This document shows positions 1-64,000 of a DNA stretch of 64,000 bases, piece by piece; the stretch's first letter is position 1; every line of letters starts with the position of its first letter. The notes beneath the pieces were generated by a model, which worked only from the letters and a program-made list of their open reading frames with translations, had not been told where the DNA came from and did no database searches. This DNA comes from Paramecium tetraurelia (taxonomy: Eukaryota), in the NCBI GenBank assembly GCA_000165425.1, contig CT868185.1, positions 186,001 through 250,000 on the forward strand, written 5' to 3'. The position numbers and the translations under genes were made by a program.

Positions 1-666
1 CTTTTTATGTAATAATTAATATATATATAGGAATGATCAAATATAAGTTAATACATAATTACTGATTCTTCCTAAATTAATATTCAGTTCAATACAGTGA
101 ACTTTATTTAAAATATTCTTTGCTCTGTAATTTAAACTAACAAGTATTTAATAAAATTTAATTCATATCATGAACTTTAGACTTTGTTATTTTTGAATTT
201 CAAATGATGCAACATCTAACATATAAAAAATAATTGTAATCTAATTATCTAAATTATTTTATATTACAATTTACAATGTTAAACATTTTTATAAATTTTT
301 TATAATGCAACCATGAGATTATTTGCAATAAACTTCTTTAACTAATTTAAGAATTTAATAAATTTCTTTGCATACTTGCTTTTCAAGTAAAAATAATACA
401 TAAAGGATTTTATGATTTTAAATATAAATATTATATATTTATGGAAATAAATTGAAAAACAGTTTGAAATACTTTATATTCTATCCGAAGTTAGTTAATT
501 TACCTTTAAGAAGTAGATGAATAAATATCAAATACATAATTAGAACAAAATATTATTATTATATTTAATTATAAAATTCATTTATAATTAAATAACAATT
601 AAATGGTTATTGGTTTATGTTGAATAACAATAATAATAAAATTATTAATTATTTTGTGTTCGTTAA

Positions 667-1248
667 ATGTTTAAGCACAAAAAATCTCCTTCACTTTTAG
701 ATACAACAAGATAATCTATTGAGAAATACAGTTTATTAACGAGTGATGTTTCAACAATTAAAAAACCATAAATCAGTCCGATTAATTTCAAAAAGATTCG
801 TACCCCTTCAACTCTTGTGGAACCGCTACAAAAAACTTCAAGGTAACTATCCTAACAAATTTCTTCTGGTGCTTTAAATGAAATTTTGACTATTAATTAA
901 AAGATAGCCGCTTTGTAATAAAGGAAGTCAGTTTTGCTTTAATAATTTTAGAGAATTGAGTATTCTGATGCTCGAAAGAGTATTCGTTATAACAAGGATT
1001 TTAATAATAAGTATTTCGATAAATAAAGCATTACTTAGATGGAAAAGAATTGGACACACTATTAAGGGTAGATGGATTAATAATATAAGTTTAATGGTAA
1101 AGGGGTTTTGTACTTTAAGAATGCAAAGGTTTTTGGAGTGTTTAAAGATGGTAATTTAGAAGGAAGAGCAACAATATTCGATTCAGAGTTTAAGATTAGT
1201 GTGGGATAATATAAATAAGGAATATTATAATAAATAGAATATCATTGA
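667..1248 (+). CDS. Small protein (193 aa) with C-terminal MORN-like repeats
   Basis: Intronless ORF in code 6 from ATG667 to TGA1246-1248. C-terminus YQGQMDQQYKFNGKGVLYF...VFGVFKDGNLEGRATIF...VGQYKQG fits the MORN pattern. Confidence 0.75.
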
Positions 1249-4200
1249 TTTTATTTTTCAGGCTCCTCTAACTCGACATATTGTAATTAATAATCGTTAT
1301 CAAATTCTTAATTATTTCCATTTAATTTTTATGAAAATTCTTGATTGTTCCTAAGGATATATTTTAATGCATCCTATGCAGCAGTTTGCTTTCTATTTCT
1401 AATTTTTTCTTCCTTAGAATATTATATATATAAATTACAATTTGCACTAATTATTGGTCCTTCTATTCTTTTTTTAAATATCGTATCATCGCATGTTTTT
1501 TGATTAAATTAATGACAATGATTTTCTAGCCGATTTGTTTAAATAGCAACTTGGCTCTTAACCTTTCATTCAAGGCCAATTTCCTAAGACATCGGATATT
1601 AGCAACTTTCTAAATATGATAATCTAAAATACTCTTTGAATTTATTCAATATTGACAAATAAGACAGGCAGAAGTACAATAAACAATTTCCAAGCCATCC
1701 ACAAAGCATATATGACATTGATGATAGCAAGCAAGATTTCAAAAAAAATGATAATTGGGGCATTTGGATCCGTATTTTGATTTTTTAGAGTTGCAATGAC
1801 TAATGCAATGTAAATAGTGCCAAAGGCAGTGAAACTCGATATTACATTAACAAAGTTTTGTCTTTTATAACCATAAGGCTAGGTGGCAAAGGAAGCTATT
1901 CCATACATCAAAACAATAATTAGACATGATTCAGCCATGTAGGTGGTGTCATAAAAGAATATTTCGATGGCAGTTTGAATTAATATCTTTTCTAAAAGTC
2001 TAACAAATTCCCAATAATAATATTTTTCAGTGAATTCTCCATTGATGTAATAATATTTGTATTTTCTTAATGGTCTTTTGTCTTTTTTCCTCATATCATT
2101 TCTAATATTATAAAGAAGCATGGCAGGGATATAAACAACAAAAAACAATAAACATGGTATAGAAATAAACAAAGTGTAGAAGAAATGTTCAGTTCCATAG
2201 CAATCTTAATTTAGGTCTGGTTTGAGATATCTCCCATCTCCAATGGATTTGCAATTCAATAATTGAAGTGTTTTCTCATAAAAACTAGGTAAATAAAATA
2301 GCCAAATGATCAACCAAGTGGCAGTGTAATAGATTCCTCTTTTAATCTTTTGATTTCTAAACAGAATCCACCATATAAACATAAAAATTACCATGGAAGA
2401 TATGGGCTTTAAAACCTCAATGATATAGTTGACATAGACCATTGGTACATAATCATTAACATTTATCATAGGGCATTCTAAAGAGAAATCAAAGATAGAA
2501 GAATCTGAAGTGTCCTAAACCTGAGATGGGATATCCACGACTATTTTGCTAACTAATGATATCTTTTAATAATAAGCAAGGAAGATCTTCAATAATGAAT
2601 TCAAATCTTTGACTTACCCTAAATTAGATCCAATTTTCTTTAAAGGTGGCAACATTTGATTTAAACATGGTAAAACACACAATATAACAACATCTTGAGC
2701 CAAGAAGAATATTGACATTGTGAAATAAAGGAAGATTCCAACACTACTTAATAATATGATGGCAATCGGCCAATCAACTTAGGAACATAAAATACAAATT
2801 GATCTGGAGTCCCTTGCATAATTGTTCTGATAATCACAAGCCTAACACATTCTACCTGTATACCCATCTCCGCATTAATCTTATGTTATACCACCTACAC
2901 AATCACTGAACTCCGGATCGCATTTGTATATTTATAAAGTAGTGATATTCTCCCTCCAATATACTGGTTCCAAATTTGTTTAAGCTCCACCAAAACACTA
3001 GATCCTGTATTTGCTTACAAGAGGACAAACTTAGCATTGACCTTTGTCTTCTGGAGTTGGTAAGTCAAAAGAGTAAAACCCTTGAGGACATTAATAGCAA
3101 ACAGTATAATTATCAAAGCTTTGCCAAATTTCACCATATAAACATTTTCTGAATACCACAAAGAATGTATAATTGTAATTGCTTACATAGTAGTACTTGT
3201 ATTTAGATAATGATTTAATTTAATCAGTAGTTATATAGAATGGATATTCGGTCTCAGGGATACCAATAGCTGTAAGATTTTACAGAGTGAAGAATCCTTC
3301 TTTGAATCTCACTTCATTATTGCCTCTACTTGGATCTGAAATACTTAAAGAGTAATTTTCTGATCCAGATGGATATATTTTTAGATAAGCTTAGTCATCA
3401 TACATAGTCTGATTATTTGATGATTTCAAAATAAATCTTAAGGGGTATTGCACAGTATCCCCACTCTTAAAGTATTTTAAAAAATACTAACCATTATTCG
3501 AATAAGGTATAAAATAATATCCCTAAACAGGCTCTAAAGATTCATCGTAAACATAGTTATTTGGCATTTCCGGATCTAAAGGACTCGTCAGAAACAAGGC
3601 TGATGGATATGAGCTTATGTTATCCCCCTCTATAAATGCTGAGTTGTTGATAAAAGTAGTGAGTTTATCAATTAATGGATTGAATACAAGTGTCTTTAAG
3701 GCTCCTCCATATTTCTAAGCAACATTATTAATAAATTAGGATTGGTTAATATATACTACAGGATTATCTTAAACCTAGTTGATATCAAATGATTGATTGA
3801 ATGAATTGATATACACACACCCTCCTGAGTCAGCTGCGATATTATTCTAAAATAGAGTATTTAGTATAGTCATTGAAGATACATTCTGCAAATCAGCAAG
3901 GATTGTACCTCCTGAACTATTTACGTAATTATGATCAAATATTAAGGAATCAAAAACGGCCCATTATTGCTTCAATGTTAAATAAAAGCAACCTCCATAA
4001 TTACCTCGACTGTCAATGCATGATCCACCAATCATGTAGCTATATGAGGTTTTTATGTAGAAACCAGAAGAAACACATTTATAATTCAGGCATTGCAACA
4101 GTTAAAATTGAGCAAACAGCATATAAACAGCTGAATCATATATTTCTACCAAACTCTTATCAGTTGAACTCTAATTCTATACAATATTTTGTAATATCAA

Positions 4201-7200
4201 GGTATCACTCTTTAGATATGACAGATTTATGTAGAATAAGTTAGAATTTTTAACAATTATATCTGAAAAAGTGCAGTAATTCAATTAGATCCAACTCTTA
4301 AACGAATAAATCAATTCTCCTTCATTTTTTTAATTTGCAAAAGTTTTAAATTAAGTAATTGTAAAATTCTATAATATCAACACACAATACTCCAAATAAA
4401 ACAATGATCCTTAAGTGATTTAGATTGAATTAAATTTTTAAGGAGTGGCTGTGATATTATTACTGTTAAAGTAATTGTCCTTAAATGTAATGTTGTATAA
4501 TGAAGCTATTATGATTGATCCATTACTGGAGTATAAGTTAGAAAATGTATTTGAAGAAAAGTAAATTGTTCTATTGAATTGATAAGGCAACACATCATCT
4601 ATGTTGATTAGACTAAGTTGTGTAATATTCAATTGTGGATAACTTATTTACTACTCTTTTTAAACAAACAAGAGACCTCCATCTTTCAGTGAGCATATTT
4701 CTAAAAAGGAGTTTTATTTAAATGTTATTGTAGTTTAATCCACTGCATTTTCTATGTAAATGGCTCCGTATCCAAATGAATAAATGTAACTTATAGTGTT
4801 ACCAACAAATTATAGTGATGGATCAATACCGTCAGCATGATACATTTATATAATAAATATTGATCCACTGTAAGAGCTGATATATGAGAATTTACTGATT
4901 TCAACAGAAAAAGAAGCACATGATATTTATGCGAAACCACCTTTTTCACTTTAAGTTCCATAATAAACTGAACCCAAAAAGTTTATTTAATTTACAGTAA
5001 TCGAATTCAAAATAATCGATTATGCATTTAAAATAAGAACACTAGTACTCAAACTATATTGAATTTGTTGAAAATTTGAAGATTAAATTAGTAATTAAGA
5101 TTAAAATCCTTGAAAGAAAAGCGCTGTTGATGAAACAATAAAATTGGAATCAGCAGCCTGCAAATTCAAATTAGTGAAATTGAATTCAGACAATTAGACA
5201 TAAAATTGCGATCTTAACTATATATTTAATCCATAACAGGTGTTTGCTAATGACTACGAAATTAAGGTTATCTAATTCATAACAACTTTTGATATTTATA
5301 TTTAACATTAGGAATTAGAGCATACGTAATCCTTTTCATTTATTATTTGAATAAACCCATCTTGATAAACCGATCCAGTATTGAAGATTATAAGGCTGAT
5401 TGTAATCTAAGGTATTTCAGCTATATTAATACTCAGTTAGGAGGGATTTGAAAAGGTGAAATTACTAATTTAGAGAAGTTTAAAAGAAGATATTAGGATA
5501 GAACTATTGTCAAATAGCATATTCTATCCTTAAAAAGCGCCTCCATTCTAAAATTGAAATGCGTAGATCTAATCTTATTACTAATACTAATTATTTTAAA
5601 GTGTTACGAATGACAAATACACATTACTCTATTAAAAAACGCTGCTTTATACATAATTAATGATTGCTGCACCTACATATTATTAGATATTATTGTTTTT
5701 AATAGTTAGATCATTAACTTGCAAGTGTGAAAAGCCATTGTTATCAATGATAATATTATTAAATAACGAACTACACAATTGATTTCCTATGAATTAGGCT
5801 GTTTATATAGTCAAAGAAAAATATTGAAATAGCTATTTGTATTATGGTTATTGGATGCATTCACAGTCTTAAACTTATAAATTCTTAATATATAAAAAGG
5901 TTGCTGTATCAATTTAGACAAGCTATTATAATTTAGATTGTGTGATTTAAATATCTTTAAGTTAAATGGTATCTACGGAGGAGGCTTGAATGAATGGTTT
6001 GGCCATATCTTAATTGCTCATTGATATTGTAAATAATTGAAAATTAGTAATTTGTTTCAATTGAAAATTATAGTAGAAATTATTATTAAATACAAGTTAA
6101 CAATTCTGCACAGTAGCTGCTATCATTTTAGATAATATGAGTATCTATTATGGTAAGATTAATGTCAGGTCTTGTAAGAATATCTATTAAAAATTTTTAA
6201 TTTCTTATGCAATAATTAAACTAGATTAGGTCGGGGAGGACCCTTTTATTTGTAAACTTACTAAATTATTTATTGATTAATCAATAATGATTCTATTCCA
6301 TATTACATTCTATTTATTTATTTATACAAATCCATTCAGATCCTCTAATTATTGTATTGTTTAGTACAAAATATAAAAATTTGTCAAGGAAATCTGTGTA
6401 TTAATATAATTCTGACTATTACTGCTGTAGACTTGAGTAAAATCGCATTAGGAATTGCCAGACTAAAAATAATCTGTAATTTGAATAGACATCACCGAAT
6501 ACTAAAGCTAAATTAGAAGGAAGTTTTGATTCAAAACAAATAATTCACTGAAATACTAGGTATCTAAGATGAATGAAGCAGTGTTATAATCATTCAATAA
6601 ATTAGAGATTGAAAATAATGAAAGCCTGTAAGAATTCTATTCTAAAAGTATCAGAAGATCTGAATAAATCTAAATTTGCTTAAATGACACTCCAATATCT
6701 TATTAATAAATATAATAATTTACTTGAAATTTACTTTACTTATTAATTACTGATTTATATAATGACTATCTACTATCCATTAGTAGCAATCTGAACTTAA
6801 GAATTTTAGGTTACAAAGTTAACATTTGAAATCGTATATTAATAATAAATCTGAAGATTAGTATTAGTTGTTGCAACACTAAATTAGCATGAATAGAGAG
6901 TGTTATCACTTAATAATAGGTAAATAGAATTAGTTGATGTAATGATTTAGAGCACATTGCTTGTCAAGGTCTGTTAATTTGTAGGGGTTAAACTAAATGC
7001 ACTATTCAAGAAACTATAACAGTAAATATTATTGTTTAACGCGTAAATGACATAAATAATGTTATTGTATTGAAATTAAGAGACTAATTAAGTAGTGTAT
7101 GAAGCAACAGTTGAAAATTAGAATTGTGATTAGATGCTATAGCTGTAACATTGATATTAAGTAAATTAGCATGTCTAAGATGTTTACGATAGAGCAACTA

Positions 7201-8452
7201 CCAACCCATTTTAATATAGTATTAGGATCAAATCCTATTGTATGATCTGGATGGCATAGTTATTGTTATTATTAACAGTTATAATTTATTGTAACTAGTA
7301 CCATTGATTATAGATGTAAATATCACTACTAGTTTAGCCAACTTCAATAATGTATTTAGATTGCAGGATAAATGATTAACTAATACTGTCAGACAGATAA
7401 TAAAATGATCTAATTTAAGTGCCAATTAAATTAGTATCTAATTGATAAATTTAGATCATCTCATTTCTGTCTTAAGGGTTATTTAAGAGTAATATTATGA
7501 GTTGATCTTCGATACTAAATTATAGTTGCTTAATGTTATTAGGACAAGTGGAAGTCCATGAATTCAGATTTCCAACACTATTTTATTTGATGTCATATTT
7601 CTGATATTAGCAAGTGCTTGAAAAAAAGATAATATAATCTTCGACCAAGTACATCTATATAGGAGTTAACTATAAATTGATTTGCTACGATGTCAATGTA
7701 ATTGTTGAAGACTTTTTATCCACCAAGTTGATAGTCAAAGTTTAAGCAAATACTGTATATAAGTTGATGGTGAATTCAGTATCGCTGACAGTCTTTGTTG
7801 AAATTTAATAAAGAGTAAATTAATCAATGGCGAAGCTTTTTAGCAGAAATTACATATTTTATGTATAGTATTCTAAGTAAGTCTAACCACCCGCAGTAGT
7901 GCCTGCAATCATAGTATCATATGCTTGGTTAACAAGAATCTGATAATTTATTAATATATTCTACAAAACCAAAGCTAAAGTTCTAATATATAGAATATCA
8001 TACATTTTGCTTTACCCAAAACAGAGTTGCTTTGGTAATCCCAGAGTATAACTTCGTTCTGATTAGTTCCAACACCTATCAAAGAATTCATTGTATATGT
8101 TGATTGCACGCTCCCCACAAAATTTAAAGAAGCCTTCACTGGATTATCTTCATCTAAACTATATACAAGCAATTCGTTATTCTAGCCCACAAAAATATTT
8201 GAGCTCTCCGTCTCCAAATATGTAACACTCTATCCGTCAGCTGTTTACTAATATTTACTTACTTAACTTAATCGATCGTAATGTTCCTGATTCCGCTTAA
8301 AGATAAACAATTGCATTCTAAACAGAAGTTATGATTTATTTGTAACCACTAGAATATACAAATAGATTCGCTTAATTATACAGATTTCCAAGGTAAAAAA
8401 CACTCGGACAATCCTAACAATACCCTAATGCAAAGATTACAAAAAACCACAT
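1242..8452 (-). CDS. Giant (~2360 aa) multi-pass membrane protein: signal peptide, beta-propeller-like N-terminus, parallel beta-helix (FxxN..GGA) repeats, Cys-rich segment, C-terminal multi-TM region
   Basis: Starts MWFFVIFALGYCQDC. Five short introns (8241-8262, 7975-8003, 6699-6723, 1610-1632, 1413-1438) keep the frame. Motifs FQNNIAADSGGCVYI, FINNVAQKYGGAL, FINNSAFIEGDNISSYP, CGDGYTGRMCQAC; hydrophobic helices at about 1700-2800 including YYYWEFVRLLEK. Confidence 0.8.
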
Positions 8453-9380
8453 TAAATAAATAATGAATTTATAAATTTTTCATTTCAAGTTCGAGTCAAC
8501 CACATTCCACTAAAATATTAATGCAATAGATAGCAAAAAAGATATATTACTTTGATTTATCTATCTTAAGAAAATGGATACATTTTCCAGATATCAAATT
8601 ATTTATTAAATATTGATTTTGACTATTAATAATTATAGATTTATTCAAGAATACAAAGTAGAATAAATACTTAGATTTATTAACTAGCTTAACATCAATA
8701 CTTATATTTAATTACCAGCTTAAATAAAAGCTTATAAATTTAATATGAATTCAATTAATAATATTAATATTTTTTGGATTCTCTAACTTATCAATAATGA
8801 AACAAAATCTTTTATTAGTATACATTTTATATTTGAAGCATATTAATCTTATTTATTGATTTTCAATAAAAAGGAAAATTTTTAATTTAGGAAATAGAAT
8901 AGTTATCAATGCATAATAAATAAAAAAAATATTAGTAGTATCCTAAATGAAGTATTACACTTTAAGGCATTTAAATGATAAAATTTAGAAGGTAAAATGA
9001 TAGTATTTAAGAGTAGGTGATATTCTAATAGGAATTTTTAATACATAATCTTAAAGAAATCAACAAATCTTATTGTAAAATCACTTAGATAATAGAAAGA
9101 TGATAGTAACCTTCAAAACTTGAGAGCATATTAAGGAATCAATGTGTCATATTCAAAAGTAATGAAAGAACAATACTAATTTTAGTGTCTCTCTAATTTT
9201 TAAAAGAGGTTTTCAATGAAGTTGAAGATGATTAATAAAGAACTAGAATATATAAAGGTAGTTATTGATGGTAATTGTAATCCAATGGTATTGCACAATT
9301 CAGTCTACTTGTTATATAGTAAAATGAAATAATTATATGTGAGAATAATTATTTTCAGTTAGTGCTTTTAAATTTAAAAT

Positions 9381-10845
9381 ATGGATTATGAAACCCTCTT
9401 CACAATTCTTCCCAAAGAACCTAAGAAATGGTCTTTGGAGGATGTATCGCAATGGCTCAATTTTGTTGGGTTATAGTAACTTCAGACAACCTTCAGTAAA
9501 TTAGCGAACCTATATTGTAGCTAAGAATTCAATCGATGGATCATGTTTGGAGTTAATTGAGGAGAATGACTTAATAGAAGATCTAGGAATTACAAATAAG
9601 ATAGTTAGAAAAAAGCTTATGCATTGTAAATACTATTAAATAATGAAAGGGCTTAAAACAGGACTGAAAGAATACGCATCACATATAAAATCAACAACAT
9701 TTGAGGACAGACGCTATGAAAAGATGGAATAGGAAAATACAACCCTTGAAAATACTGAATCTGCATAACCTCAATATGGGTAGATTAACGTCTCTCATGA
9801 TATGATGACAAATTATCTTAAAAACAATGAAATGTATTCGCAACAATTTTAGTAACCATTATGCGAGATGTAATGATGATACATAAATTCTAGTGAAAAC
9901 AAGCCTCAGTTTTAAAAAAAACAATAGACAGGCATTTTAATTGAACAGGACCTAGAAAAGTTTGTTTCAAAAGTATAAAACGAATTGATCATCCAACCAA
10001 CAGAAGGACCATAAACCAATTTCTATTGTATAAAGGAGTCAGGAGGTAAAATTGGGAGACACTCAAGCAATTAAATTTTAATATTGGAGGAGAGCATTAG
10101 TAGATTTCATGCAGAAGTGATATTTCAAAATGAAGAAGTATTTATGTATATCTAACTTAGTTTTATATCAAAGACATTGGATCGACCACAGGAACATTTA
10201 TTAAAGTCGAAACAAAATAACAATTGCAAATTGGAATGGTTGTTGAATTAGGCAGCAATCAATTTGAAATTCAACAAGTGAATGTGAATGGCGCCAATAT
10301 TGATGTAGTTATTTCATTTCAAATTAGGTTGTTATGGCAATCATCGAAGGACCAAATACTCCTGAAAAACATGTGATTAATTTGACTCCTCAAAAGAGTG
10401 TGACAACTGTTGGTCGAAAACAAACTGCTGACCTTACTTTTAGTGAAGATCATCATCTCTCTAATATCCATGCCAAGATCTGTTTGATTGATGGAAGAGT
10501 GTATTTGGAAGATATGGGATCAACAAATGGGTATCTCTTATATCAATGTTTAGATCTTGGTTAAGATTATCAAGAGAAGGTCAAGCCTCCTAGTTATATC
10601 CATTATAAAACTAAACAGTTTTTAAAATTGGAACTACATCAACCTACTTATGTAAAAGAACTACATAGTTGGTTGCTGATAGAAGTCATGAAAATAGTTG
10701 TATCATTTGCATTGAAAATGACCGAGATGCATTGTATATGCCTTGCAAACATAACACTGCTTGTTTGAAATGCAGTAAAAACCTAAAGGATTGCCCCATT
10801 TGCAGAACTAAAATTTAGGATATTATAAGAATCTATAAAAACTGA
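9381..10845 (+). CDS. SAM-FHA-FHA-RING (C3HC4) protein, putative E3 ligase (448 aa)
   Basis: SAM: KWSLEDVSQWLNFVGL..NSIDGSCLELIEENDLIEDLGI. FHA1: KIGRHSSN..ISRFHA..DIGSTTGTF. FHA2: VGRKQ..LSNIHA..DMGSTNGSW. RING: CIICIENDRDALYMPCKHNTACLKC..CPICR. Five introns of 23-25 nt restore the frame. Confidence 0.88.
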
Positions 10846-10882
10846 TATTATTATATATATATAAATATTTATACACAAAATC

Positions 10883-12107
10883 ATGGGAGTTATTTGTTCT
10901 AAACAAAATCTGAATAGTATATCCAATCCATAAAAAAGAGTGAAATTCGCAGCAGTAACTCCTATGGATGATAGTAATGAAGAATCACATCATATTGGAA
11001 TTGAATTTTAATACTAGATTTAATAAGATCAACCCAATTTTCTAATAAAAAAGTAAAAGTGGGAAGAGTACTTTCAAAACCGTTAAGATTTCATTAATGA
11101 TGAACAATATATAACACTCTTAAGATCGCCAAATGTAATTTTATAAGTTACAAGTAATCAAAAACCCCAAGAATAACAAGTCTCATCATAAATCCAGGAT
11201 ATTGCAAAGGCATTACAGGAACCATTTAAGCATTTTAATTTAGAATTATTTGATGCATATATATTGAAAGAGTTAAATGCTGTTTAATTCAACGGTTATC
11301 TTATGGATGGAACTATTCCAAAATTTAGATGGAATTGTTGGATGGCTTAAGTTTATTAAAATTCTCAATATGACTCAAATCTATATGCTTCTTTTAAAAG
11401 CTTAGCCTTTACCTGAAAAAATATAAGATGATATCAAAAAAGATTAAAATAGAACCTTCACTCGTCATTCATATTTTAAGGATCCTAATAAAGGATAGGA
11501 ATAACTATATTCTGTATTGCATGCTTTATCTATATAATATCCAGAAATAGGTTATGCTTAAGGGATGAATTTCGTAGTTGGATTTTGCTTAATAATGAGT
11601 GGAGGTAATGAGGAAGATGTATTCTGGTTTATCAATTTTATTAATTAAAACGAAAGGTTCAATTGGTGGGAAATCTATCGAGGAGAGTTTACATTCGCTT
11701 AGAATCTATGTTAAATATTTTAGGAAAATCTTTAGAGACAACTACCACAGCTGTTTAATCACTTCTAAAAGAATGGGATATTTGCATTTTAATATTTTTG
11801 GTAATGGATACTAACCCAATTTTTGTATTCATTTCCTATTGAAATAGTGATATTCTTTTGGGATTTCATTTTAGCTACTGATATCTATTCAATTCTAAAA
11901 ATAGGATTAGCATTTTTGAGAGATATGGAAAATATATTGATTGGCTATGATTTAACTCAGCTCTCAGAATATTTTAGTTATCAGACTAAGAAACAGAACA
12001 ACATAGATATTACAGACTTATTAAATAAAGCCAAAAATATTGAAATTACTATGTCAGAAGAATAAAAAACTGTTAATGCAAATTGTAAACCTAAAACACT
12101 AAAATGA
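10883..12107 (+). CDS. TBC-domain Rab GTPase-activating protein; apparent 1-nt frameshift near 11396-11400
   Basis: IKKDQNRTF (Arg finger), GYAQGMNF (Gln finger encoded by TAA), EEDVFW, FFWDFIL. N-terminus MGVICS. The 5' and 3' halves are in different frames with no normal-sized intron between them. Confidence 0.8.
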
Positions 12108-12314
12108 TTTTGATTTATTATTTTATAAATATACTTTTTTAGCTATCTCTTAAAGTACTATTAATTGATATCCTAATTACAATTTACTCAGGATATGAAT
12201 TCTAAAAGTCATTATTTTATAGATATCATTTTAGTAATCCATCTTATTTTCGAAGATTGATTTTGTTCAAAGGAATGATTTTATATTTGTTACTAATAAT
12301 AATTTAAAATTCAA

Positions 12315-15043
12315 ATGAGACTTAATACTCAATTACCTCCAAAGCATAATTTCAATGCTTCTTTTAATTACGATTGGGATTTATTGAATAAGAAAAGAGA
12401 AATCGAAATGCTTAGACCTAAAGAAATTTGTCCAAAACGCAATCACTCATTCCATACTAGTTCAAATGATTGTGATAAATCTGTACATAATCGGTCTTTT
12501 GAGAAATCTATGTAAGAAACAGAAAAGGTGAGTTCAAGAATGCAAACTGAATTTGGCTAATTGAAAACCCTCATTTAGAAAAGGCGTGATGAGATTGAAA
12601 AATAGCAAAGACAATAGGATCTCAAACTCTCAATATCAATACCCTAATAAACCATCAAGGAGGAGATGAAAAAATAAAAATAAGAAGCTCCATAATTCAA
12701 TTACTATTAAACATTCAAACCCATTTTCGCAAAATTAAATTCATTAATTGAGAACTCCAATACTAAAGAGCAGGATAGACAAAGATTAGTGACCTTATTC
12801 GATTCTATCGATTAAGAATCCATCAAAAAGAACAATGAACCAGAATAAATGTTTTAAATAGTTGAATAATTGGTGAAAGAATTTGTTATTCCCACCTTAG
12901 AACAATAAACTCCACCTCAATAAAATTCAAAAAGAAGCTCTTTGTAAACACAATCCTCAAATTTTATTAAGTAATTGCCATCTCACTAACAGATACCTAA
13001 ATCCATTGAGTAATCAATTAATTTTAAGAATGTGTTTGAATTGTAATATAAAAATCCTTGGTAATTTTACACTTAAATAAAGAACAATGATGGTGGATAT
13101 TATGAATACTGTGTCAATTATAGGATTGTAACTGGAGAATCTTTAAACTGCTTTAACATCTCAAAATCTTAGTCATATTAACTAAAAAACTAATAGTCCA
13201 ACATATAATTGGATTATAGATAAATCAAATAGTCCTTAATATAAAAGCAGATATTAAGTATTGATGATTAATTTTCTCTTGTGCCAGTAACTCACTTTTA
13301 AAAGAAAGTAATTTATGCGTTGAGTTACCCCTCTTAGTACTGTAAGCAAATTTAACAATATATCGGATTGAATGTTAGTAATCATCAATGTAAAATGGAG
13401 TTGGGAATAAATAAGCTGAATAAAGTTATTTAACTGTAATAAAGATAGAGAAGATAATTGGTTTTTTCGAGAATGACCTAATTTATGAACCAATTAAGAA
13501 AACTAAAAAGGCTAATTCAATCATTTGGATTTAAGAGATTGAAATAGAATTATTATTCAACAAAACTTTCAAGAAGTATCAATAACAATCTTTGTAAGTT
13601 AATACTCTAAGCAGCAAAATAAGTAAAAAAAGATCAAAAGAATTACACAACTTAACTGTTCATGTTATTGCAAAAGTACTAATGTAGACTGAAAAGTAAT
13701 GCAATAACTCAATTAATTGGGAATGATGATTTAATTATTATGTTATAAGGATTACAATCTGAGAACTCAATAGAGATGTATTTATAATAAGTAGCTCAGT
13801 TGATGGGCGAAAAATTAGCAGTCTCCATTTTAAATATTGAGATTTTATCATTAACTTCCTATTTACCTGAATATGGGTTGATATAAGAGTATTTTGAAGA
13901 CGTTGATGACATCTCGCAATTCAACACTCTTTACTAATTAACTTTAAATATAAATACTGAGTTAATGAATAATTAGAATATTGAATTTGAGAATCGACAT
14001 ATTTGGAAGGTTAATGATGAGATATTCTTAATAACCTCATCTAATATGTAGACTCATTATTTGAGTAAAATAGCTTTAATTTTAACAAATGGAATCAATA
14101 GTTTAAGATAGAAATATTTGGAGTTTTTTAAATTCGCAAGATTGAAAGTGGAATAGCATCAATAGAAGATGAAGTCTAAATTTTTTAATAGATGGAGAAG
14201 CAATCAAAGTGTATTTGTTGATCAATTAAGAAATGAACTCGTTTGTTCTAAATAAGAATAAGATCAATCTTAAAGATTAATTTACTAATATGAATTGGAA
14301 TTATAGAATATGCAAATATAAAATGCATTGAAATCAAAATGCTTAAGTAGTGCCTTGTTGGAAAATACTTTATCAAAGAGAGAGAATGAAATGTCATTAA
14401 AAGAGACCTTCTTTAAGTTATGGAGAAGTAAAAATAGTAACATGAGACATTTTGAGTAGAGAGTGGAAACAGGATTGTTTTTATTGGAATCGGCAGTTTT
14501 CAAAATTGAGTAATGCTAATTAGATAAAGCATTCAGAGAAATAGCATTCGCATATACTCAACCTACTGGCACAATACCAACTAGTCCAATCTTAAAGAAT
14601 ACGAAAAGGAGTTTCCATACAAGAGAATAGACAAGGAGAAGCTAAGAGGAATTAGAGTAATCAGTATTATGGGATGTGCATCAAATGAAGATTCATACAC
14701 CAAATACTCATAAGGGATAATCCTTATCTCCTATCACTGCTCATACTATCAACCAATCTTTTCTTATTGAGAATGAATCCTTGTATCAATATCACTCATA
14801 AAGATGGTAAGAGTTTTAATCATTATTATTAGTACATAATAGCCTAAGAAGAAGGCATAGTAACAGTAATCCTCGCATTTGGATTAAGAGAATGTACAAT
14901 CACAGAATAAAATCTATTCTCAAAGGACTAAGGATTTTGTTCGTAAAATATCTTAGCCAAAACAGTAATAACAACAAAACCATAGGAGAATAAATTCAAC
15001 ATAACCAGGAAGTTCTTTTTCATTTTATGATTTATAACATTGA
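12315..15043 (+). CDS. Uncharacterised ~900 aa protein with coiled-coil segments
   Basis: Long open frame in code 6 with one 26-nt intron (14807-14832); TGA at 15041-15043. Confidence 0.7.
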
Positions 15044-15049
15044 TTAATT

Positions 15050-16493
15050 TCATTAAGATCTGTTAATGTTGAGTTTCTTTAATTTTCTCTAAAAAGAATT
15101 CGCTATGCTTAATTGACTTGTGCTTTATTCTAATTATTTCACCAACCCTTGCATGCTCAATCCAACCTGAGTTAAGGATTACACTTTTTTTTTGCATTCA
15201 GCCATTGGAGATATCTTGGATTCCAAATATTTGAAGTATGTTCTATTGTCACTTGTTTTTATGTCAATAATGTTGATGGGAGGCAATGCTTACTTACCCT
15301 TTAATTCTGGAAGTCTCAATCGATTGTCAAATCCCTTTTTATTTTGCTTATCAACATAAATATTCTTAATTAGTTTTCTCTTATATTAATTCCAATTCCT
15401 CTTCTCTTCATACAATAATTTGAGATCATCATCTTCAGGATATTATTTAATTTATTTTTGATACGCTTCCAATCTATCCGAAGGCACAATCATCTTTAAA
15501 TTGAATGAACTAATTGAAACAATCTCAGAAGGAATAGAAGTGATATAAGAGCATTGTGACTCTTCTTCATTTAATAAAGCAAAATCGCCGAAGATCTCAC
15601 CATCTCCTAATTCATCAATTTCAAAGTAGACATCTTAGTTAAATAAATCAGTGCTGCTTGTTGTTTATCCTCTAATCAATGAAGATGGATAATCTTCCAG
15701 GTTCCATTTAATTTTTTTGATTGCTTTTACCCTTCCACTTTTGATTATATACATTTAGGTTGGTTCAACTCCTTATTTTAAGAGAATTTACTGGGATGGG
15801 TACATTAGCAATTAACATTTTGTACATAGTTAAACTAGTAGATCTTTGTTGAACATTTGGAATACAGGAAGAGATTCTAAAAATTAAAGTAGTTTATTGA
15901 GTGCAACTGTTTTCATTTCATTGGTATTATCCATGGTTTTCATATATTCTTGAAATGCATCTTTTTCTAAAACGATTAAGTCACTTCTCTCATTTGCAAT
16001 TACTGTAGCTGTTCTCTTTGAATTATAGAGCAAAGAGATTTCTCCAAACGCATCACCTTTACCCAATTAAGCTATTTCTTTCTATATAAAACAAACTACT
16101 CTTACAAGTTGCATGAAATTCTTAAATTCGGTCGGTTCATCTATGTACACTTTGACACTTCCATTCAAGATTACATAGAATGCATCACCTTAATCGCCTT
16201 ATTTAAAGATATATTATCGTTTTTCATAGGTTTTGAGATAGAGATTTTTACATAATTCCAAGAAGTCAGGTTTTTGTTTGTATTGGGAGAGGAATTTAAT
16301 TTACTAAAGTAGATATAATTTTTAGGAGATTTACTTGGGCAATCTCAGCAATATCTTTACAGATTGGTTGAGTTCTTTATTCGATTGGTACTTATAAAAG
16401 TAGTTTAAGTTTTTCAGTTTAATAGATAAATTTCTTTTTATTTTACTCTTCCTCATCTTGACTGGTTTCTGTAACAGTTCTTTATTCCAACAT
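15050..16493 (-). CDS. Tandem cyclic nucleotide-binding domain protein
   Basis: CNB1: IFKQGDQGDAFYVILNGSV..LGKGDAFGEISLLYNSKRTATV. CNB2: LFKQGVEPTQMYIIKSGRV..LGDGEIFGDFALL. Short introns present. Confidence 0.85.
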
Positions 16494-16526
16494 TGCAATA
16501 AATAAATATATATATAAATATTAAAA

Positions 16527-17717
16527 ATGTTTATAAAAAACTTCTTTAAAAAACAATCAAGATTCGAGAGGAAACTGTTTGAATCCTCGATATTTGATAA
16601 TCAAGAAACTGTTGATTTGGAAGACGTAAAATAAATGCTACAAGGTATATTGGATATAATTAAAATAGGGTTTCCTTGTCTATCTGAAATTGACTAATTA
16701 GTTTAAAGTATGACCTTAGTTTAAGTGTGTCGTGAATTTCTGAGGCTCATCCCACAAACACTAGATAACCATAAAAAACTAAAAGTTCTCCTCACGATGC
16801 ACGTGTTAATGGGCGACGTCAAACATGGTAGATTATTTGTGTAGTAATTGAATTGTTTCAATGGATGGGCACCTGTTAATAAGGATGAAATCTTAAACAA
16901 GTTCATCGGAATTCAAACTATGATAATCCATAAACTGGCTAGCATATAGGATATTTGCAATAGGAGCAAATTCAAAACCAATATTGAGATTTTTTTCAAA
17001 GATATCGATACCTCAGTCATTCAATTTTACAAAGCTATTAATTGTCTAAACTTCATTCTAGCTTAATATGATGTATGAATTCTCTACTATTTTCAGCTAT
17101 TCCTCAGTATTTCTAAATTGCACAACAGAACCGTAGTAATGGAAATTTACTTGCTCATCTGGAACGATCTAATAGCCATGTATTTGATGCTTGAAAGGTA
17201 CGGTTTATGAATTCTCTTTTTAAGTATTGTAGGTTCATACGACAATTTATGGAGTGCTATACTTAACTTGATCAAAAATAAGCACTGTAAGTCTATGAAC
17301 TGTTTAATGAATATAACAAATTAACAGCGTCTGTGAGATAATTCGGATCCATCAGCAACAATTTTAAAAATTGCAATATTTCCCAGCCAAAGTAATCCCA
17401 TATTTCATTTTAGATGGTACATACCAACAAAAAGGGAGTAGGATGAATTACAGTTATATTTTTAGAATGTTAAAATATATCTAACAAGTAGAACAAAAAG
17501 ATAGAAAATTGAAAAGTCTGCTTCTTAGGTCTTGAGGGTTTGTCAAAGCACAGATAGGAACTATAGAAAATCAACTTCATTTGTTGGGCAAAAAGGAGAT
17601 AATTTTCTTTAAAATACTACTTTAGGGTATATGAAGAAAATATCTACTGCCGTAAATCCAATTGCATTCTAATACACATTTGAGAGTGAATCAAAAACTG
17701 AAATATAATAGAAATGA
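16527..17717 (+). CDS. ENTH/ANTH-like domain protein (tentative)
   Basis: Multi-intron ORF. KKLKVLLTMHVLMGDVKHG resembles the ANTH KxLxxxHxxxxxG helix; low-complexity C-terminus. Confidence 0.5.
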
Positions 17718-17760
17718 TTTATATATCAAAATTTATGATATTGAAACATATATAAATCAA

Positions 17761-19566
17761 TCAAATTTTTTATGCAAAATATTTAACGTCAATATCCTGA
17801 TCTTATTGTAGAATTCTTGCTTTATTTTTGAATTCATTCTGTGCCTTGTTGTCTAATTTATTTTAAATGGCAGTGAATAATTTGAAAACGTTCAATCTAA
17901 CATTAGGAACCTTATCATTCAAAGATTTCTGTGTAATTTCCTTGTTTAATAGGATATATTGAATACTTTAAACTAATTTACTAGATCATCTTTTGATAAT
18001 ACATTCTTTAATTTGGCCATACTATGCATAGCAGATACTCTATAGATATAATTTGGTTATTCAAATTGTTTATTGATGCATTTTAAAATAAATTCTCTTA
18101 TCTTATCATATCCAAAGGTCTCGCTCAATTAGACTAGATTATCAATGGCCTAGTCCCTAATTGCCTGGTAGTGATTCAACACTCCTTTCTCAAGATAAAT
18201 CTCCTATAATTCTAAGAAACTGTCATAGCCTGCCACCTTGAGAAGTTTGGGTATGATTGACATCATTTCCAATCTGTATCTCCATTGTTTCTCTGAAGCA
18301 AAAGTGGATATAAGAGGAACCAAATGTTTTTTGGAATTGTCTTGTCCTATTGCTTAAGATAGTTGATCCAAATTGTGAGCTAGTTTGATTTTGATTTCAA
18401 CAACATCGTCTTTAATTAATGTTGTAATCAAGGGTATAAAACTTTGCAAAACAATTTAAACAGAGTATTATTTCGAAATTTTACAAATTTGTTCAGCCAA
18501 AGACATTCTAACATGTTACGAGGTGTCTGTGGATAGAGTTTAGAATAATGGTAGGAATAAATCTTTGCTGGAGGAGGGTAATTCTTTTAATAAATGATAG
18601 ATCGATATAAGTGCCATGGATCTGACTTCAGGTTCTGTGTCTTTGAGTAATTATTAGAAGACAGGAACTGCTTGATTTTTTAGAATAGTTTTATTTTTAT
18701 CTAATAATTTGAAAAAGTATTGTTACTTAGTTTGACAATGATGTCAATTATACTTTCCAAACACTCTGGAACGGTGTATCTGACTCGCCAGCTTTTTTCA
18801 TTGGGATCAGCCAATGCGAAGTAGCCTTGCAGTTGAGTTTCTAAATCATGTTCGTCATCAATTAATTTGAGCATATATTGTGACCCTTCGATTGCTTTGA
18901 TTTTGACACTGTCGATGGGATCTTTGAGGAGTGCTTCCCATAATTGTAACAATTGTTGTGGTTAGCATTTCATTTTGGCAAGATCTGACAAGACTCCAGC
19001 ACAAACTCTTCTGACCATAGGTGTATCATCTCCACATAGTTATTTGAATAAGTCCCAAAGAGTGCTCTATTTTTCATTTGAGACATGTTTGTAAGTGAGT
19101 GGGAGGAGACTGGCTGCAGATATTCTGGAAGGAAAGTTGTCCCATTGGCCGAGTTATTGGACAATTTAAAAAAAGTGATTTTCAAAAAAACCTAAAAATG
19201 AATTGAAAGGGAGGGATTACTGTTTGGCATTCCTTCTGCTAGCAAGATTAAGGATTCGACTGCTTTATCTCTCACCAATGGCTCTTCCATGGAACTTAGA
19301 ATTTCAAGTGGCGCATTAAGCAAATGAACATTGGCCCCTGTGAAAGGTTTGAGATTGACTAATTCCTTGGCTAATTTGATTAGGAATTCGTCTTCATTGT
19401 CCTATTCTTCTATGATATCAATTAAATAAGGGATGAGTTCTTGGCAAGTCCTTGAAGGTCCGAGGATTTGTGCAATGGATACTATTTTGGATACAGCATT
19501 GAGTTTGAGATTGGGATCATCACTTTTGAGTTCTTCAATGAAAATAGTACAGTCTTCTTCGTCCAT
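17761..19566 (-). CDS. PPP2R1A: Protein phosphatase 2A scaffold (A/PR65) subunit, HEAT repeats
   Basis: FIEELKSDDPNLKLNAVSKIVSIAQILGPSRTCQELIPYL, DDTPMVRR, EKSWRVRY, DTEPEVRS, KQWRYRLE, DKVPNVRLN, DIDVKYFA. Confidence 0.93.
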
Positions 19567-19606
19567 TTTAAAAAATAATTGGATTTAGTTTAATTAATTT
19601 CGTTAA

Positions 19607-20383
19607 ATGAACAGACAAGAGAAATAGGAAGTCGAATCAGGATTGCGCAATCTTTTGGAGGAAGTATTGAGAGTTTAAATAATTAAATCAGATGATGATA
19701 TTTAGTAATGAGAAGATATCTGGGATCGAGTACTGTGATTGTCAAGATCTAATACAGCGAATCAGCAAGTTGTTTCGATAACTGAAGAACAGTAATCTTG
19801 AATACAAAAAGTTGGAATCCGTATTGTAATAATAGGAAGCAGACATACGTAATCACATAAGTGTATGAAGACATTTTTAATTTTAGTTAGAATAGCAGAT
19901 GAAGTTATATTAAGATGGTCTTTAATCTAAGTTGGAGGAGGCCAATTCTGAAGTCAAGAGACTCCAATCGGAAGTGTATAAATTAAGGAAATCTAAGTAT
20001 GAATAAAGTATGATAGTTGTTAATCAGAATCGAAGAAAAAGGATTAGAGTCACGATGGGTCTACTTCGTATCGACAGGGTTCTCCAAAGAAACAATGCTC
20101 CTTCTCTCAACATGGAGGATATGCTTCCCATAGAAGTTCATGTGATGAACTCTTTAAGAGATACAATAAATTGCTGTAACAATAGTAGGCCTCGATAAGT
20201 CAACGATCAAATAACATATAGATTAGTTAGTATATGATGAAAGGACGGTAGACACTAGCAGAAATCGTTAATATTCAACCAAGCAGGAGTCAGACGAAAC
20301 ACAATAGCAGTAGTGTGAATAAGAGTGGATATAACAATTCGATCAATTCAGAGGCAATAAGAAACTTGTTGAAAATGAAATGA
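19607..20383 (+). CDS. Uncharacterised coiled-coil protein
   Basis: ATG19607, short introns, heptad segment QQQEADIRNHISLEQQMKLYQDGLQSKLEE; TGA at 20381-20383. Confidence 0.65.
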
Positions 20384-20410
20384 ATTATAAATTGTTTAAA
20401 TAATAATTTT

Positions 20411-22949
20411 ATGAATATTGTGATTTTCATTCTACCAATTGTATATGCCTGCATAGACTCATTCGATTGTTTTACAGACAGTTCCAGATTTACTTGCAAT
20501 GGGGAACCCTGTCCAGGAAATCTAACAGAACTAGATAACTTTGTGACATTTACAAACAATCTTTCCATGTACTATTAATTAGATGCTAATAACATTACTC
20601 TGTTATTCGAATTGCAATTATGCTAGAGATTTGCCATTGTGTTTAATTACACAAAAATGAATGAAATCAATAAAACTTATGATGAATATGACATTACCGG
20701 CAAAGACATCATTTTCTTCAGTTGGGCACAAACCTATGATGATTTGTATGTTAATGACAACATTGGAGCATCTGCAACCGCATTTATTTGGGACGAATAA
20801 AAGGGAGGATATTAAAGTTGGCACATTTTGGGATATGCCATAATAAATGAAACAATTAGAATCAAAATCACTAGAGCCATTCATACAGATGATAACGAGG
20901 ATTATCAATTTAGTTACCAATTTGTTGATATTGGATATCTCATAGTCTATGATAAGGAAGGATTGGTCTATAGAAATTATAATAGAGGAGTAGTCACTGT
21001 GGATTTGTATAACTTAGATAGTGAGGCAGAGAAATACGAACAATTTACAGACGAAGGACATTCTATTTTCCTCTTTATCTTTTGGAGTTTCATGTCAGAT
21101 ATTGGAATCTTCTTTGGTAGATAATTAAAGAGCTATCCAAAATATGCTAAAGTTCACGGAATGATATTCCTATTCTAGAGCATTGTGACCTATATCTTTG
21201 CTTTCAGTAAAATCGAATACAGTACTTTATATTTATAATATTCCAGATAAGTTGAAGATCCAAGAAATCTATTATTATGATGGGTTGGTTATAGCTCATT
21301 TTATAGTCGGAGTCTTGATACTGAGTTTTCTGTTGCTTCAATTGATGATGGGCATGATTGTCAAAAACAATCTAGAATCTTTGAATGGATCCAATAAAAT
21401 CTATAAAGTGAAGAGAATACACTTCTATCTTGGTTACTTCATATATTTTGTTACCAAAGCTTAGGTAGCCATGGGAGTACATATTCAAAGGCCAGATTTA
21501 TTGTAACATTCAAATCATTCAATTTAGAATTCCCTTCTATTACTTCTACGTATTTCTCTTCTTTACCAAAATGTCAATCGAAATACTCTACTACTATGAA
21601 GTGTCCATAATACCAAGGCACAGAATCACCTATCAGTATGTAGAATTAGACAAGAATCAGATCTATGAAAATTTGATTGACAAAATCAATTAGAATGGTA
21701 ATAATCATGAGTAATATATCAATTAGTTCCAAGAAATCAATTAGTTAAAGAATATTAGAAATTAAATTACATCATTCTCAGAGAAGCCATTTATGATGTC
21801 AGTGACTTTAACCATCCAGGAGGTTAGTATATCCTAGAGAGGATTACTGGAAGGGAAATTGGTCGATACTTTTATGGAGGATTCCCAATTTAAAATTTAA
21901 ATATCAAAATGCACATACATACTTAATTTGCAATCAATTACATTGAAACTAGATACTTAGGAGATTATAGAAATGACAATTGTCCACTCTTATATTATGA
22001 GGAAAATACGTCTCAAATTGATAAATATGTATGGAAATTTGAACAATACATCCCATTTGCCTAAGATGTTGGCTTATTCATATTCAAAAGTCACTTCTTT
22101 TAGGTTCGCCAATTTTTGAAAGGCGTTTAATGGTTTGGTCGATACTTCTATATTAAACCATTTGGAACTGGTATCAAACTGGCAGAAAGACCTTACTCAA
22201 TTGTCATGTCATACACTCATTCTGCCATCCTCAAGAGACAACAACTACTAGACTTTTTCAAATCTTAAGTCATTGAATAGGATTTTTAACCCTTCTCCCC
22301 TTAGCAATAGGCCACCTTGTCTGATGAAATTAATTTTGTTGTGAAGAGATGTGATTTCTCTAACAACATGAGTCGATTCCTTCATGGCACAGGTCACAAA
22401 CCATATGAAATAACAGGACCCTATGGCTTTGGTTTGGAATTAGATGCTCTCTCTGATGGAATTCATTATGCATTTGTTCAAGGCACTGGAATTTTGCCAT
22501 TCCTTGATCTTATAGATTACCTTCTAAAAAAAGCTATCTATACGATTCTACATGATCAAAGAAGCAAGGAAGTAGCTGATTGCATAAATGATAACAATGA
22601 AGAATATCTGACTACTTTAGGTCCAGACTTCTAGTTAATAATTCATGCAGCTTTTAGCGATATTGCTCATCTTTATGGACTTCCAATTATTTAGGATTTG
22701 CTGTTTATTTGTAAAACCTTTTAATTAGACTTTTTTGATATTAAGATTATGATCAAGGACCGTAGCAATATTCCAGAGGAGTTGGCAAATTATATGGTTG
22801 AATCATATTTCAATCTTAAATATATGAAGGAACACTTAAAATTCAAACCCACAAAAGTGTACGTTTGCGGAAGTCCTCAATTTGAAGAAGAAATTCAAAC
22901 CAATTTATTTGATCTTGGAATACCAAAAAAATATTTAGTTATTGTGTGA
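20411..22949 (+). CDS. DOMON-like + cytochrome b561 + cytochrome b5 + FAD/NAD(P)H (FNR-type) fusion oxidoreductase (819 aa)
   Basis: Signal peptide. DOMON-like IKITRAIHTDDNEDY. b561 His residues in EGHSIF, KVHGM, IAHFIVG, RIHFYLG. b5 YDVSDFNHPGG..HIHT. FNR ERPYSI, ITGPYG, VQGTGILPF, VYVCGSP. Introns 21222-21246, 21503-21527, 21698-21726. Confidence 0.88.
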
Positions 22950-22956
22950 ATATAAA

Positions 22957-25203
22957 TCATAACAACTATCCTCTCTCTCTTGTAGTTAACAAGGTAGTCA
23001 AGTATCCTTAGACTACAGTATCCATCTCTCCTCTTTGTAATCGTTGGATTTCCTCTTCCATCAAGGAGACAATTGATAATTTAGTTTCTCTTGATTTTAT
23101 TGATAAATTCAATAATCCTTTGGCAGCCAATCTTTGAGCATCAACTCTGTAGCTTTCTCTCAAGACCTTCAAGAAGAATTCAATTCCCTTAAGATGTAGT
23201 ATTTATGGTCTAATGTAGTCATTAATAGCCAAATTTGATAATGTTTATAGGGCATTGTATTAAAACTCCTCTCCCTTCTATCCATCCAGAGTCCAATCCA
23301 TAAGGCTTTTGATATAATTTTCAAATTAGATTGATACATTATTAGTATTTTAGAGTCTCTGTGGGTCAGACATTAATGACAGTATTTTGATTCCCAACAT
23401 TTAAATTCTCGGATAGGCTGATTCAATCATGGTTATAACAGTGAGAACATCAACTTAAAAATCTGATAATTTAAGAGTGGCTGATAACATATCATAGAGT
23501 ATTGCTTAAAATTCTTTAGGTTAATAGGTGAATGCTTTCATGATTCTAGGTATTAGTTTTAATTTAAGACCTTCTTTGGCTCTTTCTTGATTCATGTTTT
23601 TAGATAATGCTTCTAAGACTCTTAACTACATACCCAAATAGTTGGGACTCATGGCTATTTCTAATAAATTGACAATCTTTTAAAATGCTTCTGGATTATC
23701 CATAATTTAGTGTATGGTTGTATCGATTCCATCACTCAAATTTTGAATAGCAAATTGCAACATTTCTTCGTTAGATTCTGTAGAAATCAAATTCAGATAA
23801 TCTTAGACCAATCCATCGAAGACCTACTATTGCATAGTTCCCCCATATTGATTGGGATTTCTATTGCTTTGAGGTCTATTGTTAATATTCAATTGAGGTT
23901 TGGAATAAACAGGATTCTGTTGAGGCGGTGGATAATTGGATTGCAAAGGTTAGGACTAGTATCCAAATTATTAAGGAGTTGGAGGCAGTTTGGGCATATT
24001 GGATTGCTAATATTGGTTTGATTCATTTTATTTGAATCCATATTGGTTTGAATCATTTTGCCTATAAGGATATTAATTGGAGTCATTTTATTTATAAGGA
24101 TATTGATTAAAATCTTATTGTTGTTATTCGAAGCCATTCTAATTTCTGATTCCAGCACTTCCTTGCCTTCTATTTGAATTTCTATTTGGTTATTCAAGTA
24201 TGGAAGGGACATACTCTTCATTTCTTCTTCTTGGTTGGGGTGGTAAATTAAGTTATAAAGGACCATCATAGGATCTGGGTTGGTAACAGTTGGTGAATTG
24301 TGGTCTGGATAGAAATGAGATGAGTTTGATGATTCTAGATCTTGTTTGAGCACTGACGAAATCCAATTTGGAGACAGACATAAGACTGTTTACAATTTGT
24401 GGAGTTTTATAGGAAGTGGAGAAGGCAGCTAGATTAGAGATTTGAAATATGGATACCACTTTTGGTGAGTATTTCTAATAGGTCTACAGTTAAATTGAGA
24501 AGAAACTGATCTTGAAAGATTAAATCGTTGGTCCAAAACTGGAGTAACTTAACTAGCAATTGAGAGATGAGTGCATATGATTGATCATCTAGGAATTGCA
24601 ATCTCTCGTTTTCAAATATTCTTTTTAACGTCAGGGCTGTGTTGTGATTTATTGCCTTCTGTTATAAGGAGAAACCCACAGGGATTATCAATTGCATAAT
24701 ATCCATTTACGTTTCTGGAGGTCCTAATTCAGCCTCTATGGTGTTAATCATATAAAATACCAGCTAGTTTTGCGATGATTGTTTAAGTGATGCTTTTCAA
24801 CATGAATGTTAATTCGTTCAAATCATGAGTCACATGCATCTTACCAATCAAGTCTTTCGTAAATGATTCTGGAATTGCTGACAATCTATCAGAATTCTTT
24901 AACAATTCACTAACCATGGAAGCATTGGATAAACTATAACCGAATTCATCTTCTAATTTGGCACAAACAAAGGTAGGTTCATGTGGAAAGAGATCAGCAA
25001 ATTCTCTTTCAATGTGTCTCTTTAACATCGAAATCTTGATGCTCACTGATAATTTAAAAGAATATACATGGTGCCATCACTGTCATCTTTTTATACTCTA
25101 CATTCGACTCTGAATCCTTTCTGATTGTTACAAATAATCTTATAGCTTAACCACCTCCCCCTTCCATTGGAGTTTCAATTCTTTTGTTATTATTCCATTC
25201 CAT
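22957..25203 (-). CDS. Uncharacterised protein: N-terminal ubiquitin-like-fold domain, Q/N/P-rich middle, C-terminal ARM-like helical repeats
   Basis: Starts MEWNNNKR. Segment LKRHIEREFADLFPHEPTFVCAKLEDEFGYSL; helical tail ALQTLSNLAINDYIRP. TGA at 22957-22959. Confidence 0.65.
24010..24105 (-). repeat. Coding 30-nt tandem repeat, about 3 copies (QYPYKQNDSN / QYPYRQNDSN / QYGFKQNESN)
   Basis: Units on + at about 24010, 24040 and 24070 (atattggtttgattcattttatttgaatcc and variants). Confidence 0.8.
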
Positions 25204-25241
25204 TTATAAGTAAGATTAAATTATAAAAAGTAAATATAAAA

Positions 25242-26332
25242 TCAAATGTTACTATCAATTTACGATGAAAGAGATTGCTGAGTTATGAATGATTTCAATT
25301 TTGGGACAATCTGCTATTGCTTCATTGGACTGGAATTGTAATCAAAATATTCAAAGTATTCATGACTCAAAGCTTACTCAATATTGATCTATTGATCCAA
25401 TTTAGTCTGTATCAAACCCTACACAAGAGAGTTCCCATAATCAGGAATCGACATTGAATCCTTACTTACAGAATTGTACTGATATCTAATTCAGTTATTA
25501 AATCATACAATTTGATCATGGCATTCCCAGCCATATTCAACATCAAGGAATTTAAGATAGCATTCTCTTCGGTTAGCTACTCTGCATGATCAAATCCAAT
25601 GAGTCTGCAATTTTACTCTTTGTCTATCAAAATATTCTATAAAGTTATTTGCGAATGAAAAATCCTATTCGATATTAACACTTTAATACAGCATAAAATA
25701 TCCTAATATATAATTTAATATACAAACATCATCGATTATATGTCTTCATGACTCAAACCATGGTAATGTACCCTACTCATCTCTTCAAAAATCAAATAAT
25801 ATGAATTAGATGACTCGAAGAAATCTATTATCCGAGCAACATTCTTGAAATCGACTAATTTACGCAAAATAAATAATTGCTCGTAGATTTTATACTTTTC
25901 AACTTGTTATTTTTTATAACACTTACAAAAGTACATTTTCTCATCCAATTTACTCTTAAGTGTGCATGTCTAAAATATTACATTCGCTCATACTTTAGCT
26001 ATTCCTGATTGTTATATAATTATAACATTATCATAAATTTCTCGAATACCGACATACGTTGCTTTGCAATCCAAATGTTTCTTAAGAATAAGAAGGTCCT
26101 CATTTCCAGCCTAAATATTAATTTATTGAAAATGCAATGAGATCAGTTTGTTCTCCTGACATTTCCACTTTAACATTAGTTTTAAGGATATATCTATTTC
26201 ATAGCATTGTGTATTCAAAAGTAGGTTTATTTTATTTTATGTGAATTACAACCTTGCTTAATTTGAGTATTGATCTGATTGTTGGAAAGAGATTAAACAT
26301 TAAAAAGAGTGTATAATCTCCATATCTATCAT
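25242..26332 (-). CDS. Divergent protein-kinase-fold protein, probable pseudokinase
   Basis: YFCKCY, NVARIIDFFESSNSYYLIFE, IFHSQITLQNILID (no HRD), RLIGFD (no DFG), QQINIEQALSHEYF; three short introns. Confidence 0.75.
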
Positions 26333-26497
26333 TATTAATTAAATGAAATTTAAATACATTCAGATTTATAAATTTTGCAAGCTATTATTGAATAATAAAT
26401 TTCTCAGACCTAATTGAAATATCACTTGACTGAAAAGTCAAGTTTGAAATTATGTAAAATTATAACTAATTATATATATAATTTATTATTCCATCCC

Positions 26498-27996
26498 TCA
26501 TAAAGTCGATGCCAAATTCTAATACCCCAATCCATGGTTGAATACAAGTGTCTTCTACAATGATCTCTTTAGCATTGCTATCAATATAACTCACATCTAC
26601 ATACAATAATTGACATAAAACTATTATCTTTTTTATTTAACTAATTCGATTGCTTCTTTTAAATCATACTTCAGAATTGAACTCAAGTACAGTACTACTA
26701 TCGAAGGAGCCCTCCATATCCCAGCAGTACAATGGACATAAACATATTCATATTCATTAATTAACTTCCTTAGAATTTACACAGCCTTATTTGATTTTTT
26801 TTCAAAATCCTCTGCATCCATATCAAAGATCTAATAGTTTTTCATCACTATTTTCTAACGCTTATAAGCATCCACAATCTACTCCCAGTTCACTCCCCTA
26901 TGAAACATGTCTAGCCGAGTTTATAGGTTGAGAACTGCCTTCACCTATTTCTATTTCAACATTAGGATGTCCTATTCATTTTGAGGATAAGGACCAATCA
27001 TGATGTTTTCATTGATTTCATACGTTTAGAATTGAACTACAAAATTCCAATCCAATTTATTCAACCTCCCAAACTCTTCATAATAAAAGAATGAAGGCTC
27101 CTTGTCTGCAAATTAATATCCCTAATTATTGAGTTTCATCTTTGATTTTGGTATCTTAGTTGCCTAAAATGAGCCGTTCCTCTTTTGTGTCCTTGACTCA
27201 AAAGCTGTATAGATTTGAGTTTTGACTTTGATAGGATGGAGTGCAAATTGGTCAAGGACTTATCTGATTGAAGAAAGATCAGCAGTTTTAAGGTAACGGC
27301 CATTCCCTCTCTCCCAAATCATGTTGCCAGACTCATCGTTACGAATCACGTAATAGTATCGGAAATAAAAGTTTAGAGGATTTACAATGAATGAAATGGA
27401 CCATTGTTGAATAGGCTCTTATGTTACTATATCAGAATTATGAATTGAGTTATACATATATCAATCTTCTATTGTTACTTCATTAAAACAGGTGTTTTCC
27501 AAGACCCAATCTCTGGGATTGAACCTATAATCATCATCCGTTCTCCAGGCTATAAATTGTGATTAAGTTTCAATTTAATTGTTCGAAATCCCCAATACTC
27601 CTCTATAATCATTTAAATAACTATTACAATTAAAGTACTCCCCTTTCTTGCCATTCAATAATAAATGCTTTGTAATTATGCGATTTTCCCCTGGTTCCCA
27701 TAATTCTTTTTAGGGAGATGGATTATTATAATCATTCAAAAGGAATTTATATTCAAAAGTTTTGCAAATTCTGGGCAATTTTAGACAGGTTGTCCATTCA
27801 TTATTCTTTTTGAGCTTCAATACTATACCTGATTCCATTAGAGTCTAATTGCTTTAGTAGAATCCCAAATTCCCAATCGTTCATCGTCTCCACATAAGTA
27901 AATTGCTTATCCATATTCCGCATTGTAATGAATCTTAAAGTATATTTTAACAACTCGAATATCTGTAAAGGATGCGTTAGTGGATATTGAGTTCAT
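26498..27996 (-). CDS. Laforin-like glucan phosphatase: CBM20-CBM20-dual-specificity phosphatase
   Basis: CBM20a: YNAEYGQAIYLCGDDERLGIWD..FEYKF..WEPGENR. CBM20b: IIGSIPEIGSW..YYYVI..WERGNGR. DSP: VLNLQT..IFDMD..YVHCTAGIWRAP (26711-26734). Confidence 0.88.
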
Positions 27997-28078
27997 TAAA
28001 AAATAATTAAAAAATTCAATACCACCAAAATAATATTCTAAAATGAGATGAAGGATTTTGAATTATTAATAGTATAAA

Positions 28079-29697
28079 TCAATGAGTTGTAAGGTATTCC
28101 TTCCTTGTGGATAAGTATTCAACTATTTGCTTTGGGGATAACCTTTTCTCTGGATCCAAATTTAACATTTCTTTCAAGACAAATCGTATTTAATTATCTA
28201 TTTTAATACCTAATTGATTATTTTATTATATTATACCAGAATAATTTTTATCAATATAACTATCTAAATTTTAAATAACTTCCATCTGACGATCAATAAT
28301 CTTATCAAAAACTCTACCCTTAACAGCAAATAATCCATAATCGATAATTTCTTTTCCATTTTTGGTGACAATAGTTTTAAGACTCATCCAGAGTGGGATT
28401 CCTGAGATGATCTCAAGTACCACACAACCAAGAGACCAAACATCAATGACCCAAGGTTTCTTGTAATTTTTTAGGTATTTCATTAAACAAGGACGGTAAT
28501 TCATCTAATTTTCATATAAGATATAGTTGAGTATTTCTGGACACATATATCTAGAATATAATAAATGAGTTACTCTGGTGTGGCCATGGAAAACTATTTC
28601 AAATCATCAAAAGGGAAACTGCTGCCATAATCGATCAATTTAATTTAGGTTAGTTCATGTAAATCGTTCTCATTTTTGATTTTCTTAACAAGAATGTTTT
28701 CAGTCTTAAGATCAGAATGAACTATTCTTTAATCCTGTAATAGATCAAGAGCCTAGGCTAATTCTCGGATGAGTTTTTTGAGTTCTGTTAAATCTTTTCT
28801 GAAAGTGTTATAGAGAGGTTTGAGTGTTAACTAAAATAGAATGAGGTGGATAAATACCCTGTACATGCGTTCGTTATTAACATTTTTTCCTTTGAGATCA
28901 TAAAGATGATTTCCAAGACTTTCACCACAGATTTCTTAGAAGATCCAAGTGTCTTGAGGTTTGATGTCGTAAGTCAAGAAGCGTACTAAATTTTTGCAAC
29001 CTGGAAAATTGGAGAATTGCTTTTTAGGCTGGCCATCTTAGAAGAAATGAATGCCAAACCAGATTTCCTTCATATGGGATTGATGAGTGTTAGTAGAGAG
29101 GATCTATTTGATGGCAAATTTTTCTTTGGTTCTTTTATGTTCTCCTAACCATACCAATGAAAAGCCTCCTCTGCCAAGCAACTTCTTCTTTTCAAAATGT
29201 TGAGGGAATCGATCCCCGAATTATTACCATTCATCTTCGGACATATCCCACAAAATCTTAGGATGCACATTCTGATTTTATTATTTGTTTATTCTATTTT
29301 GTGAATCTAAGGAAGCATAACGATCCTAGCTCTTTTGTTGTGGAGTAGCATTGCTTAACGAACGTTGTTTTGGTAGAATATTCTTCTCCTTCATTTTAGC
29401 CAGAACCATTCTTTGATAGGTCTCCAACTCCGAGTCGACTTCAGTTTTCTAAACTTTGCTTAAATACCTTACTATTGGTTTGACTTCAAAGCGTTGTGGC
29501 TTAAACTTTTTGCTCCCCTTGCTTGTTCTAATAGTTAGCACAGAATCAAAGTCGAATTTCGTAAGTTTCCTTGAAATGTTAGTCTTGGTATCATTTTCTG
29601 TCAAGACCCTACGACCTGGGTCTTGAGATTAGAGACGAGGTCGCATGTAAATTTATCTGTGATATGGACTCTCATTTGTTATTACTCTCTAATGCAT
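28079..29697 (-). CDS. Ser/Thr protein kinase, CMGC/DYRK-like
   Basis: LGRGGFSLV, FAIKQI, IVHSDLKTENIL, LIDYGSS, TPEYMCPE, IDVWSLGC, DPEKRLSP. Confidence 0.88.
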
Positions 29698-29769
29698 TAT
29701 AACAGTTTTTGAATATATATATATATAAATAAATACAGGGAAGAGTACTGCGTCATTTTTAAATATTTA

Positions 29770-32735
29770 ATGCTTAGATCCATAAGATTAATACAACGTG
29801 TGGCTAATTTCAGCAGGTTGGCCAATCCTCATGAAGTGAATCCCAAGGTCCCAGACTGGTTCAAGTCAAGTGACTACATGGTATACCTTCTGTTGAAATA
29901 TAGGAACCACGCTTTATAGGCTCCGAGTCACAATAGGTGAATGAGATGTTGAAAGCCGTGGAAGCCAAATCACTAGACGAGCTTGTGGATAAAATAATCC
30001 CCAAAGAAATCCGCAGCGAGGCAGCCTTTTAAAGTCCAGACAATTTTCCTGATGCCATCCCAGAATCAGCCATGGTCTAACATCTCCAATCGTTAGCCAA
30101 TAAGAACAAGCTTTACAAAAACTATATAGGCCAAGGCTTTTATGGTACTCACACACCATATGTCATCTTGAGGAACGTACTTGAAGACCCAGGATGGTAT
30201 ACATCCTATACTCCCTATTAAGCTGAGATTTCTTAGGGGAGACTTGAGGCACTCCTCAACTATCAGACAGTGATCACTGAATTAACTGGTATGGATGTAT
30301 CTAATGCCTCATTATTGGATGAAGCTACTGCTGCAGGAGAAGCAATGTTCTTGGCAAATTCTTGGTTTGAGAAGAAGAAATTCTTTGTAGACAACCATGT
30401 ATTTCCATAGAGCATTGACCATATCAAGACCAAAGCTTATTATTTAGGAATTGATATCGTTGTTGGAGATGCCAAAACTTATGACTTCAAAGATGCCGAT
30501 CAATATTGTGGAGTTTTGGTGCAATCACCAGATAATCTAGGAGAAGTCCATGACTGGAGTGATCTTTTCAAGCACACACTCAAAGATGCCAAACTCTTAA
30601 AAGTCATTGGAACAGACTTACTGAGTTTGGCTATCAACAAAACACCCAAAGATTAAGGAGCAAATGTTACATATGGAAATTCATAAAGATTTGGTGTACC
30701 TATGGGTTTTGGTGGACCACACGCTGCTTTCTTTGCAGTTGAAGACGAATTCAAAAGAAAAATGCCAGGACGTATCATTGGTATTTCCAAGGATGCCAAT
30801 GGAAAATCAGCCTATAGAATGTCATTGCAAACCAGAGAATAACACATCAGAAGAGAAAAGGCCACCTCCAATATCTGTACAGCTCAAGCATTATTGGCTA
30901 ATATGGCTGGCTTTTATGCAACTTACCATGGTCCATAGGGATTACAGAAGATAGCAAATAGAGTCAATTGTTTGGCTAGAAGCTTTGCTAAATTGGCAAA
31001 AAGTCTGGGATTAGTTGTTAAGGAAGGAAGGATCTTTGATACAGTAGTATTACACAATACAGAAACCTTGTAAGAGTATTTGCATTATAATGCCTAAACT
31101 AATGTCAGGAAAATTGGATAAGATACCATCTTTAGTTTTGATGAGACTCACACTGTCTAAGATGTAGAAGATCTATTCAACCATCTTCAACATTACACAA
31201 AGAAAAAGGCAGATTTTATGTCAGTCATTCAGAAAGTAATTCCATATAAATCTGAAAGAGCACCCTTTTTGTAATAGAAGGTGTTCAATTCATTACATAG
31301 TGAAACTGAAATGTTGAGATACATCAACTATTTAAGATAAAAAGATGTCTCATTAACTAAGTCTATGATTTCATTAGGTAGTTGTACTATGAAATTGAAT
31401 CCAACCTCTTTCATGTTGCCTGTCTCATTCTAAGGATTCTCCCAATTGCATCCATTTTCCCCTTTGTCTTGTACTTAAGGCTATTAAGAATTGACAGAAA
31501 ATGTTGAAAAATGGTTATGCGATATTACACAATTGGAAGCTGTGTCCTTAATGCCTAACAGTGGTGCCTAAGGAGAATACACAGGTTTATTATGCATCAG
31601 AAAATATCACATCATGAATGGACAAAAAGATAGAAATATTTGTTTAATTCCAATATCTGCTCATGGTACTAATCCTGCTTCAGCTGTTCTTGCTGGATTA
31701 ACTGTTGTACCAGTTAATGTGGTAGACGGTTATGTTGATTTGAATGATTTGAATAAGAAAATCAAAGAAAATGAAAAGTCTTTGGCATGCATTATGATTA
31801 CATATCCATCAACTTATGGAGTCTATGAAGATCAAACAAAGAAGATTATTTAATTGATTCATGAGCATGGAGGATTAGTGTATATGGATGGAGCCAATAT
31901 GAATGCCTAGGTTGGATACACATCTCCTGGATATTTGGGAGCTGATGTTTGCCACTTGAATCTCCATAAGACATTCTCCATCCCACATGGAGGAGGTGGT
32001 CCTGGATTAGGTCCTATTGCTGTTAATAAGAAATTGGCACCATATCTTCCAGGCAGAGAACATTCCTTAGGAAGTGTAGCTTCATCCTTATTTAGTTCTG
32101 CATCAATACTCCCAATCCCATATAGTTATTTTGGACAACTAGGAAGACAAGGCGCAAAGAAATGCACAGCTATGGCTATGTTAAATGCTAATTACTTAAT
32201 GAAGAGTTTAAAAGATGATTACAAAGTTTTATTTACTGGATAGAATGGAATGTGTGCTCATGAATTCATTATTGATATCAGACCTATCAAATAAGAAAGT
32301 GGAATCACCGAAGAAGACATTGCAAAAAGACTTATGGATTATGGATTCCATGCTCCTACTATGTCATTCCCAGTCCCAGGAACACTTATGATTGAACCCA
32401 CTGAAAGTGAATCTAAGTATAATTTTATATTAATTAATAGGTCAGAATTAGATAGATTCATTGAAGCTATGAAGAACATTAAATTAGAAATTGAGAAGGT
32501 CAAAAATGGATAGTATGATAAAAATGATAATCCATTGAAAAATGCTCCTCACACTTAGGATTAAGTAATCAATAGTGGTTGGAGTCATAAATACTCTAGA
32601 GAAGAAGCTGCCTTCCCATTGCCTTATGTCCTTCAAAGAGGCAAGGTATGGCCAACAGTGAGCAGAATTAATAATGCTTTTGGAGATAGAAATCTTATAT
32701 GTTAATGTCCATCTGTTTCAGATTACCAATAATGA
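29770..32735 (+). CDS. GLDC: Glycine dehydrogenase (decarboxylating), glycine cleavage system P-protein, mitochondrial (972 aa)
   Basis: Arg-rich presequence [58 protein letters not shown] lysine [30 protein letters not shown]. Introns of 23 and 24 nt. Confidence 0.97.
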
Positions 32736-32750
32736 TATATCTAAATTTGT

Positions 32751-33273
32751 TCAAAATTATTCGATGTCTGCTATTGGATTTGCATGTATGGTTGTTTTGA
32801 AAATTTTGATCTCATTCAGTGCTTTGTAATTATTATCTACTGTTTCCTTCTCCATTAAATCCAGGGCCTCCCATCCATAGATAACTTTGCCAAAAGCAGT
32901 ATATAGACCATTCAAGTGATTCTGCTTTGAATAGGTAATAAAAAATTGTGATTAGTTGGTATCTTTTCCTGCATTTGCCATTGAAACTATTCCGCGTCTA
33001 TCATGTTTAATTTCTGGAACAATTTCATCTTCAAAATATTTTCCATAAATACATTCCCCTCCCTTACCAGTACCTAAAATATTGAATATTTTTATAATTA
33101 CCTGTTGGATCACCTCCTTAAATGATAAATCCTGGAATGTTTCTATGAAAAATTGTATTATCATAAAATTTCTTAGCACACAATGCTAGAAAGTTTTTAC
33201 AAGTTTTTGGGGTTAATTCACAAAATAATTCCAACTTAATATCTCCATGACTAGTATGCAAAGTGACAGACAT
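32751..33273 (-). CDS. PPIL3: Cyclophilin-type peptidyl-prolyl isomerase, PPIL3-like
   Basis: [81 protein letters not shown]; one intron. Confidence 0.92.
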
Positions 33274-33345
33274 TTTTAAATTATTTAATATATATTATGT
33301 AATTTATTATTCATATAAGTTTAGATATAATAACTATATAAAATA

Positions 33346-35617
33346 TCAGCCATTCTTTTCTTCCTAAGTTGGCTTATTTATTTACTAACTTTACTAATCA
33401 ACATCTTCTTTTTTCTATTTTTATATCTCATTCTCATTTACTAATACACTATTTATTTGTTATTAAATAATTTAGCATTATTATTTCTGTAATTTATTAA
33501 GTCCATTTCTACCTTCCATCATAGACGATACATTATATTGCTGGAATATTTAAATTATTTAAAGAAATTATAATATTTATAATTCATTATTAAACAGAAG
33601 ATTGTCTTCTAGGTTGTTTTGATGATTGTGAAGGTGCCACTATGTTATGTGAAATCAATAGCATAGGATTAAATAAGAGTGATTATCTAAGCTATTTGAC
33701 CCCATTTATTATTGATTCTCTATCTAAAATTTAGTTTGAAGTTGTCGATTAGTTTCTATACAAATACTCTTTGTTAAACTTGATTTATTGTTCTTATAAA
33801 TAATAATACCTATGGATTATGTAGGATTATACAAGATTTGGGTCTAACTTAAATTCTGGGAATATTTCATAAGCAATGTACTTACCTAGTGAATCAACAT
33901 CAGGCACATTAAAATTCTGTAATTTATTCTCAAATAAAGTCTTAGATTGTTTTGACAATTCTGTTGCATAAATAGATAATAAATGTAACATAGTTATATC
34001 CTTTCTAGTATCAAAGATTTATTATAATTGAGCCTAAATTTGAAATTAAGAGAAATATGTTTCTAAAAATGGTTTGCTTATACTGAACATCAAAGTGGAT
34101 TTTCCATAATTTAAATTTAACTTAACAATTTTATGTTTCAAATTTTCATCCTCCATTTCAATTTATAATTTAATTTATTCTGGATTTTTTGAATGTTATT
34201 GCACATTCAAGATCTAAGCATAAAATTCCTAATAAATCCTTTTTATTTGATTGATATAATAGATCTCTATTGTTTCTACTCCCTGAATATTAAAAAAAAT
34301 AGAACATAAATTATTTAATTGCACTGCAGCTTATGTTGCCTCTTCAAAAGGTTCAAGAATAGTGATGATATTCTTATAGAGTTCAGGAAACTTTTAATAA
34401 TAATCTATTAATTGTTGGCATGGACTTACCCTAGACTACTCCATCATCAGCACCTTATGTAATAATTCTAATTTATTGTCTTCCTCAACAACATAGGGAG
34501 GCTCATCATAGTATTGCATTAATTATCGAACACAGAATATTGGTACCCAGGGATGATCTGAAAACATTAAACTAAATGCCATATCTCCTGGTTATTAGGC
34601 AATCACATTCATTGCTAATCTATTTCTAATTTATGCCTAACATGTTTCCCTCTTATTTTTAGCAACATACGCTACATTAGTTAATTGCGAAACAAATTCT
34701 TCTTCATGTTTACTAAACTAAGATTCAAGTATCTTTAGATTTGCTTCCAATTCTTTTACATTTTTTTTTAATTTATAAGAGTCATCTCGACCTTCAGTTT
34801 TAATATCCTCATTAATTAATCTTTCCAACTCTGTTGCCTTAGCCAATATTTTCTCATAATTAGCTTATAATTCATAATACCTTTATTTTTCCTTCATAAT
34901 TGCTGTCTCAAACTCTTAGGTCATTTTTACTACTCTATTTTCAAAATTATGTACTTATGTTTTTGCATTTGATAACTTTTTTTATAATTTTGTCACTTAT
35001 TCAATAATATATTTGTTACTTCTATCCAAACTGAACTACATTGTTAAATCCAGCATAAAAACACAATATTTCCAGATATACTCTATACATTAAGATAATT
35101 TCTTATTTTGGGGGATTAAGAATTTAATGATGCTCTCTATGTCTCCATTAACTATTTCTATCAATTTCGGAATTGCTGTGATATTATATTTCTTGTAGGG
35201 ATTCAAATCATCAGCTACTCCTAGAATATTTGAATCATCTTTTTAAAACAAGGGTTCTATTATTTCTTAACTTATTTATTCAAGTGAACTAATTAATTGG
35301 TATTCTAATTCCTGTTATGTGATACGATGATGAAATTAATAACTATTCTGATAATGCTGTAAATTTATAGAGTTTATTATTTCTTTTGGCATGTATTATA
35401 AAGAATTAAGTATCAAATCATGAATTCTTTAATCTGAATCCGATGGCATGAATTCTTAAAGTTTTTGCTCTACTTTCCAATGTATTCTGCTAGTTCTTAT
35501 TTTCGGAGTACTTTTCACTTTATTTTAAGGAGTAGATAAATCGGGTACAGTTCTAACTAATTTGATCTAAGGGGTTGATTTTCCATTAGAAATTTTCCAC
35601 ACTGACTAGGTGAACAT
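33346..35617 (-). CDS. Uncharacterised ~750 aa protein with central coiled coil
   Basis: Long code-6 open frame starting MFTQSVWKIS and ending EEKNG-TGA; exact ends tentative. Confidence 0.6.
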
Positions 35618-35775
35618 TAATTAATTGATGTAATATTATTTATTATAAATATTTGATTAATTTATGCAGTTTGATCTATTATTAATTGAAAATCTGTCCA
35701 TTCAGTATAAATGAGTGATAATGCTGATCATAGATTAGACACTTTAGTATTATAATTTTGTTATTCTTATTTATC

Positions 35776-36289
35776 TCATTCATATTTCGGCTTAATGACA
35801 CCTACATTATTGTAATATTCATCATGAATTTGCGATCTGTCCGTATAAGTGTGAGCAAAAATAAATGCTGATCCAAAAACTAAGAATGAATATCACTTGA
35901 ATCTTTTCCAATTTGATTTTGTAAGTATCCTTACTTGAAAACAGCCTTGTTCTTAGGTCTAAAGAGAAAACATCTAAAAAATACTAATATTATGTTGGAA
36001 CTCAAGTAGTAGTTTGTCTGTAAAAATAGGAAACAGGAATAAACTAATCAAATATAAAGATTGTTACGTAGAATAAGCTAAAAACTATGCCGGATGCAGC
36101 GAAATTGAGAATCCATTCATACTTAAACGTGTTCAATTTATCAGCATAATGCATCTTTCTTTCACTTAGTGCTTCATTTATATAAAATTTATAGAGAGGT
36201 TGATCATAGAAGGACTTTTCCACCGTGGCGATATATCTCTTCTCTTGATCTTAATTTGGAATAGGCGGAATCTAATCTTCAAATCCCAT
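35776..36289 (-). pseudogene. Decaying gene for a small two-TM protein (two in-frame TGA, one frameshift)
   Basis: Frame MGFEDQIPPIP..EWILNFAASGIVFSLFY..RQTTT*VP (TGA at 36002-36004), a frameshift near 35915, then WKRFK*YSFLVFGSAFIFAHTY..KPKYE* (internal TGA at 35893-35895). Intron signals are still intact. Confidence 0.72.
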
Positions 36290-36498
36290 AGTATAAATTT
36301 TATTATTTTTAATATATCTCAATAGCCCATGATGAATGATTATTTCTCTTAGTCTATAGATTAGTGTTAGTACATTTCAAGAAGGTTATGACAGTGGAAT
36401 CTTAAATCTTAATTAACAAATTCTCATAGTGATTTTATCTTCAACTCTGAATTATATATTAAAATCAGCAAATTTATACTTAAAATTAATAAAATAAA

Positions 36499-37311
36499 TC
36501 ATTTATTTGAATAATCACTCCATCCACTTAGAGTTAGGTTCTGTTTTTAGGAATCATTATTAGTTTATCTTTGTTTTACTTTACTTTTTGGGACTATACT
36601 ATGATAATAATGATTAATTGTTTATTATCTGTTTGATGTTTAAGTGTAATTGTATGAATTTCTATTTATTTTCTATTAGACATGAGGTTAAATCACTGTT
36701 ATTAGAGTTTCTTACTTGAGCAATTTAAATTCTTCCAAATATTGACTCAATTGCATATCATTATAACGAAAAGAGGCTGGCTTCTGTTCTGTGTAATTGT
36801 TATTGCGTACATCAATAACAGGGGTTTCATTTGCTTTTTTAGTAATTAATCTTTATGTCTATGAGATTGGATTTACTAGTATTTCCTTTTGTGTAATTGG
36901 TTTAAGCTTTCCTAAACCTGACTGCCTCTGGAGAAACATGTTTTTGGAGTTTAAATCTAGGACTGTTGAGTTTCGGTTGAGAAGTTCTTTAGTTTTCTCG
37001 AGTTCTTTACTGAGTGGCTTCTGCAAGTTGCACTTCTGTAATTGAAGCTTATTGATTGAAATGTTTTGAGCTCGTATTAATTAGAGATTATAATTTTACT
37101 AGATTTAATATGTGGTTGGTCTAGGTATCCTATATGATATCTATTGATAGTATTAAGTTAATAGTCCTAAAGGTGAATATTAGGATTTAATTTAGCATTA
37201 GTTTTTCTCATTTTTTGATAATGACTAAATAGATTCTTATCATTAAATTCTTGATCAACCATTATGGACTAAATCTTATTAGTTAAAGCTTACTTAATCC
37301 TAGTTATTCAT
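36499..37311 (-). CDS. Uncharacterised small protein
   Basis: ATG37311, 25-nt intron after codon 6, probable end LSGWSDYSNK-TGA; internal splicing not fully resolved. Confidence 0.5.
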
Positions 37312-37599
37312 ATTATTTATAATCTATGGATATAAAGTAAAATAAATTTAATAGATGAACTAGTGAAAAAGTGCATTATAAGAATTACATGAGGGGAATA
37401 AAATGATAATAAAATATATATATTGAGGAGAGAATAAATATGAACATTAGTCGAATAATGGCAGCTACTTACTATTTTAGATAAAATAATTTTTTAAAGA
37501 ATGATCTAGATAAGAATGTTAATACATTTGCAGTATGCTATTAATCATTATACTTTAACTACATGATATATATGTACATTTTATAATATAGAGTAATCT

Positions 37600-39647
37600 T
37601 CAAAAGCTTTTGTTTTAAGTATTTAAATACTATTGCTTTGAAATTTGTTATTAGCCTCCTCTTTGTAATCTTAAAACAGTAGAGATATCTAATTGTTTGA
37701 GAGCATAACTTCTTTATTTTTTATCAGCATATGTTCTTAAGATGAAATATTGTTTTGCATATTCCCCAGAATTTACATAGAGATGATATTCGATTAATTT
37801 CAAGAAGACCCTTTCCATCTCATTTATTTGTAAAGTTGAAAATTAGGGTAAAACCTTTGCAAAATTATTATTTTCAAATGATTCATCATCCCATATTTTA
37901 GATGCCATAATCAATGACGTAAATAAAATCTTCTACCAGTTGAAACAGTTTAATTCTAAGCCTTAATTATAGTTTAGCAATCTGTTTATGTAAATCATAG
38001 AGATGATTGCCACTTCCCTTTCCATTTTGGTAGTTGTCATTATATTCTTACAATAGTTTTATATTATGTCAACATTTGGAATATAATTAGTCATCGTTTT
38101 ATCAATAAACACTTTATTAAATAATAGGTAATCTTCTAAATTATAAGATGTATCAACTGAAAAATATGATTTAGAAACTTATTCGCTATTATATATTTAC
38201 TTAATATACTTATTATCCTATTCTTGTACTTAAAAATAATCCCCTTATTCCTATTCAGTCTATAATTTTGATTATTCACTTTGATCTGCATTTTGGATCT
38301 ATTCAGTGGCAACATCTTCACTCCCATAATATTAATCTGTAATTTCAGGCTCTATTATTGCTTCTCCTAAGTAATCTTAACAATTTGTCTGATCTACCTT
38401 TGATATATTGACTGTTTGATCATTGTTTTCTTCATCTCGACAATCCTCACTGTATCTCTCTTTATTGGCTACTATGATAATGACTTAATACTTCTGGATT
38501 CGAACTCCTCGTATTAATCAGACTCCTTGAAGATTTATTGTTGAATTTCTTAGATTTCATTTTCGAGATATCTTTGTTACTCCAAATCAACAATGGATAT
38601 CATTTTTTACAGAGTAATGCTTACACAATAACTAATCTCCTCAATATCAATATTGATCAAGGTGGAAGCTAATTTTCCATTATCAAATGATTAATACATC
38701 AATTAAATCTAATCTTACTATAACTGAATCTCTGCTCCTATGCTATTTTTTGAATTGATTTATAATAATTTCTTCAATAATTTATTGTCTTTCTCAGCGT
38801 TTTGTTTGATCATTGACTTTTTCTTAATAGTTTATTTAATTTTCACTATAGGAATATTATTAGTTTTTGATAATGATTTTGGAATTTCTTTAGTTATTGA
38901 CAGAGAACTACCATGAGTAGCTCCTTAATTGGGAATTAATTGTTAAGTTAAACTATCGGAAAATTTAGGACTTTTGTCGTTGTTTCCATTAATAGAGCGT
39001 CTTTCCAATTTTGGTAATACTCTTGGTTTAATGACTCCAATCTCTTAGAGAGGAGAGAAATGTTTGAGAGATGCTCTTCGATTGACTGGCTTCAGTATTT
39101 CAATATAAGGTTCTCTTGTTTATTCAATCTTACTGTGGGAATTAAATTATTAAGGCAATGTATTTCTGTTTTATTAATTGTAAGTTGGGGTTTATGAATT
39201 TTAGACATTATAATTATGAGGATTGTAATGATCGTTTAAATATTTAAACAAATCTAAAAATTTTTATTTATGTCCAGGCAGTAATCTAATCTCTTGTAGT
39301 ATCTGGTTTTATAAATCTATTGGTTATTGAGCTAAGGTTTATAATCCACCTAAATAGCCTCTTAATAATAATTTATGTGCATATTATTATAAATTGTATT
39401 CAAACAATTATCTAATATGAATAGATCTCTCACTTACTTGAACAACAAACTTTCCTTGATATCAGTGAAATCAGATCTATATGATACATGGCTACTGTAT
39501 TCTGAATCCCTATTTGGTTGTTCTATGATATTGTTGTCATTTGTTACTTTTCATAGATTTTTTTTGATTACTCGGCACTGTGGACTTCGCATTCTAGATT
39601 TTATTAACGTAGCTCTTCATACGAAAATCATCATCCCATTTTTTCAT
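37600..39647 (-). CDS. Cyclin Y-like protein with long N-terminal extension
   Basis: Cyclin box AIISMIYINRLL..NWQKILFTSLIMASKIWDDESFENNNF..INEMERVFLKLIEYHLYVNSGEYAKQYFILR. Confidence 0.85.
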
Positions 39648-39705
39648 TTTATATATATATTTATAAATATATATAATAATAATCATAGTAATCAAAAAAC
39701 ATCTT

Positions 39706-40103
39706 TCAGATGACTCTATGCTATCTATCACTCCCCAAATGACTTTGTCTATATGCAAGTTTAGCCCTTTTGATATTTTTAATTATATTTACCAATAATT
39801 TTTATTTGGTGACAGCGTAGATTCATTTCGAAACTTGAAGTAATCTTCATTTGAATCCAGTTTGAGTTGGAGATCTTTTTTCCGGCTACGAAAACATTGA
39901 CGACTTTCAACCCTGTTTTCAATCGTCATACTATAATTGCACACATATCCAACGTCCTTGAGATTAATTGATAACAATCTTTCAACTCTTATCGCATTTC
40001 TTTGCTTTATTTTCTCCAAATTTCGAATATCCTATTCTAACTTCTGAAGTATCGGCTTAGTTCTCTATTAAGGCTTTCCGTTTACAAAAGTTTACAGTTT
40101 CAT
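39706..40103 (-). CDS. Small uncharacterised basic protein (~120 aa)
   Basis: Starts MKLQTFVNGKP, one intron near 39766-39792, TGA at 39706-39708. Confidence 0.6.
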
Positions 40104-41158
40104 GTTATAATAACTAATTATGAATGATTTATTATTCTAAGATCTAATATCATATATAGCAAATTATATATATTATTAATAAAAATGTATTCATTTTTAA
40201 TGCTTCACTTTATGATAGCAATAGTAACATTCCTAATATAATCAAATTTTATCTCATTTAACATCATTTTAATTTCTATGATTTTACAACTCACGATAAT
40301 GCTATCTCCTAACTATGATTTTGGTCTCATTGAGTGAAGTATCATTTATTATCTTATTATAAATATTATATATGAATAAATTACATCAAAACATATCATC
40401 ATAATTTAATGAGGTTAAAAGTATTTGGCTTATGAGTAATATATCTTAAATTAATATACTATTTGATAAGCCAATCTTAAATTTGAATGTATTTTTGTTT
40501 GGTAGAAATTCAATCACTTATAGTACTTAAAACAAGAATAATTAGAACTATATTCGAATAAAATGATAATTAATTTAATTCTTTGATAGTATACAAGTAG
40601 CTAACTTAATCTTGCTTAATCAATTGAGTACTAAGTAGGATCACCAATATTCCATTTATAAGTAATCCATTCTAAATTTATATAAAGTTAGTATCGTAAA
40701 TAGTTTAGATCTTTACCTATTTCAATCGACATCCATTTATTATTGAACGATATTTAGTATCTGCGTATTAGTTTAATCAATATCTTGATATTGTAATTTG
40801 GGTATTTAAGTAGTTTGTGCTACAAAAAGATAATATTTGATATCATTTTTAATTTTTGTATTTTTATCATAAAATAGATGAGAATTAATAGTAAAAATGT
40901 TTATTAAAATCATATTCTTAATTAATAATGATTGTATCAATATATATAATATATGTATTATGCAAGCTGATTTAATAGATTTAACCCAGTCATTTATTTG
41001 ATGAATAACCAAACTTGATTATAATTTGATATTATAAATTACCTAATTATTGAATATTTAAAAGTAGGGTAAGTAGTAATAATCGATGAATGCAAGAGTG
41101 ATATCTTATAATTAAAGATGTTTATTTATAAAAATATAATATTGATTGAAAAATAATT

Positions 41159-42781
41159 ATGAGATCCAACAAGAAACATGGCACAGTACATGCTGATAAT
41201 CAATCTAAGTTGTCAGTTGGATAGATTATAGCTCAGAAATTTAAACTGATAGATAAGGTTGGACAAGGGAGTTTTGGGATGATATATAAGACTGAGAATT
41301 TGGAGACGGGAGATATCTTCGCTACAAAATTTGAGAAGAGAGAGGAGAATTCGAATGGGATGAGTCTGTTGGTGAGAGAAATAAAAGTTTTGATAGAGGT
41401 ATAAGAATTTGAAGGTAATATACTAATCGATAAAGGTTTTCCGTAGATCGTATTTTATGGGAGAGATGAACATTACAATTACTTTATGCAAACGTATTTG
41501 GGTTAGAATTTGGAACATCTTCTGAAGCGGAGTAATTATAAGTTTAGTTTGACAACCGTGTGTAGGATAGGAATGAATTTGATTGATAGATTAAAATTAT
41601 TGCATTCTAAGAACTTGATTCACAGGGATTTGAAACCAGACAACATGTGTATAGGTTACGAGGACGTAGACCAAATCTATTTAATTGATTTTGGGTTGGC
41701 AAAGTATTATCGAGATTAGAATGGCAATCATATACCTTAGACTGAGAAAAGAGGAATAATCGGAACAGCAAGATATGCCAGTTTGACTGCTCATTTAGGT
41801 ACGATGTTGTGAATATGAAATTATTAAGCAAAGGAATAATCACGTAGAGATGATATCGAGAGTTTGGGATACGTATTGGTCTATTTGGCAAAAGGGAAAT
41901 TACCATGGATGAATTTGAATACTTCCACAAAGTCTGAGAAGTATCAGAAGATTAAGGAGTTCAAACAACAATTGACTTTGGAAAAGTTGTGCGAAGGATT
42001 GCCAAAAGTTTATCCTAATTATCATCTTTTAAGTGTTTCTTGAATTTATTCATTTATGCACGTGGACTCGACTTTTAGGGTGAACCAGATTATGCATTCC
42101 TGAAGGAACTGTTCTAGAAATAATTCCAATAAGAATTGTCATCCTTGCAAACCTTGGCTACTCCAGAATACGAATGGGAGCGATTTCCAGAGATCAAGAA
42201 ACGCAAGGCTAGATTATAGACTAATCAACTCAAATTAAAAATGGGTATTATTCATAATATTTAGAAAAACTTGTTTAACAAGGTGTAGATTCTGATGCTC
42301 GTAAAAGTAGTGAAGATAAAGGTTAAGATCACAAGGGAAGTTCATTCTTGAATTTACCAATGAAAGATTTATAACTTGATTCCTTATCTCCTGATATCAA
42401 AAACAAACAGAGCAGAGTATCAATATATTTACATATGTTAATTAGAATGTCAGTTAAAATATTTCTAGTTTTGGAACTAGTCAAATTAATAATTATTAAA
42501 TAAGTTAGATAGATAAGCTTAAGAGATTCCCTACTGACAGAAAAGACTAAAGAAATAATACAGCAGATGTTTAGAAAAAAGACAGAGAGACTAGTCCAAA
42601 CTAGAAGATATTTATCAAATAAACTACAACTAAAACAGAGAGGAAAATGGCATTTTTCGAGATTGATAATGATTATAGAGATTACGATCACATTGATTAG
42701 ATTGCCAGTGAAGAGGTTAATATTGTATTTTCCAACATTATACCTAATCTTGGACGTCATAAATCTACATTAGATCTCTGA
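41159..42781 (+). CDS. Casein kinase 1 family kinase
   Basis: VGQGSFGMIY, LIHRDLKPDN, LIDFGLAKYY, IIGTARYASL, EQSRRDDIESLGY, GKLPW. The 3' end is tentative; an alternative stop is at 42854. Confidence 0.9.
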
Positions 42782-42957
42782 AACATAATTATTTCTATAT
42801 AAAACGTAATAAAATTATGAAGAATTCTTTATTTATCAAATTTATATATAATGATTCAAACTTAAGCATGTTACTAAGTAATAATAGAATATTGGAATTA
42901 AATAAAATAATACTAATTCTCTTATGGATTTGTTTAAATGTATAAATATTAAATGAA

Positions 42958-44859
42958 TCAAATTCCCAACTCTTAAAGAGACTCAAATACATTCTAAATA
43001 TCCAATTCAGCTACTGATTTCGGTGATACTAATTAGCTCTTTTGAACAATTCTATTTTGATTGAAATCCTAAATGACTTCTTCTCCAAAAGCATCAACCA
43101 ATCTTCTAATCTAAAATAATGGATATATTATTAATACCTTATTTTACAATTCCTCTCTTTGTATCTTTAATTTTCTATACTTATTCTCATATAGATAGAA
43201 TAAGATTTAACTATTCACCTTTCTTGCATGTCTTATTAATCCATCATTAGAGCGAATCATGGCAGTGATGTAAATGGGCCACATCAATAGAAAGATTATA
43301 GTGTATCTAAAAGTAAGCTCTTCATCTACTATCTTATAAACAGTCAGCCATAAATAAAATAGAACTGTGTAAATGAAGACTGAAATAGGAACGATTATTA
43401 TGGATGCCAATACTTTAAATGAGGCAACGACATCCTTACCAGATATCTTAACTTTAGATCCAGCCAAAGCACTCTTCCTTTCTTTCTCTGCATACATATT
43501 CAAGATAATGGTTATTGGAATGGTCATGATATATCCAGGAAATGCAAAGAGCAAACAGAGTATTGTCATGAAAATATTAAATCCAATTATCTAAAGATCC
43601 AAATAGATTCTCTTCTGCATTCTCATAACTTCCCAATCTCTTACACCTAAGGCTTTAAGCTTATAATTGTAAAGTTTGATTTCAGTCAACACCTAATTGA
43701 CTTCGGGATGTTCTTTTAACTTGTAAAACGCTTATAAAAACCTAAGTAAATAATATTGAATTAAACCTTTTTGTAAGCTAAAGAAGATCTTGAGGAGAAA
43801 GTCTTGTTCTATCAGGTAAATATAGAGATCTTCCTATAATAACTGCTGATAAATGGGAATAACTTGGAGCTTGTATGGTTACTGATTTTAGTTACTATTA
43901 TGAGTTAATTTAATACTTATTCTATTTCCAGTAATAATTTACTTATTGCTTGTCTTTTATTGATAGCATAAGTATCAATCAATTATTAGCTGATTTCATA
44001 AGGAACTCCAAATTCTACAATAACTTTGGATCTGAATTTGTGTCCTTTGAAATAGTTTAATCCAACTGGTTATAATTTAACTTTGGTTTAATATTTTTAA
44101 CTAGCTCCTAGAGCCATAATGCAGATTCCTGGTTTCAAGGGTAATAAGGTAGTATTATCATGTGATCCTCCTTCTGGGAATATTCCTATGCATTTTCCTT
44201 GTTTCAAAGCTAGCCAAACTTGTTCAAACATCATTGATTAATCTACTTTTGGTTGTATTTTGTATTTGTTATCTTTGACATGAAGTTAACTTGGATCTTC
44301 ACATTGAACTTTAATTTTAGTGTCGCTAATAATTTCAACAATAAGTATAATAGTGTCAATCTATGATAATATTGCAGATTACTCCTTGTATAAGTATTGA
44401 ATCATGTATTTGGCATTGTTTGGTAAATTGAGAATTTTCTGCAAACAAATAAGTTCCATCATACTTCTTTAAAATTCCACTTCCTATTTTGGCCAGATCT
44501 TATGGTCTTTCAACTGGGATTCCACCTAGAGCTTTACCAATGTCTCCAATAATTGGCTTTCTCATGCTCTAATAATAGGATATGAGTAATACTTTGGCTG
44601 CTGCAATGAAATTGATCTTTCTTGTCATGTTGGAGATAATTAACTAAGCATATTGTAAAGTAATACTAATGGATCAATGAATTGATTGTTATGATTTCCA
44701 TAGAGTAGGATTGGACCATCCTATGAATAAAATGATGCCATTACTTTTGGAATATTTTCTTATCCAATCACTTCGATATCTCTAAAAAATGTATGGGTAA
44801 CAACTCTTGAATATTAGAGAGAAATACTTTGAGAATAACTTTGCGAATTCGTAAGCCAT
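42958..44859 (-). CDS. Glycerol-3-phosphate/DHAP O-acyltransferase (Sct1/Gpt2-type PlsC fold) with C-terminal TM helices
   Basis: [10 protein letters not shown] (HxxxxD), [52 protein letters not shown] motif; many short introns. Confidence 0.88.
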
Positions 44860-45019
44860 CCCTGTTAAATAATTATTAAAACTAATTGTTCTTGAAGAAT
44901 CTGACTTTTATAATTAAGTATAATTGAGTTGTTAAATGTTTAATCATTTAGAATGAAATAATGCATATTATGGCAACATTAATTAAATATAATACTTAAT
45001 AATTAATTATATGATATTA

Positions 45020-46540
45020 TCAATACAAATCAATTTTATTATTGTTCTATTCATCATCATCGTGAGTTATGCGTATCTTTTGTTTCTAGAGGTTGATATT
45101 GTTCAATTATTCAAACTTTTGTAAATTGTTTAGAGTTTATTTTTCCTATTGATTCCTGAATTATTGGAGTATTAACAAGACAAGTAGAAATAAGAATATA
45201 CACAAGAGAATTTTTGATTGCAAAGACCAATGTGTTTACAATGGGATGATACTCAGACTCAATTAGAAAGTATAATAACATTGTATTTTTGGATCTGGTT
45301 TCTCTCTAGATAGAATCTCCTTGAATCTCTCATCTATTTTTTTAGAACTCTTGCATTTCTCTTCACTCCTTATAATGCCAAAGAACAGATGTTTTCTCAA
45401 TTTATTCTCGATAGGAGCATTGCACACTAAATTATAACTCTGACTGGTTGTGTTATAAAAGTTCAAACTATTATTGCTCACTTGGATTATTTGTGAGTCT
45501 CTAATGAATATCTTATTCTCTGGATCCAAGAAGTGTTGTGCTTATCCCAAACCACTGTTGTGTCTATACTTTTAATGGAAATTAGTTTGTAGAGTGATCA
45601 TATTGACTTACTCCTTATTGATTATAAGAGCTATGTCTTTGTTTAACAACCCAAATCTGATATCTTGTGATTCCAGTTGTATTGTCCCTTCTGATTCCTG
45701 TGTTATATTTACTACCTCATTTAATCCAAATTGAAAATTGAATTTAAATAAACTCAATTTACCTCTCTATTAATTCAACAATTCCAGAACTGCCAAATAA
45801 TCTTGATATATGTCAATGTAATGACCACTTATATTGAATTGATATAAATTAATAGGGTCAAAAGGATCATTGATATCATAAATGGAAATTCCATCAGCTA
45901 CAATAAACAAATTATCATCTTGCAATATAATTTATTTGCATCCATTCCCATATTAATGGATTATAAAATATTCATCATTGTAAGCAAACACTCCATTTTC
46001 TAAACACAAATAAATAATTTTAGTTGACATGTGCTAATAACCCATCAGACTCTGCTTTAATTTAGATGTAAAATCAGCTGACAAATTTTCATTTATTATT
46101 TTCATATTGATAGTATCAAATACACTAACACTCTTTTCATTATAGTAGATTATTTATCCTTCAGATGACAATACCAACAACTGAAGATTCTAGTATTGCA
46201 GATCAATTGTTTAATTCTTGGTTGTATATATTACTTAACCTTACCTTATAAAGCATTCATCAAAACATACTATATCTGAATCTAATGAATTCGATACACT
46301 CATCTGAATTGTTTGCACTGGTTTAAGTCCTATAGCTTAATTGGACCAATAGCAATTCATATCCTCATCATTAATCATTCTATAGGGAGGATCAGGGAAG
46401 TACAAATCAAGGGATCTAATTTGATTCACGTCAAAGAATTGATGCTCAAATGTTTAATTCGGTTAAAGTGTATGTTTTATGGATCCCAAATAATGACTAT
46501 CTTTTGCTGCAGATATATATAAAATTAAAAATAAAAACAT
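45020..46540 (-). CDS. Type I single-pass membrane protein (~500 aa), unknown function
   Basis: Signal peptide MFLFLILYISAA, beta-rich ectodomain, TM ILLCIFLFLLVLLILQ near the C-terminus. Confidence 0.7.
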
Positions 46541-46636
46541 TTAATTATCAAATGCATCATTTGCTCACCAAATATAATCATAATTCTCACAACAGAATAA
46601 AACCAATCGAATAATTAATTAAATATGCAAATATTA

Positions 46637-49600
46637 TCAAGACTAATCTGAGTATACTTTTAGCATGATCTATTTCAGATGATATTGATACTCGTTTTTT
46701 GTTACCCATTTTATAATTGATGACTCATTCATCTATTTATCATTTAGATACATCTAATACTAACCAATATTCATACCTAGCATATAATAATAACATCATC
46801 ATCTCTATTATTTTTATCTATTATGTGTTTAATCAGCAACCTGAGATCACCCTCATTATAGTAATCACAAATGACCAAATAAGGTAATATAGTTTAACCT
46901 AATATAGAATAGTATTGATTCTCCAACCTCTTTTCTATTATGATTTTTGCAGCTTGAATAAACTATTTTTTATCAATCTATGCATCCACATCTTTAATAT
47001 CTTTCCCATCTAGATTATTAAAATATCCCAATTTTCCAAGCAATAACTAGACTCGGGTTAGTTCTTCCTTCTAGAACACCTTATCTCTGAAAGTCTCTAA
47101 AATACTAAATATCAATTATTTAGGCATTGAAGATTTCAATAATTTAGTAATAACAGATCGCCCTATTATTTTCAATTATTCCGATACTTCTTACTATTTA
47201 CTTAGCATGATATTTAACAATATTATTGTATATGTATCAAGATTACTATGTAAATACTCAAACAGTTTTTTGTATTCTGAGATAGGCTATTTGGTCTTCT
47301 TAAGTAATAAGTATATTAATGCTGCGTATTATGATGATACAATCTTATGATCTTTTTATTCATTGTATAATTGTTCCCACCATTAAGTCTCATATAATGG
47401 TTATGATTAGGATCTGTTAATTCTCCAATCTGTGAATCTATCAATCCAATCACTTTTATTTAATTTAATCTCATTGTGAGTTTTAGGTTTTATGTTTAAA
47501 CTAATAAAGACATTTTAAAGAGGGTCTGATTACTGTTGTTAAATAATCTGTTATTCTCTATATTCTACTTAATTAAAGTATATTTTAAATTATTCCAAAT
47601 ATAAACTTAAACGTAACCCTCTTATATATTTTATTTTTGAATTCTTTTTAACATCTTGTAATGAAACCACATAGTTTGATTGTAATTGCAAGAAATTAAC
47701 TAAATCTATAGTTGGAACTCCAAATAATATGTTGAATAATTGGAATGACCTTATTATTTCCTCACTTGGAGTTATGCATTAATATAAGCAATCAAGTAAT
47801 AAGATGGATATTGTTTAACTTTTTTTTACTTGTTCCTACTTTTGATAATGATTGAAGTAATTCTAAAGTAAGTTCTAATCAATTTGCAATTATTGATTTT
47901 ATTAGACAAAATTGAGTGGAATTACTATTTTTTAAGAGAGTCTTGAATTAAATTTATTGATGTTATCATTTGAAATTTAATAGTTAATAGATTTCTCCTT
48001 ATTTCTCATATCCTAAAAACTGAAATCAAATTTGTATTTCAATTCAAGTTCAATTTCGCTTTGAATTTCAGAAGGCTCTTAATCATTTTCCTCTTATTCA
48101 AATATGTCTCCATCTCCACTGGTCTGCATTTCTACCTGTTACTGTTAATCCTAATAATTCTGATTGTCAGTATTCGAGTAATCAGAATTAAAATGATATC
48201 CACTAAAATGAAAAGATTTCACAGTATATTCAAAGGTTTAGAAGTCAATAGACATAAATTATAAACCTTATTTTTAGGCTTAAGCAATTAAGTTGTTCTT
48301 AAATTTGATCTAATTGATTTAAGGATTCTTTATTGAAAATTTGAATGTTATTAAGCTTTCAGTATTGAGCTTAACTCCAACGTCAGGTTTCAATAATTCA
48401 TGTATTTTATTAGTATCATAAACCTCGATGGATTCCTACTTAATATCAATGACTTTATCTAAATCTACATAATATATATTAATAGGTTAAGTCCATACAA
48501 TTTTGCCAAATTTATTTGAAACTCTAAAGTTTTACGCTTATTTAAGATCAGGACATTCATGCAAATTGGATGAATAACCATCTCTAATTAATTTTGGTAG
48601 TTTGACATAAAAATAATGGAATATCAATCTGTGATCTGACAGTTTAGCAAGTTAGATTGAATTGTCAACAACGAGAGTATTTTCATTGTATATTTAGCAA
48701 TTGTTAAAATATTGTTATGACAATGAACCAAAGATTTCAATATTTTCAAGGTGGTTTTCTACAAATTATTTGACATTCTAGACTCTAGATTTAATCTAAA
48801 ATTCTTGGTAAATGGTCAGACTATTTTCACTTTCTAAAAACTTAATTTCAATATCAAGCCAAAACATTGATTATGATTTTCTCTCATCTCTCTAAACAAA
48901 ACTTTTAAATTCGCTCTTAGAATCAGTGTATTGACAATTATCTTAAAACTTAGAGATGGGTTTTCTATCTTCTCTATTGAAAATGCTTTTAGTTTCTGTA
49001 TTCAAACTATGTGCTTAATATGTGGAAGATGTTTTTTTATCTTAACGAATGCTGATAGTTTTATTGCTCATATTGGACGATTTCTGATTTTACAATTTAA
49101 AGGTTTTCGAGGATTTCATACTTTGAGTGTATTAATTCTACAATCGATAATCGAAATTCATCTTAGAACTCTCTCTCAACATACAATCATATTCTTCTAA
49201 GCTCAATTGCTTCTATTATTCAAACATCACAATTTGAGAATCAACCTATTGAGTAAAATCTTTAAATTAGTTCTCTTAAAATTTCAAATAGTCTATGGAG
49301 CCTAATAATGGTGCTTGTAATATAGGTTAGATGATATTGCTATTATTGGGATACTAAAACATCATAGGTTGATTAAATATATTTTATTAGGGTTGATTAA
49401 ATAAATTATTGGAATTGAAGAGATTGTTATTGGAAAAGATGTTTTAGCTATTGAACATATTATTGTTGTTTGGTTATTAACTAAATATATTAGTAGACTA
49501 ATTGAAAATATTGTTATTGTTATTTCCTGAATTAAAAGGTCTATTATTATTATTGTTTTATTAAAAGATGTTGTTTGAATTATTGGTTTACTATTGAAAT

Positions 49601-50301
49601 AGGTTGGCTGCTGAATTGTTATTAGTATTAAATAAGTTATTGGAGGGGGGAGCATTAAATATGTTGGGTGGATTATTATTATTATTTTTATTGAATAAAT
49701 CATTTGAATTATTGGAGAAAATGTCTTTTCTATTGTTATCCGATGGATTGTTGAAGATATTTTGGTAACTATTGGGTTGTTTAAAAAGATCATTTGATTA
49801 GTTGAATGAGTTGTTTTATCTTCTGAAAATATCATTTTAATCTTGAAATTAAGGCGGCTTTAGATCTATTGTAATAAGTAATAAAAACTTTGTTAATTTG
49901 TGAATTTTATCAATTTAGAATTAAAATTGTTTTTCCTCACTGCAGTCTCTAATTGTGATTTATGAGTGTCCTAAATTTATTGTGATCTAATCAAATAATA
50001 ATCTTCTAATCTAATTTGAATAGCACTCTATGTAAATATCAATTTTGTACAATTCCTTTGTATTCTTATTGCATGAACATGTTGGTTGTGTATAAAGTTG
50101 AATTCTGATCCTCTGCATCCATGAGTCCATATGTGATTCTCTGGGATTTGAAAGTTCCTCTGTAAGAGCCTGGAACAGTTGGATTAAAGCTACGAATGAA
50201 GCATGTATTTTATACTTATTGTTTGTTGGAAAGTTATTCGAATTAGTATTGAATGGGCCGAATATGTTATTAGTAGAGGATTAAAATAAATTTATTGCCA
50301 T
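46637..50301 (-). CDS. NUP98: Nup98-Nup96 precursor with NIFN-type repeats, GLEBS motif and autoproteolytic domain (HF|S), 1189 aa
   Basis: GLEBS-like EYKGISAIQIRLEDYY. NIFN/NLFN/NIFS repeats at 49370-49840. APD: LPKLIRDGY..NFRVSNKFGKIVW..VDLDKVIDIKQESIEVYD..PDVGVKLN..TVKSFHFS (48202-48210). About 515 aa helical C-terminal part. Four introns (26, 23, 23, 23 nt). Confidence 0.88.
49370..49840 (-). repeat. Asn-rich N(I/L/M)F(N/S/Q) peptide repeats of Nup98
   Basis: 4x NIFN, 3x NLFN, 2x NIFS, plus NMFN, DLFN, NIFQ, NLFQ, DIFS; no GLFG. Confidence 0.9.
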
Positions 50302-50446
50302 ATTATTAAATATTATAATGTGGATAGAGTTTGTAAATAATTAGTAATCAAAGAGGGCTTAATATAATATGAATTGCAGTTGTTTTTATGTACCCAATTG
50401 ATGTTGTGAATTATTTGAATTTATACAATAATTAATTATAAAATTA

Positions 50447-53400
50447 ATGATGGCTCGGATTTGTGTTATGTTGTTTTTAGTAATCTAGGTTTTGGCTAAA
50501 AAACAGAAGGATTTCTTATTCGATTTGAAATCAGGTAAATCAGTGTCAGTGGAATTGCCTGAGAAGTGGGAAAAGGATTTTATCATTATGTATGTTCGAC
50601 CATAGCAGAATGAGAAGAAGAGTGATATTGGGGAGATCCTAATAAAAAGCAAAGATGAGGAGTTTAAGTTGAGCAAATTTTACGAGACTGCATTATTTAC
50701 GATTAAATCTGATGACATCAATTTAAAATGCCTTAGTGTTCCATGTAAGGGTAGGATTACAGTAATAAACAATGATGCAATTGAATTGAGTAGTAAGAGT
50801 ACAGAGTTGATTTTGACTCAGAAACTGCCTGTTTAAGTGATTTCTATGCAACTACCTAGTAAATATAGTAGGATGGTGGGAGAATTTAAATTGGAAGATG
50901 ATGAATCAGACAAAATAAACATAGAAGTATTTGAAGAGAAGGCTAAACTCTATGGAGATGAAGTTTAGTTGACAGTGGCTGTAAATAGGAAGGATTGTGA
51001 AAAATGCAAATTATTGGCTGTTTTGAGTGGAGATTTGAATCTTAAAGAAGAAGCAACAATAAATGGATAATTGTATTTGTATAAAGATGAAGAAGAAATT
51101 GAGATAAATTAAGAAGTGTAGGATTATTTGTTTGAAAGAGATGAGAACTCCTATTAATTGAAATTGCCTCAATAATTCAAAATTCTATAAATAGGAATAT
51201 TTGGAGATATGTTACCATTATTGAAAGTACACAAGAAGGATAATGTATTTTTTAATTCACAAGAACCAATATAATTGTAATAGAGAGGTCAAGCATTTCA
51301 TGTCATTTTGAGAAGAGAGGATATTGAAGGGGATGAAGTCACTATCAATTTGAGTTAAGGGGGTTCATTGAAATATCTGATGGTTGTGAAACTGATTGAT
51401 GAAGCCATACTTTACAATAATCAGTTGGTATTGTCTAAAATCTAAGATAAGGGTAAACACAATTATTAATTCAAAACTATCGAAAGTGAACAGGAGGTCG
51501 GAATTAAATTAGTATATTTTGAAAAAGGAGCTAACTCTATAAGAATAGCAGAATGTTAAGATGGCTGCTAATTTAGTGATGAAGATAATCACAATTTAAG
51601 ATTTTACAAACATGAATAGAAACCTGTAGTATTTGTGACACCACATTGTTAAAATAAAGATTAAGAAGGATTCTGTAGATTCTAATTAGAAATAACAAGT
51701 GATAATAAGAAAATCTATATGTTGACTACCTAAAATGATAATAATCAACGCATTCTTAAATCTGATGTTGCTTATACCAATTATTTGGAATAGTCATAAG
51801 AAGAACATCTCATTCTGAAATATGAAAAGTCAGATGATGATGAGGAATTAGTGTTCACAGTCAATACTCACAATATTGTCTACATGATTAGTAGAGACAG
51901 CAGTTGTTATCCTGTCAGAATGGAATGTGCAAAACACTTTGGAGGTGTGGATCATCTAGTCGTTCTTAGAGGAGATTAATTGAAACACACTCAATATTAT
52001 ATTACTTTAACAGCAAGAGAGACTACAATATTTCAATTTTTGGCCAAAGTCACTAAATTGAAAGACATTAATATCAAAGTATTAAGAGAGGATGAAACTT
52101 ATAGAGGAGTATTGGAATTGAAGGATGGATAATCCAAAATCCATTATTTTAGAGTCATGATTGATTTCAATCAAGTGGATCAGAATGTAGAAGTAATTGA
52201 TGAATAATAACCCACCATTGAATTTGCTATTCATTCTTCAAGATTGCAAGTAGCTTTGACTTTGAGATAAGGAAATTAATTGCCAACTCTCGAAGACTTC
52301 GATTTGATTGCTTATAATAACTATTTGGCCATCCTACCCCAAGATAATTTTTATTAGAGTTCTGGTAATTATACTATTGGAATTCTGAATATGTTTGAGA
52401 CATTCTAAGATAAGTAAATCATGTACACTATCACTTATTCCACTAGCAGAACTGTTAAAACTCTCCATGTTGGTTAACAATTTGTTGATCTAGCTAAAGG
52501 GTTCAAGTCTAAATACTTCAGTTTCTACTATGGTCAAAATACTACCCTATTTTATATTAGTTTATAAAGCAAAAACAATTCAAAATTAACTTTAACTGTT
52601 TAAAATGATATCAAATCAGATAATAATTCTCAATTCGCCAAGAGTAAAGATTCAAGTACACTTAAATTATCATAATCTGACTTAAATAGTTTGTGTTTAA
52701 ATGGTTTAACTCAAGAGGATAGAGATGAGGATTCAGGTGTTATGGATATTTGTTAGGCTTACATAATAATTGAAAATCACGGCAATGAAGATATCTTATT
52801 TAATATAAATGTTTGGAATCCCCAGGCTGCCTTAGAGCTGAAAGATGGACAGGAATACACATTCAATATAGAATACTTGATGTAAGAAACCTTCCTATAT
52901 TATAAAGTAATTTCAACTCAATCTGATGTTTAACTACACATTAATTCGCATTATGGATACACCAGATATCAAATTTAGATTCTGGATTCTCAAAATTTTT
53001 AAGAGGCTGATTCTCTTTATGCCAAAGAGGAATACAAAACATAACATTCTAAAAGTATACATTCTGATGCATTTCAATTCTGCAAACCTGATTGTGTATT
53101 GAAAATATTATTAGAAGCGAAACAGATAGAATACTAAAGCGATAGAGCAATCAATTTTGATGATACTGTGTAAGTCACAGTTACATAATCATACATGGAT
53201 CTCAAAAGTGGATTACCTATTTAAATTTCAGTAAGCAAGTTTAAGCCTAGGAAATTCATATTTTCAGAAATTAATGATATGACTCCTTAGTCGAAATTCA
53301 AATTGATCTTACATGAAATTTATGGCAAAGGATCAATTTGTCTCTAATTTAACGATGAAGATACCATTGGTTTTCATAAGTGTGAATATGAGGTATAAGG

Positions 53401-55785
53401 CAATGTCTTAGAGTTGAGTTAAGCAGAAATACAAGAGAAATTAACTCAACTCAATCTTACTCATAATCCGTATATTATAATTGAAATCGATTCTATAGCT
53501 GACCATAGCAAGTTTTAGTTATCTTTGGAAATATCAAACGATAGGAATAATCATAAATTGATGATGGGAGTGCCAACAAGAATCAAATTAGATGTTGACG
53601 AAGAAGTCCATTATCAATATTTTAATATCCTAACAGATGAAGACTTATACTTTAAAGTTATTAAGGTTTAAGGAACTTCTGTGATTGAAATCTCAAGATG
53701 TCTAGACAATATTCAAAAGGAATGCGAAGAAGAAACTATTATTAAAGAATAATTACTAGCAGGTCAATCTTACAATTAACACATCATTCATAAAAATGAC
53801 AATAAGAAATATTGTGAATTATGCACATACATCGTCAAAATCAAAACTGTTGTAACCATAGTAGATTTATTAATCGTAGTTACTTCCCAATTCAATTTTG
53901 TGTAATTGCCTTAAAATATTGCATTTACTGATTTCTTGGAGAATCAGAATGATTACAACATCTATCATTTTTCCTATAATACCGATCATTAAATTGAGGT
54001 CTAAGTGAATCAGTACAATGGTGACACTTAAATGTGGATTGGATACAATGCCGTGCTGGATTCCTCTAACTACTAATATGGACCGTATAACATTATTAAA
54101 TAACAGAAATTAATGAATACTACTGCATCAATTCCATACTATCAAGCTATCATCCCTCCAAGGGAACATTTAGAGGAAACTAATTATACTCCTTATGCAA
54201 ATGAATCTCATACTTTGGCAGGCCATTATAATGATGACGATCTCTATATCATTGTTAAGAATAACTAATAGAAGCCATCCAATTATTCTATATTGGTGAC
54301 TCAATCCACAACTGGAAATGGGTAACTTTTATAAGATGGAATCATAACATTTGCTTATTTAAGTAGATAAACCCCTGTTATTACATTATATCATCAATAT
54401 CGTTATCTGAGTTAACCATAATTAGTAGTTAAAATGACTCATTATAATAGAGATATGTAAATCTCAGATTACTTCAGAATAGAAGTATCTAATGAAACAG
54501 ATGCAGAAAATTTCACTCTACTTACACCTCTCTCTAGCAGACTAAATTAATAGATGTACATTTTACCAATTATGGAAGGACTGTTAACTATCAAAATTCA
54601 TAGCCTTCTAGAAATCAAAGGAAATGAAAATGCAAATATTGAATATTAATTTAATCGAGAAGGAAACGTTGTACCTATAAGAAATTACAAGATGAAGGAG
54701 AGATACGTTTATGGAAACAATTATTTAAATAGAATTGATTTATAAATCAGCATTGTAGGCAAGGAAGTCTTATTGATAGATGAAAAATCAAGTTAAAGTG
54801 ATTAGATCTATAATTCTTAATCCAAGTTCTATGAATCCTATATCCCTTATGAAGGTAAATTAGCTATTCAAGTGTACAATTGTTTAGGGGATTTGAATGT
54901 ATCAATAACTCAAGATTACGATTAATTCATTAAGGGGAAATTTAATAGTAGTAAGACAACTGTAGAAGGCTAATTAACAGATATTATAGTACCAGTTATG
55001 CCAGGAGCTGTTTACTTTAAGTTTTAGTCTGAGTAAAGTGTTTATAAGTTCACAACATAAGTGTACAAGGCATCAGACTTTGCTCCATTTGGACAATTGG
55101 TGATGGGAGGTGATGGTCAAATAAACTATTCATTTGAGACTTTTGATTCAGATTTTATTACTGTCAAATTCAAGCCATTGAAATGCGTAGGTTGTGATCT
55201 TCATCAAGAAATGAATAGTCTAATAAAATATTCTATCAGTTGGGGTAGTACAATCTAGTATGCTCATGTGATAGGTCTATGTCAATTTAATCAGTATGCA
55301 GAATATCACGTGAATCACACAAATAAATTCGATAAAGTAGACATTGGTCTATATGCACTTAATCATACTGAATCAATAGTCTTTAATATTACTGTTGGTA
55401 AATAATCAATGCATTCTGAATTGTTTGTTGCTATACGTGCTCAAGTTCTAGTTTTTAACAATCTCACAATTCAAGATTATGAGATGTATTATCATGTTGC
55501 TTAGATAGCCATGCCCAATCTTTCTCTGTACTGGTATAAACACAGATTTTATGAGTTTATCATCGGAGTAGCAATAGTTATTAGTGTACTTTTAGCATTG
55601 TAATAATTCTATTAATTATTAGATTATGTGTATTCTGTAAAATATATAGAAGAATAATAAAGTTAAAGTTGGAGAACCTGAATTTGCAATTAGAGAAGAA
55701 GATGGAGGAAGCAAAAGAGAAAGGAAAGAATTAGACGAAATATGAATCTTTGGATGATGAAAATAATGATTAATCAAATGTATGA
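50447..55785 (+). CDS. Large type I membrane protein (~1770 aa) with repeated beta-sandwich ectodomain modules
   Basis: Signal peptide MMARICVMLFLVIQVLA. One long exon plus intron 55600-55622. TM FIIGVAIVISVLLALLCVFC; cytosolic tail with YESL. Confidence 0.8.
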
Positions 55786-55849
55786 AAGGGAGTGTATTAA
55801 TAAACATTGTTATTAAATATAATTTTATATTTATTTTAATAAATTAAAA

Positions 55850-58800
55850 ATGGTCGACCTAATCAATCAAATCGATTTCAAAAGAGAGATTGTTAATCAG
55901 AATCAAACTGTACTATTGCCTCAAAATATCCAGGCAATTAAGGTACTTATTACATAATCAGAAATCATTGTAAATCTAGATTTAATTAATAGTTAGAACC
56001 TAATAGTAAAAGTCTTCCAATAGATACACGATTGATAGTCAATCGAAAAGACTTTCGTATTTCTGTTGAAGATCTTAAAAGTCGGAAACTACAAGAATCA
56101 GCTTAACTTTATTCTGCATTTTTGGGTTTCATTAACATTAAATAAGTGATATTTTTATTGATGGTGGATCGTTGTAGTCATCATCAATTGCATCCTCTCT
56201 ATAAGGATTTCTTTCACATTCACTCCACCAAATTTATAGCCTTGGACAATAGAGCAGCTTCTGTTACAGAAATCTAAGAAGCCGTATCAAACTTGAAAAA
56301 TCTACTCTCTAAAGGATTCTATTTCACTTATGAAAAATGTGATGATATTGACAGAGAAGAATTTATGTGGAATCGAGGACTATGCAAACAACTCTATACT
56401 TAACAAATAAAAAATTGGGATGTTCTAATGATCTAAGGATTTATGGATAGTTTTTCTGTCTATTTAGAAGGTAAAAGAGTATAAGTTGCTTTGATTGCCA
56501 AAAGATCTTTAAAGGCTCCAGGAACAAGATTGACTTAAACTGGAGTGTAGAAAGATGGCAGTGTAGCTAATTTTGTTGAAACTACTTAGATAGTAGTAGT
56601 CGCCAATTTGAAATGTTAATTTAAATAGATCAGAGGGAGTGTTCCTGTATTTTGGAGAGAATCAGGAAATTTATTAATGAAGAAATTAGAATTATATGGA
56701 ACTGAATAAGAAAATCAAATTGCATTTATAAATCATTTTAATAGGTTAGTGTAAAATTATGAAAGAGTTTTAGCTGTGAATTTAATGAATAAAAATAAAT
56801 AATAAGAGCATGATTTAATCTAGGCATATGAATTGGGAATTCATCAATATTAACCTGATAGATTAAAATATATATATTATAATTTTGATGAAATTACTCA
56901 AGGAGTTGATTTCCACATAATAAACCAAGACATTATGAAAATTGGTAATTTCATTAAGAATATGCAATTTGATGCCTATGATTTAGTAACTAATCAAAGA
57001 AAGTTGAAATAAAGAGGAATTGTTAGGACCAATTGTTTAGCATGCTTGGACAGAACAAATGTCTATTAATAGAGAGTTGGGTTATTGATGTTAGAATATC
57101 AATTGAAATGTATGGGATTGGATTTAGAGAGAATTTTGGGTTACAAGGTCTTGGAAATCAATGAGAACAATACCAAATTCTTGAATCCAATTATTTTGTT
57201 ATTTAAACAAATGTGGGGAGATCATGGAGATTACATAAGTTATCATTATACTGGAACTGGATCATTGCATACAAATTAAGATAGAGGTTAATAATCATTT
57301 TTGGCTATTTTGGGCAGTGGAATGGTACCTTTGAGTAGATTTTATAGAAATAATTTTAGTGAACATTTAAGATAGGAAAGTATTCTAACATTATTAGGAA
57401 ACTCAACATAAGATAAAATATATATTGACAATGACTAGTCTTATTTACCATTCACTACCTTAGTGGCAAATGATCTTTCAAAGATTGGATATGCAAATCT
57501 ACATTATATAAGCTATAAATTAAGTGAAGACTAATCTAAATATACTATTTATGCCATGAATGAAGATTAAAATATCTAAATTCAATGTTTCATTGAAAGT
57601 GGTAAAAAATACAATGAAGTTATTAAAATTCATAATGAATTAGATAGCAAATTCAGAACTGGACTTAAAATTAAGAATATTGACAATAAACGCTGTTTAA
57701 TAGTTGAATTAGGCACTATTAATTTATATTAATTAGCCTAAAATGAATTAGTTGCCTTTTCTGAATATCATTTGGTTCAAATATTACTTGACATGGCTCA
57801 ATAAATTAAACTCTATAAATCTTTAGGCTTATATCTAAATGGACTCACTGCAAAAAGCGTTTGGTTCTAATTTATTAATTAGAACCAATATAAATTATAT
57901 TTTGATATTATCACTTATATTCCAACTGTATTTGCATAGTATCCTACAACCATAAAACCTGATTATATGGACCCAATTATAATATAAAAAATTGATTAAT
58001 AGGAGTAGGCTTTGGAAAGACAAGAGAATATTGAAAACACAAATGATTTGATCACACAACACATTAACACCTTTACAGAGGAGCAAGTTGAATAAGCTCA
58101 AATCTGGATTTTGGCTAGAATAATCTATGTTATTCTATACTATCCTTAACCAAGTCAAACTAACAACATAGATATCATGTTACCAAATTTAAACTAAATG
58201 ATTGAGTTGAAGAAGTTTGCATCTTTGGCTCAATTACTAAAGCGAATGTTTAGATAGGATCTCCTATCCCCTATTCTTGATATTGATTAACTGATTTAAG
58301 AAGCACAAAATATTAAAAAACTATTAGGTAACCAGTCTTCTTTGATAATTCCTGACAAACCATTCAAATAAACATAATTTTAGGAAAAGCAACTCAAATC
58401 TTTAGTTGATTTGTGTAAACATTTCAGATGCTATGAGTAAGGATTATAAATAATTGTTTAATTGTAAAAATTGTTATAGGATGCTTAATTAGAAGATAAA
58501 GTGTAATTGGTTTCAGATCATTTGTTTTTTTTGATTTATTTGGGCAATATTGAAGAAGCTTTTGAGACTATGCTTGAATTTCAAGAATTATTGGATTAGT
58601 GCAATCAAGCAGAAATACCTGATTTAAAGTAAATAATTATTGATACAAATTTATTGTTTTTGAGACTCTTTTAAGAGGTAATAATTAATTTATACATAGT
58701 TTTAATAATTGAATTTTACGAGTTCTTAATTAAAAGAGATTTTACTAGAAGATCCCCCTTAAAATTTTACTCATCCTCTAAGATCAATCTTGTATTTAAT

Positions 58801-59204
58801 TTGGAGTGAGATTACTATTGAAGAAGATATTTAACTCAACTATGCTCTGAAGGCTTTAGAGTATTATAGTAGTTCCAAAGTACAACATGAGTATCTGAAG
58901 ATTTAGATTCACATCTAAATAATCAAGGGATATATTAAGAAGCTACAAACTTAGAAGGCTTAGGAGCACATTTAGAAAGCTTTAACCATTATAATAGGAG
59001 ACACTCTAGAGAAATGCAAATTATACATTGAATTAGCCAAAATAATGTTGGAATTGCAAGAAGTTAAACAAGCTAAAGAATTGTAACACTTATTATTTAA
59101 ATAGATATGAAAAAGCTATCAAGTCAGGAATTAAGGTATATAAAAACGACAAACATCCAGTTTTATTAGAGTGGCAATCCATTTTGGCCTAAATTAAATA
59201 GTGA
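55850..59204 (+). CDS. SAC-domain phosphoinositide phosphatase-like protein with C-terminal TPR-like helices
   Basis: FMWNRGL, GSVANFVETTQ, QIRGSVPVFW, VNLMNK, VRTNCLACLDRTN, WGDHGDYISYHYTGTGSL; helical tail AKELYEKAIK. Confidence 0.85.
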
Positions 59205-59249
59205 AATTTAATAATATTTATATATAATAATTTAATATTTTAGTTATAA

Positions 59250-62200
59250 ATGAACCAAAATCGTGAAACAACCCGTAATTAGTCCTATCGATAAAAAAAG
59301 TAATATTTAATAGTACTACAAGATAGAAACGATACTCGTTCATATGCACCTACCTTTGAAAATCTTTAGGCAAGAATAAGGGATTTTTCCTATAATAGAC
59401 TATATAATGCAGTGTCAAATTAAAAAAGAAGTGAATCTACACACTCCCAAATGCAACATCAAGACTTGTAGTAGATGTATCATACTCTTTTATTAAAGAA
59501 TTAAAAATATACTAGACAATGGAGTGAAATCATTTAGCAGTGGATTCAAATTGAGTGATATCCCTTATTCTCCTTAGTTGCAATCTCCAAATCAATTATT
59601 TTAATCCCCTAAATAGTTTGAATCAAGTAATCAGAAGCAATCTGTAAAACAGCATGAAGACCAATTTGAGATATTTGGATTGCATTCAGATAAACGTAAG
59701 AGAAAGGATGATCAAAATAACAAGGATGATTAATATTCAATTGAATATGCTAAATTAAAATAATAATTTGAACCAATTTCTAATATAAGTAGAAATTAAT
59801 TACCAGATTTAGTCAGAATAGCTCAACAAACATCAACCGATTATTATTCAAGTGCAAATAACAAATAAGTAGTATAATAAGACGATTAGAAATACTAGAA
59901 TGTAACTGATACTGAATAAAGTAAGGAGTATGATTCTAAGTATTTGGAATTGTAGCAAATATTAAAAAAATCTAATAATTAATGTAATGAGTTAAAAATA
60001 GAAAACAAAAATCTTAATATTCAATTAAAGGAGTTATAAAAGAAACTCTTAAATTTTAAAGAATAGCAAAAGGAATAGGATCAAGAATTTTAATATTTAT
60101 AACAATAAATTGAAGAATTTAACGATATCAATATTAATTTGAGGAGTTAAAATGATTAATTATTGTAAGAAATACAAGAATTAAAACATTTTATCACTAC
60201 TCAAAAACATAATATTTAATTGAATGAATTAAATCTTTCAAATAAAATTAAAAATTTAGAAATTGAAAAATAAAAATTTAAAGAAGATTACTAGAAAGCA
60301 TAAATTGTACTTTTTAGAGAAAGAGAAGACTCATCAGCAAAAGATGAAAAACTTTATGAGTTATAGAAGTAAATTGATTCCTTAAAAGATTCAATTTAAG
60401 AGCGATCCACTTAATCAAATTAATATTAATAAAAAATTAAAGATCTAACAAATTAACTAGATTAGTCAGCCTAAGAAAAGCAAGATTAATTCGATAATTT
60501 CTTATAAATTAAATAGACTTTATTAAATTAGATTGATTCATAATTTTAAGATCATTAATCATATTTAGATGTTTTCAAACAATAAGAATAGCTGAAGTAA
60601 GAAAATCAATCATTAAAAAACTTAAATAAAAAGATTTAGGAAGATGCAAATGAAGAACAGGGAATTATATAAAAATAAAATAAAAATCTAACCTCTTAAA
60701 TAGATTAGCTATAATAACAATCTGAATAAAATTAAAATAAGATTATGGAGTTGGAAAGTTATATTTAATAGTAATAATTATCTAGATAAGAATCAACCTC
60801 ACCTTAAAATGCTTATCAATTAGAACAATAATAAAATCTATTGAATTTAGAAAATTAATTGAAAGAGAAGAAAAACATCATAGATTAATTGAATTAATAA
60901 AATTCTTTGATTCAACTAGAATTAGAGGAGGCTAATTAATTAAATTCTGAATTAAAAAGGGATTTATAATACAATTAGGATTAATATTTAATTTTGGAAG
61001 AAGAAAAAAAAGGTCTCACTATAAAGATAGATTAATTGGAAGAAGGAAAAGATTTGCTTGAAAAATAAGTGGCTTTCAAAGATTCTAAAATAAATTAATT
61101 AAAAGAATATGTAAATGAATAGAAGTAAGAATTTGAATAAATTCAAGATGATTTATATATATAAATTGATAAAGAAAAATAGTTGTATAATAATCAAATT
61201 AATTAATTAGAAAATTAGTCGTCAAATTTCTAAGCTGAAATAGAGAGATTAATAGAATAAATAAATAATTAAAAAGACTTAATTGACAATTTAAATGTTT
61301 AAATCAAATAAAAGAATAATTTGATTTAATCTTTAAATGAAGATATTGATAATAATTTATAAACAAATAACGATTTGAATGATTAAATAAATGATTTTGA
61401 AAGTTAAAACGAATTACTCAATACTAAAATAGATAATTTGATTGGTGATTTGAAGGTTAAAGAAGATGACTACAATTAAATTAATGAATAATTTAGATAA
61501 TTATAAATTTAGCATTCCTTATTGAATGAATAATTGTAAGATGCATTGGATAGTCTTTAATAAGGAAATCAATCATAATAAATATTTAAATAGAAATTAG
61601 ATGTATCAAATTAATAACTTGATGAATTTTAAATGTAACTTAAGATAACAGAGGATGCTTTAATTGAAAAGAATGAACAACTTAATTTAGCAAAGTCAGA
61701 ATATGATTAATAAAAGAAAGAAAATTAATAATTATAGCAAGAGATAATTTAAGCTAATGATCAAATCAATGGGCTTTAGTATAATATTGATACATTGAAA
61801 AATGAAAATTTAACTCTAAAAGACGATTTAAAAATAGATAAATTAAACCTAAACGAAGTAATAAATATAAGTTAGGAGTGCAACAACAAAATAGAGGATT
61901 TATAAAACCAAAATTAAATTTTAATTAAAGAGAGTAACAATTTACAAGACGAAATACTCAAAAAAAAAGAAAGAATTAAGACTTTAGAGTAATAATTAAA
62001 AAATCAAAATCAATCTTGTTCATTATTATAAGATAGTTTGAATGATTTTAAAATGTAAAATGAAGAATTATTACAATAAAATTAGAATATATTTTAAGAA
62101 AAGTAAAGTTAAAAGGAAGAATATTAGTAGGTTCTCTATTAAGTTAATAAATTAATTTAAAATTGCGTAAATAAATTCAGTAGTTTTTAATTTAGGAAAT

Positions 62201-64000
62201 AAGATGATTAAAGTCAATAAGCAGAGGAAGGAAATAATCATGATATAGATTAAGAAGCTGATGATTTAATTTTAATAGAAGCTGATTTAAATCAATAACA
62301 AGCACTTCTATATAGTGGGATACATAATTTAATTGACATCATCAAATTCTAATTTGATGAAATCATTAATCTCAAGGCTGATTAAAATTTGAATAATGAA
62401 TAAAATTTAGTTGAAAAAAGAGAGCAAGAATCTTAAACTTGTGAAAAGCATATTCACAATGAAGAAAATGATAAATTATTAGATATTTAGGATTAAATCA
62501 ATTCATCAGCCAATCAGATTAAAGTAGAATAAAATAAAGAAAATGTATTAGAATTACAAAGTGGAAATTTAATTGAGGATGCTGAATCAAATAATTAAGA
62601 AGAATTACTAAATACAATAGAAAATTTAAGAGGTTAAATTTAAAACTAAGAATAAGAAATTAATTAATTAATTTTATATAATTAAGAATATTAAACTAAA
62701 ATAGAAGATCTTCAAAAGACTACAGAATCCTAAATAAAAAAGTAAATAGACTCAGATAATTGTAACAATAAATAAAAAGAAATAATAGAATAAAGTTAAT
62801 ATAGAATTTTAGATTTTGAAAATATGGTATTACAATTACGATAAGAGATCTAGGAAAAGGCAAACGCGATTTAAAGTTAACAAAAACAAATTGAAGAACT
62901 GATATAATAGGAGTTAGATATCAATTTCAAAATGACTGATTAAATTTAATAAAATGAAGAATTAAGTACTAAATTGCATCAATAGTAGTAAGAATTATTC
63001 GATCTATAGTAAAGGTGTCTTCAGTAAAGTTAAGAGTTAAGGATGAGATTATTATTGTTAGATTAGCTAGAGAAAGAGAATTTTGAGCTAGAATAGCTTA
63101 AAATAGGGCATGATTGAGTAGTGGAAGGGTTTAGGACGTTGTCAAATATGACATAAGCTTAGGTGCTCTAGATCGGTTTGAATGACTAAGTGACATGTGG
63201 CGCTAGGGGGGGATGTTAAACTAGATCTAATGTTAGTCTCNNNNNNNNNNNNNNNNNNNNNNNNNNNNNNNNNNNNNNNNNNNNNNNNNNNNNNNNNNNN
63301 NNNNNNNNNNNNNNNNNNNNNNNNNNNNNNNNNNNNNNNNNNNNNNNNNNNNNNNNNNNNNNNNNNNNNNNNNNNNNNNNNNNNNNNNNNGAAATTAAAA
63401 ATAAAATTTATTATTGGTTAGATTAGCTAGAGAAAAAGAATTTTGAACTAGAATAGCTTATATTAGAACTTAATTAAGAAGTGGAAAATATTTAGGGAAC
63501 AATTGTCAAATATAACATAAACTAAAAATACTCTAGAATCAAATTTAAATGAACTAAAATATCATGAAAACGCTTAAAAATTGGAATTATTAGAACTAGA
63601 ATCTAAATGTTAAATTCTTCAAGAAGAAACCTCAACGCAAACGAATAATTTAAAAGAGGAAAATATAAGATTGTAAGGATTAAATGAAACTTTAGAAATA
63701 TAAATTAAAGATTAAAAATCATAAAATATTGATCAACTAAAATAAATTGAATAGATAAATGAAAAATATAATTTAATAAATGAATAATTCACTTAATAAT
63801 AGAAAAATTTAAGTTTGTTTGAGTAAACAATCAATGAATAAAGAAATCAAATATAGGAAATCGATAATGGATAATCAAAATAAGAGTTAAATATATTAGC
63901 AATATAGCATGAATAACTAAAACTTCTTCATAATTAATTGATAATAGAAAAGGAGTAACAATTATCATATATTAATAAGTAATGTTAATAAGAAATTGAT
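59250..64000 (+). CDS. Very long Q/E/N/K-rich coiled-coil protein, 3'-truncated by the window end and interrupted by an assembly gap
   Basis: ATG59250, a 22-nt intron near 59478-59499, then continuous heptad-rich frame up to low-quality sequence at about 63020-63240, resuming after the N gap. Confidence 0.75.
63241..63390. other. Assembly gap (150 N) flanked by overlapping, degenerate duplicate sequence
   Basis: Run of N. 63061-63240 is an error-laden copy of 63421-63620 (gattagctagagaaa..gaattttga.ctagaatagctta..gtcaaatat). Confidence 0.9.

Follow-up and report, generated by a model that had tools for sequence, protein, structure and literature searches.

The window, by which we mean the whole 64,000-nucleotide stretch of Paramecium tetraurelia DNA analysed, carries on its minus strand the gene GSPATT00010609001, with four introns of 23–26 nt. 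The CDS of 3570 nt gives, in the ciliate code, a protein of 1189 aa, and the gene model agrees letter for letter with the database entry P0003 (XP_001441806.1 / GSPATT00010609001). The sole database annotation of this protein is "Peptidase S59 domain-containing protein", and a literature search by accession found no paper on it. The features that we recognise along the gene, from the first codon to the last, are collected in Table 1.

Table 1. Features of GSPATT00010609001, in window coordinates and in the order of translation.
Feature	Position	Strand	Details
Whole coding region GSPATT00010609001	46637..50301	-	ATG 50301, TGA 46639-46637; 5 exons, 1189 aa
Intron 1	50190..50215	-	26 nt, GTA...TAG; spliced in RNA
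GLEBS-like motif	49974..50170	-	residues about 36-93: GSYRGTF...MFMQQEYKGISAIQIRLEDYYLIRSQQI; spans intron 2
Intron 2	50028..50050	-	23 nt; inside GLEBS-like region; removal restores the frame and yields the database protein
Intron 3	49866..49888	-	23 nt; from the gene model and identity to the database protein
N-[I/L/M]-F-[N/Q/S] repeat domain	49351..49854	-	residues about 126-293; 20 Phe, 36% Asn
Linker, repeats to autopeptidase	48610..49350	-	residues about 294-540; charged, Ser-rich, then a beta-rich stretch before the autoproteolytic domain
Nup98 autoproteolytic domain (peptidase S59)	48193..48552	-	residues 560-679; Pfam PF04096 and PDB Nup98 autoproteolytic-domain chains
Predicted self-cleavage site H674-F675-S676	48202..48210	-	cut between F675 and S676
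Helical 514-aa tail, probable short divergent Nup96	46640..48204	-	starts at S676, right after the cleavage site; includes intron 4
Conserved motif FQLFNILFGVPTIDLVNF	47680..47745	-	residues about 829-850; common to protist Nup96 proteins
Intron 4	46754..46776	-	23 nt; its removal eliminates an in-frame TGA and extends the protein by its last 37 residues

RNA reads of X22–X24 lie on the gene's strand only, in 3/3 poly-A RNA runs, and expression is low. Splicing of intron 1 is seen directly: beyond 50189, five X22 reads carry 11 loose letters, which match the end of exon 1 in reverse complement. No spliced read across intron 2 is among the reads listed at this depth. The last 37 residues, which follow intron 4, are conserved in P0155, P0005, and P0006. 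A pseudogene reading was considered for this locus and rejected, in view of an unbroken frame, conserved orthologs, and the presence of spliced RNA.

The first-pass annotation had described an autoproteolytic domain (APD) ending in HFS, and the domain searches bear this out. On the large exon, Pfam PF04096 matches at an E value of 2.3e-15, with 57.4 bits (cut-off 28.4) over profile positions 19–147 of 148, and the domain ends at H674-F675-S676. The PDB sequence search gives 14 matches at E<=1, every one a Nup98 or Nup98-Nup96 chain, and the alignment places HFSGY on the HF(A/S)KY cleavage site of the solved Nup98 chains. The triad H674-F675-S676 is invariant in 4/4 aligned Paramecium sequences. 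When the full-length protein is scanned, PF04096 gives no match, which is probably an effect of the composition filter. By analogy with the rest of the family, the S59 domain would cut the chain between F675 and S676, and the predicted products of such a cut are an N-terminal protein of 675 aa (79.4 kDa) and a C-terminal protein of 514 aa (61.4 kDa). The autopeptidase fold would then serve to dock the N-terminal product to the pore. Just ahead of the domain, no Pfam family was found on residues 455–545. A ubiquitin-like domain before the APD had been suspected from weak Pfam matches in P0160 and P0029; it was not detected in GSPATT00010609001.

Upstream of the linker lies a repeat domain centred on Phe. 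The motif [ND][ILM]F[NSQ] has 15 matches in the whole protein, all within residues 1–330 and 14 of them within residues 120–300; four of the 15 are exact NIFN. The number of NIFN-type motifs was put at about 15 in the first-pass annotation, and the count agrees. Shuffled versions of residues 120–300 contain 0.51 motifs on average and never more than 4, and 0/20,000 shuffles reach 14. The same residues hold 20 Phe, spaced 6–12 residues apart, and 19 of these 20 are invariant among three aurelia orthologs. For the 47 Phe upstream of the APD, the following residue is N in 16 cases and Q in 8. The comparison of motif with spacer conservation in close orthologs (0.80 vs 0.84) is uninformative. A motif count over all 1189 aa returns no GLFG. 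FG occurs four times, once in the first 330 residues (NIFGPF, 14–15) and three times in folded parts, and the description of a repeat region with no GLFG and a single FG at the N-terminus holds. Strictly speaking, the product does not count as a GLFG nucleoporin; its repeats are of the type N-[ILM]-F-[NQS].

A GLEBS-like motif is visible by eye at residues about 36–93 (...MFMQQEYKGISAIQIRLEDYY...), and G36, S37, Y38, R39, F42, and R81–I93 are invariant across three paralog families. A custom HMM made from 21 canonical GLEBS segments scores this stretch at 11.5 bits, whereas the highest of 3000 shuffles has 10.1. The same HMM gives 15.7 bits for P0155 and 11.7 bits for P0154, and 7.7–9.2 bits for the other two paralog families, which is inside the upper tail of the shuffles. 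Support for the GLEBS-like motif that had been proposed here is modest: it stands by inspection and by a score above all 3000 shuffles, but neither Pfam PF21240 nor the PDB sequence search detected the segment. We propose that the 675-aa product would be a Nup98-like barrier nucleoporin, with this putative Rae1/Gle2-docking motif near its N-terminus. In its barrier, about 20 repeats of the Phe-centred type N-[I/L/M]-F-[N/Q/S], set in a spacer rich in Asn and poor in Gly, would take the place of GLFG.

The orthologs of the protein in P. octaurelia and P. pentaurelia have 68–87% identical columns in every region. Beyond these, the P. aurelia species hold three deeply diverged families of Nup98-Nup96-type precursors, with 26–34% identity between families. 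Members of the two families other than that of GSPATT00010609001 come from P. sonneborni, P. primaurelia, P. pentaurelia, and P. octaurelia, and not from P. tetraurelia itself. Word-based homolog searches yielded nothing beyond this protein and Paramecium paralogs, apart from one that gave 4 matches of no use for ciliates. The APD relatives were listed to a depth of 150, and 28 of them were looked up by name. Among these 28, the named Paramecium entries are NIFN-type fusions only, and no entry is named Tetrahymena.

Ciliate nuclear dimorphism requires two kinds of pore within one cytoplasm. To our knowledge, the only molecular account of these dual pores is that from Tetrahymena, and we know of no other ciliate that has been tested for nucleus-specific Nup98s. 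In Tetrahymena, the GLFG-bearing MacNup98A/B are at the macronucleus (MAC) and the NIFN-bearing MicNup98A/B are at the micronucleus (MIC), the Nup98 repeats have a bearing on the import of linker histones, and Nup96 is produced as one unit with MicNup98B (passages of PMC5450191 and PMC4432229). The Tetrahymena background on which the first-pass annotation drew, with GLFG for MAC, NIFN for MIC, and an effect on import, is as these sources give it. Two further points come from a passage of PMC5450191. Atypical FN/FQ repeats occur also in MAC-specific Nups of Tetrahymena, and Tetrahymena MicNup214 is a MIC-specific FG-Nup with NIFN repeats in which the last N is usually Q. The Paramecium protein shares with MicNup214 the Phe context N-I-F-N/Q; unlike it, MicNup214 belongs to another nucleoporin family and has neither an S59 domain nor a Nup96.

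The likeness to Tetrahymena thermophila MicNup98B-Nup96 is one of architecture only: each is a Nup98 whose repeats are of NIFN and not of GLFG type, in one unit with a Nup96, a probable one in Paramecium (for Tetrahymena, Iwamoto et al. 2009 as cited in PMC5450191 and PMC4432229). Tetrahymena and Paramecium are both oligohymenophorean ciliates, and each has a MAC and a MIC. The Paramecium protein differs in packing its repeats into a short domain, with about 20 Phe motifs over some 170 residues, and in having the GLEBS-like motif ahead of the repeats and not inside them. Further, the P. aurelia species have three fused genes, whereas the passages of PMC5450191 and PMC4432229 name Tetrahymena Nup96 only together with MicNup98B. 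Taken across the two genera, the arrangement suggests that a NIFN-repeat Nup98 fused to Nup96 is older than the Tetrahymena/Paramecium split.

By analogy with Tetrahymena, we favour, with slightly better than even confidence, the reading that GSPATT00010609001 encodes a Nup98-Nup96-type precursor whose N-terminal product is most likely found at micronuclear pores. That this product would be specific to the MIC is, on the same analogy, an evenly balanced proposition. At micronuclear pores, the N-terminal product would form a barrier whose non-FG repeats change which transport receptors and cargoes pass, and the Nup96 half might serve pores more generally. The principle known from Tetrahymena pore dimorphism is unchanged by the Paramecium findings, and the "repeat code" idea can be put to the test in Paramecium as a second system amenable to genetics.

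It is also possible, although to our minds rather less probable, that the gene is simply the general Nup98-Nup96 precursor of Paramecium and serves MAC and MIC pores alike, the N-x-F-N/Q repeats being the Paramecium form of the barrier, in which Gly has given way to Asn/Gln in an AT-rich genome. All three Paramecium families have NIFN/Q-type repeats and no GLFG, along with a GLEBS-like motif, an HFS site, and a Nup96-like tail, so that repeat type alone cannot say which family, if any, is MIC-specific. Transcription of the gene in all three poly-A RNA runs agrees with general use. Should Paramecium have no GLFG-type Nup98, the NIFN type cannot be MIC-specific, and indeed no GLFG-type Paramecium Nup98 and no AT-rich, GLFG-bearing relative is among the 150 listed APD relatives. 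This listing is nevertheless weak evidence against a GLFG-type Nup98 because the four known Tetrahymena Nup98s are missing from it too. The accessible part of the PMC4283134 supplements contains no Paramecium entry. Against a general precursor stands the exclusively micronuclear location of the Tetrahymena NIFN Nup98s, including the one fused to Nup96 (passages of PMC5450191 and PMC4432229).

What is the 514-aa tail that would be released by the cut? In its S59 autopeptidase and HF/S site, followed by what looks like a helical scaffold protein, the Paramecium protein is like canonical NUP98-NUP96 and yeast Nup145 (PF04096 + PF12110), and the putative GLEBS-type motif and the Phe-centred cohesive repeats upstream are a further likeness to them. 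The protein departs from that model in its repeat part, with 0 GLFG and 1 FG, and in its tail, which at 514 aa has about 60% of the length of canonical Nup96 tails (mostly 700–900 aa) and is missed by the Pfam Nup96 family. Judging by its sequence, we consider it quite probable that the tail is a short, divergent Nup96. The Nup96-like moiety of the first-pass annotation is upheld in part, by its position after HF/S and by motif-level profile matches above decoys; a direct match to the family was not obtained, since PF12110 finds nothing on the tail and a canonical Nup96 HMM run on the P0003 tail gives a non-significant E of 0.25.

The evidence at motif level is as follows. A profile of the tail, searched against real Nup98-96 tails, matches 8/64 with E<0.01, every time on one and the same LFG motif, compared with 1/640 for reversed or shuffled decoys; the best match has 13.4 bits, and no decoy exceeds 6.7. 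The top matches, P0115, P0053, and P0056, themselves carry Pfam Nup96 at E values of 1e-30 to 1e-42. In P0053 there is a second match near the C-terminus of the tail, colinear with the first, and in P0115 and P0056 the LFG motif lies about 70 residues ahead of the Pfam Nup96 domain. The distance from the cleavage site to the LFG motif is 157 residues in our protein and 300–365 in 5/6 other distinct proteins (the distance of 27 in P0029 is counted from a second HF[ST] site). Aligned by hhalign, the tail and that of P0022 give P 0.0019 (reversed control 0.59); the tail of P0022 in turn matches canonical Nup96 at 98% probability.

The structural evidence is mixed. Two AlphaFold models of the tail, one of the protein itself and one of an ortholog, are all-helical and of low confidence (pLDDT 51.9 and 51.5). 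For model 1, 8/50 rows of the VIA-align fold search belong to the NPC outer ring or the COPII coat, ranks 1, 2, and 5 among them (Z 9.3/8.6/8.1, with 258/237/257 residues aligned), and all seven rows with >200 residues aligned are of this kind. For model 2, from the ortholog, 0/50 VIA-align rows are outer-ring or COPII coat, and the result of model 1 was not reproduced.

The tail might, on the other hand, be a lineage-specific helical domain unrelated to Nup96, in which case the gene would encode a Nup98 with a novel appendage; we regard this as unlikely. Such a reading would account for the empty PF12110 scan and the reduced length, for an hhalign probability of just 1.65% between the tail and canonical Nup96, and for a Foldseek search of the tail against the PDB that returned nothing at E<=0.001. 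It would also agree with the protein atlas, which puts WDR11 TPR (0.78) as the nearest cluster ahead of Nup96 clusters (ranks 8–9, 0.75), all leads being <0.8. Yet the place right after an intact HF/S is the defining position of Nup96, and the 13.4-bit match falls at a consistent, colinear site in proteins with Pfam Nup96. Moreover, the Nup96 encoded behind MicNup98B in Tetrahymena functions within the Y-complex and recovered Nup107 in a pull-down (PMC5450191). The evidence supports a Nup98-type precursor with NIFN-type repeats and an S59 autopeptidase, probably followed by a divergent Nup96. As a short, strongly diverged Nup96, the 514-aa product would be an outer-ring (Y-complex) scaffold protein.

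The presence of three fused families leads to a broader idea, that three ancient Nup98-Nup96 genes are deployed to different nuclei or stages, each bringing a nucleus-specific barrier and Nup96 scaffold; we think it doubtful. If the paralogs were nucleus-specific, pore dimorphism would run deeper than in Tetrahymena, where scaffold proteins are shared. Improbable, in our judgement, is the particular version in which the three families split the work among the MIC, the mature MAC, and the developing new MAC, with the fastest-evolving GSPATT00010609001 family acting outside the vegetative MIC, which would fit families at 26–34% identity that have all retained a GLEBS-like motif, HFS, and a tail, and an APD tree in which seven Paramecium rows lie on one side of a branch (SH-aLRT 90) and no stem is longer than that of this family (1.4 changes per column), but composition bias is flagged in 4/7 of those Paramecium rows and the other two families are known from P. 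aurelia species other than P. tetraurelia. Whichever pores they serve, the three diverged fused paralogs are themselves a lead for annotating ciliate pore proteins, as are a probable Nup96 half whose shortness and divergence hide it from Pfam and an S59 domain that vanishes from the full-length Pfam scan.

GSPATT00010609001 is a real, expressed and conserved gene for a Nup98–Nup96-type precursor with NIFN-type repeats. Under the ciliate code, a minus-strand frame runs here from stop to stop between 50817 and 46771, with a local G+C of 22–34%, and the introns of the gene were modelled from a reading of the sequence together with a list of GT[A/T]...YAG candidates. The interval of the first-pass annotation, 46637..50301, coincides exactly with the ATG and TGA of this model. 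In a word-based library search, the model is letter-identical (100% over 1189 aa) to a Paramecium tetraurelia library protein named XP_001441806.1, CAK74409.1, A0CUE2 or GSPATT00010609001, whose existing annotation says only “unnamed protein product”, “uncharacterized protein” or “Peptidase S59 domain-containing protein”.

Features of GSPATT00010609001 in window coordinates
Feature	Position	Strand	Details
CDS	ATG 50301, TGA ends 46637	minus	3570 nt, 1189 aa
Intron 1	50215-50190	minus	GT[A/T]...YAG candidate
Intron 2	50050-50028	minus	GT[A/T]...YAG candidate
Intron 3	49888-49866	minus	GT[A/T]...YAG candidate
Intron 4	46776-46754	minus	GT[A/T]...YAG candidate
Motif [LF][FIM]N.LFG..xIDL..[YF]	47680-47745	minus	FQLFNILFGVPTIDLVNF at residues 831-848; tail profile

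Expression was checked over the region 46300-50700 in three 2026 oligo-dT runs carrying the same species label, with coded culture conditions, which placed 80, 154 and 44 reads there. Across the gene body, where depth is about 0–5, reads occur solely in the orientation that a minus-strand transcript would give; those of opposite orientation start at about 50416, at the onset of the neighbouring plus-strand gene. In one run, X22, five reads reach 50189 and then go on with 11 unaligned letters, which reproduce in reverse complement the end of exon 1. Therefore, intron 1 is spliced in RNA; splice reads cover this intron only, depth at the other three being too low for listing.

The Nup98-96 autopeptidase S59 domain (APD) is found on the large exon with a Pfam E of 2.3e-15 (57.4 bits, cut-off 28.4). 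All 14 PDB sequence matches at E<=1 are Nup98 APD or Nup98–Nup96 chains, and the segment ...KSFHFSGYH aligns with the ...HFAKYG or ...HFSKYG end of the solved Nup98 domains, which bears out the proposal of an autoproteolytic domain ending in HFS. Cleavage at the predicted site, F675|S676, would yield products of 675 aa (79.4 kDa) and 514 aa (61.4 kDa). A Pfam scan of the full-length protein returns no family, although the large exon at 46777-49863 (minus strand) alone gives the E of 2.3e-15; apparently, the N-rich repeats trip HMMER filters and hide the domain. The precomputed annotation of the protein is blank because the full-length sequence yields no Pfam family, and caution is in order, since automated annotation can miss the S59 domain in proteins of such biased composition. 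Directly before the APD, weak Pfam “ubiquitin” matches occur in two distant Nup98–96 proteins (P0160, residues 697–765, E 0.0017; P0029, residues 163–234, E 0.0078), and none was found in the equivalent β-rich stretch here, 48595-48867 (minus strand). Some lineages may carry a ubiquitin-like module in front of the APD.

The repeats are of the type first described. The product contains 15 matches to [ND][ILM]F[NSQ], four of them exact NIFN, all within residues 1–330 and 14 within residues 120–300. There is no GLFG in the 1189 aa, and only one of four FG falls in the first 330 residues (NIFGPF, 14–15). In residues 120–300, Asn makes up 36%, and 20 Phe occur at a spacing of 6–12 residues. When this segment is shuffled, motifs number 0.51 on average and 4 at most; none of 20,000 shuffles attains 14, and composition does not account for the motif.

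Residues ~36–93, GSYRGTF...NMFMQQEYKGISAIQIRLEDYYLIRSQQI, precede these repeats, whereas in canonical Nup98 the GLEBS lies inside the repeat domain. Among the relatives found, the canonical pattern is GT....Y..T...DG...I.L.SITAM..YE.KSFEELR.EDY. An HMM built from 21 canonical Nup98 segments was run on 3006 targets, including 3000 shuffles; three orthologs of GSPATT00010609001, at 15.7, 11.7 and 11.5 bits, took the top three places, the best shuffle scoring 10.1 bits. Two other paralog families align at the same place with 7.7–9.2 bits, within the upper tail of the null, and the block does not vary among the Paramecium paralogs. This HMM gives the claimed GLEBS-like motif modest support; neither the Pfam Nup98_GLEBS model nor the PDB sequence search matches these residues. 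Judged by its sequence, the block is probably a diverged GLEBS and a candidate for binding.

Is the 514-aa tail beyond the predicted cleavage site a Nup96? Direct comparisons do not say so. The Pfam scan finds no PF12110 (Nup96) match in the tail, a canonical Nup96 HMM from 31 long Nup98–96 proteins gives a non-significant E of 0.25, and hhalign against canonical Nup96 returns a probability of 1.65%. A protein atlas offers only leads below 0.8, with Nup96 clusters at ranks 8–9, and Foldseek of the tail model has no match at E<=0.001. Two AlphaFold models, both all-helical, are poor (pLDDT 51.9 and 51.5). In a structural search with model 1, pore outer-ring entries rank 1, 2 and 5 (Z 9.3, 8.6 and 8.1, within the tool's warning range for helical proteins; rmsd 6.5, 4.8 and 5.3; 258, 237 and 257 residues aligned), and outer-ring or COPII coat entries make up 8 of 50 rows, including all seven with more than 200 residues aligned. 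The ortholog tail model gives 0 of 50 such rows and does not reproduce this result.

The case for Nup96 comes instead from intermediates. A Paramecium tail profile was searched against 64 relative tails of at least 300 aa and 640 reversed or shuffled decoys. Eight of the 64 (six distinct proteins) match at E<0.01, all at profile positions 151–184, with a best score of 13.4 bits, as against one decoy at 6.7 bits. The shared segment is the LFG motif of the table, the sole part of the Paramecium tail tied to Nup96 by profile searches; it recurs in protist Nup98–96 proteins (P0115 at 837, P0056 at 887, P0022 at 981, P0029 at 744, P0034 at 733). The best three matches have Pfam Nup96 (P0115, E 9.4e-36; P0053, 5.6e-30; P0056, 1.6e-42), the domain starting about 70 residues past the motif in P0115 and P0056, and P0053 has a second, colinear match close to the C-terminus. 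Independently, by hhalign, Paramecium tails meet the P0022 tail at the motif (P 0.0019; reversed control 0.59), and the P0022 tail meets canonical Nup96 with 98% probability. The motif lies 157 residues past the cleavage site in GSPATT00010609001, compared with 300–365 in five of the six other distinct proteins (the sixth, P0029, gives 27 only because a second HF[ST] site served as the starting point), and tails of other Nup98–96 proteins mostly have 700–900 aa. As for the Nup96-like moiety proposed at first pass, these profile and hhalign matches, taken with the start of the tail right behind the cleavage site, make it quite likely that the tail is a short, diverged Nup96. P0022 and P0162 are metagenome Nup98–Nup96 proteins of an uncultured organism (1108 and 1114 aa), with N/S-L-F-N/Q/P repeats, no FG and no GLEBS-like motif; hence, non-FG Nup98–96 fusions occur outside Paramecium.

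When the APD and tail were used in an exhaustive HMMER scan, 200 proteins reached E<=0.001, of which 150 were listed. Matches extend past the APD into the tail in three of these 150: P0004 (77% identical, a fragment from P. primaurelia that is clustered with a full-length P. pentaurelia protein), P0005 (33%, P. sonneborni) and P0006 (30%, P. octaurelia). The P0005 family has another member in P. primaurelia and P. pentaurelia. The three families share one plan: the GLEBS-like block, N-[ILV]-F-[NQS] repeats, no GLFG, HFS and a tail of 505–535 aa. Members of the two other families, which come from P. aurelia species (P0005, P0166, P0167 and P0006; P. sonneborni, P. primaurelia, P. pentaurelia and P. 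octaurelia), are deeply diverged at 26–34% identity and also carry an RLEDYYLIR block. A second P. tetraurelia protein near this product was found neither by word-based searches nor among the HMMER matches listed. A quick maximum-likelihood tree was built from 94 APDs (148 columns), all of them from stored proteins of 500 aa or longer in which 110 or more profile positions matched. In it, the seven Paramecium rows fall on one side of a branch with SH-aLRT 90, a grouping that may be helped by composition, since bias was flagged in four of the seven. The GSPATT00010609001 family has the longest stem, 1.4 changes per column.

The Tetrahymena background is as first claimed: GLFG-bearing MacNup98A/B are exclusively macronuclear and NIFN-bearing MicNup98A/B exclusively micronuclear (PMC5450191, PMC4432229), and MicNup214 has NIFN/Q repeats too (PMC5450191). 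Since Tetrahymena Nup96 is encoded in one unit with the NIFN-type MicNup98B, the Paramecium gene shares the MicNup98B–Nup96 architecture and is its counterpart in that respect. No study of Paramecium Nup98 turned up in the open-access papers and bioRxiv, and the listed matches on NIFN repeats or MicNup98 all concern Tetrahymena or general pore biology. By analogy, it is reasonable to suppose that the product might be micronuclear, and we give this roughly even chances; the existence of three NIFN-type paralog families complicates the matter. For a shared “repeat code”, Paramecium would also need a Nup98 of the GLFG type. GLFG is absent from every protein of Paramecium-like composition among the 150 listed APD relatives, and relatives named Paramecium among 28 looked up are only NIFN-type fusions. 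This absence carries little weight because the four known Tetrahymena Nup98s are likewise missing among the named relatives. It is conceivable, though rather unlikely, that the Nup98 barrier and the Nup96 scaffold alike come in nucleus- or stage-specific versions.

Both neighbouring frames are without a Pfam family. The divergent one, 50447-55678 (plus strand), is a 1744-aa open frame, transcribed in the RNA runs, with a hydrophobic, signal-like N-terminal start and a hydrophobic C-terminal segment. The downstream one, 45023-46564 (minus strand), runs from stop to stop over 514 aa and has a hydrophobic C-terminal segment, and RNA depth is 2.5–9.4 in the bin 46300-46446. The window also contains an assembly gap of 150 N at 63241-63390.
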